Positions 1 to 64,000 of a stretch of 64,000 bases of DNA are shown piece after piece (position 1 is the stretch's first letter; the number at the start of each line of letters is the position of its first letter). A program made the position numbers and the translations under genes. Source of the stretch: Eledone cirrhosa (Eukaryota). Under the pieces are notes generated by a model. That model saw only the letters and a program-made list of their open reading frames with translations, ran no database searches and was not told the origin of the DNA. The stretch covers positions 59,086,001 to 59,150,000 of the forward strand of contig OZ024740.1 of assembly GCA_964016885.1 (NCBI GenBank). The letters are read 5' to 3'.

Positions 1-3000
1 ACTCCCGCTGTTATAGTCTAAACCTGACTAGCTATGGAGCTGGACTCCTGCTGTTATAGTCTAAACCTGACTATCTATGGAGCTGGACTCCCACTGTTAT
101 AGTCTAAACCTGACCATCTATGGAGCTGGACTCCCACTGTTATAGTCTAAACCTGACTAGCTATGGAGCTGGATTCCCGCTGTTATAGTCCAAACCTGAC
201 CACCTATGGAGCTGGACTCCCGCTGTTATAGTCTAAACCTGACTATCTATGGAGCTGGACTCCCACTGTTATAGTCAAAACCTGACCACCTATGGAGCTG
301 GACTCCCGCTGTTATAGTCTAAACCTGACCACCTATGGAGCTGGACTCCCGCTGTTATAGTCTAAACCTGACCACCTGTGGAGCTGGACTCCCGCTGTTA
401 TAGTCTAAACCTGACCATCTATGGAGCTGGACTCCCGCTGTTATAGTCTAAACCTGACCACCTATGGAGCTGGACTCCCACTGTTATAGTCTAAACCTGA
501 CTAGCTATGGAGCTGGACTCCCACTGTTATAGTCTAAACCTGACTATCTATGGAGCTGGACTCCCGCTGTTATAGTCTAAACCTGACTAGCTATGGAGCT
601 GGACTCCCACTGTTATAGTCTAAACCTGACTATCTGTGGAGCTGGACTCCCACTGTTATAGTCTAAACCTGACCACCTATGGAGCTGGACTCCCGCTGTT
701 ATAGTCTAAACCTGACCACCTATGGAGCTGGACTCCCACTGTTATAGTCTAAACCTGACTATCTATGGAGCTGGACTCCCGCTGTTATAGTCTAAACCTG
801 ACTAGCTATGGAGCTGGATTCCCGCTGTTATAGTCCAAACCTGACTATCTATGGAGCTGGACTCCCGCTGTTATAGTCCAAACCTGACTAGCTATGGAGC
901 TGGACTCCCACTGTTATAGTCTAAACCTGACTAGCTATGGAGCTGGACTCCTGCTGTTATAGTCTAAACCTGACTATCTATGGAGCTGGACTCCCACTGT
1001 TATAGTCTAAACCTGACCATCTATGGAGCTGGACTCCCACTGTTATAGTCTAAACCTGACTAGCTATGGAGCTGGATTCCCGCTGTTATAGTCCAAACCT
1101 GACCACCTATGGAGCTGGACTCCTGCTGTTATAGTCTAAACCTGACTATCTATGGAGCTGGACTCCCACTGTTATAGTCTAAACCTGACCACCTATGGAG
1201 CTGGACTCCCGCTGTTATAGTCTAAACCTGACCACCTATGGAGCTGGACTCCCGCTGTTATAGTCTAAACCTGACCACCTATGGAGCTGGACTCCCACTG
1301 TTATAGTCTAAACCTGACTATCTATGGAGCTGGACTCCCGCTGTTGTAGTCTAAACCTGACTAGCTATGGAGCTGGATTCCCGCTGTTATAGTCCAAACC
1401 TGACTATCTATGGAGCTGGACTCCCGCTGTTATAGTCCAAACCTGACTATCTATGGAGCTGGACTCCCACTGTTATAGTCTAAACCTGACTAGCTATGGA
1501 GCTGGACTCCCACTGTTATAGTCTAAACCTGACTATCTATGGAGATGGACTCCACTGTTATAGTCTAAACCTGACTATCTATGGAGCTGGACTCCCACTG
1601 TTATAGTCTAAACCTGACTAGCTATGGAGCTGGACTCCCACTGTTATAGTCTAAACCTGACTAGCTATGGAGCTGGACTCCCACTGTTATAGTCTAAACC
1701 TGACTATCTATGGAGCTGGACTCCCACTGTTATAGTCTAAACCTGACTATCTATGGAGCTGGACTCCTGCTGTTATAGTCTAAACCTGACTATCTATGGA
1801 GCTGGACTCCCGCTGTTATAGTCTAAACCTGACTATCTATGGAGCTGGACTCCCACTGTTATAGTCTAAACCTGACTAGCTATGGAGCTGGACTCCCACT
1901 GTTATAGTCTAAACCTGACTATCTATGGAGTCGGACTCCCGCTGTTATAGTCTAAACCTGACTATCTGTGGAGCTGGACTCCCGCTGTTATAGTCTAAAC
2001 CTGACTATCTATGGAGCTGGACTCCCGCTGTTATAGTCTAAACCTGACTATCTATGGAGCTGGACTTCTGCTGTTATAGTCTAAACCTGACTAGCAATGG
2101 AGCTGGACTCCCGCTGTTATAGTCCAAACCTGAATATCTATGGAGCTGGACTCCCGCTGTTATAGTCTAAACCTGACCACCTATGGAGCTGGACTCCCGC
2201 TGTTATAGTCCAAACCTGACTAGCTATGGAGCTGGACTCCCACTGTTATAGTCTAAACCTGACTAGCTATGGAGCTGGACTCCCACTGTTATAGTCTAAA
2301 CCTGACTAGCTATGGAGCTGGACTCCCGCTGTTATAGTCTAAACCTGACTATCTATGGAGCTGGACTCCCACTGTTATAGTCTAAACCTGACTAGCTATG
2401 GAGCTGGACTCCCACTGTTATAGTCTAAACCTGACTAGCTATGGAGCTGGACTCCCGCTGTTATAGTCCAAAACTGACTATCTATGGAGCTGGACTCCCA
2501 CTGTTATAGTCTAAACCTGACTATCTATGGAGCTGGACTTCTCTGTTATAGTCTAAACCTGACTAGCTATGGAGCTGGACTCCCGCTGTTATAGTCTAAA
2601 CCTGACTATCTATGGAGCTGGACTTCTCTGTTATAGTCTAAACCTGACTATCTATGGAGCTGGACTTCTCTGTTATAGTCTAAACCTGACTAGCTATGGA
2701 GCTGGACTCCCGCTGTTATAGTCTAAACCTGACTAGCTATGGAGCTGGACTCCCGCTGTTATAGTCTAATCCTGACTATCTGTGGAGCTGGACTCCCGCT
2801 GTTATAGTCTAAACCTGACTAGCTATGGAGCTGGACTCCTGCTGTTATAGTCTAAATCTGACTAGCTATGGAGCTGGACTCCCGCTGTTATAGTCTAAAC
2901 CTGACTATCTATGGAGCTGGACTCCCGCTGTTATAGTCTAAACCTGACTAGCTATGGAGCTGGACTCCTGCTGTTATAGTCTAAACCTGACTATCTATGG

Positions 3001-6000
3001 AGCTGGACTCCCACTGTTATAGTCTAAACCTGACCATCTATGGAGCTGGACTCCCACTGTTATAGTCTAAACCTGACTAGCTATGGAGCTGGATTCCCGC
3101 TGTTATAGTCCAAACCTGACCACCTATGGAGCTGGACTCCCGCTGTTATAGTCTAAACCTGACTATCTATGGAGCTGGACTCCCACTGTTATAGTCAAAA
3201 CCTGACCACCTATGGAGCTGGACTCCCGCTGTTATAGTCTAAACCTGACCACCTATGGAGCTGGACTCCCGCTGTTATAGTCTAAACCTGACCACCTGTG
3301 GAGCTGGACTCCCGCTGTTATAGTCTAAACCTGACCATCTATGGAGCTGGACTCCCGCTGTTATAGTCTAAACCTGACCACCTATGGAGCTGGACTCCCA
3401 CTGTTATAGTCTAAACCTGACTAGCTATGGAGCTGGACTCCCACTGTTATAGTCTAAACCTGACTATCTATGGAGCTGGACTCCCGCTGTTATAGTCTAA
3501 ACCTGACTAGCTATGGAGCTGGACTCCCACTGTTATAGTCTAAACCTGACTATCTGTGGAGCTGGACTCCCACTGTTATAGTCTAAACCTGACCACCTAT
3601 GGAGCTGGACTCCCGCTGTTATAGTCTAAACCTGACCACCTATGGAGCTGGACTCCCACTGTTATAGTCTAAACCTGACTATCTATGGAGCTGGACTCCC
3701 GCTGTTATAGTCTAAACCTGACTAGCTATGGAGCTGGATTCCCGCTGTTATAGTCCAAACCTGACTATCTATGGAGCTGGACTCCCGCTGTTATAGTCCA
3801 AACCTGACTAGCTATGGAGCTGGACTCCCACTGTTATAGTCTAAACCTGACTAGCTATGGAGCTGGACTCCTGCTGTTATAGTCTAAACCTGACTATCTA
3901 TGGAGCTGGACTCCCACTGTTATAGTCTAAACCTGACCATCTATGGAGCTGGACTCCCACTGTTATAGTCTAAACCTGACTAGCTATGGAGCTGGATTCC
4001 CGCTGTTATAGTCCAAACCTGACCACCTATGGAGCTGGACTCCCGCTGTTATAGTCTAAACCTGACTATCTATGGAGCTGGACTCCCACTGTTATAGTCT
4101 AAACCTGACCACCTATGGAGCTGGACTCCCGCTGTTATAGTCTAAACCTGACCACCTATGGAGCTGGACTCCCGCTGTTATAGTCTAAACCTGACCACCT
4201 ATGGAGCTGGACTCCCACTGTTATAGTCTAAACCTGACTATCTATGGAGCTGGACTCCCGCTGTTGTAGTCTAAACCTGACTAGCTATGGAGCTGGATTC
4301 CCGCTGTTATAGTCCAAACCTGACTATCTATGGAGCTGGACTCCCGCTGTTATAGTCCAAACCTGACTATCTATGGAGCTGGACTCCCACTGTTATAGTC
4401 TAAACCTGACTAGCTATGGAGCTGGACTCCCACTGTTATAGTCTAAACCTGACTATCTATGGAGATGGACTCCACTGTTATAGTCTAAACCTGACTATCT
4501 ATGGAGCTGGACTCCCACTGTTATAGTCTAAACCTGACTAGCTATGGAGCTGGACTCCCGCTGTTATAGTCTAAACCTGACTATCTATGGAGCTGGACTC
4601 CCACTGTTATAGTCTAAACCTGACTAGCTATGGAGCTGGACTCCCGCTGTTATAGTCTAAACCTGACTAGCTATGGAGCTGGACTCCCGCTGTTATAGTC
4701 TAAACCTGACTATCTATGGAGCTGGACTCCCACTGTTATAGTCTAAACCTGACTATCTATGGAGCTGGACTCCCACTGTTATAGTCTAAACCTGACTATC
4801 TATGGAGCTGGACTCCTGCTGTTATAGTCTAAACCTGACTATCTATGGAGCTGGACTCCCGCTGTTATAGTCTAAACCTGACTATCTATGGAGCTGGACT
4901 CCCACTGTTATAGTCTAAACCTGACTAGCTATGGAGCTGGACTCCCACTGTTATAGTCTAAACCTGACTATCTATGGAGTCGGACTCCCGCTGTTATAGT
5001 CTAAACCTGACTATCTGTGGAGCTGGACTCCCGCTGTTATAGTCTAAACCTGACTATCTATGGAGCTGGACTCCCGCTGTTATAGTCTAAACCTGACTAT
5101 CTATGGAGCTGGACTTCTGCTGTTATAGTCTAAACCTGACTAGCAATGGAGCTGGACTCCCGCTGTTATAGTCCAAACCTGAATATCTATGGAGCTGGAC
5201 TCCCGCTGTTATAGTCTAAACCTGACCACCTATGGAGCTGGACTCCCGCTGTTATAGTCCAAACCTGACTAGCTATGGAGCTGGACTCCCACTGTTATAG
5301 TCTAAACCTGACTAGCTATGGAGCTGGACTCCCACTGTTATAGTCTAAACCTGACTAGCTATGGAGCTGGACTCCCGCTGTTATAGTCTAAACCTGACTA
5401 TCTATGGAGCTGGACTCCCACTGTTATAGTCTAAACCTGACTAGCTATGGAGCTGGACTCCCACTGTTATAGTCTAAACCTGACTAGCTATGGAGCTGGA
5501 CTCCCGCTGTTATAGTCCAAAACTGACTATCTTTGGAGCTGGACTCCCACTGTTATAGTCTAAACCTGACTATCTATGGAGCTGGACTTCTCTGTTATAG
5601 TCTAAACCTGACTAGCTATGGAGCTGGACTCCCGCTGTTATAGTCTAAACCTGACTATCTATGGAGCTGGACTTCTCTGTTATAGTCTAAACCTGACTAT
5701 CTATGGAGCTGGACTTCTCTGTTATAGTCTAAACCTGACTAGCTATGGAGCTGGACTCCCGCTGTTATAGTCTAAACCTGACTAGCTATGGAGCTGGACT
5801 CCCGCTGTTATAGTCTAAACCTGACTATCTGTGGAGCTGGACTCCCGCTGTTATAGTCTAAACCTGACTAGCTATGGAGCTGGACTCCTGCTGTTATAGT
5901 CTAAATCTGACTAGCTATGGAGCTGGACTCCCGCTGTTATAGTCTAAACCTGACTATCTATGGAGCTGGACTCCCGCTGTTATAGTCTAAACCTGACTAG

Positions 6001-9000
6001 CTATGGAGCTGGACTCCTGCTGTTATAGTCTAAACCTGACTATCTATGGAGCTGGACTCCCACTGTTATAGTCTAAACCTGACCATCTATGGAGCTGGAC
6101 TCCCACTGTTATAGTCTAAACCTGACTAGCTATGGAGCTGGATTCCCGCTGTTATAGTCCAAACCTGACCACCTATGGAGCTGGACTCCCGCTGTTATAG
6201 TCTAAACCTGACTATCTATGGAGCTGGACTCCCACTGTTATAGTCAAAACCTGACCACCTATGGAGCTGGACTCCCGCTGTTATAGTCTAAACCTGACCA
6301 CCTATGGAGCTGGACTCCCGCTGTTATAGTCTAAACCTGACCACCTGTGGAGCTGGACTCCCGCTGTTATAGTCTAAACCTGACCATCTATGGAGCTGGA
6401 CTCCCGCTGTTATAGTCTAAACCTGACCACCTATGGAGCTGGACTCCCACTGTTATAGTCTAAACCTGACTAGCTATGGAGCTGGACTCCCACTGTTATA
6501 GTCTAAACCTGACTATCTATGGAGCTGGACTCCCGCGGTTATAGTCTAAACCTGACTAGCTATGGAGCTGGACTCCCACTGTTATAGTCTAAACCTGACT
6601 ATCTGTGAAGCTGGACTCCCACTGTTATAGTCTAAACCTGACCACCTATGGAGCTGGACTCCCGCTGTTATAGTCTAAACCTGACCACCTATGGAGCTGG
6701 ACTCCCACTGTTATAGTCTAAACCTGACTATCTATGGAGCTGGACTCCCACTGTTATAGTCTAAACCTGACTATCTATGGAGCTGGACTCCCACTGTTAT
6801 AGTCTAAACCTGACTATCTATGGAGCTGGACTCCTGCTGTTATAGTCTAAACCTGACTATCTATGGAGCTGGACTCCCGCTGTTATAGTCTAAACCTGAC
6901 TATCTGTGGAGCTGGACTCCCACTGTTATAGTCTAAACCTGACCACCTATGGAGCTGGACTCCCGCTGTTATAGTCTAAACCTGACCACCTATGGAGCTG
7001 GACTCCCACTGTTATAGTCTAAACCTGACTATCTATGGAGCTGGACTCCCACTGTTATAGTCTAAACCTGACTATCTATGGAGCTGGACTCCCGCTGTTA
7101 TAGTCTAAACCTGACTAGCTATGGAGCTGGATTCCCGCTGTTATAGTCCAAACCTGACTATCTATGGAGCTGGACTCCCGCTGTTATAGTCCAAACCTGA
7201 CTAGCTATGGAGCTGGACTCCCACTGTTATAGTCTAAACCTGACTAGCTATGGAGCTGGACTCCCGCTGTTATAGTCTAAACCTGACTATCTATGGAGCT
7301 GGACTCCCACTGTTATAGTCTAAACCTGACTAGCTATGGAGCTGGACTCCCGCTGTTATAGTCTAAACCTGACTAGCTATGGAGCTGGACTCCCGCTGTT
7401 ATAGTCTAAACCTGACCATCTATGGAGCTGGACTCCCACTGTTATAGTCTAAACCTGACCATCTATGGAGCTGGACTCCCACTGTTATAGTCTAAACCTG
7501 ACTATCTATGGAGCTGGACTCCCACTGTTATAGTCTAAACCTGACTATCTATGGAGCTGGACTCCTGCTGTTATAGTCTAAACCTGACTATCTATGGAGC
7601 TGGACTCCCGCTGTTATAGTCTAAACCTGACTATCTATGGAGCTGGACTCCCACTGTTATAGTCTAAACCTGACTATCTATGGAGCTGGACTCCTGCTGT
7701 TATAGTCTAAACCTGACTTTCTATGGAGCTGGACTCCCGCTGTTATAGTCTAAACCTGACTAGCTGTGGAGCTGGACTCCCACTGTTATAGTCTAAACCT
7801 GACTATCTGTGGAGCTGGACTCCCGCTGTTATAGTCTAAACCTGACTATCTATGGAGCTGGACTCCCGCTGTTATAGTCTAAACCTGACTAGCTGTGGAG
7901 CTGGACTCCCGCTGTTATAGTCTAAACCTGACTATCTGTGGAGCTGGACTCCCGCTGTTATAGTCTAAACCTGACTATCTATGGAGCTGGACTCCCGCTG
8001 TTATAGTCTAAACCTGACTAGCTGTGGAGCTGGACTCCCGCTGTTATAGTCCAAACCTGACTATCTGTGGAGCTGGACTCCCGCTGTTATAGTCTAAACC
8101 TGACTAGCTATGGAGCTGGACTCCCGCTGTTATAGTCTAAACCTGACCATCTATGGATTTGGACTCCCGCTGTTATAGTCTAAACCTGACTAGCTATGGA
8201 GCTGGACTCCCACTGGTATAGTCTAAACCTGACTAGCTATGGAGCTGGACTCCCGCTGTTATAGTCTAAACCTATCTATCTATGGAGCTGGACTCCCACT
8301 GTTATAGTCTAAACCTGACTAGCTATGGAGCTGGACTCCCACTGTTATAGTCTAAACCTGACTAGCTATGGAGCTGGACTCCCACTGTTATAGTCTAAAC
8401 CTGACCACCTATGGAGCTGGACTCCCACTGTTATAGTCTAAACCTGACTATCTATGGAGCTGGACTCCCGCTGTTATAGTCTAAACCTGACTAGCTATGG
8501 AGCTGGACTCCCACTGGTATAGTCTAAACCTGACCACCTATGGAGCTGGACTCCCGCTGTTATAGTCTAAACCTGACCACCTATGGAGCTGGACTCCCGC
8601 TGTTATAGTCTAAACCTGACCACCTGTGGAGCTGGACTCCCGCTGTTATAGTCTAAACCTGACCATCTATGGAGCTGGACTCCCGCTGTTATAGTCTAAA
8701 CCTGACCACCTATGGAGCTGGACTCCCACTGTTATAGTCTAAACCTGACTAGCTATGGAGATGGACTCCCACTGTTATAGTCTAAACCTGACTATCTATG
8801 GAGCTGGACTCCCGCTGTTATAGTCTAAACCTAACTAGCTATGGAGCTGGACTCCCACTGTTATAGTCTAAACCTGACTATCTGTGGAGCTGGACTCCCA
8901 CTGTTATAGTCTAAACCTGACCACCTATGGAGCTGGACTCCCACTGTTATAGTCTAAACCTGACTATCTATGGAGCTGGACTCCCGCTGTTATAGTCTAA

Positions 9001-11428
9001 ACCTGACTAGCTATGGAGCTGGATTCCCGCTGTTATAGTCCAAACCTGACTATCTATGGAGCTGGACTCCTGCTGTTATAGTCTAAACCTGACTATCTAT
9101 GGAGCTGGACTCCCGCTGTTATAGTCTAAACCTGACTATCTATGGAGCTGGACTCCCACTGTTATAGTCTAAACCTGACTATCTATGGAGCTGGACTCCT
9201 GCTGTTATAGTCTAAACCTGACTATCTATGGAGCTGGACTCCCGCTGTTATAGTCTAAACCTGACTAGCTGTGGAGCTGGACTCCCACTGTTATAGTCTA
9301 AACCTGACTATCTGTGGAGCTGGACTCCCGCTGTTATAGTCTAAACCTGACTATCTATGGAGCTGGACTCCCGCTGTTATAGTCTAAACCTGACTAGCTG
9401 TGGAGCTGGACTCCCGCTGTTATAGTCTAAACCTGACTATCTGTGGAGCTGGACTCCCGCTGTTATAGTCTAAACCTGACTATCTATGGAGCTGGACTCC
9501 CGCTGTTATAGTCTAAACCTGACTAGCTGTGGAGCTGGACTCCCGCTGTTATAGTCCAAACCTGACTATCTGTGGAGCTGGACTCCCGCTGTTATAGTCT
9601 AAACCTGACTAGCTATGGAGCTGGACTCCCGCTGTTATAGTCTAAACCTGACCATCTATGGAGCTGGACTCCCGCTGTTATAGTCTAAACCTGACTAGCT
9701 ATGGAGCTGGACTCCCACTGGTATAGTCTAAACCTGACTAGCTATGGAGCTGGACTCCCGCTGTTATAGTCTAAACCTGACTATCTATGGAGCTGGACTC
9801 CCACTGTTATAGTCTAAACCTGACTAGCTATGGAGCTGGACTCCCACTGTTATAGTCTAAACCTGACTAGCTATGGAGCTGGACTCCCACTGTTATAGTC
9901 TAAACCTGACCACCTATGGAGCTGGACTCCCACTGTTATAGTCTAAACCTGACTATCTATGGAGCTGGACTCCCACTGTTATAGTCTAAACCTGACTATC
10001 TATGGAGCTGGACTCCCACTGTTATAGTCCAAACCTGACTAGCTATGGAGCTGGACTCCCGCTGTTATAGTCTAAACCTGACTATCTGTGGAGCTGGACT
10101 CCCGCTGTTATAGTCTAAACCTGACTAGCTATGGAGCTGGACTCCCGCTGTTATAGTCTAAACCTGACTATCTATGGAGCTGGACTCCCGCTGTTATAGT
10201 CCAAACCTGACTATCTATGGAGCTGGACTCCCGCTGTTATAGTCTAAACCTGACTATCTATGGAGCTGGACTCCCACTGTTATAGTCCAAACCTGACTAG
10301 CTATGGAGCTGGACTCCCGCTGTTATAGTCCAAACCTGACTAGCTATGGAGCTGGACTCCCACTGTTATAGTCTAAACCTGACTATCTATGGAGCTGGAC
10401 TTCTCTGTTATAGTCTAAACCTGACTAGCTATGGAGCTGGACTCCCGCTGTTATAGTCTAAACCTGACTATCTATGGAGCTGGACTCCCACTGTTATAGT
10501 CTAAACCTGACTAGCTGTGGAGCTGGACTCCCGCTGTTATAGTCTAAACCTGACTATCTATGGAGCTGGACTCCTGCTGTTATAGTCTAAACCTGACTAG
10601 CTATGGAGCTGGACTCCCGCTGTTATAGTCTAAACCTGACTAGCTATGGAGCTGGACTCCCGCTGTTATAGTCTAAACCTGACTATCTATGGAGCTGGAC
10701 TCCCACTGTTATAGTCTAAACCTGACTAGCTGTGGAGCTGGACTCCCACTGTTATAGTCCAAACCTGACTATCTATGGAGCTGGACTCCCACTGTTATAG
10801 TCTAAACCTGACTAGCTATGGAGCTGGACTCCCGCTGTTATAGTCTAAACCTGACTATCTATGGAGCTGGACTCCCACTGTTATAGTCTAAACCTGACTA
10901 GCTGTGGAGCTGGACTCCCACTGTTATAGTCCAAACCTGACTATCTATGGAGCTGGACTCCCACTGTTATAGTCTAAACCTGACTATCTATGGAGCTGGA
11001 CTCCCACTGTTATAGTCTAAACCTGACTATCTATGGAGCTGGACTCCCGCTGTTATAGTCCAAACCTGACTATCTATGGAGCTGGACTCCCGCTGTTATA
11101 GTCTAAACCTGACCATCTGTGGAGCTGGACTCCCGCTGTTATAGTCTAAACCTGACTATCTATGGAGCTGGACTCCCGCTGTTATAGTCTAAACCTGACT
11201 ATCTGTGGAGCTGGACTCCCGCTGTTATAGTCCAAACCTGACTATCTGTGGAGCTGGACTCCCGCTGTTATAGTCTAAACCTGACTATCTATGGAGCTGG
11301 ACTCCCGCTGTTATAGTCTAAACCTGACTATCTATGGAGCTGGACTCCCGCTGTTATAGTCCAAACCTGACTATCTGTGGAGCTGGACTCCCACTGTTAT
11401 AGTCCAAACCTGACTAGCTATGGAGCTG
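1..11428. repeat. 43-bp tandem satellite, about 265 copies, open at the left window edge
   Basis: Unit ACTCCC(G/A)CTGTTATAGTC(T/C)AAACCTGAC(TAG/TAT/CAC/CAT)CT(A/G)TGGAGCTGG recurs every 43 bp; ends abruptly at ...TGGAGCTG|AGCTCC. Confidence 0.99.
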
Positions 11429-11443
11429 AGCTCCTGGGTTTTC

Positions 11444-12480
11444 CTGGATAAGGTAACTGAGGTAGTCAGAGTGAGTGATAGAATAATTAAATTTAGACTA
11501 GCCTTGGGCAATACCACAGCTTCTACACTATGTACGTGTACCCCACAAGCGAGACATGCCAATGAATAAAAAGACCATTTCTACGATGCCCTCCTACAGA
11601 TTGCCTCAATGACAGGTGAAAGTTGGCAATAAGTATAGTGATGAATTTGAAGTGCATGTAGGAGTCCACCAGGGATCAGTCCTCAGCTCACTCCTGCTTA
11701 TCCTCGTCCTTCAGGCCATTACTGAGAAGTTTAAAACTGGCACTCCTATATGTTGACAATCTAGTCCTCATAGCTGAATCCACAGGAGAGTAAGAGGCAA
11801 AATTTCGAGCATGGAGAAAGAACCTACATTTGAAATGCCTAAAAGTAAATTTAGCAAAGACAAAAGTCCCAATAAGTAAGACAGGAAGGTTATACTATCA
11901 GGAAAGTGGCCTTGTTCAATATGTCAGAAAGGGGTGGACAAAAATTCCATTAGGTGCACTCAATATAAACTATGGATGCATAAGAGATGTAGTGGGATTG
12001 CAGGCAGGCTAACAGAAAAGATAAACATTACATGCAGCAGATGCACTGGGGAAGTGAACACACGTGAAATAGATTCCCTCAGCTGCCAGGAGAGGGATCC
12101 TAGAAGTTGTTGACAGCTTTTGTTAACTCGGTGATCAAATTAGCAATGGGGGAAGGATACACAGAAAATGTGATAGCTAGGATCAGAACAGGCTGAAAGA
12201 AGTTTGGAGATCTATTACCAGTGCTAACAACAAAATGCTTTTATCTCAAGGTAGACTGTATGATGCCTGTGTATGAACCACAATGTTACATGGCAGTGAA
12301 ACATGGGCCTTGACTGCAGACGACAAGCAGAGACTAGAAAGAAATGAGTTGAGTATGCTATGATGGATGTGCATGAGCAACATAGCATAAGCAAACTGAG
12401 AGAAAAACTTGGCCTAAGAGGAATTGGATGTAGTGTGCAAGAGAGAAAACTGCTGAAGCTGTGCTGAAGAAGACCCGACC
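11444..12480 (+). mobile_element. Degenerate RTE-clade LINE fragment, APE piece fused directly to the RT C-terminal half
   Basis: Hand translation LDKVTEVVRVSDRIIKFRLALGN (matches the APE region at 39195-39060), then KYSDEFEVHVGVHQGSVLS, KVNLAKTK, LYDAC, MLHGSETW; many stops and frameshifts. Confidence 0.85.
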
Positions 12481-12762
12481 AGCAGAATACAATGTGACCT
12501 GACCTCCATGTTCCACTACAACTCACTAACAGCTATCCTCAATATCACCACACACACCCCATGCCCCCTCTCCACACATGCTCTTAGCTACCCCCTGGTG
12601 AAGTGGTTGGTTATAGGAAGGGCATCCAGCCACAGAAAGCTTGCCAAACAAAAGGTCAGGAGACTCTTCAGTCATGTCAAGGCATGACAGAGGTGATCAC
12701 ATAGGAACGCGATAAGTGGAGGGATGCTGTTCTGAGAAGAACCCGTCCAACCCACTTTTCTC

Positions 12763-12793
12763 CTGATGAAGGGCTTATGCCTGAAATGCCGTC
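12763..12793 (+). ncRNA. Degenerate hammerhead-like core
   Basis: CTGATGA-AGGGC TTAT GCCT-GAAA-TGCC-GTC; core and stem II present, stems I and III do not pair. Confidence 0.3.
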
Positions 12794-12894
12794 CCCACCC
12801 TCCACTTTCAAGCGTGAACCTAATACCAACACTGTTTGTACTGACTCTTTGTTATTGTTTTTGTTTTTTTGTTTTTTACTTCTATATATATATA

Positions 12895-12926
<32 letters not shown>

Positions 12927-13059
12927 AGGAAAATAAATTAAAAATGCAACTGGAGTCTTTTAAGAATATTTATTTATTTACTTTATTGGTTTCACTGTTC
13001 TTATGATTTGCAAAAGTAAATTTGAGATGGAGGGTTTGTGTTTCTATTGCGGTTTGTCT

Positions 13060-13094
<35 letters not shown>

Positions 13095-13243
13095 CATCAT
13101 CATCATCGTTTAACGTCTATCTTCCACGTTAGCATGGGTTTAGACAGGAATTGTCCCACTTGAGGCAAGATTGGTTGTCTTGCTCGTATAGGACTGTCTG
13201 GCAGGTTTTCTACAGCTGGATGCCCTTCCTAACACCAACCACA
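13095..13243 (-). mobile_element. RTE/SINE 3' tail fragment
   Basis: (CAT)n + CGTTTAACGTC...GCTGGATGCCCTTCCTAACACCAACC, nearly identical to 20333-20500. Confidence 0.8.
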
Positions 13244-13288
13244 TCTACAGAGCTTTCCTGTGGTCGTTTGCTGCTTGCTGTCCCAGAA

Positions 13289-14270
13289 TATATATATATT
13301 CTGGGACAGCAAGCAGCAAACAGCCACAGGAAACAAGTACCACCAAACTCTGGGAGGGCTCCCTAGAAACAGTAGACAGCTTCTGCTACCTAGGTGACCG
13401 AATTAGCAGTGGAAGTGGGTGTTCAGAAAGTATAATAACTAGGGTAAGAACGGGAAGGAAGAAGTTCAGGGAGATACTGCCACTGCTAGCTGCAAAAGGC
13501 TTTTCCCTCAAAATGAAAGGCAGACTGTATGATGCGTGTATACGAACAGCAATGTTACATGGTAGTGAGACCTGGGCGCTGTCTGTGGAAGACTTGCGTG
13601 GATTAGAAAGAAACGAAGCCTGCATGCTCCGATGGATGTGTAATAGTAATATACGCGAACGGCAAAGTATAAATAAATTGAGAGAGAGACTGAGCATAAG
13701 AGGAATCAAATGCTGTGTGCAGGAGAGGCGGATGCGTTGGTATGGACATGTGATGCGGATGACAGTTGCATAAAAAGGTGCAGAGCACTAGAAGTCGATG
13801 GAAGCCGCAGAGTGGGAAGACCCAAGAAGACCTGGGATGAGGTGATAAAAGCTGACCTTACCCAATTACACCTCTCAAGGGTAATGACACACGACCATGA
13901 CCTCTGGCGTCACGCAGTAATACAGAATACCTGACCCCCCACAGGAACAATCCGAAGCTGAAGCATATAGACAATATGCCCCCACCCCCTCCCACTGCAA
14001 AGTCGTCGTGGAGGCGCCATGGCAAAAAAGCACCTAACCCACACTGTAAAGTGGACGTGTAGGTGCCACGGAAAAAAAGCACCCAGCACTCACTGTAAAT
14101 GAGGTTGGTGTTAGGAAGGGCATCCAGCTGTAGAAATCAAGCCAGAATCAGTTTCCGTATGAGCAAGACAAGATCAGCTGACTGGACACTGCCCACAACA
14201 GGACAACCCATCTAACCCATGCTAGCGTGGAAGAACGGACGTAAAATGGTGATAACGATGATGATGATAT
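13289..14270 (+). mobile_element. 5'-truncated RTE LINE (RT C-terminus, 3'UTR, (GAT)n tail)
   Basis: ORF 13513-13773 MKGRLYDACIRTAMLHGSETW...RMRWYGHVMRM; GRPKKTW; tail GGACGTAAAATGGTGATAACGATGATGAT. Confidence 0.92.
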
Positions 14271-14616
14271 TATACATTTATGCATGCACACATACGAACA
14301 TAATACACTAGTATACATCGAAATAATTTGTTATGTATTATATGCATTATTTACTTAGTAACCAAGATCCTCAATACTCAATAAGCAACTTCTGGGAGTT
14401 AATTTTCATTTTACCAGATTTAAAAAAAAAAAAATATGCATATGTTTTTGTTCTATTTTTCTTTTTTATGACAGGAGAAAAAAGAAATTTACCCATAAAT
14501 GATGTGTTCATTTATGTTGCTTAGAGGTATCGTCAGTTCCATCATATCCCAAGTTAGAACCAAAAATAAGCGACTGCAAATCAATAAACTGGTCTTTCTG
14601 CCAATATCAGAAATTA

Positions 14617-15680
14617 TGTGATGTGTATATGAGTGGGTGTATGGGTGTCTATGTTTGTGTAGGTGTATGAGTGTGTATATGTGTGTAGATGTGTTTGTAT
14701 GTGTGCGTGTATAGATATGTGTGCGTGTGTGTGTGTGAGCACGTGTATGTAGATATATGTGTGTGTATGTGTAGATGTGTGAGTGTTTATGTTTGTGTAG
14801 CTGTATGAGTGTGTATATGTGTGTGTATGAGTGTGTATATGTGTGTGTGTGTACGTAGATGCGTATGTGTGTAGATGTGTGAGCACGTGTATGTAGATGT
14901 ATGTGTGCATGTGTGTGTAAGCATGTATGTGCAATGTGTGGGTGTCTATGTTTGTGTAGGTGTATGAGTGTGTATATGTGTGTAGATGTGTTTGTATGTG
15001 TGTGAGTGTAGATGTGTGAGCACGTGTATGTAGATGTATGTGTGTATGTGTATGCATGTGTGTATATGTGTAGATGTGTGGGTGTGGGTGTTTGTGTTGA
15101 TGTATGAGTGTGTATGTGTAAATGTGTTTGTATGTGTGCGTGTGTAGATGTGTAGATGTGTGGGTGTGTGTGTGCTTGTGTAGATGTATGTGTGTGTAGA
15201 TGTGTGGGTGTGTGTGCTTGTGTAGATGCATGTGTCTGTAGATGTGTGAGCATGTGTATGTAGATGTATGTATGTATGTGTGTGCATGTATCTAGATGCA
15301 TGTGTGTAAGTGTGTAGATATGTGTGTGTGTATGCAAGTGTATGTGTGTGTAGCGGTGTGGGCACATGTATGTGTATATGTGTGTACATATGTGTAGACG
15401 CATGTGTGTGAGTGTGTAGATGTGTATATGTATATAGCTATGTGAGCGCATGTATGTCAATATATGTGTGTATGTGTATGTTTGTGGATGCACATGTATG
15501 TGTGTATGTGGATGTATGTGTGTGTGGATGTGTGCGTGTGTGGATGTGTTTGTTTGTGTATGCATGTGTAGCTGTGTTTGTATGCATGTGTGCATAAATG
15601 TGTGAGTGCATGTATGTAAATGTATGTGCATATGCATGTATGTGTTTGTAGATGTGAGTGTGTATATGTATACCCTATAC
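14617..15680. repeat. Degenerate (TG)/(TA) microsatellite expansion with an internal ~297-bp duplication
   Basis: TG/TA-rich low complexity; block GGGTGTCTATGTTTGTGTAGGTGTATGAG at 14643 and 14940. Confidence 0.95.
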
Positions 15681-16099
15681 AATTATGCATATAAAATATA
15701 CAATCTATATTGGCTGAATCTTCACTACGTCACTTTTCAAATTTCATTTTGTATTCACTCCCATCAACTGTCTTGATTTGAAGTTTATTCTCTTAAGAAG
15801 CTTGCCGATACAGTTGGCATGCTGCCCAAAATATAGGTCCCTCCAGCTGTAGAATTGTAGAATGTAAAAGCTAGTGTGTGACTAAATAAAATATTTGCCA
15901 AAAAACTTAACTAATAATTGAAATTTACCATAAAATTGTTCTGTGCTTTTGGGAAAAAAACACGAAATTTCGCTTTCTTTTATAAATCGAAAATGTATTA
16001 ACAATAATAATTTTTTGTTACTCCCTAAAGATATGTATCCAATAAATTTTCAGTAATCCTTGAATATTGACTTAGAGCTTCAATACTGAGACATTTGTG

Positions 16100-16450
16100 A
16101 TAATAATGATTTCTACTTTTGGCACAAGGCCAGCAATTACCTAGTACATTACTGGTACTTTATTTTATCGACCCCGTAAGGATGTAAGGCAAAGTGAACC
16201 TCAGCGGGATTTGAACTCAGATGGTAAAGGGACGTAACTATGCTGGAAAGCATGGTGTCCGACTCTTTACCGGTACTGCCAATAATAATGGTTTCTGATT
16301 TAGGCACAAGGCCAACATTTTATGGGGGAGGGGAAAGTCAATTAAATCGACCGCAGTGCATTACTGGTACTTTATTTTATCAACACAATAAGGATGAAAA
16401 GTAAAGCTTATTATGGCAGGATTTGAACTGAGAATGTAAAGGTATGTATC
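16100..16450 (-). mobile_element. Two tandem copies of tRNA-derived SINE family A
   Basis: TTTCTACTTTTGGCACAAGGCCAGCAA...ACTGGTACTTTATTTTATCGACCCCGTAAGGATG-AAGGCAAAGT...GGATTTGAACTCAGA; B-box GTTCAAATCC on the minus strand; (TAT)n tail. Confidence 0.85.
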
Positions 16451-16479
16451 TCTATACCCCAAAGCTTGATAATAATAAC

Positions 16480-16712
16480 GTTGGGTTGGGTGAGATTGGG
16501 TGAGGTTGGGTGAGGTTGGGTGAGGTTGGGTGAGGTTGGGTGAGGTTGGGTGAGTTGGGTGAGGTTGGCTGAGTTGGGTGAGGTTGGCTGAGATTGGGTG
16601 AGTTTGGCTGAGGTGGTTGGCTGAGGTTGGGTTGTGTGGGGGCTGGTTGGGTGAGTTTGGCTGAGGTGGTTGGCTGAGGTTGGGTTGTGTGGGGGTTGGT
16701 TGGCTGAGGGTG
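16480..16712. repeat. 10-bp minisatellite (GGTTGGGTGA/GGTTGGCTGA)n
   Basis: Visible tandem decamers. Confidence 0.95.
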
Positions 16713-16754
16713 ACTGAGATAAATTGGATCAGGTGAATGATAGATAAGCAGAAC

Positions 16755-17005
16755 TGTTCACCCAAATGTAGAAATCACGACTATAACTCACATTGTATCA
16801 GAAAGACCAGAGTTAGCTGAAAATGGATTGCTGTAATAAATTCATTGGAACATTTGCAAGAGATACAATTATGATATGACCATTTTATGAGAACAGAAAA
16901 GAATGTCCTTGAAAATGATAAAATGAAGTTATTTGAATTTTCCATACAAACATAAACAAGAATAGAGCTTAAAATGTTGTATATAGTGGTCATTCAAAAG
17001 AAGAC
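16755..17005 (+). mobile_element. Remnant of an R4/Dong- or NeSL-like non-LTR element (CCHC + restriction-like endonuclease region)
   Basis: Frameshifted hand translation TITHIVSE-PELA...IHWNICKRY...HFYE...NVLENDKMK..FSIQT..RIE...IVVIQKK resembles the HWxLC...WDFxIQTD...PDIVV motif. Confidence 0.6.
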
Positions 17006-18660
17006 TCAACCCAACCTCAGCCAACTTCAGTCAACTTCACCCAACCAAACCACAACACAACTCACCACTCAAACACAGCCAACCCAACCTTAGCCTACCT
17101 CAGCCAACTTCAACCAGCATAACCTCAGTCAACACAACTTCAGCCAACCTCAGCCAGCTAAATTTCAGCTAGCCCAATCTCACCCAACCCAACCTCAGTC
17201 AACCTGACTTTACCCAACCCAACCTCAGCCAACCCAATACAATCAACCTCAGCGGCCCAAACTTCAGCCATCCTCATCAAAATCCAATCTCAGCCAACTC
17301 AAACTCAGCCCCCCCCCCCCCCCTCCCCCCCACTTCCACAAAACCAATCACAATCTCAGACAACCACACTGAGCCAATCTGAGCCTATCCAACATCACCT
17401 AACTCATACCCAGCCAACCCAACTTCCCCCAACCTTAACCAACCAACATCAGCTGACCAAACCTTGGCCAGCTTCATGTAATCCAACCTCACTCAACCTC
17501 ACCCAATCCAACCACACCCAACTCAACCTCACTCTACCCAACATCAGCACACCTTAGCCAACCCAATCTCAGCCATCACTATCACAATCAACTCAACCTC
17601 AGCTAACCACAGCCAAACCAAATTCAGCCAACCTTGCCTAACCAAACCTCAGCCAACCAAACCTCACCCAGCCCAATCTTACCCAACGTCAGCCAACCCA
17701 AACTCACCCAATGCAATCTCAGGCAATGTTAGCCAACCCAAGTTCTTCCAACCTCAGCTAACCTCAGTCTAATTTAGCCAAACCAACCTTAGCCAACCTA
17801 AACACAGCCAACCTAACCTCAGCAAACAAAACCTCAGCCAACCTCATCCAACCACCACCAACCTAACCTCAGCAATCCTCAGCTAACTTCTGCCAACATC
17901 AGCCAAACTTACCCAGCCTCAGCCATCCCAACCTCATCCAACATCACCAGACCCAACATCAGTCTACCTAAACCAACCCTCAGCCAACCCAACCCTCAAC
18001 CAACCAAACCTCAGTCACCCATATCTCAACCAACCTCCCTCAAATAAACCTTAGCCAACCAAATCTCAGCCAACCTCCCCAAAACTCAGATAACTCAACC
18101 TTATAAACTTCACCAGACCCAACATCAGCCCACCTAAGCCAACCACAGCCCATCAAATCTCAGTCAACATCAGCCCACCTAAGCCAACCCAAATTCACCA
18201 TCGGCTGCAAAAATCAGCCAACTCAAACTCATCCAACATTATCCAAACCATACTCACCTGACCTCACCCAACTTCAGCCAGCCTCACACAGCATATGACA
18301 ACATACCCTTAGTCAAGTTCAGTCAACCCAACCTCAGCCAATCCAGCTTCATCCATCTAAATCTCAGCCAAACTCACCCAACCTCAGCGAACCCAACCTC
18401 AGTTAATCCAACCTCAGTCAACCCAACCTCAATCAACTCAACCTTACCCAACCCAACCCCAGCCAACCCAACCCCAGCCAACCCAACAGCAGCCCACCAC
18501 AGCCAAACTCAGCCAACACAACTTCAACCAACACAACTTCAGCCATCCACAGCCGACCTAACCTCAGCTAACCAACCTCATCCAACCCAACCTCATCCAA
18601 CCCATCCTCAGCCAACCCATTGTCAGCCAACCAAATCTCCATCAAACTCATCCAACTCAA
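17006..18660. repeat. Degenerate 10-bp minisatellite (CTCAGCCAAC/CTCACCCAAC)n, reverse complement of 16480-16712
   Basis: Recurrent CTCAGCCAAC over 1.65 kb. Confidence 0.93.
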
Positions 18661-18669
18661 TTTCATCTA

Positions 18670-19760
18670 TATAGGTGTTAAAACACCCCCACAGGAGAAT
18701 AATCAGAAATCAGAAAGGAACAGCATGGAAAGCATCCAGCAAATAGCAAACTCCATTCTCCAGAGTTTCAAATTTGCCACAGACAACCCAACCAAACACC
18801 TCAAACATAGACTACTTCTACTAAACAGAGAATTCTGGTTTGAAATTATTGGTAATAAAGCACAAATCCTCCATTTGCATTAGGCCAAACTCATGACCTC
18901 CTAATACCTGATCCGCTGAAACTCAGCCATTTCAGATAATGTGAAAATCAACATACTAATTGTGGACTTAGTAAGAGTGATGAAGAATGTGTCCTGCATG
19001 CGTGATCCCAAAGAATTAAAGAGACACATACAACACTTCATCCACTGCATGTAGTTCTCTGGCTGCAATTAAAGATGCAAGCTCAGGGTGTACAAAGGGC
19101 TAAATGGATGAATATTATTGAAAATGATGCAAATGCAACTTGCCCCATTTGTAGGAATAAGTTTAGGAATAGAGTAGAGAAAACTCCTGGTATGACAGCA
19201 ACAAATACCAGAGTGTAATGATTGTCAATATTACCCCCCACCCGCCCACCCCCCACCCCACCCCCACCACACCCCCCACCCTTTTGAGGCAAACAAGCAT
19301 AAAGATTTAGAAGGTTTCTAGACAAATTAAAATTAGATATTAAGATAATAGAAAAACCAGGTATTTCCATAAAAGCTCTGATTAACAAAACATACCCCTT
19401 TAAGAAAACCTCCTGCACTGATTGAAAATGTATAGCCAACAGATTAACTGTAAAACTAGGAATGTAGTATATGGCATAAGATGCATGGAGTGACTGTGTA
19501 GGAATAGATAACATGACATACATAGATGAGATGACCTGTAGTATAGGAGAAAGAATCAAGGGACACTAGTGAGATGAGAAAAAACTCATCAGTATTCGAC
19601 CAACATGCCAGAATAGAACATGGAGGCTCACTAGAGAACAAGATAAAAATGATATCTACACACAGAACAGACGCAATGCTCCAACAGATAACTGATGCAA
19701 CAAACATAAACATAAACAAACCAAAACTAAATTGAAAGCATGAGCAGAATAGTAACAGTC
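18670..19760 (+). mobile_element. Degenerate Penelope-like element (RT C-terminus + GIY-YIG endonuclease)
   Basis: MESIQQIANSILQSFKFATDNP (late RT); from ~19449 CKTRNVVYGIRCME*LC...TYIDEMTCSIGERIKGH...SSVFDQHARIEH...QITDATNIN..PKLN, which follows the VVY..CxxC..YIGET..R..EH..H..E GIY-YIG layout. Confidence 0.7.
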
Positions 19761-20150
19761 TTATAATGTTGTAACGAAGGACAATATAAAGACATAAAAA
19801 CACACAGGAACTAACCTAATCAGATAAACAGACCCCCCCCCCCCCTCTTCCCCTGCCCCAAACACACACACATATAAGAAATAACCAACTAGTGAGAAGC
19901 AGGAAAGAGAGAAAATAAATTAATAAATAAATAAATGTATAAATTGATAAACAAATAAATAAATATTTAAAAATACACACACGGATATAATGCATGTGCA
20001 GCCCAAGTACACAGCTCACAAAAACAAGATGGTGTGAGACAGAACAAAGGGAGCCACTAAGGAGGTCACAGAAAGAATGTGTGACAAAAGAGCTTTGACA
20101 ATGAACAACTAAATCACTATCCAGCTATTAAACTAACAGACTGAAAATTA

Positions 20151-20238
20151 TAATAATTGTTTCTATTTTTGGCACAAGGCCAGCAATTACCCAGTACATT
20201 ACTGGTACTTTATTTTATCGACCCCGTAAGGATGAAAA
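20151..20238 (-). mobile_element. SINE family A, truncated
   Basis: Same tail and core as 16100. Confidence 0.8.
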
Positions 20239-20330
20239 TTATAATAATAAATTGAAATGAAACCCAACAGGTGCAAGTATTCTTTATTGGCAGTAAAACT
20301 ATAACAATATATATATATATATATACATAT

Positions 20331-20332
<2 letters not shown>

Positions 20333-20365
<33 letters not shown>

Positions 20366-22467
20366 TGTTTAACGTCCATCTTCCACGCTTGCATGGGTTT
20401 GGACGGGAGTTTTCCCACTTGAGGCAAGATTGGTTGTCTTGCTCGTATAGGACTGTCTGGCGGGTTTTCTACAGCTGGATGCCCTTCCTAACACCAACCA
20501 CGTTTACAGTGTGGACTGGGAGGTTTTTACCGTGTTACCTACACGGCCACATTACAGCGTGGACTGTGTTTTTTTTTTTCATGACACCTACACGACCTCA
20601 TTTGTTTCGGACTGGATGTTGTGGTACCAACATAACTTTACATCGAAAGGGGTGGTGTGGATGGGGTGGGGGTGGTAGGGCGGGGTGTATTTTTGTTAGA
20701 GGTGCCTATGACTGTAGGTTTCGCTTTGTACTTAGGCAAGGCAGGTCTTCTGTATTACTGTGTAGCGCCAAAGATCTCGGTCCAGTGACATTGTCTTGGA
20801 GAGGTGTAAGTGTGTGAGGTCGGAATTTATTAAGTCGTCCCAGGTTTTTCTGGGTCTGTCTACTCCGTGGCTACTGTCTATTTTTATCGCCCTGCACTTT
20901 TTTATACAGCTGTCGTCTTTCACGCGCATCACGTGACCATACCAACGTAGTCTTCTCTCGAGTAAACAGCATCTGATTCCTCTTATCCCTAATTTCTCCC
21001 TTAGTTCATTTATGCTTTGCCGTTCACGTATATTACTATTACACATCCAACGGAGCATGCAAGATTCGTTCCTCTCCAGTCTGCATATATCCTCTGCACA
21101 CAATGCCCAAGTCTCACTGCCATGTAACATTGCTGTTCGTATGCAGGCATCATACAGCCTGCCTTTCATTTTTAGAGAGAACCCTTTAGCGGCCAATAGT
21201 GGTATAAGCTCTCTGAACTTCTTCCATCCCGTTCTGAATCTAGCTATTGTACTTTCAGTGCACCCTCCACCACTGCTGATTTTGTCATCCAGGTAACGGA
21301 AGTTGTCCACTATTACTATAGAACGATCTGTGCAATGGAATGAGCTAGTATTTTGAGGGCACTTGCTGCTACTTATTGCACCTGAGCACCGGCCACATAT
21401 AAAATCTATATTCTTAGTTAGCTTACCTGTGATCCCACTACATCTTTTATGCACCCATACTTTGCATTTGGGACATAAAATGGAGTTTCTGCCTACTCCT
21501 TTCCTACACACTGAGCATGGCCATTTCCCAGATGGGACTGGTGCCCTATTTTCCTTCCTACAAACTAGAACTTTAGTCTTAGACAGGTTAATTTTAAGGC
21601 CTTTTGATTCTAGGCCATGCTTCCATGTTTGGAATTTCTTCTCTAGTTCAGCCATTGATTCAGCTATGAGCGTTATATCATCTGCGTATAGAAGTTCCCA
21701 TGGGCAGCCGGTCTTGAACTCCTCTGTTATAGCCTGAAGGGCAATAATAAATAGTAGGGGACTAAGAACAGAGCCCTGATGAACACCAACTTTTACACTA
21801 AACTCTTCACTATATTCGTTGTTAATTCTAATCTTGCTGACTGTTTCTTTATACATGGCTTGTATAGCTCTCACAAGCCATTCATCAACACCTAGTTTTC
21901 TAAGGGCCTACCAGATAATCGAGCGGGGTACTCTGTCAAAGGCTTTCTCCAAGTCAACAAAAGCTAAGTATAGGGGTTTATTTTTAGCTAGGTACTTCTC
22001 CTGTAGTTTTCGTACAATGAAAAGAGCGTCTGTTGTACTTTTACCTGACACAAACCCAAACTGCATTTCGTCTAGATCAATTCGCTCTCTGATTAGTTAC
22101 GCTATTACTTTTTCTGTGACCTTCATGACCTGGTCAATTAATTTAATGCCTCTATAGTTTCCCCTATCTAGGGCATCTCCTTTACCCTTGTAGCAGTTAA
22201 TGATGATGCTGCTGCGCCAGTCCTTCAGAACGACCCCATTCTGTATGACTTGGTTTACTATCTGGGTGACCATAGTGTGTCCCACCGTTCCAGATGCTTT
22301 CAGCATTTCAGCAACTATTTCCGAAGGCCCAGCCGCCTTACCCATCTTCATGTCTTTGATTGCCTTACTTATTATACTACCTTCAACTTGCACTGCTGGT
22401 CCCTCTATTGGATCGATGTGGGGGAGACTGTCTTTCTCCCAATTATTCTCCTCATTTAGTAGCCTTT

Positions 22468-22470
<3 letters not shown>
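20333..22470 (-). mobile_element. 5'-truncated RTE LINE; RT with PHD-like insert; premature stops
   Basis: ORFs 22470-22097 (GKAAGPS, NYRGIKL) and 21874-20732 (GVHQGSVLSPLLF, LYADD, CSVC..CPKC..WVHKRC..CGRC, RLRWYGHV); (GAT)n tail; 5' end abuts (TA)n. Confidence 0.96.
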
Positions 22471-22502
<32 letters not shown>

Positions 22503-22533
22503 AAGTATAACAATATATATATATATATATATA

Positions 22534-22603
22534 CAGGATGTCCGAAAAAATGTATACAGACTTTTATTAGAATGCTGTTGAAGTTTGTATACATTTTTTG
22601 GGT
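22534..22603. mobile_element. Tiny Tc1/mariner-like MITE remnant
   Basis: TA-CAGGATGTCCGAAAAAATGTATACA ... TGTATACATTTTTTGGG inverted repeat inside a (TA)n tract. Confidence 0.5.
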
Positions 22604-25164
22604 ATATATAAACTCGAGGCTATTGTTGAAGACACTCCTCCAAGTTACCATGCAGTGAAATAGAACTCAACACCATGTAGTTGCAAAGCAAACTTTTTTA
22701 CCTCACAGTTATGTGCAGGAGAAGTTTTATGGCAAGTGATATAAATCAATTGCAAATGTTAGCCATCATATTCCGACAGAACAGTTACTTAACTGATTTG
22801 TTATATAATATATTTGGAAAGTGAGTTCATAAGGTAAAAATATAAACATTGAACATTTTTTACATTATATTATAGCTGCTCATATCCATTATAAGTGAGC
22901 TGAATATATCATTTCAGTAAGTTTGGGGAAAGCATTCTTAAACCTGTAGAAAGTCATATGGGGAACATTATTTCAGAGAAGAAAATTTTCCGATAGGTTT
23001 GTTTTATTTTCTATAAGTTTTTCTTTTCTCTTTCTTGCTTATTGTAGTTCTTTAATATATTTTTTATTGTAATTTATTTTGTCGTTGACGATCACTAATC
23101 AATAAGTGTAATAAAATCTGTATCTTATAGGTAATTCTGCAATTTTGTTCAAGCAAGTTTCGTAGAAGATGAATACAAACAGCATATTTTTATAAGATGA
23201 AGATCAAACAGGAGCAATAAGTATATATACTGCATATTGATTTTTTCAAAGGGACATGAGAAAATGTAGACTGCAGTGCAGATAAATTTAGCTGCAGAAT
23301 CACCTTTCCCTTCAGTGATTATTTAAAATTGTACACTACGTCTACTGTCTTCTATGAAAACAAGATATAAATTTCTCATTAAATTACTAATACTTCAAGT
23401 CAAGAGGGATATTATATTCCACTTCTAAATTTCTTTAAAGAATATTGTATTAATTCTTATCAGAAAATTATAATGCCGCTAAGTTCCAATGGGGGAGGAA
23501 AATAAAAAGAGACAACATATCTTGGGGGAGAAACAAGTAGAAAACTTGTCATGAAGATAATTGAAATAATGACGATATAATAAGGCAATATACTAATATC
23601 TATGGACAGTAAATAGGTCAATCTATCCCAAAGGACAAGTACCAGAAATGAGAGAATTTTACAAAATTTCAATCAATTTGGATTTATATTTACAGACTAC
23701 AAATTACAAAAGGAAAAAAAAGGAAATGAAAATGATTTCTTCAAATAGGTTTTCTTATGGTCATCAGGAAAGTCCATTCAATTTTCTATACATACTTAAA
23801 TTCCTTAAGTATATTCCACTATAGAAGAAACCTTGAACATTTACAATAATTTCGGGCACAGAATTATTGAGAGCCATTGTTGAAAAATTGCACCAAGGTC
23901 CTTACAGGAGATTCACGATATTTATACATAGATATTTAATAAGGAAATAAATTAGGTAATGTCAAAAGAATAGGGTTGATGGAAAGATATATAAAGAAAT
24001 GCTTTAACTAATGTTTAATGTTTCTTCAGAACAAAATAACAATGATGGAAGCTGTACAGTAATGATGGAAGAAATTATAATGAAATGGGTGTTGATGATT
24101 CAAGCACAAATAACAAGATATAACAGCATTAATTTGTAATTTTCTTCCATTTACTTCTTTGAATGACAAAATTATAGTATTTATATTGAGAATAAATAAG
24201 GCCATTAAGACAATTTCCTTTTCCTGTGACAATCTTCTCTATGCATTTACAATGCTACAAGGTCTAGTATTTATCTGAATTTGCAGTTATCTTCAAACTG
24301 CACTGTTTCAAAAAGTAGCCTTTAAAGGTCCATGTGACATGCTTAAAATAGCAGCCAAATTTCTCTTAACTCTTAGTATCTTGTAATGATTTAGTAGAAA
24401 AAAATATTGAAAACAATTTTTTTTTTAATTTAGATATTTATAGTATCTTTACTTGTGAAAAGATTTGTTGTGATAATTTGCAGTATTAAAGTGAAGACTT
24501 CAATATTTTTTCTGTGATGCAGTTATAGCACTGTTACATGCTTTTCCAGAATATTTTGCAAATACAATTTCAGAATGTCAAGAGTTAAATTACACAGTAA
24601 CATTCTTAAAATGGTACCCAAGACTGTAATGGTACCCAACAATGTAACTCAAACAACGAGTTTGAGACATGTATTAGAATTTGTAGGAAAATGATAAAAC
24701 TCAGCACAAGGAAGCTGTTAAAATAGCAAAATGCCATCAATTATGGCATCAAGTAAAATTTACCTCAAAGGATAAAAATCAGTGGGTAGCATTTTATTCC
24801 TTTCTCCTTTCTTCCTATCACTTCTGCGGGCCAACACTTCTAGCCACTGATTTCTATTCTTTGAGGTAAATTTTACCCAATGCCGTCATTGATGGCAGCT
24901 TCTTTGTAATTAGATATATGATATCTGAATAAAAAAAATGGAATGGTTATGGATGGAAAGCTTTGGATCATAGCGGTGTGCTCACTCAGGATTAATCTTA
25001 TCCTAATAAAAAAAATAACCAGTCTGTTTTGATAGTTAGCAAGAGGGACATCCATAAAACTGATGTAAAAAACATTGATGCTAGTTTTAGCTCAGGAGGA
25101 TTTTTTAAAATTCATCAAAAGATTATTATAGCTTATAAAATGGGGTCTTATGTCAAAATCTATA

Positions 25165-25372
25165 TAATGATGGTTTCTGATTTAGGCATAGAGCTAACAA
25201 TTTTTTGGGAGGGGAAAATCAATTAAATTGATTCCAGAGCATTACTGGTACTATATTTTATTTAACCCATAGGGATGAAAGGCAAAGCTGACCTTGGCAG
25301 AATTTGAACTCAACTCAGAATGTAAAGGGACATAACTATATGCCTCAAAGCATTTTGTCCAACACTCAACTG
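25165..25372 (-). mobile_element. SINE family A
   Basis: GGATGAAAGGCAAAGCTGACCTTGGCAGAATTTGAACTCA core/head. Confidence 0.75.
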
Positions 25373-25564
25373 ATAAGTGTAAATTTGTTTTGTTTGTCTT
25401 TCACATCACATAAATATTACATTCTATTGAAAAGGTGCTTAAATTTCTTATTTAGAATTCATGGCACACAAATGTAAGATAAGTGGGAGGGAAATGTTCT
25501 AAAACGTTTTCTGCCAACAGTGTTGTCCATATGTCTGTACATCTCTCACTCTCTCAATGTGTAT

Positions 25565-26240
25565 AAACATCATCATCTTCCTCATCATATTTGTTTTTAT
25601 GTCTGTTTTTTTCATGTTTGCATGAGTTGGATGGGTCCTTTGTAGAACAGCATCTCTCCACTTGTTGTGTTCCTTCATCACCTCCTCTGTGAGTCTTACA
25701 ATTGTGAGATGAGCTCTCACCACTTCTGCTCAAGTCTTTCTTTGTCTACCTCTACAACATTTTCCCTCCACTTCCTGGCATTTCGTCACCCAGCGATCAT
25801 CATCCATGTCTCTTCTACCACTTTTTTTTCCAGTCTTTCCATGCCTGTTTCTTTGATTTAATGGCTTTATCCACACTGCTGTTCCACCACTAGTTCACAC
25901 TCTGTCTGGTGCAAGGCACCAGTCACAAGTCTCATTAGTAGTTTGCAATAGGTTGTCATGTAAAATTGCCAATTTTTCTCTAACTTGACTCCTCTCTCAT
26001 CAAACACATCTTGTAGGGCCTAAATCTATATTTAACAGAAACATCCTTTAGCTGCCAAACCTTCATCACCATACTTTCCTGCATATCTTGTTCCATTTTG
26101 TGTTTATTCTGATGTCATTAATAATTAATTTGTATTGGCTGGCACATTCTACCCCAGGAAGGCCTTAGAATTGATTACTGTTCGTCTACCTCATGAACTT
26201 ACAAGTAAGAAATCAATCTGGTTTGAGTGTTCACCTGATT
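25565..26240 (-). mobile_element. Old internally deleted RTE remnant
   Basis: KWRDAVLQRT 3' end with (GAT)n tail, joined to sequence homologous to 38400-38830. Confidence 0.7.
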
Positions 26241-26471
26241 GAATATCAATACGATATCACAACAATATAAATACAATATCACAACAACATTGATACATCA
26301 TCAATACAATATTGAAACAATATCAATAAAATATTGAAGCAATATTGAATCAATATCGATAGAATATCAAACAATTTTGAAGAAATATCGAAAGTATGGC
26401 AATCAAAGTCATATCAATAAATATTAATATTGTTTGAATATTGTATTGATATTGTTTATATTATATATATA

Positions 26472-26716
26472 TATTGTTATACTTTGGGAGGGTCATGTTG
26501 CCAATAAGAAACACACACACCAGTTGCTTTCACTCCAATTTATTAAAAATTAAAAAATTCTTTTTTTAAATCTATAAATTTCCGGTTGGTTGGTTGGTTC
26601 CAACAGGAAATTTATAGATTTTTTTATTTTTTTTAAATTTATAATAAATTGGAGTGAAAGCAACTGGTGCGTTTGTTTCTTATTGGCAACATGACCCTCC
26701 CAAAGTATAACAATAT
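26472..26716. mobile_element. Foldback/MITE-like palindrome with ~110-bp arms
   Basis: TATTGTTATACTTTGGGAGGGTCATGTTGCCAATAAGAAAC...CAGTTGCTTTCACTCCAATTTATTA...TCTATAAATTTCC is mirrored at 26606-26716; spacer (GGTT)n. Confidence 0.85.
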
Positions 26717-27578
26717 CGGTTTCAACACACGTTTTCAGATAAAGAATCTTGCTAAACAAATTCAGAAACGATATATATATATATGTGTGTGTGTGTTTGT
26801 ATGTATGTATTTATGTATGTGTAAATATATATATAATACATAATTGATTAAAACCCCCAATAATATGAAAGCAGACAGATGGTGACAACAAATAAGGATA
26901 TATATATATAAATAATGATAATATAAATGATGATGATGATGATGACATATATTTATATATACAGCCATACATATGTAATCCATTAGTATAACTTTGTTAT
27001 AATTTGGGGAAGAATCCAAATATTTCTTATTCCACTTCTAACTTCTAAAACAATAGGTTATGTACTAGTACTATTTTTTGTTTCTAATATTGAGCAGTTG
27101 TGAAGAACCCCTCTGTATAGTGATAGATTCTCAACATCTACTTCACTAAAGTCTGTGAAACAGGTTTTTAGAGTCTGTGAAATACTTGCCCGTTTTTCTT
27201 CCATGAAAAATCATTAACTTCATGTAATTGCTAGAAGCAGTTGCAGAGACAATATTAATTTTGGCTGTCAGATATTATTTTATAGGGTGCTTCTTAAAAT
27301 CTTTTAATTTCTAATGTTTTCATATAATTAATCAGCTGCATCCTAAAATTAAGGACCACAAATAACATGTACAAATTTTCTGTTTATGCCAACTCAGCAT
27401 GAATTTTAAAAATAAAATGGACTTAATGAAGTAAAAATTAAAAATTTAATAAGAAATTCAACAAACATCATATATATGAAGCCGATCTCTCAGACTTTTA
27501 CAAAGCACTGAAGGAACAAAGTTAATATCAAGAATGGTGTGCTCATACATGGAGATGCTATGAAATAGCTTATAGACT

Positions 27579-27837
27579 CTTAACCTTTTAGCACTTACAT
27601 TACTCCATATATACTATTGTATTGTCATGGTAAAAGCTTTATCTTACATAATATCTCACATAATATTGAATCTACGAGATTTTGATATTATTTATTTTAA
27701 GAACAATACCTGAACATCAGTAAACATCAGTATGAGCGGCCAGTTGAGGCTGGTTTGAACAGAATGAGGTGAGAAAATTCTGGCTGGATATGGCTGGTTT
27801 AAATGCTAAAGGGTTAAAGATGGGAAAAGAAGTAGCC
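27579..27837. mobile_element. piggyBac-type MITE
   Basis: TTAA-CCTTTTAGCA ... TGCTAAAGGG-TTAA; same family as 30031, 33793 and 54035. Confidence 0.8.
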
Positions 27838-27839
27838 AT

Positions 27840-27919
27840 TGGCTGCTATGAAGAATTGAACCCCATATCTCCCAGATACCAGCAAGGCACTTTAAACCAT
27901 TAAGCTTAGTGCCTAGCCA
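27840..27919 (-). pseudogene. tRNA-like sequence (pseudogene or SINE head)
   Basis: Minus strand TGGCT...TAAGCTTAATGGTTTAAAG (A-box-like)...GGGGTTCAATTC (B-box)...AGCCA; the ends pair. Confidence 0.4.
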
Positions 27920-29749
27920 GTATCTATTTTATAAGCTATTTTATAGCATCTCCATGTATGAGCACTGTATTTTTTATACTAATAAAAAATATGTATGTAG
28001 CAAGAAGACAATATTAGCTTAATTACTAATGTAATTTTGATAATTTAGGCAGAAATAAGAGACAATTTTGGACAGGTTTTGGTCTTATTAGGTTTCATCA
28101 ACAAAGTATACATCTTACTGTAATTGTCGCAATAGAGATGAGAAGATCACTAAGTAGATGTATAGCATTGTACATGAGAAGGTGCTAAAATCTAACACAT
28201 AATAAATAAATCACAAAGAATAATTGCTTAGGAGGAAAGGTCGGATTTCCACTGATAGAAGACCCTCCACCTGTTATTTGTATACTGCTTACAGAAGATA
28301 GAGTAGTTAAGTTAGTGTTGATATATTTAATGTGGAGAACATTAAAACTCTAACTAGAAATACTTATGAAATGAGGAAGACAGCTCAATGATTGATATTA
28401 GTTTAATTTATTTTACCTCCTGCACAATATGTTCTTAGTAAGTTAATTGAAGAGAAGCAAGTGTCTTACTGTATACAGATAGAGACACACTTAATTCTTA
28501 ATTACAACAGTTTGAAATATATTATAAACAGAGAAATATATTCATCAAGAAAATGATTGCTTAATGTTGGGTGTTAGATATAATTTCTAGATCTCTTAAC
28601 ACCGATGAAGAAATAAATAAAAATCCTTTGGAAAGCTAGCAAAACATCTTGGGTAAACACCTATTACCAATTCTTTGGGTTAGCTAATACTTGCTGAGTG
28701 AAATTTGGTAGACAGAAATTGTGTGGAAGCCTGTCATGTATATATGTGTTGTAAGTATGTAAAAATTAGGCTTACCTTTCTTTAATTCAATTTGACTTAG
28801 ATTAACTGAGGTAACTTTTAAGATAGCTATCTAAGAATTACTTCAATCATTCTATCTAAAACCTAAAAATTGTCAAACAAAATTGTTTGCATAAAGCAGG
28901 GATAGGGGTTTGTTAAGAATATATGCTCAGCTATTTCATGAGAGCACCCAGATTAACAGCATTCCCAGAAGATTTTACAGGTGGTCTGAAGCTGCCTAGA
29001 TATTGTGTGGCTAAGTTCCAATTCACCACATAAGAGTGCCACTATTGTCCACTATATGTGATCTGATGAGTGCATAATCACATTTTCCCACCACACTCCA
29101 AACACTGCTACTTAACAACTCCAACCCTTTTTAAATCACATAGAACCCTGAATTCACAGTAACAGAATCAAAGCGGCACCTAAATGTAATAGATCCATTA
29201 TCCACTTATCAGCGATGCCATAGGACATCAAATACAACCAGCCTGTTCATTCAAAAACAGGCAATAACACACATACAGAGAAAATAAAAATATTGTGAGT
29301 TAAATACAATACCACCATAATACACATAGAAGACACAGTAAAACAATATATATTATATATATGATATATATCATTGTCTTAGATTAAAGTACATTTAGTT
29401 CTGTGAAAATGTTCATCTAAAATTATAATCTTTTGTAATATTAACCTCATCTTTAATTGTATTCTTCTTCTTATCAAATATATTAATTGGTGGTGAAAGG
29501 ATTGGTGGAAATGTATGTGATGTGAATGCTCCTTTCTTGACCCTAAACATAATACAATGACTCATCTCAGGTACATAAACATTTTGCTGGGGCGCAGCTG
29601 AAATATACCACCAAGACTGAGGTGTAGAGTCTGCTTCTCCCTCCCACCTTTCTCTACTTAATTTTTTTCTTTATTCTTTATTACAAACATTACTGCTAGG
29701 TGTTTCATGTCTTTCTCTAACTTTCAATTCATTATGAATATTTAAAAGT

Positions 29750-30010
29750 CAGCTCAAAAGTGACACAGAGGAGACTGAGGTTAGCTGGACATGCTCACCG
29801 ACATCCAGAGTTGACACTGCACTCAGTGCTCCTGTGGGAGCCCCTGCATGGACACACTAGAAGAGGAAGACCAAGGTATGTTGATGCCCTATGGACAGAC
29901 ACTGGTCTGTTGGAGATGCAGGACATGGCAGTGATAATGAGGAACAGAGACCGCTGGAGAGAACTCGTCCATGGATCTCGGGAATTTTATCCGCCCTAGA
30001 TAGATAGATA
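29750..30010 (+). mobile_element. 3' end fragment of a different RTE/RTE-X-like LINE
   Basis: RRLRLAGHAHRHPE...LLWEPLHG..RRGRP...RDRWR, followed by a (TAGA)n tail. Confidence 0.8.
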
Positions 30011-30030
30011 TATAATTTTTTTTATACTTC

Positions 30031-30304
30031 TTTAACTCTTTAGCATTTACATTACTCTAGATATACTATTGTATTTTCACGGTAAACACTTTACATTACT
30101 CTAGATATACTATTGTATTTTCACAGTAAACACTTTACCTTTAATAATTATATCACATAATATCAAATCTACGAGATTTTGATATTATATATTTTGAGAA
30201 GAATACCTTAATATAAGTATGAGCAGCCAGTTATGGCCAGTTTGAACTGAAAGAGGTGAGAGAATTCTGGCCGGATATGGCCGGTTTAAATGCTAAAGGG
30301 TTAA
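30031..30304. mobile_element. piggyBac-type MITE with an internal 44-bp tandem duplication
   Basis: TTAA-CTCTTTAGCA...TGCTAAAGGG-TTAA; TTTACATTACTCTAGATATACTATTG duplicated. Confidence 0.8.
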
Positions 30305-32243
30305 AGTGGAACTGTAGTGCTGCTATTTTGCTATACATATTTCAAATTCCATTGAGGTCATGGTTATTTTTTCATTGATGAAGTAAGTACCAATTATTGA
30401 CTGGCTTCTCTTTTTTTCTTCACCCACTTATTCCGGGGAGAGTCATGAAGGTAGTGTCTTCATGCATACCTTTCAGTGGCTGTTGTCAGAAGCAACTGTC
30501 TTCAGTTAATCTGACTGGATTTCCAAGTGAGACAAACTAAGCTGATGGATATCATCCAACCATTTTGCTCATGGTTTACCCCAAGGTCTCCTGTTGGTTG
30601 CTTTTGTCTGTAAAATCTGTCCAGCAATTCTTTCCTGGGACATTCTAACTGCATGTCCATAGTATTGGTGCTGTAATCTCAATTTAGAGAAGTAGCAGTT
30701 TTACCTGGAGCAACTCCATGATCTCCGATCCATGTACATATACTACTTTTTCTCAGGGTACATTGAACAAATACTGTTCATATTAAAACCTTCCATAAGT
30801 ATGTACATTATCATTTTTTCCATATTACGGGGTCGATAAAATAAAGTACCAGTAATACACTTGAGTAATTGCTGGCCTTGTGCCAAATGTAGAAACAATT
30901 ACCATTTTTTCCATATTATTTTAAAAATAGTTTTCTATACCATGTTTGTAACATTTGTATGTGATAGTTATTTTTTGTAATGGATTGATTTGGAGGAAAA
31001 GGGTTATACTTATGGTCTTCACATGCTCTCTGAGATAACTAAAATTGACATAGCTGATCTTGTATGGGGAGGGGGATACCAGAGAAATGACATTTAGAAG
31101 ATGAAAGAATGAGTTTCGAGTCAAGTAGGGGTCTTATGACATGTGATGTTTGGAACACAGTATGAATGTATCAGGTAGGTTTGAGTGGAAGTGGTGTGAG
31201 ATCAGCTATCTTTAAGGAGCAGTGATCACAATAGTAGTGACAGAAAAGGCAGTGGGAAGACAGTATGTATATGGATCAGGGGAAGTGTGATACTGAGCAA
31301 CTGTATGACAATCAGTTAGGTGGCAATTGGATATAGACTAAGGGGCATGTGTAAAAGTAGCGTTTGCAGATGTTGGAAAATTTTGCTTTGATCTGCAAAC
31401 ATTTTGTTTGCCTTTATGCAATATGGGAACTGAACAGGAATTTACACATTAACTTGTCACTGTTTTTCAACAGCTTTTACCTGATTGCTCAATCTGCTAT
31501 AAATAACCTAAAATTGCACCATGGGATCAAACCTAGGACCTTATGGTGACAAAACAGACTTCTTAGCCATATGGTTATGCCCACTTAATGCACCATTAGT
31601 AAATCTGTAACTCTGTAAAGTTGTAAGGAAATAAGACAAAATAAACATCATCATCATCATTAAACATCCGATTTTCTTACCAGCAAGGGTTGGTTGGGCC
31701 AACAGACGAAGTCAACACTTACACAAAGTCCATCTGACTTCTCATATAGACTAGGGTGTGCAACTCACTTACATATGTTCCCGCCAAGTGCTCAGATTGG
31801 CTGGAAGCCTACATTTTGCTTGCATATGTTCTAAAACGCTAATAAGGGCATTTTATCATGATATTAGCACTATGGAGGTTGTCATATCTTTGACATAGCT
31901 GAAGAGTCCTCCCAACCTTTTGTTTGGCAGGTTTTTTTTATAGCTGGATCTCTTTCTTATCATTAACCACTTTACAATAGAAAACAAATAATAAATCATG
32001 ATATAGAGTAATTAGCAGCAACAAACAACAACGATAAAAATTACATTAAACCTATGTCACGATGACAAATAATACAACTGTACTGCAGCAACATTTCTTG
32101 AAAATTAACAACAGAAATACAAAATAAGAAATGACCCTTCTACCACAACCATAATTTGATTCCTTTCTTTCATCAGATATTCACAAAGCATTAGGGAAAT
32201 TTAAAATAGCAAAAGTTTCAAATGTAATGTATATACTCAAATG

Positions 32244-32583
32244 TGGAGGCACATGGCTTAGTCGTTAGAGCATTGGCCTTGCAATCGAAAGGTTGTGAGT
32301 TCAATTCTCAGACCGGGTGATGTGTTGTTTCCTTGAGCAAGACACTTTATTTCACATTGCTCCAGTTTACTCAGCTGTAGAAATGAGATGATAGGGACTG
32401 GGGTCCATATCATTCCACTGCAAAGTGGTCGTGCAGGTGCCATGGCAAAAAAGCACCCAGCACTCACTGTAAATGAGGTTGGTGTTAGGAAGGGCATCCA
32501 GCTGTAGAAATCAAGCCATAATCAGTTCCCGTCCCACCCTTGCAAGCAGGGAAAAGTGGACGTAAAATGAAATGAAATGATAA
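32244..32583 (+). mobile_element. Full-length tRNA-derived SINE family B with RTE-derived body and tail
   Basis: TGGCTTAGTCGTTAGAGC (A box), GAGTTCAATTC (B box), CCTTGAGCAAGACACTT core, GTTAGGAAGGGCATCCAGC, tail CACCCTTGCAAGCAGGGAAAAGTGGACGTAAAATGA matching the RTE end at 61445-61480. Confidence 0.92.
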
Positions 32584-33133
32584 GCTGATACAAATACAAG
32601 CCGACTCCACTATTTTATGTCTGAGAAATGGCAAAAAATCCAAACCTTATTTACTTAGAATTCGAAGTTGATGAAAATTGTCAAAATATTGACCCTGAAT
32701 ATAAGTTGACCCTCCACCCCTTCTACCATTGATATTTTTGGTCTGATATTCCTTGGCTTATATTCAAATATATATGGTAATTATAAACATACATCTAAAA
32801 CAGACTGTTATATTCCTAGAAACTGGAAGCTGAGAAAAATTATAAACTTCTAAAGCCAAACCAAAACAGCAAGTAAAATAACATTATACAGATCAATCAC
32901 TCACTAATGTATACTCTCAAAATTTCAGAAAACACCTAATTCTTGACATCATTCACCCTTTCCCCATATCACCCTTTAAAATGGGTGGTTTGGTTTCATA
33001 GAACTAGAGCTGGTTTTTGGCCTGGTTGGTATCAAAAGGGTTAATGCTTGAACAAAGTAATGGTGGAGCCTCTAAATGGTTGCTTATCATGCTAAAATTG
33101 TAGATACCTCTCCTAAAAAATAAAGGATATTGG

Positions 33134-33322
33134 AATAATTATTTCTACTTTTGGCACAAGGCCAGAAATGATCCCAGTGCATTACTGGTACTTTATTTTA
33201 ACGACCCCGTAAGGATGAAAGGCAAAGTTAACCCTGGCGGGATTTGAACTCAGACCATAAAGGGCCGTAACTCTTTGCTGCAAAGCATGGCATCCAACCC
33301 TCTACTGATACTGCCAATCCAC
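33134..33322 (-). mobile_element. SINE family A, full length
   Basis: Tail, core and tRNA-like head present. Confidence 0.85.
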
Positions 33323-33792
33323 GGAATAATGAGGTCCAATCTTAGACATAAGATAAGTTTTGACCACCCTTAATAGATAATGGTGGTCAAAGCAGGACTG
33401 TCATTGATCAATCAGGATCTAAACACCACAGTACACAATGGTTTCAACACTTACCATTCTAACAATTATTGACATTAGCAATGTTTTCCACCGAATCCCA
33501 GCTATTTATTTTCTTATATAAAAATTACTCTGCAAAATTTTAAGAAACAACACAAACTGTTCACTAGCAAACTATCCATCGGGTGCCAAGCTTATATAGT
33601 GTATGAGAAAAGCACTTCCAGAACTTGCAATTTCCTTAATGAAGTACCACAGGAATCTGTCCTCTCAGTCAATCTTTTCAATTTATACCAAGAGAATCTT
33701 CCAACATACAGAAAACTTCATATGTAGATGACAGCATAATCACATTTTCCCACCACACTCCAAACGCTGCTGCTTAACAACTCAAACCCTTT

Positions 33793-34188
33793 TTAACCCT
33801 TTAGCATTTAAACCAGCCATATCTGGTCAGAATTCTTTCACCTCTTTCTGTTCAAACCGACCGTAACCAACTACTCATACTTATGTTAAGGTATTGTTCT
33901 CAAAATAAATAATATCAAAATCTTGTAGATTCGATATTACCCTGTAAATATAATTGTTTCTACTTTTGGCACAAGGCCAGCAATTATTCCAGGTATTACT
34001 GGTACTTTATTTTATCGACCCCATAAGGATGAAAGGCAAAGTTAACCTCGGCAGGATTTGAACTCAGAATGGCAAGGGCCATAACTCTATGTGTCAAAGC
34101 ATGGCGTCCGACCCTCTACCGATACTGCCAATCCACTGCCCTGTAAATATAATATTATATAGAGAGTAATATAAATGTTAAAGGGATA
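33793..34188. mobile_element. piggyBac-type MITE interrupted by SINE family A (33950-34140)
   Basis: TTAA-CCCTTTAGCA start and TGTTAAAGGG end; SINE flanked by the direct repeat CCCTGTAAATATAAT (likely TSD). Confidence 0.8.
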
Positions 34189-34674
34189 AAAGACATAGAA
34201 GCTTGACTTCACAGTAACAGAGTCACAGCGGCATCTAATTGTAATGAATCTATTATCCACTTATCAGCAATACCATAGGACATCAAATACAACCAACCAG
34301 TTCATTCAGCAACATAAACATAATACACATACAGAGAAAACAAAAATATCATGAGTTAAATACAATACCACCATAATACACATAGAAGACACAGTAAAAC
34401 AAGTGACATACTAGAGCAATCAGAAAGAAACAACAATGATCTTCAAAGAATACATTTATACAAGTCCTAACGGTGACCCTATTCTCTCAACAACAAACCA
34501 CAATAAATTAAAAATTGCAGAAAATAGAGCACTATACATCATTACAGATGGTACAGACTACCTAGATCAGCAGTCTGAAACTCAAGACTACAAAGGACCA
34601 TTGTGTCCTGTTCTGGAGGATAGGCACAATAGACCCAAAGGGAACTGAAGAGTGGGGCGTGATTTCCACCAGTT

Positions 34675-34898
34675 ATAATACTAGTTTCTTATATAGGCAC
34701 AAGGCCAGCAATTTGGGGGGAGGGAAAGTCGATTAAATCAACCCCAGTGCGTGACTGGTACTTTATTTTATCGACCCCGTAAGGATGAAAGACAAAGTTA
34801 ACCTTGGTGGGATTTGAACTCAGATAATAAAGGTCCGTAACTCTATGCTGCAAAGCATGGCGTCCGACTCACTACCGATACTGTCAATCCATGGCCCT
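34675..34898 (-). mobile_element. SINE family A, long variant
   Basis: Core plus GGGGAGGGAAAGTCGATTAAATCAACCCCAGT insert. Confidence 0.85.
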
Positions 34899-35152
34899 CA
34901 ATACTAATCTGCAATACAGCTGAAAGGTTGCTATTAATTTAATAATTAATACTGCTATTGCTACAAGTGTATGGAAGGAGCAAGGGACAAATTACCATGA
35001 TTTAGGAAAATATAAGTCACAAAAATAGTTCTGCTATAGGCCATAGATAAATAGTTAGCATACCGCATGTTTGAGATCTCTGACATAGATAATAAAACAA
35101 GCTCTACTGCTCTGTGAATATTTGGTTGGTTGGGCTCCGTTTGGGATGAAAG

Positions 35153-35420
35153 TCACAGTTTGTCAGCTAGCTTAACAATATGCCTACCTCTTTTTTCCAG
35201 ACACTGAACATATATTTTACTGAGGAGACTTAACAACGAAATTCCTTTATAATTAGAACATTCTTCCTTGCATCCCCACATGAAAATAGGGATTCTCACT
35301 CCTGATTGGCACTTCTTTGATTCTTTTTCAGAGATCCAGGCCTCCCAACAAACATGAGTTAGCCCTAGCATACTATCTTTATTTAAGGATTTTAAAATCT
35401 TGGGCCATGTCATCCTCCTC
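35153..35420 (-). mobile_element. RTE RT fragment (Expander/Rex3-like)
   Basis: IPIF...ECSNYKGISLLSLLSKIY. Confidence 0.65.
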
Positions 35421-36394
35421 GGCGGCCTTACCACATTTGTGCACTTTAATTGCTCTGGTAACCTCAACTTCCTAGCTGTTATTAATTTTACAATAAAATA
35501 AAAATATTAAAAATGAAAGACCACCTAGTAATGAAAGGGACAATATTCTCCAACTCAGATCAGAAAACCATAGAAAGGACAACATACCCATATAAATAGC
35601 TATAACAACAACTGTATCACTAACCCCAAACACTGCTCTTCAGTGGACACCACCAACAAGTCATGCAAAAAAAAACAGCAACTGTTCCACTTTCACCAAG
35701 TCCACTATACTTGCCTCCATTGAGGCCTACAGGCATAAATTCTGGTTAGATGTCTATTTTCCTTCCTCCAAGGGTTAGATGGGCTGTCATGTACTAAAGC
35801 TGGACTGGTCAGGTGACTATGCCTTGCTTGGATGCTACATTTTAGGTTTAGCTTCTATGGCTGGATGCCTTTCCTAATGCCAACCACTTTACATCATGTT
35901 CTGGGTGCCTTTTATTGTGACTCCACCATTACCACCTTGCAGGATGGATAGGTATTTTATGTTGTGGAACCGGTACTACTGGCATACAATTCATCATTCC
36001 ATGTCTGTTATAGAAACCATGCCAAAAAAGAGTTGAGAACATTTTTTTCAGTCATTTGAAGGGCATAATAACTTCTCTAGTTTTGGTGGTCTACACAATA
36101 AACACAACCAGTTTACTCTGTAAAGTGACTAATGTGAGGAAATACATCTAGCCATAGAAAACTTGCCAAACAAAGGGTCAAGAGGACTCTTTAGCTGTGT
36201 CAATGACATGACAACCTCTCTATTGCTAGTGCAACATCTAAAATGCACTCAATAGAGAGCATGAATGTGTGTAAGCATGATACCGGCCCCTTATATGAGA
36301 GGTCAGTAACTTTGCTTGAATACTGACTTGGCCTGATATGACACGTCCAACACTTGCTAGCAGGGAAAACAAACATTAATCTGTGAGGTTGATT

Positions 36395-39300
36395 CATCAT
36401 CATCATCATCGTTTTTACATCTGCTTTTCCATGCTTGCTTGGGTTGGACAGGTCCTTCTCAGAATGGCATCTCTCTACTTGTCATATTCATCCATCATCT
36501 ACTCTGCCAGTCTTAGTGACTTGAGATCAGTTCTCACCCCCTCTGCCCAGGTCTTTCTGGATCGTCCTCTACTGTGGTTTCCTTCCACTGGGATTTCCTG
36601 GCATTTCTTCACCCATCAGTCATTCTTCATGCACACCGCTTTGGATTCCTTTTAAACCTAGCTTCTCACTCAGCTTGTTCAAGCTCTGTCATTTTCTCAC
36701 ACTTACATTGCACATCCTACAAAACATGATTGCTTCATTTCTCTTCAGTCTACGCATGTCCTCTGCAATCACAGCCCATGTTTCACTACCATGCAGCATT
36801 GTGCACTGCGCACAAGTGTCATATAGCTTTCCTTTTGTACGTAGGGAGAAATGTTTTGTTGTCAGCAGTGGGAGTAGTTCTCTAAACTTCTTCCATCCTA
36901 TCCTTATTCTAGCTATTTATACTCTTGTCTTACCCTCCTCCACTGCTAATTAAGTCACCTAGATGGCAGAAGCTATCAACCACGTCTATGGATCCTTTTT
37001 CTGACTGAAAAAGGTTTATATCATTAGCACTCTTCCTCTCGGTTTCTCCTGTGCATCGTCTACAAGCAAAGTTCTCGCTTTCTGTTAGTCTACTCGTTAT
37101 CCCTCTACACCTTTTGTGTATCAAAGATTTACATTGTGTACATTGTATGGAGTTTATGCCTGCTCCTTCTGTATTGAGCATGGTCACTTTCCTGAAGGAA
37201 TCTGGGTCCTATCTTCTTTCCTACTCACTAGCACTTTAGTTTTGGCTAAGTTTACATGCAGACCTTTGATTCCAAATTTAGTTTCCATAATCAGAATTTA
37301 TTTTCTAGTTCTTTTTTTGATTTCAACTATGAGGACTAAATTATCTGCATAGAGAAGTTCCCATAAGTAGCCCATTTCAAACTCCTCTGTTATGACCTGA
37401 AGAATTGTGTTGAACAGCACTGGGCTAAGAGCTGAACCTTGATGAACTCCTACCTGTACCTTGAATTCCTCACTAAACTCACTTCCTACTCTCACTTAAC
37501 TGACAATTCTTCTGTACATAGCTTACACTGCTCTTACAAGCCATTCTTCTACACCTAATTTCCTTAAGGACCACCAGATAATAAATCAAGGTACTTTGTC
37601 AAAGGCCTTCTCTAGATCAACAAAAACTAAATATAGTGGCTTATTTGTGGTTAGGTACTTCTCTTGCAGTTGCCTCACTAAGAAGAAGGCATCTGTAGTA
37701 CTTTTCCCAGACATGAAACCAAACTGCATCTCATCTATTTTGACTTTTTCCCTAATTAGCTGCAATATAACTCTTTCTGCCACTTTCATAACTTGGTCCA
37801 TTAGAGTTTCATTTTTCTATATTTACTCCTTTCTAGAGCATCACCTTTGCCCTTTGTAGCAATTTATGATTGTACTGCTGTGCCAGTCATTGGGTTTGAC
37901 TCCGTCATGTATTACTTGATTTACAATATGGGTTACTTGTTTGACTCCTACCTCTCCCGATGCTTTTAGCATCTCAGCAACTATTTCTGATGGTTCCACA
38001 GCTTTACCATTCTTCATTTCCTTGATTGCATCTTTGACAATAAAGCTATCGACTTCAATAGCTGCTGCTTCTTTTGGGTAAGTTGGGAGTAGTTTCTCTT
38101 CCTCCCATCCATTCTCTAGATCCATCAATCTCTCATATTAACATTTCCAGGCCTCTTTCTTTTGAACATCAGTGTTGCTAAATACACCAGTGTCATTTCT
38201 AACACACTTTTTCCCAACAATATCTGGATTCTTACTGACAAACTATCTTGCAATATGGAACACTTCATATCTCTGGTTCTCACCCCTCAAGACATTGGCA
38301 AATTTACTTTCTTCAGCTTAGCTCCAAGCTGTGTATACCTGTTGCCTAGCTTCTTTCTTAGCTAATCGGTACCGGTCTCTGCTACCCCCATTTCTTTCCA
38401 TGCTTTGTCTCTTGGTTTTAATGACTATCTACTGTGCTGTTCCACCACCAGATCACCCTCAGTTTGGCTGGTGCTTTACTCCAGGCTCAAGTCTCGCCAG
38501 TAGTTCACAAAAGGTTGTTGTGTAAGAATTTCCAGTTGTCCTCTACGCTATATGTATCTAGCTCATCATCCCTCTCATCAAGTGCATCCTGTAGGGTTTT
38601 TCTAAACCTAGCTTTAACCAAAAGGTCCTTTAGCTTCCACACCCTCTGTCTCCATATTTTCTAGTGTGTCTTGTTCTATCTTTTGTTTATTTTGATGTCA
38701 CTAATAACTAACTTGTGCTGGGCAGTGTATTCTTCCCCAGGGAAGGCCTTAGTATTCACTACAGTCTGTTTGTCTTGTTGTTTAACAAGTAAGTAATCAA
38801 TTTGGGTTGTGTGTTCACCTGATTGATACGAAATCAAGTGCTGAAATTTTTGTTGCAGATGGTTAGTTCATTTGTATCACAGAATTCCAGGAATCTCAGC
38901 CCCTCTTCATTCCTTGAAACCATAGTTGCCATCCATCCTGGTGTTGTCCAACGTGTCTATTGAAGTTGCCTGCCCTCACTCCCTGAAGTTGTCTGTAAAA
39001 GTTCCTCATAGAACCTGTCGTTTTGTTCTTTACCCAGTCCTGCCTGTGGAGCATAGATGTGATTGTCACCAGTCTATTTCCTACAGATAATCTAAGCTTG
39101 ATAATTCTGTCACTTACTCTAACTACCTCTATCACCTTATCTATCCATTTCTCAGCTAGTAAGATACCTACACCTATTCTATTGTCATTTTCCACCCAGT
39201 AGAGTTTATATCTAAGTTATTTGCCTGTGATTAGTCTCACTGAAGCACCCCTCCATCTCACTTCTTGTACACAGCATACATCTACTCCTCTTCTCTCTAA

Positions 39301-39730
39301 AAGTTCCATAATTTCATCTGATTTTCCTTTCAGGGTACCAACACTGTGGGTGGCAATCCTAGGATTTGTACCTTGATAGTTGTTATTTCTTTGGTTAGAG
39401 GTTCTATGTACCTGAAAGGGAAAGTGGTTGTCTGATTGCTTGATTACGGTCAAGGGGTTCTCGGACATGGCTACTTTAGCCACCCAACCACTATGCGTAG
39501 TACTAACATGACTCATGTTAGCCATGTGTTTGCAACCAGTGGAAATCATATTGGTCATGCTTTACATAATTTTGGCTTGGTTTTACTGGCTGGATGCCCT
39601 TCCTATTACCAACCACTTTACAGCATGGACTGGGCACATTGTTCATACCATCAGCACTAGAGAGGTTGTCTTACCATACTTAACAGTCCTCTCCACCCTG
39701 TATCAGTTTTATTTGAAGTGTCTACTCTCC
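36395..39730 (-). mobile_element. Near full-length degenerate RTE LINE (5'UTR, APE, RT+PHD, tail)
   Basis: VGTLKGKS..RRGVDVCCVQEVRWRG and GVGILLAEKWIDKV (APE); QFGFMSGKSTTDA, FVDLEKAFD, GVHQGSALSP, LYADN; (GAT)n tail; 5' boundary uncertain. Confidence 0.92.
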
Positions 39731-40509
39731 TAGACAAGTTGCCATCACTACAGCTTATGGAGCCCCTGTCTGCCCCATACAGTTGTTTTCAATCAGAGCC
39801 ACTGCTCCTCTAGATAGGTTGCCATCACTATAGCTTACAGGATCCACATCTGTCCCATGCAGTCATTAAATGATTCACAGAGTAGCGAGTTGAGATTCAT
39901 GATGTTGGAGGATACAGCAGCAGGATATTGGTGTAAGTGTGTAAGCAGAATGGAAAAGGAAAAAGGCAGGAGCACAGGGCCAAGTCTTCCAGACAGCTAG
40001 TCGAATGGTGGTGGATAGGGAATGGGCGGGAGGGATACGGAGTCAGCATCTGAAAGAGATAGGTAGATAGCTAGCTATAATCATTTTTTTTTTATTTTTT
40101 TAATTTTTATTATAATCAATGTGCTGTATTAACTGGCTTACCAATGCACACTGTGAATTTATTTGCCCTAGGTGTCAGGAAGACACTCGGCATATATCTC
40201 AGAAACAATAATGAAATAAAATAAAAATAATAATAAAAATAATAATGCTTTCTTTATTAACCACAAGAGTTTACACAAAGTAAGACATTAAGGACAATAG
40301 AGGACAATACAGGACAATACAGGACGGTACAAATGGGCCTTCCTGCGTGTAAAAAAACAAAAACAGAGGATGTAACAAAAAAGAAACAATGAAAAATTCC
40401 CCAATAGGCGGGAGACTTCCGAGGGACATTCGTGGAGAAAGCCCATTAAAAAAGACATGGTGACCCTGACCACCAAGGCAAGTGCCCTCCCCAGTTTTCC
40501 ACCTTCAAT

Positions 40510-43087
40510 TTACAGGCACATACTCAGAGTAGGCCCATTCACATGGGCCATTCTTGCCTCTCTCACCCATCTTTCAACAAAATGCTGGGAAGAGAGCACT
40601 TCCCTCTCTACCCTGATTTTCCTTTTCAAATGAAATTTGAAAAAGTCAATCAGGGCATCACCGAGGAGGTAAGTGCTCTTCTTCAGCCCTTTCAAACACA
40701 TCCACCATACTATCTCTTTCGCCATGGCCATCAGACAGATAAAAACTGCCTGCCCTTCCCAGCTAAAGGAAGAGGGCGGGGCAATCCTCTTGATGGATTC
40801 AGCTGATAGCCGGATCTGTCCTACATGCGACAGCAGGTGTTCGACATAAACCCACAAGTTAGCAATGCTCGGACACTGGACAAGTGCGTGCAGGACAGTT
40901 TTGTCGCTCCGCATGCATCTCGAACATGCCTGGCTGACGGCACTTCCATTCCTGTAGAGTTTATCCCGAACTGGCAAAGCTCCTGGGTAGCACTGCCAGG
41001 CCAGGGATTTCTGGAAGTTGTCCATAGACCCCGGCCCGAAAGTTCTTCTGAAGTGATTGGCTAGTAGATTTTCGTCGACGCCTAGATTTCCCCAAGTACG
41101 TCGTCGTTCTTCCCCTCCACTAATCCTCTATAGAACGCCAAGGTGGAGTTTCCACCGATCACATTGCCCGACTGGTCGAGGGCTGTGAGCACCTGAAGAC
41201 ATTCCAGTCTCCAAGCGCTCCCTCTCGGTCTTCGCTTGACCAAGGACTACAGCTCCATCAAGGAGACGAGCTGGGGAAAGACGCGTCTAGCAAACGGTGA
41301 CCACACCGGTGATTAGCGTCGAGGAAGATGTGGAGATGTCGTAGCCTGAGCGCGTGTCTGCGCATCATCAGCCACGTCATGTCCAGCCCTCCACGTAGCG
41401 GGTGTTGACTGCAGATGGACTGCCTGACCATCGGAGCACGTCCTTTCCACCAAAAGTGAAGGAGCAAACGCTCCAGCGCAGTCAGGCGGGGCTTAGGACA
41501 AGGCATGATGAACACGATGTACGCATTTGCCACCTCTGCTCAACCTTTCAGAGATAGCTTCCTCTCTGCCCATTTCTGGGTGAGAGAAGCCACCCTGCTG
41601 ATCACTTCGTCCCAGTTTTTGTCCGTCTAGAGATCTGGACCGAACCAAACCCCTAGCAATTTAACCGGTCTGTCCGTCCAGCGCCCACCGATGCTGTTGG
41701 ACGGCATAGACCTGCCTTTCCAGGAGCTGAGCTGCAGGCCCACAGACTTTCCCTGGTTGATCATTGCTCCTGTCACCGCCTCATATTCTCTTAGTGTAGT
41801 TCCAATCACCTCGATGTGTTTGGCATTTGACACTACTATGGCGACATCGTCTGCATATGCTGACACGGAACTTCTGCATCACAGTTCACTTGAGACCACC
41901 CCTCAATGTCTCCAGTTTGTGTAGTAATGGCTCGAGAGTCAATACATACAAGAGGGACGAGAGAGGAGATCCTTGGCGGTCCGAGCGCATGATGTTGAAC
42001 AGTTCCGAAAGGTGACCGTTCACTCTCACCACAGAGCAGATGTCGCTGTGCATGGCAGCGATCCAGCCTGTGAAGACGGGCCCAAAGCCAGCCACCCTCA
42101 GGACTGCCTGGTCAACCCTATCGAATGGTCAACCCTATCGAAAGCTTTCGACTGATCTAATTGATCAAGGACCCACCCGTGCCAGGTTCCCTAGCTACCC
42201 TCTCCACAATGTATCGAATGAGGTGGAGGTTTTCATGGATGGATCTGTCTGGAATGGCGCATGTCTGCACCTCTCCCACCAGACCACCAACGACAAGCGC
42301 CAACCTCTTTGCTAGCACCTTGGCCAAAATCTTGGCGTTTAGCTTCCAGTAGCCGGGTCCCTGTCTATGAAGCCTATCTAAGTCAACCACACAGATCACG
42401 AATTTGTGGTCCATGTAGTCGACTATCTTGAATTGTGGACAGCCTATGCTAGACCTATCTATTTCCCTACAAAATACCCTATCTAGATATGATCTGGATG
42501 ACCCGATGCGGTTTGTCCATGTCCACATTGGCACATTCAGGAAATCCAGACAATACCTGTCAAAGAGTTGAAAACGTCTGAGTAGGTTTGCGAGGATTTT
42601 ACATCCTCCTCCCCTATCCGCTAATCCCACCCAGTCCCAGCGTGCATCTAAGATCCCATTCCAGTCGCCCACTAAAACTAAAGAGCGGGACGTTGCAAGA
42701 AAGGTCTCCAGACGCCGAAAGAAATCAGGCTCCCCTGCTCCTGTTGGGGCATAGACAGCCACTAGCCTGAAAGCTTGCCCATCTCCGCTGGTCATATCCA
42801 GCACCACCAACTTACCCTCTGGGTCCAGGAAGATGGCTCGTAAGGCGAGATCCAAACCTCTCCGAAAAAACACAGCAACTCCTCCCCTCGATCCTGGACG
42901 ACTCGGAGATGCGTACAGATCGTAGCTGCCGAAGATTGGTGTGAAGGCTTGTCCTTTGGAGATTATGGTCTCGCTGATGGCCACCACATCTATGTTTAGT
43001 GACCTGAGGTCGTTGAGCATGTGGCCCTGCTTCCATGACGACCCCAGGCCACGCGCATTTATGCTGCCTATTCTGAGTGAGGTCATG
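40510..43087 (-). pseudogene. Tx1 ORF2 (APE endonuclease, RT, C-terminal CCHC), frameshifted, with internal deletion
   Basis: SINARGL, ISET, VYAP, LVGDWN, SYLDRVF, DHKFV, GYWKLN; KILAKVLAKRL, KAFD, RQGSPLS, AYADD, LLGVWF; CSRC...HALVQC. Confidence 0.92.
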
Positions 43088-43122
43088 TTGAAAAAGGAGT
43101 GGAAAAAGATGGGAAAGACCAC

Positions 43123-45015
43123 TTACCTCATTTCTTGTGGAGGAAGGATGGTTTTTCCATCTTTCTCACTGTTTGTGGCCCCCTGCGGAAGGATATCTTT
43201 ATAAATCCTTCTGGAAAGTGTTTGTCGGAAGTCTCCGATGTCCTTGGGGAATTTTAATTTTAGTGCCGTGTATGTTTTCTGTGTGATGCGAGTGATTTGT
43301 ATGTGTGGGGGTGGTGTGAATTTTTGGGGTGTTGTATAGTCTTTTTCTGTCATGCTGGTGTTGTGTTGGATGTAGTGTAATAATTGGTTGTTGTTCAAAT
43401 GTAATGTTGTGTAGTGTGTATCGTTTTGGTTGCTTTGTTTTGTTTGCATTTGTTGTGGGTTTGTTTCTGTTTCGCTGGTTGGTGATTTTTGTGGTGTTTG
43501 TGCTGATGGTGTTGGGGTTGATGATGGTGATGGTGTTGGTGTTTGTGGTGATGGGGCTAGTGATGCTGGTGTGGGTGGTGGCATAGCTGTCTTAACTTTT
43601 TTGTTAGTTTGTTTGTTTGTTTCACCCTGCATTTTGTTTTTGGAGGGCGAAGGAAGGGTTTTTTTTCTTTTTGGGGTTCCTCTTTTTTTTCTTTTTTCCA
43701 GATACAGTTTCCCACTCCTCCTCATCGTCACAGTCTGTCTCCAGTTGTGACAGGTCGGGGAGTGGAAAATCCTCCACAGGCGTTGGTTTTGGTTGTGGCG
43801 TGGTGGATGGTGGAGGCGCTGGTGCTAATTCTGGTGTGGTGGGTGGTGGTGATGCTGGTTTTGCTACTGTGCTGCTACAGTTGCTTCTGTTGTTGCTGTT
43901 ACAGTTGTTGCTGCCATTTCTGCTGCTGGTTTTGATGGTTGAGTCACTGAGGTGGGTAGGAGAGGTTGCCTCAACTTTTTAGCCCGAGGGCAGAAAGCCT
44001 TTAGGTGGGTTCCTTCGCCACAAACGACACACCTAGGCCTTCTACCCTCAATGATTACGGTGAGGTGGCTGCTGTCATTGAGGTCTATCACCTCTGGAAT
44101 TTCTTGTATGTTTTTTGGTCCGCTTGGATCAGGAGCTCCATCCCAGATCTGAACCAGTTCTCCTGCTTTACTTTTATCACCTTAATTACTTTAGTGTTGG
44201 CCTCGATGTCGGCGAGGACGGCAGCCATTAGCCAGGGAATTTCAATGACCGGTGGAACCTGGGTCATCCTGTTCCTCACGAGCCTCTCACCACAATAGCT
44301 TGGGATGAGTGTGAACTCATCACTTTTTAATGGGGCCAGGGAGTGCTCTCTAGCTTCCTGTGGGGTTCCAGAGAACACATCCACGGTTCCATATTTCTGC
44401 CCACGTCTGATGTGGTTTTTTTGCGCCTACACATGTCCCAAAGCTTTTTGTATCTGGGACTTGAATGTCCGTTCCACTCGGCGTGATTTTGTGTTTATCG
44501 TCTGATATGACATGGTGCATAGGCGCCGATGCTCCATTTTATTAGATGGGGGGGGGGGGGCTGACCCTGTACCCATCTTTTTTTACCATTTGCTTGGCTT
44601 CATTCATTTCATCCTGGCTTACCTCGACTGTCTCGTTTTTCTGGGCCGCTTTAGCAAACGACACATTTTGTTTTGCGCTGGTGTTGATGTTGTTGTTGTT
44701 ATTCTCATTGTTGTTGTTGCTGTTGTTGTTATTGTTATTTTTTGTTATTATTATTTTAGTTTCAGTTGTGGTGGTGGTGGTGGTGGTGGTGTCAGTGGTG
44801 TTCGGCATGGAAGAGTCGATTCTGGGTGAATCCATGTCGATGTCACGAGATAATAATTTATTTTTTGTTTCTGTTGTCACTGTGGTGCTGGTGATGGTGG
44901 TGGTGGTGATATCAGTGGTGTTGGTTGTTCTTTTTGACATTGTGGTGGTGGGGGTGGCGGCTTTAACACCTGTAGTTATTGGTAATGGCGGGAAATCCAC
45001 GTCTGCATGTGACAA
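43123..45015 (-). pseudogene. Tx1 ORF1 (gag-like), broken into several frames
   Basis: DFPPLP and SFAKAA motifs, Thr/Asn-rich N-terminus, CVVCGEGTHLKAFC knuckle, Lys/Pro-rich C-terminus. Confidence 0.8.
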
Positions 45016-45351
45016 ATTTAAATAATTGCCATTGCTATTGCTATATTTTCAGTGTTGGCAGCCATAGCAAGGTTTTCAATGGTGGTGGCTGTCAACTTTG
45101 GGTAGCTGAAAGCCATCTATATTTTTTTTCAAAGGAATTTTTGTTTGATAAATATAAAAGTTTAAATTTGGGGCTCAAGGCTCCAATATTATTGAGTGTC
45201 CTTTTCAGAAAGCAATGTATATGAACTTATAAACACTTAACAACAAAAATGTTCCATAACTGGTAATTTGAAACAACTGAAAATTTGAAACAACTGAAAA
45301 CAACAAACCTTTATGGAGCTCACGTTAATACGATTTCCTACATTGGTCGCC

Positions 45352-45383
<32 letters not shown>

Positions 45384-45805
45384 AATTATTGTGTACAGTG
45401 CTCAAGTGCACTACAACTCATCAAAGGTGCATGTATAGTACATAGAATAATGTTCAAATATCAGGAAAATGAACAGTGTATGAGTCATGAAATACATGTG
45501 TGCATGTGTATGGAGGATGGATATCAGGTGTAGTGTTGGTGAATTTCAGGAAGCATGGAGGCTTTAAAGGATGCAGTATCTCGACAGCTAACAACTGATG
45601 CAGGTAGTTTGTTCCATGCTTCAGCAACTCTGAGCGTAAAAAAATGTTTCCGAAAGTCATAGGAGCTGTGTTGTTTTCTGACTTTGTAGGCATGCCCACG
45701 TGTGTTAGACACATGGAAATTAAAATATGCTCAGGGTTGTTGTTGGCAAGATGGTTAATAATTTTGTGGGTGTTTACCAAGTCAGTTGCCAGATGTCGGA
45801 GCTAT
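45352..45805 (-). mobile_element. CR1-clade LINE 3' fragment with (ATT)n tail
   Basis: TRGHAYKVRKQHS..RKHFFTLRVAEAWNKLP..VV....SFK is the typical CR1 ORF2 C-terminus. Confidence 0.88.
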
Positions 45806-46136
45806 TGTGGTAAATAGCTGAAAGATTAGTAATAAATAGACAAAGAGTTAAAAGCTATCATGAAAAATATAGCTGAGATATTAGTAATAGGTGGATGTAA
45901 TGTTGAGAAAGAGAGAGATAGGAACATAAAAACCATGATCTTGGCTTTAAGATTTGAAGTCCTCCATTGTCATAGGCAGATTGAATATTTTTACTAGTGT
46001 GAGGGAAAAGAGGAAGGAGAGAAAGAGATAAAGAGTCAGTGCATCACTCCACACATTGTGATGAATGATGATGATGATGAAGAGAGAGAGAGAGAGACAA
46101 GTTTGCGAGGTGGATTTTGTAAAAGAAAAACATTGT

Positions 46137-46277
46137 AATAATAATAATTGTTTCTACTTTAGGCACAAAGCCAGCAATTACCCAGTACATTACTGGTACT
46201 TTATTTTATCGACCCCGTAAGGATGAAAGGCAAAGTTAACCTCGGCAGGATTTGAACTCAGACTGTAAAGGGACATA
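46137..46277 (-). mobile_element. SINE family A, head truncated
   Basis: Same tail and core as 33134. Confidence 0.8.
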
Positions 46278-46899
46278 AAAAGAGATAGGTGTATATATAT
46301 ATATATATATATAAACTATAATAAAGGAAGGTCTGCGGGACTGCGTATGGTTTATTTCTTTTAATCCAGTTAGTAAAATAAGTTGGATTACTTTGAATAA
46401 ATAAGGAATGAATATTACATAATTTATATACTCAATTTCGTAAACAAAAATAATTTCATAAAAATAAATAATTTCAAATTGACTTCTTACACTTCCGGTA
46501 TATCGGCGCCACAACCACCACTTCAACTACCATATATATAGAAAGAGAGAGTGTGTGATGAGAGAGATAGAGAGATTATGATTTTCTACACGCTGAAGCG
46601 TATGAGTGTGCACATACATACATCTATATGTATGAGTATATAACTATTATGAGTATATAATTATAATCGCACAAACACAAACTTATAAAAATACACTCTC
46701 GCGGACATAATTCACACAAATACACATACATTCACACATACTTTCACACAAACATACATACATACACACATATACTTTTACACAAACACACACATACAGT
46801 CATGATAGCGTTCAGTGAAGTGGAAATGGAAGGGTAAAACAAGTATAACATTTTATTTATTTATTAACTCTTTTTTTTTAAAACTCATTTAATATAATG

Positions 46900-47545
46900 G
46901 TTACAGAACGAAAACACTAACAAATATAATATATACAAAGGAAAAGGAAAGGAAAAAAAAGAAAGAGAAAAAATACAGAAGCAGGTAATACACACATCTT
47001 AGACCACATAGAACAAAATGCAGATGAAAGGGGGTGGAAAAACGAGCGACTACCAGAGCAAAAGATAACAATATAGCGGGGAGCACTGAGAAACCTCTCT
47101 AATAATTTTTGAGGCAAGTCATCATGCTCGCAGCGTTACCTGTGGTGATGGCAAGGCTGAGGTGCTGGAACAACCAAGTGCCCTCACGAGCATCACCAGT
47201 TACCTTTGTTTGGTGAGCCGCCAGTGAAGATAAGAACCTCTCTGTCGGTAGCCCAACTCCCCCAAACATCTCGAACGCCACAGGCTGGATAATATAGTTA
47301 GCTGACACAGTATTTTAGGATTTTGTTCCATTCAGCTGCAGATGCTGTAGCTCTCGCCCTTACCGCTGCATCCAGGATATGGGAAGAAGCAAAAGAGTCA
47401 ATAACTATGACGTCCCAGGTAATGCACCTGCCTCTTGACCAGGAGCACAGAGTAAGACCGTCAAGTCTTTTCCCATCAATTCAGGACAACCCAGACGGTT
47501 ACAAAATTGAGGGCATGTTCGCCCGGGTCAAAACTCTTGAGTGTT
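46900..47545 (-). mobile_element. 5'-truncated CRE-clade non-LTR element (restriction-like endonuclease domain)
   Basis: Hand translation PSGLS*IDGKRLDGLTLCSWSRGRCITWDV...AAEWNKILKY, then QPVAFEMFGGVG...WLFQHLSLAITTGNAAS. Confidence 0.8.
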
Positions 47546-47724
47546 AATAGGACAGTGTATGTATGTGCGCATGTGTGAGTTTGTCAGCGTTCTTAAATTA
47601 GAGACACGTGTGTTTGTGTGTGACTGTTTTTAAGTTAGACATATATATGTGTGTATCCCTTTCCTTCCTTTTACACACACATACATTCACACAAGCACAC
47701 ATACACATTGCGGGATGGATGGGT

Positions 47725-48392
47725 GGACAGAAGTCCCTCAAATTTATATACATGTGAATGGAGTTCTACTGAAACAGTTAGAGAAGTTCAAGTATCTTGC
47801 AGCCGTGTTCATGTGTGATGGAATGCAGGAGACTGAATTAATTGCAAGAATTGCAAAAGCTGATGCAGTAAAGCGCCAGCCTCAGCAATCAGATGAAGCG
47901 TGGTAGGTGTAAAAGCCAAACTCGCTGTCTTCCTGGTATTCCTGCCAACTCTTACTGAGGATCATGAATCTTGAGTAATGACCAAAAGAATACAATTGCA
48001 AATAAAAGCGGCAGTAATGGGATTCCCCCAAAGGGTCTTTGGAGTAACGTTACTCGATAGAGTGCATAGCTCAGAGACCAGAGTGTCACTCCTGGTAAAG
48101 CCTCTACTTCTCCGAATTGAAAGATAACAACTCCGATATTATGAGCATGTGGTTAGAATGTCTCAGTAAAGAATTGCTGGACACATTTTACAGGCAAAAC
48201 CAACCGGCAAGAGACCCAGAGGTAGACCCTGAGCAAGATAGTTGGATAACATCCATGAGCTTGGCTGGTGATGCTTTGGGATCCAGCTGGACCAGTTAGA
48301 GATGTTTGCTACTGACAGACTCGCTGGAAGGAGTGTTTGAGAAGGACTCTGCCCCCACGACCCTCTCAGAAATAAGTGGGTGAAGAAGAAGA
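47725..48392 (+). mobile_element. RTE (Expander/Rex3-like) 3' fragment
   Basis: LKQLEKFKYL...IARIAKA; later GKRPRGRP; (GAA)n tail. Confidence 0.8.
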
Positions 48393-48614
48393 TATTGTCA
48401 ATTAACTTTTCAATTTACATATATCTATATACATATATATTTGTGCATAATACCAATATGCACACTACATATGCTATCAGAAAACCGCCCGAAGGCGTAT
48501 ATAGTAATGATAATAAATGTGAAGACTAAAATCTGAAGAGGGCTCAATAACGATTATGTAGATATAATATATATATATATTATAGAGCAAATATTTATTA
48601 TAAGAACAGATTAA

Positions 48615-48665
48615 AGTTTTAGCAAAGAATCGCTGCTTTCACCCTTAACAGGATCTTCTGAAACT
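48615..48665 (-). ncRNA. Type I hammerhead-like motif with one core mutation
   Basis: Minus: AGUUU-CAGAAGA-UCCU GUUA AGGG U-GAAA GCA(GCGAUUCUU)UGC UA-AAACU; stems I-III pair, U4 is changed to A. Confidence 0.55.
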
Positions 48666-48680
48666 ATATATATATATATA

Positions 48681-48795
48681 CCTAGTGGTTAGAGCATTGG
48701 GCTTGCAATTGAGAGGTTATGAGTTCGATTCTCAGACCGAGTTATGCGTTGTGTCCTTGAGCAAGACACTTTATTTCATGCTGCTCCAGTTTACT
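48681..48795 (+). mobile_element. SINE family B head fragment
   Basis: TAGTGGTTAGAGC...GAGTTCGATTC...CCTTGAGCAAGACACTT. Confidence 0.8.
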
Positions 48796-51129
48796 TATAC
48801 TATTTCAAATGATTAAAGATATGAACCAAACAGGACAATGGTTTTGACTTAATGCATAACAAATCCTGTGGCTAAATTTGAACTCATGACCTATAATATT
48901 ACTTTAATCATTGTAGCTACTAAACTTATATTTCAGATAGTCTAGTTTCTTTTAATTTCATTATTGATTTCCCATAACTTCTAAAATGAATTGCTAAAAG
49001 CCATCTCCAGTATGTCATTTCTGCTTATTGTTATGGTGATCAGATTGGCTTTGATTTACAGCAACCCTCTCTCCTTCCTTTATAAGGATTAAAATACCTT
49101 TTTATTATTATAGAAGTTTTGGTAAGGTACTTCAAGGATTTAAACAATTTGTTATTTTTAAAAAAAAGGTAATGTCCATACTGATTTTAACCCTTTCACT
49201 ACCATATTTCCAATGTAAGACACTATTTGTTTCAATTAATTTTGAAAATAAAATATTTGGAATTTGATAAGATAACTAACTTTTTCATGATCAATTTGAA
49301 GTATGGAACATAAAAAGTCCCTACATAAAATTATGATGGAAAACATTAAAATGAACAGTTTTATAATATAGAACTAGGGGCAGTTTTGTGTGGGTTGGTA
49401 TTACAAGGTTTAAAGCTCTCTTAAACTGGGGATTATCATTACTAAACAAGGTTTGTGGATTGAATTGCTAGTTTAGTAGTAAAGACTAATCTAAGAATTA
49501 TGTATAACACTTCTCCAGCTCTTAATACCTTATAATGAAAATGCCTATAAATGGATTTGTTAATTTAAATGAGTATAGTAGCTTTACTAGTGAACAGATT
49601 GTTATGAAAATTAGCAGTAAACTAAAGACAATAATTTTTAATGTGATGCAACCATAATGCTATTTTGTACTTTTCAAGAATAGTTTGCTTATGTGGTCTG
49701 ATGTGGTACAAGATCTTAAGAATTAAAAATGCAGAGAAGGCATTGTAAAAAAAGTGAAATTATGTATAAACACACTTAGAACTCTTACAAGTGCCACATT
49801 TTGGTCAACATAAAAAAACACTAGTCTAGAAATAATTGTTTCTTCTTTTGGCACAAGGCGAGCAATTATCCCAGTGCATTACTGGTACTTTATTTCATCG
49901 ACTCTTTATTTTTTCTAGTTTAGAAATAATACAGTAGATTCATCATTGATTGTGTCAGCCCTACTCTGTCCATAATCTCTCTATAATAAACTACCAAGGA
50001 CACAAAACAATATACTTTGTTTTCATCATAGCTTATAGGTAGATCACAACAGAAACACATATGCAATGAAACAGATATGCTCAAAATAAAAGACCAACTG
50101 GACATGTGAAAGGTGGGTTTTTTACTCTTTCAAGCTCCAACATTTAACATCGCTGTCACTACGGTTCCATTCATCTTGAGTGAAGTTAATTTTTAGAATT
50201 TTTAGCGAAACATTAAGAGCGAACGGTAATTTCAGCGAAGATTAATTTTAAGTGAAATATATACTATAGTATATTTGGCCTACAAAGGACAAAATATTTT
50301 GGAATTTGTACAGGAGAACCTTCACAAAAGAAGAGAAAATACGTGAACTTAGAAAAAAGAATTAAAAAGATTTAGAAATTACAGATTATCTTAAACACCT
50401 TGCCTACAACTTTACTTTTCGAATTTTTATTCTTTCTAGAATAAATTTTTTGATTTTAAATATTGTGAATTTTTAGTTCTTTCTATTATAAAATGTGTTG
50501 ATTCTTAATCATTTTTTTATTTACCCTTGTGAAGGTATAATTATTTGTACAAAAAAATTGTAGATTTCTAGTATTTTCTTTTTTCACCAACTTCCCTCAA
50601 AGTTTAAAAAAACTGTTTGAAGTTCGCTCAAAATGCAAATAATTTTATCTTCGCTCCAACAACTGGATGCAGTCATTGCATGTACAAACATATACATTAT
50701 ATAACACCACCATGAAAACATTAACTCTCCTACTTAATTACTTTGTTTTTTTTAATTTACTAACTCCAAGCAAGGTAATAAAGCCACTAAAATGTATGGG
50801 GTTACTGGGAAGGGAAAAGGACAAGACAGAGAACATAATTCAATAAGAGATATGACGATTGATGTTGCTTTTGAATTTTTGCAAATTGTATTGGTCAGGA
50901 AAGCAAGAAGCTGCAAGAGAATTCCATAGGTGAGATTTCTCAGAATAGTATTTGCAATTACATTTAGTTAATACAAAGATAAAAACAAACAAATGTTGAT
51001 GTGTCAACCTTAGTAACCCCAAATACTGCTAAAAGGTTCAGTCATCACCATTGCCATCATTTTACATCTGATTTTCTATGCAGGCATGGAATGGAAGGGG
51101 TCAGTACAGACCAAGTTAAGTCAGCAGTT

Positions 51130-53152
51130 GTATAGTAAGTAAGGCAATCAAGGATATGAAGTCAGGCAAGGCAGCTAGACCCTCAGGGATAGTATCAGGT
51201 ATGGTGGGCCACACTATAGTCTCCCACATTTGTAAACCAAGTAATACAAAATGGTGTCATACCCAATGACTAGTGTAGCATCACCCTTGTAAACGGCTAC
51301 AAGGGCAAAGGTGATACTCTAGATAGAGAAAACTATAGAGGCCTTAAGCTGGTTGACCAGGTTAAGAAGGTCACTGAAAGAGTCATAACTCAGCTGACTA
51401 GGGAATGAGTTAACCTAGATGAAATGCAGTGTGGATTTGTACCAGGTAAAAGTACCACAGATGCCCTCTTCCTTGTAAGATAACTGCAGGAGAAGTACTC
51501 AGGTAAGAGTAAACTCCTCTACTTGGCTTTTATAGACCTGGAAAAAGCTTTTGACAGAGTACTCTGTTCCATTATTTGGTGGGCTCTTAGAAAACTCGGA
51601 TTAGACAAGTGGCTTGTGAGGGCAGTACAAGCTATGTATAGAGGAACAGTCAGCAAGGTCAGAATTAACAATGACTATAGCAAAGAATTTAGTGTGCAGG
51701 TTGGTGTCCACCAGGGCTCAGTTCTTAGCCCTCTCCTGTTTATTATCATCCTGCAGGCAATAATGGAGGAGTTTAAGACTGGCTGCCCATGGGAACTCCT
51801 GTATGCAGATGACCTAACCCTTATAGCTGAATTAGAGATGATATTCTAAACCAGGAAGCATGGCCTAGATTCAAAAGGTCTCAAAGTTAACTTGGCAAAG
51901 ACTAAATTTCTAGTAAGTAGAAAAGAAAATAGGGCCCCGATCTCAGGGAAATGGCCATGCCCAGTGTGCAGAAAAAGAGCAGGTAGAATTTCCATCCTAT
52001 GTCCCAAATGCAAACTATGCATACACAAGAGATGTAGTAGGATCTCAGGCAGGCTAACAAAGAACATAGGTTTTACATGTGGCAAGAGTTCTCAGGATAC
52101 AATCTCCTTCAAATTGCTAGAGGGCTCTGTAGAAGTGGTAGATAGTTTCTGTTACCTGGGTGACTTAATCAGCAGTGGAGGGGAGTGTTCCGAAAGCACA
52201 ATAACCAGAGTGGGATTAGATTGGAGAAAGTTCAGAGAACTACTACAAAAGTTCTTTTTCCTTAAAATGAAAAGCAGACTGTATGATGCATATTTAGGAA
52301 CAACAATGTTGCATAGCAACCTAGGCACTGTGTGCAGAGGACCTGTGAAGATTGGAAAGAAATGTAGCCTCCATGCTTCGAAGGATGTGTTATAGTAATA
52401 TACATGAACAGCAAAGCATAAACAAACTCCAACAGAAATTAGGCATAAGAGAGATTAGATGCAGTGTGCAGGATAGGAGATTGCGTTGGTATGGACATGT
52501 GATGTGTATGAATGATGACAGCTGTATAAAAAGGTGCAGAGCGCTCAAAGTTGATGGTAGCAATGGAGTGAGCAGGCCTAGGCATACTTGCAATGAAGTA
52601 ATAAAAGCTGACTTTGCACAATTACACCTCGCTAAGACGATGACACAGGACCATGATCTTTAGCGCTATGCTGTATTACAGAAGACCCACCCTCCCATAT
52701 GCTCAAGCTAAGGCATATATCTAGTATGCACCACCTTCCCCTACCATCTCCCCTCCCATATACCTTCCTAGCTGTAATCATCCCACCATTCTACCCCTTC
52801 CATACAATCCCATGCCCAACACGCACTTCTGCCCACACCACCCTTACACTGTAAATATATATTGGTATCACAACAAAAAAGCACCCAGTCCACACTATAA
52901 AGTGGTCATGTGGGTATCATGACAAAAAGCACCCAGCACACATTGTAAAGTGGTTATGCAGGAGTCACAACAAAAATCACCCAGTATACACTGTAAATGT
53001 GGTTGGCGTTAGGAAGGGCATCCAGACGTAGAAACCACGCCAAAATCAGTTCTGTATGAAACACAGTCCTCCAACCTGATCTCTCACAAAGGAACAGCTC
53101 GTCCGACCCATGCTAGCATGAAAAATGGACATTAAACAATGGTGATGATGAT
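51130..53152 (+). mobile_element. Degenerate 5'-truncated RTE LINE with ~49-bp tandem repeats in the 3'UTR
   Basis: FIDLEKAFD, GVHQGSVLSPLLF, LYADD, CPVC..CPKC..HKRC, RLRWYGHV; AAAAAGCACCCAG...CTGTAAAGTGG three times; (GAT)n tail. Confidence 0.92.
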
Positions 53153-54034
53153 ACTGTCATTCTATACAAGTTAGGGGACCACATCTTGCCTAGGTATGTT
53201 TTATTTTGGTCTGGCTTCCTAATGCCAACCTCTGTACAGAATATATTAGATGCATTTTACCATGGCACCCATAGTCATTGACACAGTTGCAAAAATGCAG
53301 ATGAATAACTATTGCACTCCAATTTGAGTACAACATGCTCCTCTCCACAGTTGTGTCAAAGGCACCTCTCTAGTGTTGCTGATCTACACCATAATTGCAC
53401 TCAGTTCACTCTGTAAAGCAGTTGGTGATAGGAAGGGTATCGAGCAATAGAAAACCAGCCATACAAAGAGTTGGGAAGACTCTTCAACTGTTTCAAAGAA
53501 ATGATAAGCTGCTAAGTGCTAATGCCATGATAAACTGAACATGCTAAAGTATGGAAATATATGTAAGCAAGACGTATGACCCCAGAACTGCCTTGGTCTG
53601 TGAAGACCCATCCAACCCATGCTAGGGGAAAAGAATGTCAAATGATGAAGACTCATCCAACCATTGTTAGCAGGAAAAACAGACTTTAACTAATGATGAT
53701 TCAGAATAGATGCATATATGGTAGCATATAAAATATATTTATGAATAATAAACATACAGAAGTCTCACTGTAAGTATTTTAAGCTGTGCTCAGTAAACAT
53801 GTGAGAATGTCAAATACTATAGTATTTTAGGACTTATCAATACGGTGATGAAAAGATTAAAGGAAACTATAAATATAATTTTCAAAAGTGTTTGTATGAA
53901 GCATGTTAGTTATAAATAATGCTATTTGTAAACAAAATGATTTGCCATCCTGAAAATATATAAAGCAAAATAACACAAATATATAGCACTAGAAAGGCTT
54001 ATAAAACAAGCATTTTAAGGCCATTTTCCCTGCT

Positions 54035-54262
54035 AACCCTATAGCATTTAAACCGGCCATATCCGGCCAGAATTTTCTCACCTCTTTCTGATCAAACTGG
54101 CTGTAAACAGTCACACATACTCATGTTAAGGTATTGTTATCAAAATAAACAGTATAAAAATTTCGTAGATTTGATATTATGCGAGATAATTATGTGAAAT
54201 AAAGCCTTTACCGTGAAAATACAATAGTATATATAGAGTAATGTAAATGCTAAAGAGCTAAA
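54035..54262. mobile_element. piggyBac-type MITE
   Basis: TAA-CCCTATAGCATTTAAACCGGCC...AATGCTAAAGAG-CTAA. Confidence 0.75.
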
Positions 54263-54269
54263 GCAGAGG

Positions 54270-54490
54270 TTAGTCTTGTGGGCCCCTTGACATGTTTCTC
54301 CATTTTGCTTTTTCCTTTGCATACCAACACCATAGCCTTCATTTCCTCCTCCATCATTTTTAACCATGTCTTTCTTGGTCTTCCTCTTTCTCTGTTTCCT
54401 TCCACATTGATTTCCATCATTTCTCACCCAGTCACTTTCATCTTTCCTCAACATATCACCCAACCATCTCATTCTATTTCTCTTCACAAT
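54270..54490 (-). mobile_element. RTE-like 3' remnant
   Basis: RMRWLGDMLRKDESDWV. Confidence 0.6.
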
Positions 54491-54658
54491 ATTAGAAAGG
54501 TTATCAGAAGAAATAAATCTATAGTGACAAAGAAAATATGTACCCAGCAGTTACTTCTACAACATAACATCAACTCTAACTCACAATAAGTTGGACTATT
54601 GTTATAGACTAGTGGGCCCATGCTATCGATAGTGATGGCAAAAATGATGAATATATTA

Positions 54659-54828
54659 CCGTATTTCCTGGTTCCGAAGACGCTTCACCCTCGAGGAAGC
54701 ACTCTAATTTTGACAACCAAAAATTTGAAAAAAAAATAATAAACAACCTTTGGACTCCAGGATGCAGGGTAGATTTTTGAGACTTATTTTAGGAAAAAAA
54801 GTAGCGTCTTCGATGCTGGGAAATACGG
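54659..54828. mobile_element. Tc1/pogo-type MITE with TA TSD
   Basis: TA-CCGTATTTCCTGGTTCCGAAGACGC ... GCGTCTTCGATGCTGGGAAATACGG-TA. Confidence 0.8.
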
Positions 54829-55044
54829 TAAATGTTTTTAGTCCAGGATTACCAGATATATGAACAACTACAAAGTGAGAAATTTGTTTTGATGTATTAG
54901 GGTTTGCATAAAAAACTATAGTTTATACTAATTACTGATTTGTATGGGTGATTAAAGATAAGAATGATATTTTAGTAATTTATTTCTAAGACACAAATAC
55001 TTAAATGTCCAGCATTAGGGTGCCATATAGAATTAAATGTATGA

Positions 55045-55376
55045 GTTTTTTCTACTACTGGCACTCTGTCAGTTATGATGATGAGTGTTCCAATTGATCC
55101 GATCAATGGATCAGCCAGCTTGTGAAATTAACATGCAAGTGGCTGACCATTTCACAGACATGTGCACAATTAATGTAGTTCTCAGGGAGATTCAGTGTGA
55201 CACAGAATGTGACAAGCTCACCCCTTTGAAATACAGATACAAATCCTTTTTGCCAGATGAGTGGACTGGGGCAACTTAAAATAAAGTGTCTTGCTCAAGC
55301 ACATGATACGCCACCAGGAATCAAACTCATGACCATATGGTTGTGAGCCGAATACCCTAACCACAAAGCCACACAT
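55045..55376 (-). mobile_element. tRNA-derived SINE family C (shares the core with family B)
   Basis: AAAGTGTCTTGCTCAAG core, tRNA-like head at the right end, distinct 3' body. Confidence 0.75.
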
Positions 55377-55539
55377 CTGAGCTATTTATAGGGAGAAAGG
55401 GATAGAATTCATGGCTTTGTATTTGGAATGTAAACTGCTTAATATAACATCGCGAGTTGGAATGGCTTTTCCAGCGCGTCTCCCTCACCATCCTCCACCT
55501 TCTCTATTCTGTCCGCCAGAGAGTGGGCCCCCATTTGTT

Positions 55540-55733
55540 CATAATAATTGTTTCTATTTTTGGCACAAGGCCAGCAATTATCTCAGTGTATTACTGGTAC
55601 TTTATTTTATCAACCCTGTAAGGATGAAAGGCAAAGTTAACCTCGGTAGGATTTGAACTCAGAATGGTAAGGGCCGTAACTCTTTGCATCAAAGCATGGT
55701 GTCTGACCCTCTACCGATACTGCCAATCCACCA
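55540..55733 (-). mobile_element. SINE family A, full length
   Basis: Tail, core and head present. Confidence 0.85.
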
Positions 55734-56306
55734 TTTGCTCATAATAATGAGAGATGGAGGCAGTGACAGTGGAAGGCTGGTTCCTTTATGTTCGGACCTG
55801 GTGTATATGCATATGTTTCACAAACACACACTCATGTATGTGATGGAGGATCAGTTAATACCAGCTTAAAAATGAGAAAGCACGACTGATTTTATGTGTG
55901 CAAATTTAAAAAAATTACAGACAGATATAATCATGTAAACACATATGGCATATTATGGTTGATTAACTGTAAAATGTACTTAAACAACTATTTATATATA
56001 TTTCTTTACATTTGATACATTGATATTATTGACTGTAAACAAAATGTTATTATTATAACAGTAGGTGGTAGATTTTCTTACATGTAAAAAGGACAAAATA
56101 TATAATATGGATAATTTGCAATCTTCAAAGAGAAGTGACTGCCTATAAAATCTGATACTATGTGTGTATGGTGTGTACAAGTATGTATTGATTGTGGGTA
56201 TGCGTGTATAGATGATATATATATATATATCATATATATAGTGGTAGAACACTGGGAGGTAATATCCATAGTGGTAGAGCACTCAGTCCATGGGACGAGT
56301 TAGGTA

Positions 56307-56706
56307 GAAGTGGTTACACAACAGTTAGTTCACCATACCGAGAACAATTGTTTCACTTTAGCGGATCCTCAGCTCGTAATGGACATGGTTATACGGAACA
56401 GGAAGGACAACCGTACGAACGCGCATGCACAGAAACGATCACTTCACACAGGCAATACTAAAATGCGTGCGAGAGGTGTAAGGGAGATAACTGCGAAAGT
56501 CTGAAAAGTTTCTAGTTGATTAGAAAATTAGGATGTTTCCAGGCGTGTGGACAACATGTGAAGAATTCATTTCTCAATGCGTCGTGTGGACTATGTATTG
56601 ATGAACGAATAAATATTCTAAAGAGATTACGCAATCGTGATTGCCTAAACACGAGAAATGAATTCTAAACACGAGAAATGAATTCTAACTGTTGTGTAAC
56701 CACTTC
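56307..56706 (-). mobile_element. 400-bp element with 22-bp terminal inverted repeats and a hammerhead motif (retrozyme-like family 3)
   Basis: GAAGTGGTTACACAACAGTTAG / CTAACTGTTGTGTAACCACTTC; lies between (TA)n tracts. Confidence 0.65.
56333..56382 (-). ncRNA. Type I hammerhead ribozyme motif with weak stem II
   Basis: Minus: CCAUUACGAG-CUGAGGA-UCCGCUAAAGU-GAAA CAAUUG UU-CUCGGUAUGG; palindromic stem III ACAAUUGU, GUU triplet. Confidence 0.6.
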
Positions 56707-56729
56707 CATGATATATATATATATATATA

Positions 56730-57368
<639 letters not shown>

Positions 57369-57370
<2 letters not shown>

Positions 57371-58044
57371 CTTTCTGGAGAATAGAGGAAAGGTGTTTCC
57401 TCAAAAACCAGTATGACTCTAAAAACCGGTTTGTCTGTGCGTTTACATACAGAATAGCTGGATACTCACAGTAAAGTAACCAGTGAAAGACTTGGTACAT
57501 CTACATATGTATACGTGTGTGTATTCATATGCATACTAGTATTTCAGTATGCATATGTAGATGTACATTTTTAACTTAATTGTTTAAGCGTCAGTCATAC
57601 AAAAGTCAGTTACAAACGAAACGAAATTTAATTTCGTTTCGTTATTTGTTTTTATCGTCTCCGTTGAACCGGTACGTACTCACACTCTATGCAAATTAGT
57701 CTGCCCACTACTAATTTTCATAGAAAAAGCATATAACGATATGTGCTTTTACGATTCTCCAGAAAGGCCGGTAGATAGGTAAATATTGCTGATGAGTTGT
57801 AACAACAACGAAACTAGTCCAATGTTCCTTGTCTGGCTTTCTGGTGAATAGAGGAAAGGTGTTTCCTCGAAAACCAGTATGACTCTAAAAACCGGTTTGT
57901 CTGTGTGTTTACATACAGAATAGCTGGATACTCACAGTAAAGTAACCAGTGAAAGACTTGGTACATCTACATATGTATACGTGTGTGTATTCATATGCAT
58001 ACTAGTATTTCAGTATGCATATGTAGATGTACATTTTTAACTTA

Positions 58045-58049
<5 letters not shown>
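57369..58049 (+). mobile_element. 466-bp unit in 1.46 tandem copies with a hammerhead ribozyme (retrozyme-like family 2)
   Basis: 57369-57583 is repeated at 57835-58049; many hairpins; (TA)n on both flanks. Confidence 0.85.
57782..57826 (+). ncRNA. Minimal type I hammerhead ribozyme
   Basis: AAUAUUG-CUGAUGA-GUUGU AACA ACAAC-GAAA CUAG UC-CAAUGUU; all core nucleotides intact; predicted GUC cleavage after 57819. Confidence 0.9.
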
Positions 58050-58109
<60 letters not shown>

Positions 58110-58110
58110 C

Positions 58111-58141
<31 letters not shown>

Positions 58142-58143
58142 AC

Positions 58144-58184
<41 letters not shown>

Positions 58185-58194
58185 ATACAAACAT

Positions 58195-58534
58195 TAGATG
58201 GGTTGTCCTATTGTGGGCAATTCCAGGTCGGGTGACCTTGCCTGCTCATACGGGAACTGATTTTGGCTTGATTCCTACAACTGGATGCCCTTCCTCACAC
58301 CAACCTCATTTACAGTGAGTGCTGGGTGCTTTTTGCCGTGGCACCTCCACGACCACTTTACAGTGGAATGATAGGGACCCAGTCCCTATCATCTCTTTTC
58401 TACAGCTGAGTAAACTGGAGCAATGTGAAATAAAGTGTCTTGCTCAAGGAAACAACACATCACCCGGTCTGAGAATTGAACTCACAATCTTTCGATTGCA
58501 AGGTCAATGTTCTAACCACTAAGCCATATGCCTC
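58195..58534 (-). mobile_element. SINE family B variant with alternative RTE-type tail
   Basis: Head and core as 56771; 3' part equals 61644-61790. Confidence 0.88.
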
Positions 58535-58630
<96 letters not shown>

Positions 58631-59141
58631 CGTATACATATGAACATGCATTTTTATGCACATCTGTGAACGGATTTACATACATATATACACACACCTA
58701 ACTGTATTTTCTTGATGGATTTTTATGTATTTCATTGGTCTATTTAAAATCTGTTCCCAAACAGACCTGTAATTTTGAATTGTTGTTATTATCAATAAAT
58801 TTGCATCATTATTTCTGAAGACAGCATATATATGTGAAGGTATGTATATTCTCTTTGATAGTTTGTATAATTTTGTACATAGATCTTTTGAATATGCATA
58901 CCAATTCTAACACATATATGTCCTAGAAACGATCGTAAAATAATGAACTTTTTTTGTTTAATATAAGGAATTGTTTCTTTGTTTATTCATTATTTTTTTA
59001 ATATTTTATCTTGACTCTGTATTCCGTTTATCTTTCACCGAAAGTGATTTTTGACTGCATCTCTTCTTTTCATGATATCCGGATTACATTGAGTTCTTCA
59101 TACGGATTGGACACTACCGTAAACTTTTGGTAGCTTTATCT

Positions 59142-59215
<74 letters not shown>

Positions 59216-59219
<4 letters not shown>

Positions 59220-61498
59220 CTTTCACTAAAATACAAATTTAGGAAAGCCCTTCAAGATGTATATGACGAAAAAGAAGACGATTTAGAGACGTATGACATA
59301 GATAATAACTGGAAGTTCTTACGTGACAACTTGCTGCAGGCTACTGATGAAACCTGTGGTTGGAGCAGAGCTCCAACCAGACAGAGAGTGACCTGGTGGT
59401 GGAACAGCACAGTAGATAAGGCTATTAGAGACAAAAGACTAGCATGGAAGGCTTGGAAAAAGGGTGGGAGTAGGGAAGAATATACAGCCACTAAGAGAGA
59501 AGCTAGACGTCAGGTGTACTTAGCACGCAGGGTGGCAGAGAGTAAGAGGTTTGCCAATGTTCTGCGACGGGAAGATCAGAGGCGTGCGGTGTTCCACGTT
59601 TCAAGGCAGTGTGTCAATACAAATCAGGATGTTGTTGGAGATAAATGTGTCCGGGATGATGCCGGTGTACTTAGTGTCACGAATGACCAGAAAAAGGAGG
59701 CCTGGAAATGTCATTATGAGAGACTGATGAATGTGGAGAACGAATGGGAGAGAGAGAAATTACCCTTGGTAGATCCGACAGAGGGACCAGCTATTGAGAT
59801 TGACGAATATAGGGTCCAAGAGGCGATTAGGGAAATGAAAAATGGTAAGGCGGCCGGACCATTGGGAATAGTTGCTGAGATGCTGAAGGCATCAGGGGAC
59901 GTAGGCACTAAACTGGTTGCATGCATCATCAATCAGGCTATATATGGTGGTGTCATACCCAAAGACTGGTGCAGCAGTATTCTCATAAATTGCTACAAAG
60001 GTAAAGGGGATGCTTTGGAGAGGAGCAATTATAGGGGTATAAAACTGATAGATCAGGTTATGAAAGTGGCAGAAAGGATTTTAGCACAACTAGTTAGAGA
60101 AAGGGTCAAACTAGATGAGATGCAGTTTGGTTTTGTGCCTGGGAAGAGTACAACAGATGCCCTCTTCTTGGTGAGACAAATGCAAGAGAGGTTCTTAGAG
60201 AAGAATAAGCCACTATACTTAGCCTTTGTTGACCTAGAGAAGGCTTTGATAGGGTACCCCGATCTGTCATCTGGTGGTCCCTAAGGAAGCTAGGTGTTGA
60301 GGAATGGCTTGTGAGGACAGTGCAAACTTTGTACAGAGGTACTCTCAGTAAAGTCAGGGTAGGAATGGAGTTTAGTGAGGAATTCCAGATACAAGTAGGA
60401 GTACATCAGGGTTTGGTCCTCAGCCCGCTCTTGTTCATTATAGTCCTCCAAGCCATAACAGAGGAGTTTAAGACTGGCTGTCCATGGGAACTTCTCTATG
60501 CTGACGATCTGGCTCTTATAGCAGAATCAGTAGAGGATCTAGAGAATAAATTCCAGCTATGGAAACAGCAGTTGGAAGCAAGAGGACTGAGAGTAAATCT
60601 AGCTAAGACAAAAGTGTTGATGAGTAGAAAAGAGGACAAAACCCTGATTCCGTCAGGGAAATGGCCATGTTCGATATGCAGAAAAGGAACTGGCATAAAT
60701 TCTATAAAATGCACACAATGCAGGTCCTGGGTACACAAGAGATGTAGCGGGATAGCAGGCAAACTAACAGGTAGGGAGAAATATGTATGCAGTAGATGTA
60801 CAGGGAAATTAGACAGTAGAAGTCGCACTGATAGACACATTTTTCAAATGCGAGAGGGCGCTATAGAAGTGGTGGATAGCTTCCGGTATCTAGGAGATCA
60901 GATTAGCATTGGAGGATGGTGTTCCGAGGCCATAGTATCTAGAATAAGGACGGGTTGGAAGAAGTTTAGGGAGCTGCTTCCTCTGTTGATGAAGAAGGGT
61001 TACTCCCTGCGTACGAAAGGCCGGTTGTATGATGCCTGTGTGAGGAGCGCGATGCTGCATGGTAGTGAGACATGGGCAGCAACCGCAGAGGATATGCGAC
61101 GGCTGGAGAGAAATGAGGCAAGCATGCTCCGTTGGATGTGCAGTGTAAATGTGCGTGAACGACCCAGCATAAAAGTGTTGAGAGAGAAACTGTGTCTGAG
61201 AGGGATAGAATGTAGTGTACGGGAGAGGAGACTGAGGTGGTATGGACATGTGATGCGCATGGAGGATGACCGATGGGTGAAGAAGTGCCAGGAAATGCCA
61301 GTTGAAGGAAGACATGGTAGAGGTAGACCACGAAAAACATGGGCGGAGGTGGTGAGAACAGACCTCAGATCATTGAAGGTCACGGTGGAGATGACGAGGG
61401 ACCGTGACGAGTGGAGAGATGCTGTGCTGAATAAGACCCGTCTCACCCTTGCAAGCAGGGAAAAGCGGACGTAAAATGATGATGATGATGATGATGAT
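59216..61498 (+). mobile_element. Young 5'-truncated RTE LINE; ORF open except for one frameshift near 60248
   Basis: TWWWN, NYRGIKL, QFGFVPGKSTTDA, FVDLEKA|FD, GVHQG, LYADD, PHD-like insert, FRYLG, RLRWYGHV, GRGRPRKTW; (GAT)n tail. Confidence 0.97.
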
Positions 61499-61534
61499 AT
61501 ATATAACATATACATATATATATATATATATAAC

Positions 61535-61635
<101 letters not shown>

Positions 61636-61643
61636 ATACAAAC

Positions 61644-62336
61644 ATTAGATGGGTTGTCCTATTGTGGGCAATGCCAGGTCGGGTGACCTTGTCCTGCTCA
61701 TACGGGAACTGATTTTGGCTTGATTCCTACAACTGGATGCCCTTCCTCACACCAACCTCATTTATAGTGAGTGCTGGGTGCTTTTTACCGTGGCACCTAC
61801 ACGGCCACTTTACAGAGGGAGGAGATGGGGGCATATTGTCTATATGCTTCAGCTTCAGCTTGTACTCGTGGGAAGTCGGGTCTTCTGTATTACTGTGTGA
61901 CGCTAGAGGTGTAATACTATTGGAGCATGCCAGCTTCGTTTTTTCTAATCTACGCAAGTCTTCTACACACAGCGCCCAGGTGTGACTACCATGTAACATT
62001 GCTGTTTGTATGCATGCATCATACAGTCTGCCTTTCATCTTGAGGAAAAAACCTTTTGCAGCTAGCAGTGGCAGTAACAACCTGAACTTCATCCATCCCG
62101 TTCCTACCCTGGTTACTGTACTTTCTGAACACCCACCTCCACTGCTAATTTGGTCACTTAGGTAGCAGAAGCTGTCTACTGTTTCTACAGAGTTTGGTAA
62201 TGCTTGCTTCCTGTGGCTGTTTGCTGCTTACTGTCCAGGGGAAGCTGCTACATGTAAAGCCTACATTCCTAACTAAGCTTCTTAAGATCCCACTACATCT
62301 CTTGTGTACCCATAGATTGAATTTGGGGCAAAGAAT

Positions 62337-62340
<4 letters not shown>
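61644..62340 (-). mobile_element. Internally deleted RTE 3' fragment
   Basis: KMKGRLYDACIQTAMLHGS; 5' end abuts (TA)n. Confidence 0.85.
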
Positions 62341-62412
<72 letters not shown>

Positions 62413-62580
62413 GTGTGTGTGTGTGTCGGATGGTAGCTAAGATGCTTCCATAGGCGGTATGCCGGTTGAGCATTCTATGCTCTTACAGAGCAGAGTATGA
62501 TAAAATGAAACAATTGTAACACACAATAAATTGAGTTCAGATGCATCACTGATTTTACGATTTATATTATATATATATAT

Positions 62581-62729
62581 TTGGTGTTAGGAAGGGCATC
62601 CAGCCATAGAAAACCTGCCAGACAGTCCTATACGAGCGAGACGACCAATCTTGCCTTAAGTGGGACAATTCCCGTCTAAACCCATGCTAGTGAGGAAGAT
62701 AGACGTTAAACGTTGATGATGATGATGAT
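62581..62729 (+). mobile_element. RTE/SINE 3' tail fragment
   Basis: GTTAGGAAGGGCATCCAGC...GACGTTAAACG(TGA)n. Confidence 0.8.
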
Positions 62730-62774
62730 ATATATATATATATATATAGCTCTGCCGTCGGGGTTAAACATTTT

Positions 62775-62846
<72 letters not shown>

Positions 62847-62920
62847 AAAATGTTTAACCCCGACGACAGAGCTCAAGCCGTTTCGACAGCTATTTCTGGA
62901 CTATATATATGATATATATA

Positions 62921-63070
62921 TCATCATCACCGTTTTATGTCTGTTCTTCCACGCTAGCATGGGTTAGATGGGTTGTCCTGTTTTGTGCAGTGTCCGGTCA
63001 GCTGACCTTGTCTTGCTCATACGGGAACTGATTCTGGCTGGATTTCTACAGCTGGATGCACTTCCTATCA
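62921..63070 (-). mobile_element. RTE/SINE 3' tail fragment
   Basis: Reverse complement of 14110-14260. Confidence 0.8.
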
Positions 63071-63199
63071 TTCAAAACGGCTTGAGCTCTGGAAAAATTT
63101 TCCTATATATATATATATATCATATATACATCTTATATATATCATATATATATCATTTATATATATTATATGTATATATCATATATATATCATATACAT

Positions 63200-63235
<36 letters not shown>

Positions 63236-63355
63236 TATAGACATAGAATATTCGAAAATATTCTGTATGTTTATAATAAACATTTTGAAGACCTAATCGC
63301 TATAGAATAGAATACGTCACGTATTACAATTAGATTCTCGATAAAAGCAAGGGAA

Positions 63356-63398
63356 GTAATCTACGCGTTTCATTCTCGTAAGAAATCATCAGGACTAC
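63356..63398 (-). ncRNA. Minimal type I hammerhead ribozyme, copy 1
   Basis: Minus: GUAGUC-CUGAUGA-U UUCU UACG AGAA U-GAAA CGCG UA-GAUUAC; predicted GUA cleavage between 63362 and 63361. Confidence 0.88.
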
Positions 63399-63665
63399 AT
63401 ATCCAGTGCTTTTATCGAGAATGACACAGCTAGAGACTTATAGAATACTTAGCTGTGTACAGGAACTGGTTTGAAAGAGCGGTTGCCGGTCCGGCAGAAA
63501 TTAGAAATTGGAATAAATGCTCTGAAATAGCGATATATATGTGAATATAGACATAGAATATTCGAAAATATTCTGTATGTTTATAATAAACATTTTGAAG
63601 ACCTAATCGCTATAGAATAGAATACGTCACGTATTACAATTAGATTCTCGATAAAAGCAAGGGAA

Positions 63666-63708
63666 GTAATCTACGCGTTTCATTCTCGTAAGAAATCATC
63701 AGGACTAC
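63666..63708 (-). ncRNA. Minimal type I hammerhead ribozyme, copy 2
   Basis: Identical to copy 1, +310 bp; a third partial copy starts at 63976. Confidence 0.88.
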
Positions 63709-64000
63709 ATATCCAGTGCTTTTATCGAGAATGACACAGCTAGAGACTTATAGAATACTTAGCTGTGTACAGGAACTGGTTTGAAAGAGCGGTTGCCGGT
63801 CCGGCAGAAATTAGAAATTGGAATAAATGCTCTGAAATAGCGATATATATGTGAATATAGACATAGAATATTCGAAAATATTCTGTATGTTTATAATAAA
63901 CATTTTGAAGACCTAATCGCTATAGAATAGAATACGTCACGTATTACAATTAGATTCTCGATAAAAGCAAGGGAAGTAATCTACGCGTTTCATTCTCGTA

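Follow-up and report, generated by a model that had tools for sequence, protein, structure and literature searches.

Animal non-LTR retrozymes, described in coral, mussel and axolotl, are tandem arrays of non-coding units of 150-450 bp with low GC and one type I hammerhead ribozyme in each. Their circular RNAs have been shown, whereas the conversion of the circle into tandem cDNA by reverse transcription and the role of a helper, in particular a Penelope-like element (PLE), have been proposed only (PMC4209133; PMC7229834). A hallmark of PLEs is an inverted, 5'-truncated copy together with a tail of 30-40 bp at one end (PMC8557442; PMC3846280), and the origin of their tandem and inverted structures and of their tails is described as undefined in PMC8557442. 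The anole PLE (Poseidon, PAc) nicks and extends both strands, its tail being bounded by two internal start sites, and in vitro the start site showed no strand bias (PMC11167929). The same class of helper as the one proposed below was concluded for retrozymes in a 2026 preprint (10.64898/2026.07.22.740005) from co-occurrence and pLTR homology. The retrozyme class, its link to PLEs and the idea of a passage from circle to tandem cDNA are already in print as proposals.

We describe here a 310-bp family found at the end of a window of 64,000 nucleotides (the whole stretch of DNA analysed) of Eledone cirrhosa. As far as can be judged from DNA, the family has all the features of a non-LTR retrozyme that can be tested and, in the way it is inserted, those of a non-autonomous PLE. 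It shares with the metazoan retrozymes described in PMC7229834 the organization outlined above, and its one-pair palindromic helix III and the U.U at the base of helix II resemble those of the axolotl HHR_Amex1 and HHR_Amex2, respectively; it differs from them in that insertion ends and per-locus haplotypes are resolved and in that it is known from DNA alone. As in the (TA)n-targeting EN+ PLEs (PMC8557442, PMC3846280), a truncated copy lies inverted, only one end bears a tail and the target is a microsatellite or AT-rich, and, as in PAc, the hammerhead lies upstream of two internal start sites (PMC11167929). In contrast to PLEs, the family is a 310-bp element without an ORF in which both arms are multi-unit concatemers and, unlike in PAc, the arms always use different start sites and the short start can pair with the target. 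Non-autonomous elements of Chlamys such as MRC1 are likewise PLE-dependent and make multicopy head-to-tail insertions, but their clade lacks canonical hammerheads and their host is an alga (PMC8557442). Whereas the preprint considered local amplification of arrays, the evidence here is the junction structure, and the arrays appear to have been written at insertion. The word "inverted" is absent from the main text of PMC7229834, as are "tail" and "junction" from the text of the preprint, and neither this family nor a retrozyme with inverted twin arrays is described in the literature covered, parts of PMC9977147, PMC8490949 and PMC7761336 included; repeat libraries and the supplements of PMC7229834 and of the preprint lie outside that scope and may bear on novelty.

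The features of the array are collected in Table 1. The perfect 310-bp tandem units pointed out in an earlier note on this DNA were confirmed by offset comparison, since 63232-64000 presented zero mismatches at an offset of 310 and about 450 at offsets of 309 and 311. The array continues beyond the window edge up to G000:C1:59150191 and is adjoined by (TA)n at both sides; the GC content of 62001-64000 is 0.34, and no protein was found in the retrozyme arrays. We express the unit phase as the window position minus 63231, the predicted hammerhead cut being phase 131/130. The window locus has no tail end, and the tail arms of other loci stop at phase 276. Elsewhere in the window, a 43-bp tandem satellite (266 copies, 94% matches) occupies 1-11428 and runs past the window start, and the 3' part of a LINE at 60500-61497 depicts an RT end and a PHD-like match and finishes in (ATG)n and (TA)n. 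A short inverted pair (62748-62903 and 63073-63104) flanks a (TA)n tract, resembles a small repeat at locus L130 (L130:5630-5790) and accounts for the microRNA-like Rfam matches; it may represent the ends of another PLE-type small element.

Table 1. Retrozyme features at the end of the window (window positions; cut sites and monomer are predicted).
Feature	Position	Strand	Remarks
(TA)n microsatellite target, left flank	63104..63231	unstranded	
Retrozyme array, single-armed copy	63232..64000	RNA sense minus	2.48 units in window, 3.10 (960 bp) in genome
Unit 1, 310 bp, reference unit	63232..63541	minus	
"Short" outer end, RNA 3' side	63232..63240	minus	fixed phase 1/302, common to all short arms
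Internal "tail" segment, phases 276-310	63507..63541	minus	contains AUAUAUAU tract, 63533-63540
Type I hammerhead 1	63356..63398	minus	motif in sequence, selection, covariation
Hammerhead 1, stem I	GUAGUC 63398-63393 with GAUUAC 63361-63356	minus	
Hammerhead 1, core	CUGAUGA 63392-63386; GAAA 63371-63368	minus	
Hammerhead 1, U.U	63385/63372	minus	
Hammerhead 1, stem II UUCU-UACG-AGAA	63384-63381 with 63376-63373	minus	
Hammerhead 1, palindromic ACGCGU and GUA^ cut	between 63362 and 63361	minus	cut predicted
Type I hammerhead 2, identical	63666..63708	minus	predicted cut between 63672 and 63671
Hammerhead 3, partial at window edge	63976..64000	minus	whole in genome
16-bp stem lengthening helix I	63334-63349 with 63407-63422	minus	fold, selection, covariation
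Predicted 310-nt monomer between two cuts	63362..63671	minus	inferred from cut sites; fold computed

On the minus strand, the earlier note had read a type I hammerhead with its stems, U.U, core and GUA site, and the sequence bears this out; the 16-bp extension of helix I is exact, and each of the further hairpins ascribed to the unit appeared in at least one computed fold. Two details have to be amended. The ribozyme, with a helix I of 6 bp, a helix II of 4 bp and a tiny palindromic helix III, has the canonical metazoan shape instead of the minimal PLE one, and the UACG loop II, correct for the units of the window, does not hold for the family, where it is a minority form whose first base differs in 87 of 89 loci. 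Neither in 58000-64000 (E<=1) nor in 63300-63760 (E<=10) did an Rfam search recognize a hammerhead, the matches obtained being TA-repeat hairpins, so that the hammerhead call rests on motif plus covariation. Two successive predicted cuts would release a 310-nt monomer that we infer to be circularised, and in its computed cleaved form stem I and the 16-bp stem clamp the two ends together. This monomer folds more stably than chance (z = -3.9) and so does the plus strand (z = -4.5). Since both strands fold well, folding energy was rejected as a test of the strand, which is indicated instead by the variant pattern. Helix III is reduced in the monomer to one pair and the palindromic tetraloop, a shape reported as dimer-dependent (PMC4209133; PMC7229834).

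The genome-wide copy number is in keeping with a dispersed family. A 20-nt hammerhead pattern had at least 13,308 matches in the 3.0-Gb assembly (a minimum, since the pattern misses N7 variants) and an exact pattern of (TA)5 plus the tail end had 992, while the controls gave 0 in both cases; copies of the family were present on many contigs. Across 248 kb of arms, single-unit variants amounted to about 5.5e-4 per base, and the insertions are therefore young. The family comprises young insertions numbering about a thousand or more, mostly back-to-back twin arrays. The proposal of a young retrozyme family is supported in so far as the family is dispersed, young and non-coding and has a selected type I hammerhead. 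In four sequencing runs whose kind is not on record, unit contigs looped on themselves; as tandem DNA would also do so, we did not count this in favour of an RNA. Runs X4, X5 and X6, likewise of unrecorded kind, carry organism labels different from that of run X1 and gave one self-looping 340-letter unit contig each, with one common haplotype, for which contamination, a close species and transfer are not distinguishable.

To describe the insertions, we parsed the first 100 of the 992 tail junctions listed, all of them on contig C1. Ninety-one of these tail-anchored loci were two-armed and 4 single-armed, 4 ran beyond the parsed stretch and 1 lay at a gap; that is, an inverted second array was present in 91 of the 95 that could be resolved, the copy in the window being single-armed. 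In the twin arrays, the RNA 5' ends face each other at the centre and the RNA 3' ends point outward, with median arm lengths of 4.2 and 3.0 units. The anchored arm ends at phase 276 and has a (TA)5 flank by selection, and the second arm ended at phase 302-1 (short site), beside the AT tract of the unit, in all 76 loci where its end was visible; at this tract, 27 ends match through, 45 are shifted by two bases and 4 differ. The outer ends are fixed, at phase 276 (tail) and phase 1/310 (short), about 34 nt apart. Loci chosen without regard to their ends presented the same layout: among 20 BLAST matches all 17 two-armed loci combined tail and short, and so did the 4 two-armed loci among 6 absent from the junction list. 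These 21 loci had one tail end (phase 271-282) and one short end each, and the remaining 5, the window's included, were single short arms (L032 belongs both to the BLAST set and to the 100 tail-anchored loci). The tail arms of L062, L083, L173 and L215 exceed 13-18 units and extend beyond the parsed stretch, the longest with periodic variants.

The inner ends behaved differently from the fixed outer ones. They were scattered over the unit with an enrichment at two hairpins (chi-square p = 0.002) and did not pile up at the predicted cut site (4/182 versus 5.9 expected). Of 91 inner joints, 50 displayed 1-6 nt of microhomology, 13 longer matches (fold-backs), 9 were blunt and 19 carried inserts, joint positions being ambiguous within hairpins. 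The short-side flank was purely A/T in 69 of 76 loci. Target duplications were found in 3 of 76, as compared to 3.1 by shuffling, in a test that is blind in (TA)n; at L230, a non-TA site, both ends bear a 12-bp direct repeat. Judging from these junctions, the layout of a tail plus an inverted copy is the signature of a PLE and agrees with the published PLE descriptions in every point; invisible in the single-armed copy of the window, it indicates the kind of helper and limits the mechanisms that can be considered.

The genome also holds two related families. Family B is an older sister retrozyme with units of about 313-320 bp (L092:2430-2880 and L137-L166) and 199 pattern matches, double counts included. 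It has in common with the 310-bp family the 3' region, tail, short end and inversion, with the hammerhead rewritten, and one of its subfamilies carries U3-A8 in the hammerhead core. Family C is a (TA)n-inserted inverted element (L130:7000-7210, L132:5130-5330 and L126:180-312). In core and stem II its hammerhead comes close to that of the 310-bp family, but its 3' end is different and its tail longer (about 60 nt); this composition suggests module swapping among PLE parasites.

The analysis of variants covered 146 arms from 89 loci, each arm being 1.9 units or longer, and we considered as fixed those variants present in at least 80% of the units of an arm, and as sporadic all others. We excluded end slips, variants lying up to 45 nt from an inner end and 14 events of a misparsed L051 unit. 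Among the distinct fixed substitutions, none fell in the 16 positions of core and helix III, 8 were in stems and 21 elsewhere. The last group includes loop II, a change of the U.U to A-U, and N7, the one position of the core at which variants were fixed. All 8 fixed stem changes retain pairing on the minus strand, whereas on the plus strand 7 of them would disrupt it. Sporadic substitutions, on the other hand, comprised 6 in the core, 23 that break a stem, 2 that keep it and 63 elsewhere, and the difference was significant for stem changes (Fisher p = 3e-6) as well as for damaging changes versus the rest (p = 2e-4). The hammerhead is thus under selection, which acts on the minus strand. Covariation was found as well: in an alignment of the window unit with 10 copies of family B, both sides were altered in 15 of 28 pairs (0/500 shuffles, a control that ignores relatedness), and pairing reached 88% versus 31-44% in slid controls. 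Stem I was 70.8% paired in this alignment, where it is partly out of register. U3-A8 replaced C3-G8 in 5 of the 10 family B rows; in the anole PLE ribozyme, a double change at the 3-8 pair restores activity partly (PMC11167929).

The 89 loci hold 32 fixed haplotypes. The two arms nevertheless carried the same one in 55 of 57 loci, a number that averaged 5.1 and never exceeded 16 in 20,000 permutations. Thirteen variants were fixed in one locus only, of which 11 fill all units of both arms, up to 18 units, one was not evaluable and one was confined to one arm. Considering that a new mutation arises in one unit, its presence in as many as 18 units of both arms calls for a bottleneck of one monomer followed by repeated copying, and rolling round a circle would give both in one step. 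These private variants lend indirect support to a monomer-sized template. A cleaved linear monomer was rejected as that template, because the lack of an inner-end pile-up at the cut site indicates that cleaved linear ends are not its 5' limit. There were also mosaic loci. In L080, a variant common to both arms was in the first unit of each only; L072 and L173 switched haplotype within one arm; in L182 a variant was restricted to one arm; L034, L036 and L046 of the BLAST set contained odd units; and in L062, L063 and L083 a variant recurred at intervals. Such loci go beyond what one monomer circle alone can give and call for switches of template, for templates of several units or for DNA turnover after insertion.

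We consider it likely that this non-LTR retrozyme is put into (TA)n by a PLE enzyme that rolls round one 310-nt circular RNA on both nicked strands. The twin arrays, the fixed outer and scattered inner ends, the haplotype proper to each locus and the selection on the hammerhead are features of the sequence itself; the RNA, cleavage, ligation and enzyme steps would be as follows. Arrays would be transcribed and the hammerheads would cut as dimers, the 310-nt monomer being then ligated into a circle. The PLE protein would nick both strands of (TA)n, and one target 3' end would pair with the AUAUAUAU tract of the RNA (short start) while the other would find 2-3 nt of homology about 34 nt further downstream and prime there (tail start). 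Each primed end would yield a multi-unit cDNA, and the two cDNAs would be joined where they stop, via microhomology, fold-back or short patches; loss of one arm would leave a single-armed copy like that in the window.

The main alternative is that the same PLE-driven element is copied from linear multimers that were read from a homogeneous source array and left uncut, with one or two RNAs per insertion and circles, if formed, as a by-product or an occasional bottleneck only. We regard this as unlikely, despite several observations that suit it. Unprocessed RNA was the main in vitro substrate of the anole PLE, whose insertion in vitro did not require hammerhead cleavage (PMC11167929). Moreover, matching arms are also expected from two RNAs of one homogeneous array, the missing cut-site ends suit uncut RNA and circles equally, and both the L080 variant at the same unit index in the two arms and the periodic variants in arrays of at least 15 units are in line with a linear multimer. 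However, such a template predicts that new heritable variants appear first as single-unit changes in register across both arms, whereas, of 42 sporadic events at units that the other arm also covers, 4 were shared with it, and these came from 2 variants (L080 and L072); the 11 private variants that fill both arms tell against it too, and the selection on the catalytic core is left without explanation.

According to another explanation, discussed for retrozymes in the 2026 preprint, a PLE-derived monomer is inserted first and multiplies afterwards in place, by unequal crossover or slippage, to form a satellite. The periodic variants of L062, L063 and L083 do suggest block duplication in long arrays, but the multi-unit nature of both inverted arms, with their common private variants, a sporadic divergence of only 5.5e-4 per base and outer ends fixed in every locus make it very improbable. 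To an ordinary LINE with L1-type twin priming, or to a fold-back assembly artefact, we give hardly any credence, even though LINE remnants lie nearby (60500-61475) and certain joints are in hairpins. The outer ends are both internal, fixed and different, and there is no poly(A); the arms are unequal in length, the flanks are unique and the older family B repeats the layout. Contiguous twin priming of the L1 type needs inner ends near the second priming site, and it was not supported, as 8 of 91 tail-arm inner ends were there versus 7.6 expected.

Returning to the copying of a circle by a PLE, the helper is likely a PLE reverse transcriptase-endonuclease. Long frames with RT and GIY-YIG exist in the genome (938 aa at L122, for example), and in some of these elements the nuclease is C-terminal, after a CxxC motif that, following the description in PMC8557442, fits the Neptune or Nematis clades. 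None of 46 GIY-YIG loci (10,597 candidates, 150 scored) was an autonomous PLE with the 3' region of the 310-bp element, and blastn, a 3'-region profile and tblastn over these 46 plus 30 family B loci disclosed no pLTR; what these searches found next to PLEs was only insertions of families B and C. The 100 tail-anchored loci do not represent an autonomous PLE either: within the parsed stretch they held no RT plus GIY-YIG ORF, and none led into non-unit coding sequence. The L124 PLE family has a type I hammerhead of its own, with U.U and palindromic helix III, in its 3' repeat, and the ends of the young PLE families named next recur in the flanks of retrozyme arrays (L052 and L061, for instance), so that both use common target microsatellites. 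Young PLE families about 95-98% alike and ending in (TA)n, several with inverted copies, were observed at L122, L123, L126, L129, L130 and L134, at L121 (long frame) and at L124, L125, L128, L131 and L136.

The fixed variants provide a further lead. Seven of the 8 fixed stem changes are A>G in the RNA, and 7 of 22 stem A:U sites showed a fixed A>G as compared to C>U in 0 of 13 C:G sites (p = 0.03). ADAR enzymes prefer a 5' U neighbour. Such a U precedes the A at phases 111, 165 and 182, three sites where the A>G was found repeatedly, on 3-4 haplotype backgrounds. As a lead only, this pattern might reflect A-to-I edits on the stems of the circle that were written into the genome; the milder cost of A-U to G-U changes together with template switching could produce the same pattern. 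A bolder reading, which we put forward tentatively and hold to be possible rather than probable, is that each two-armed locus represents one RNA circle copied twice at once, from the tail site and from the AU tract, with A-to-I edits written into the genome. If true, it would explain the tail and the inverted structure of PLEs and would show that, in the germline of an animal, a retrozyme circle is reverse-transcribed by rolling-circle copying.

The insertions, nearly identical and about a thousand or more in number, have ends that are resolved and variants private to a locus, and constitute a natural experiment on the copying of circles and on PLE tails. The genomic evidence for the proposed mechanism is unusually direct, and its interest lies in this mechanistic read-out more than in the element itself. 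The 310-nt unit of the family, whose start sites are mapped, can serve as substrate in a direct in vitro test, and two arms, a tail versus a short end and one haplotype per locus can be checked in any long-read animal genome with retrozymes.
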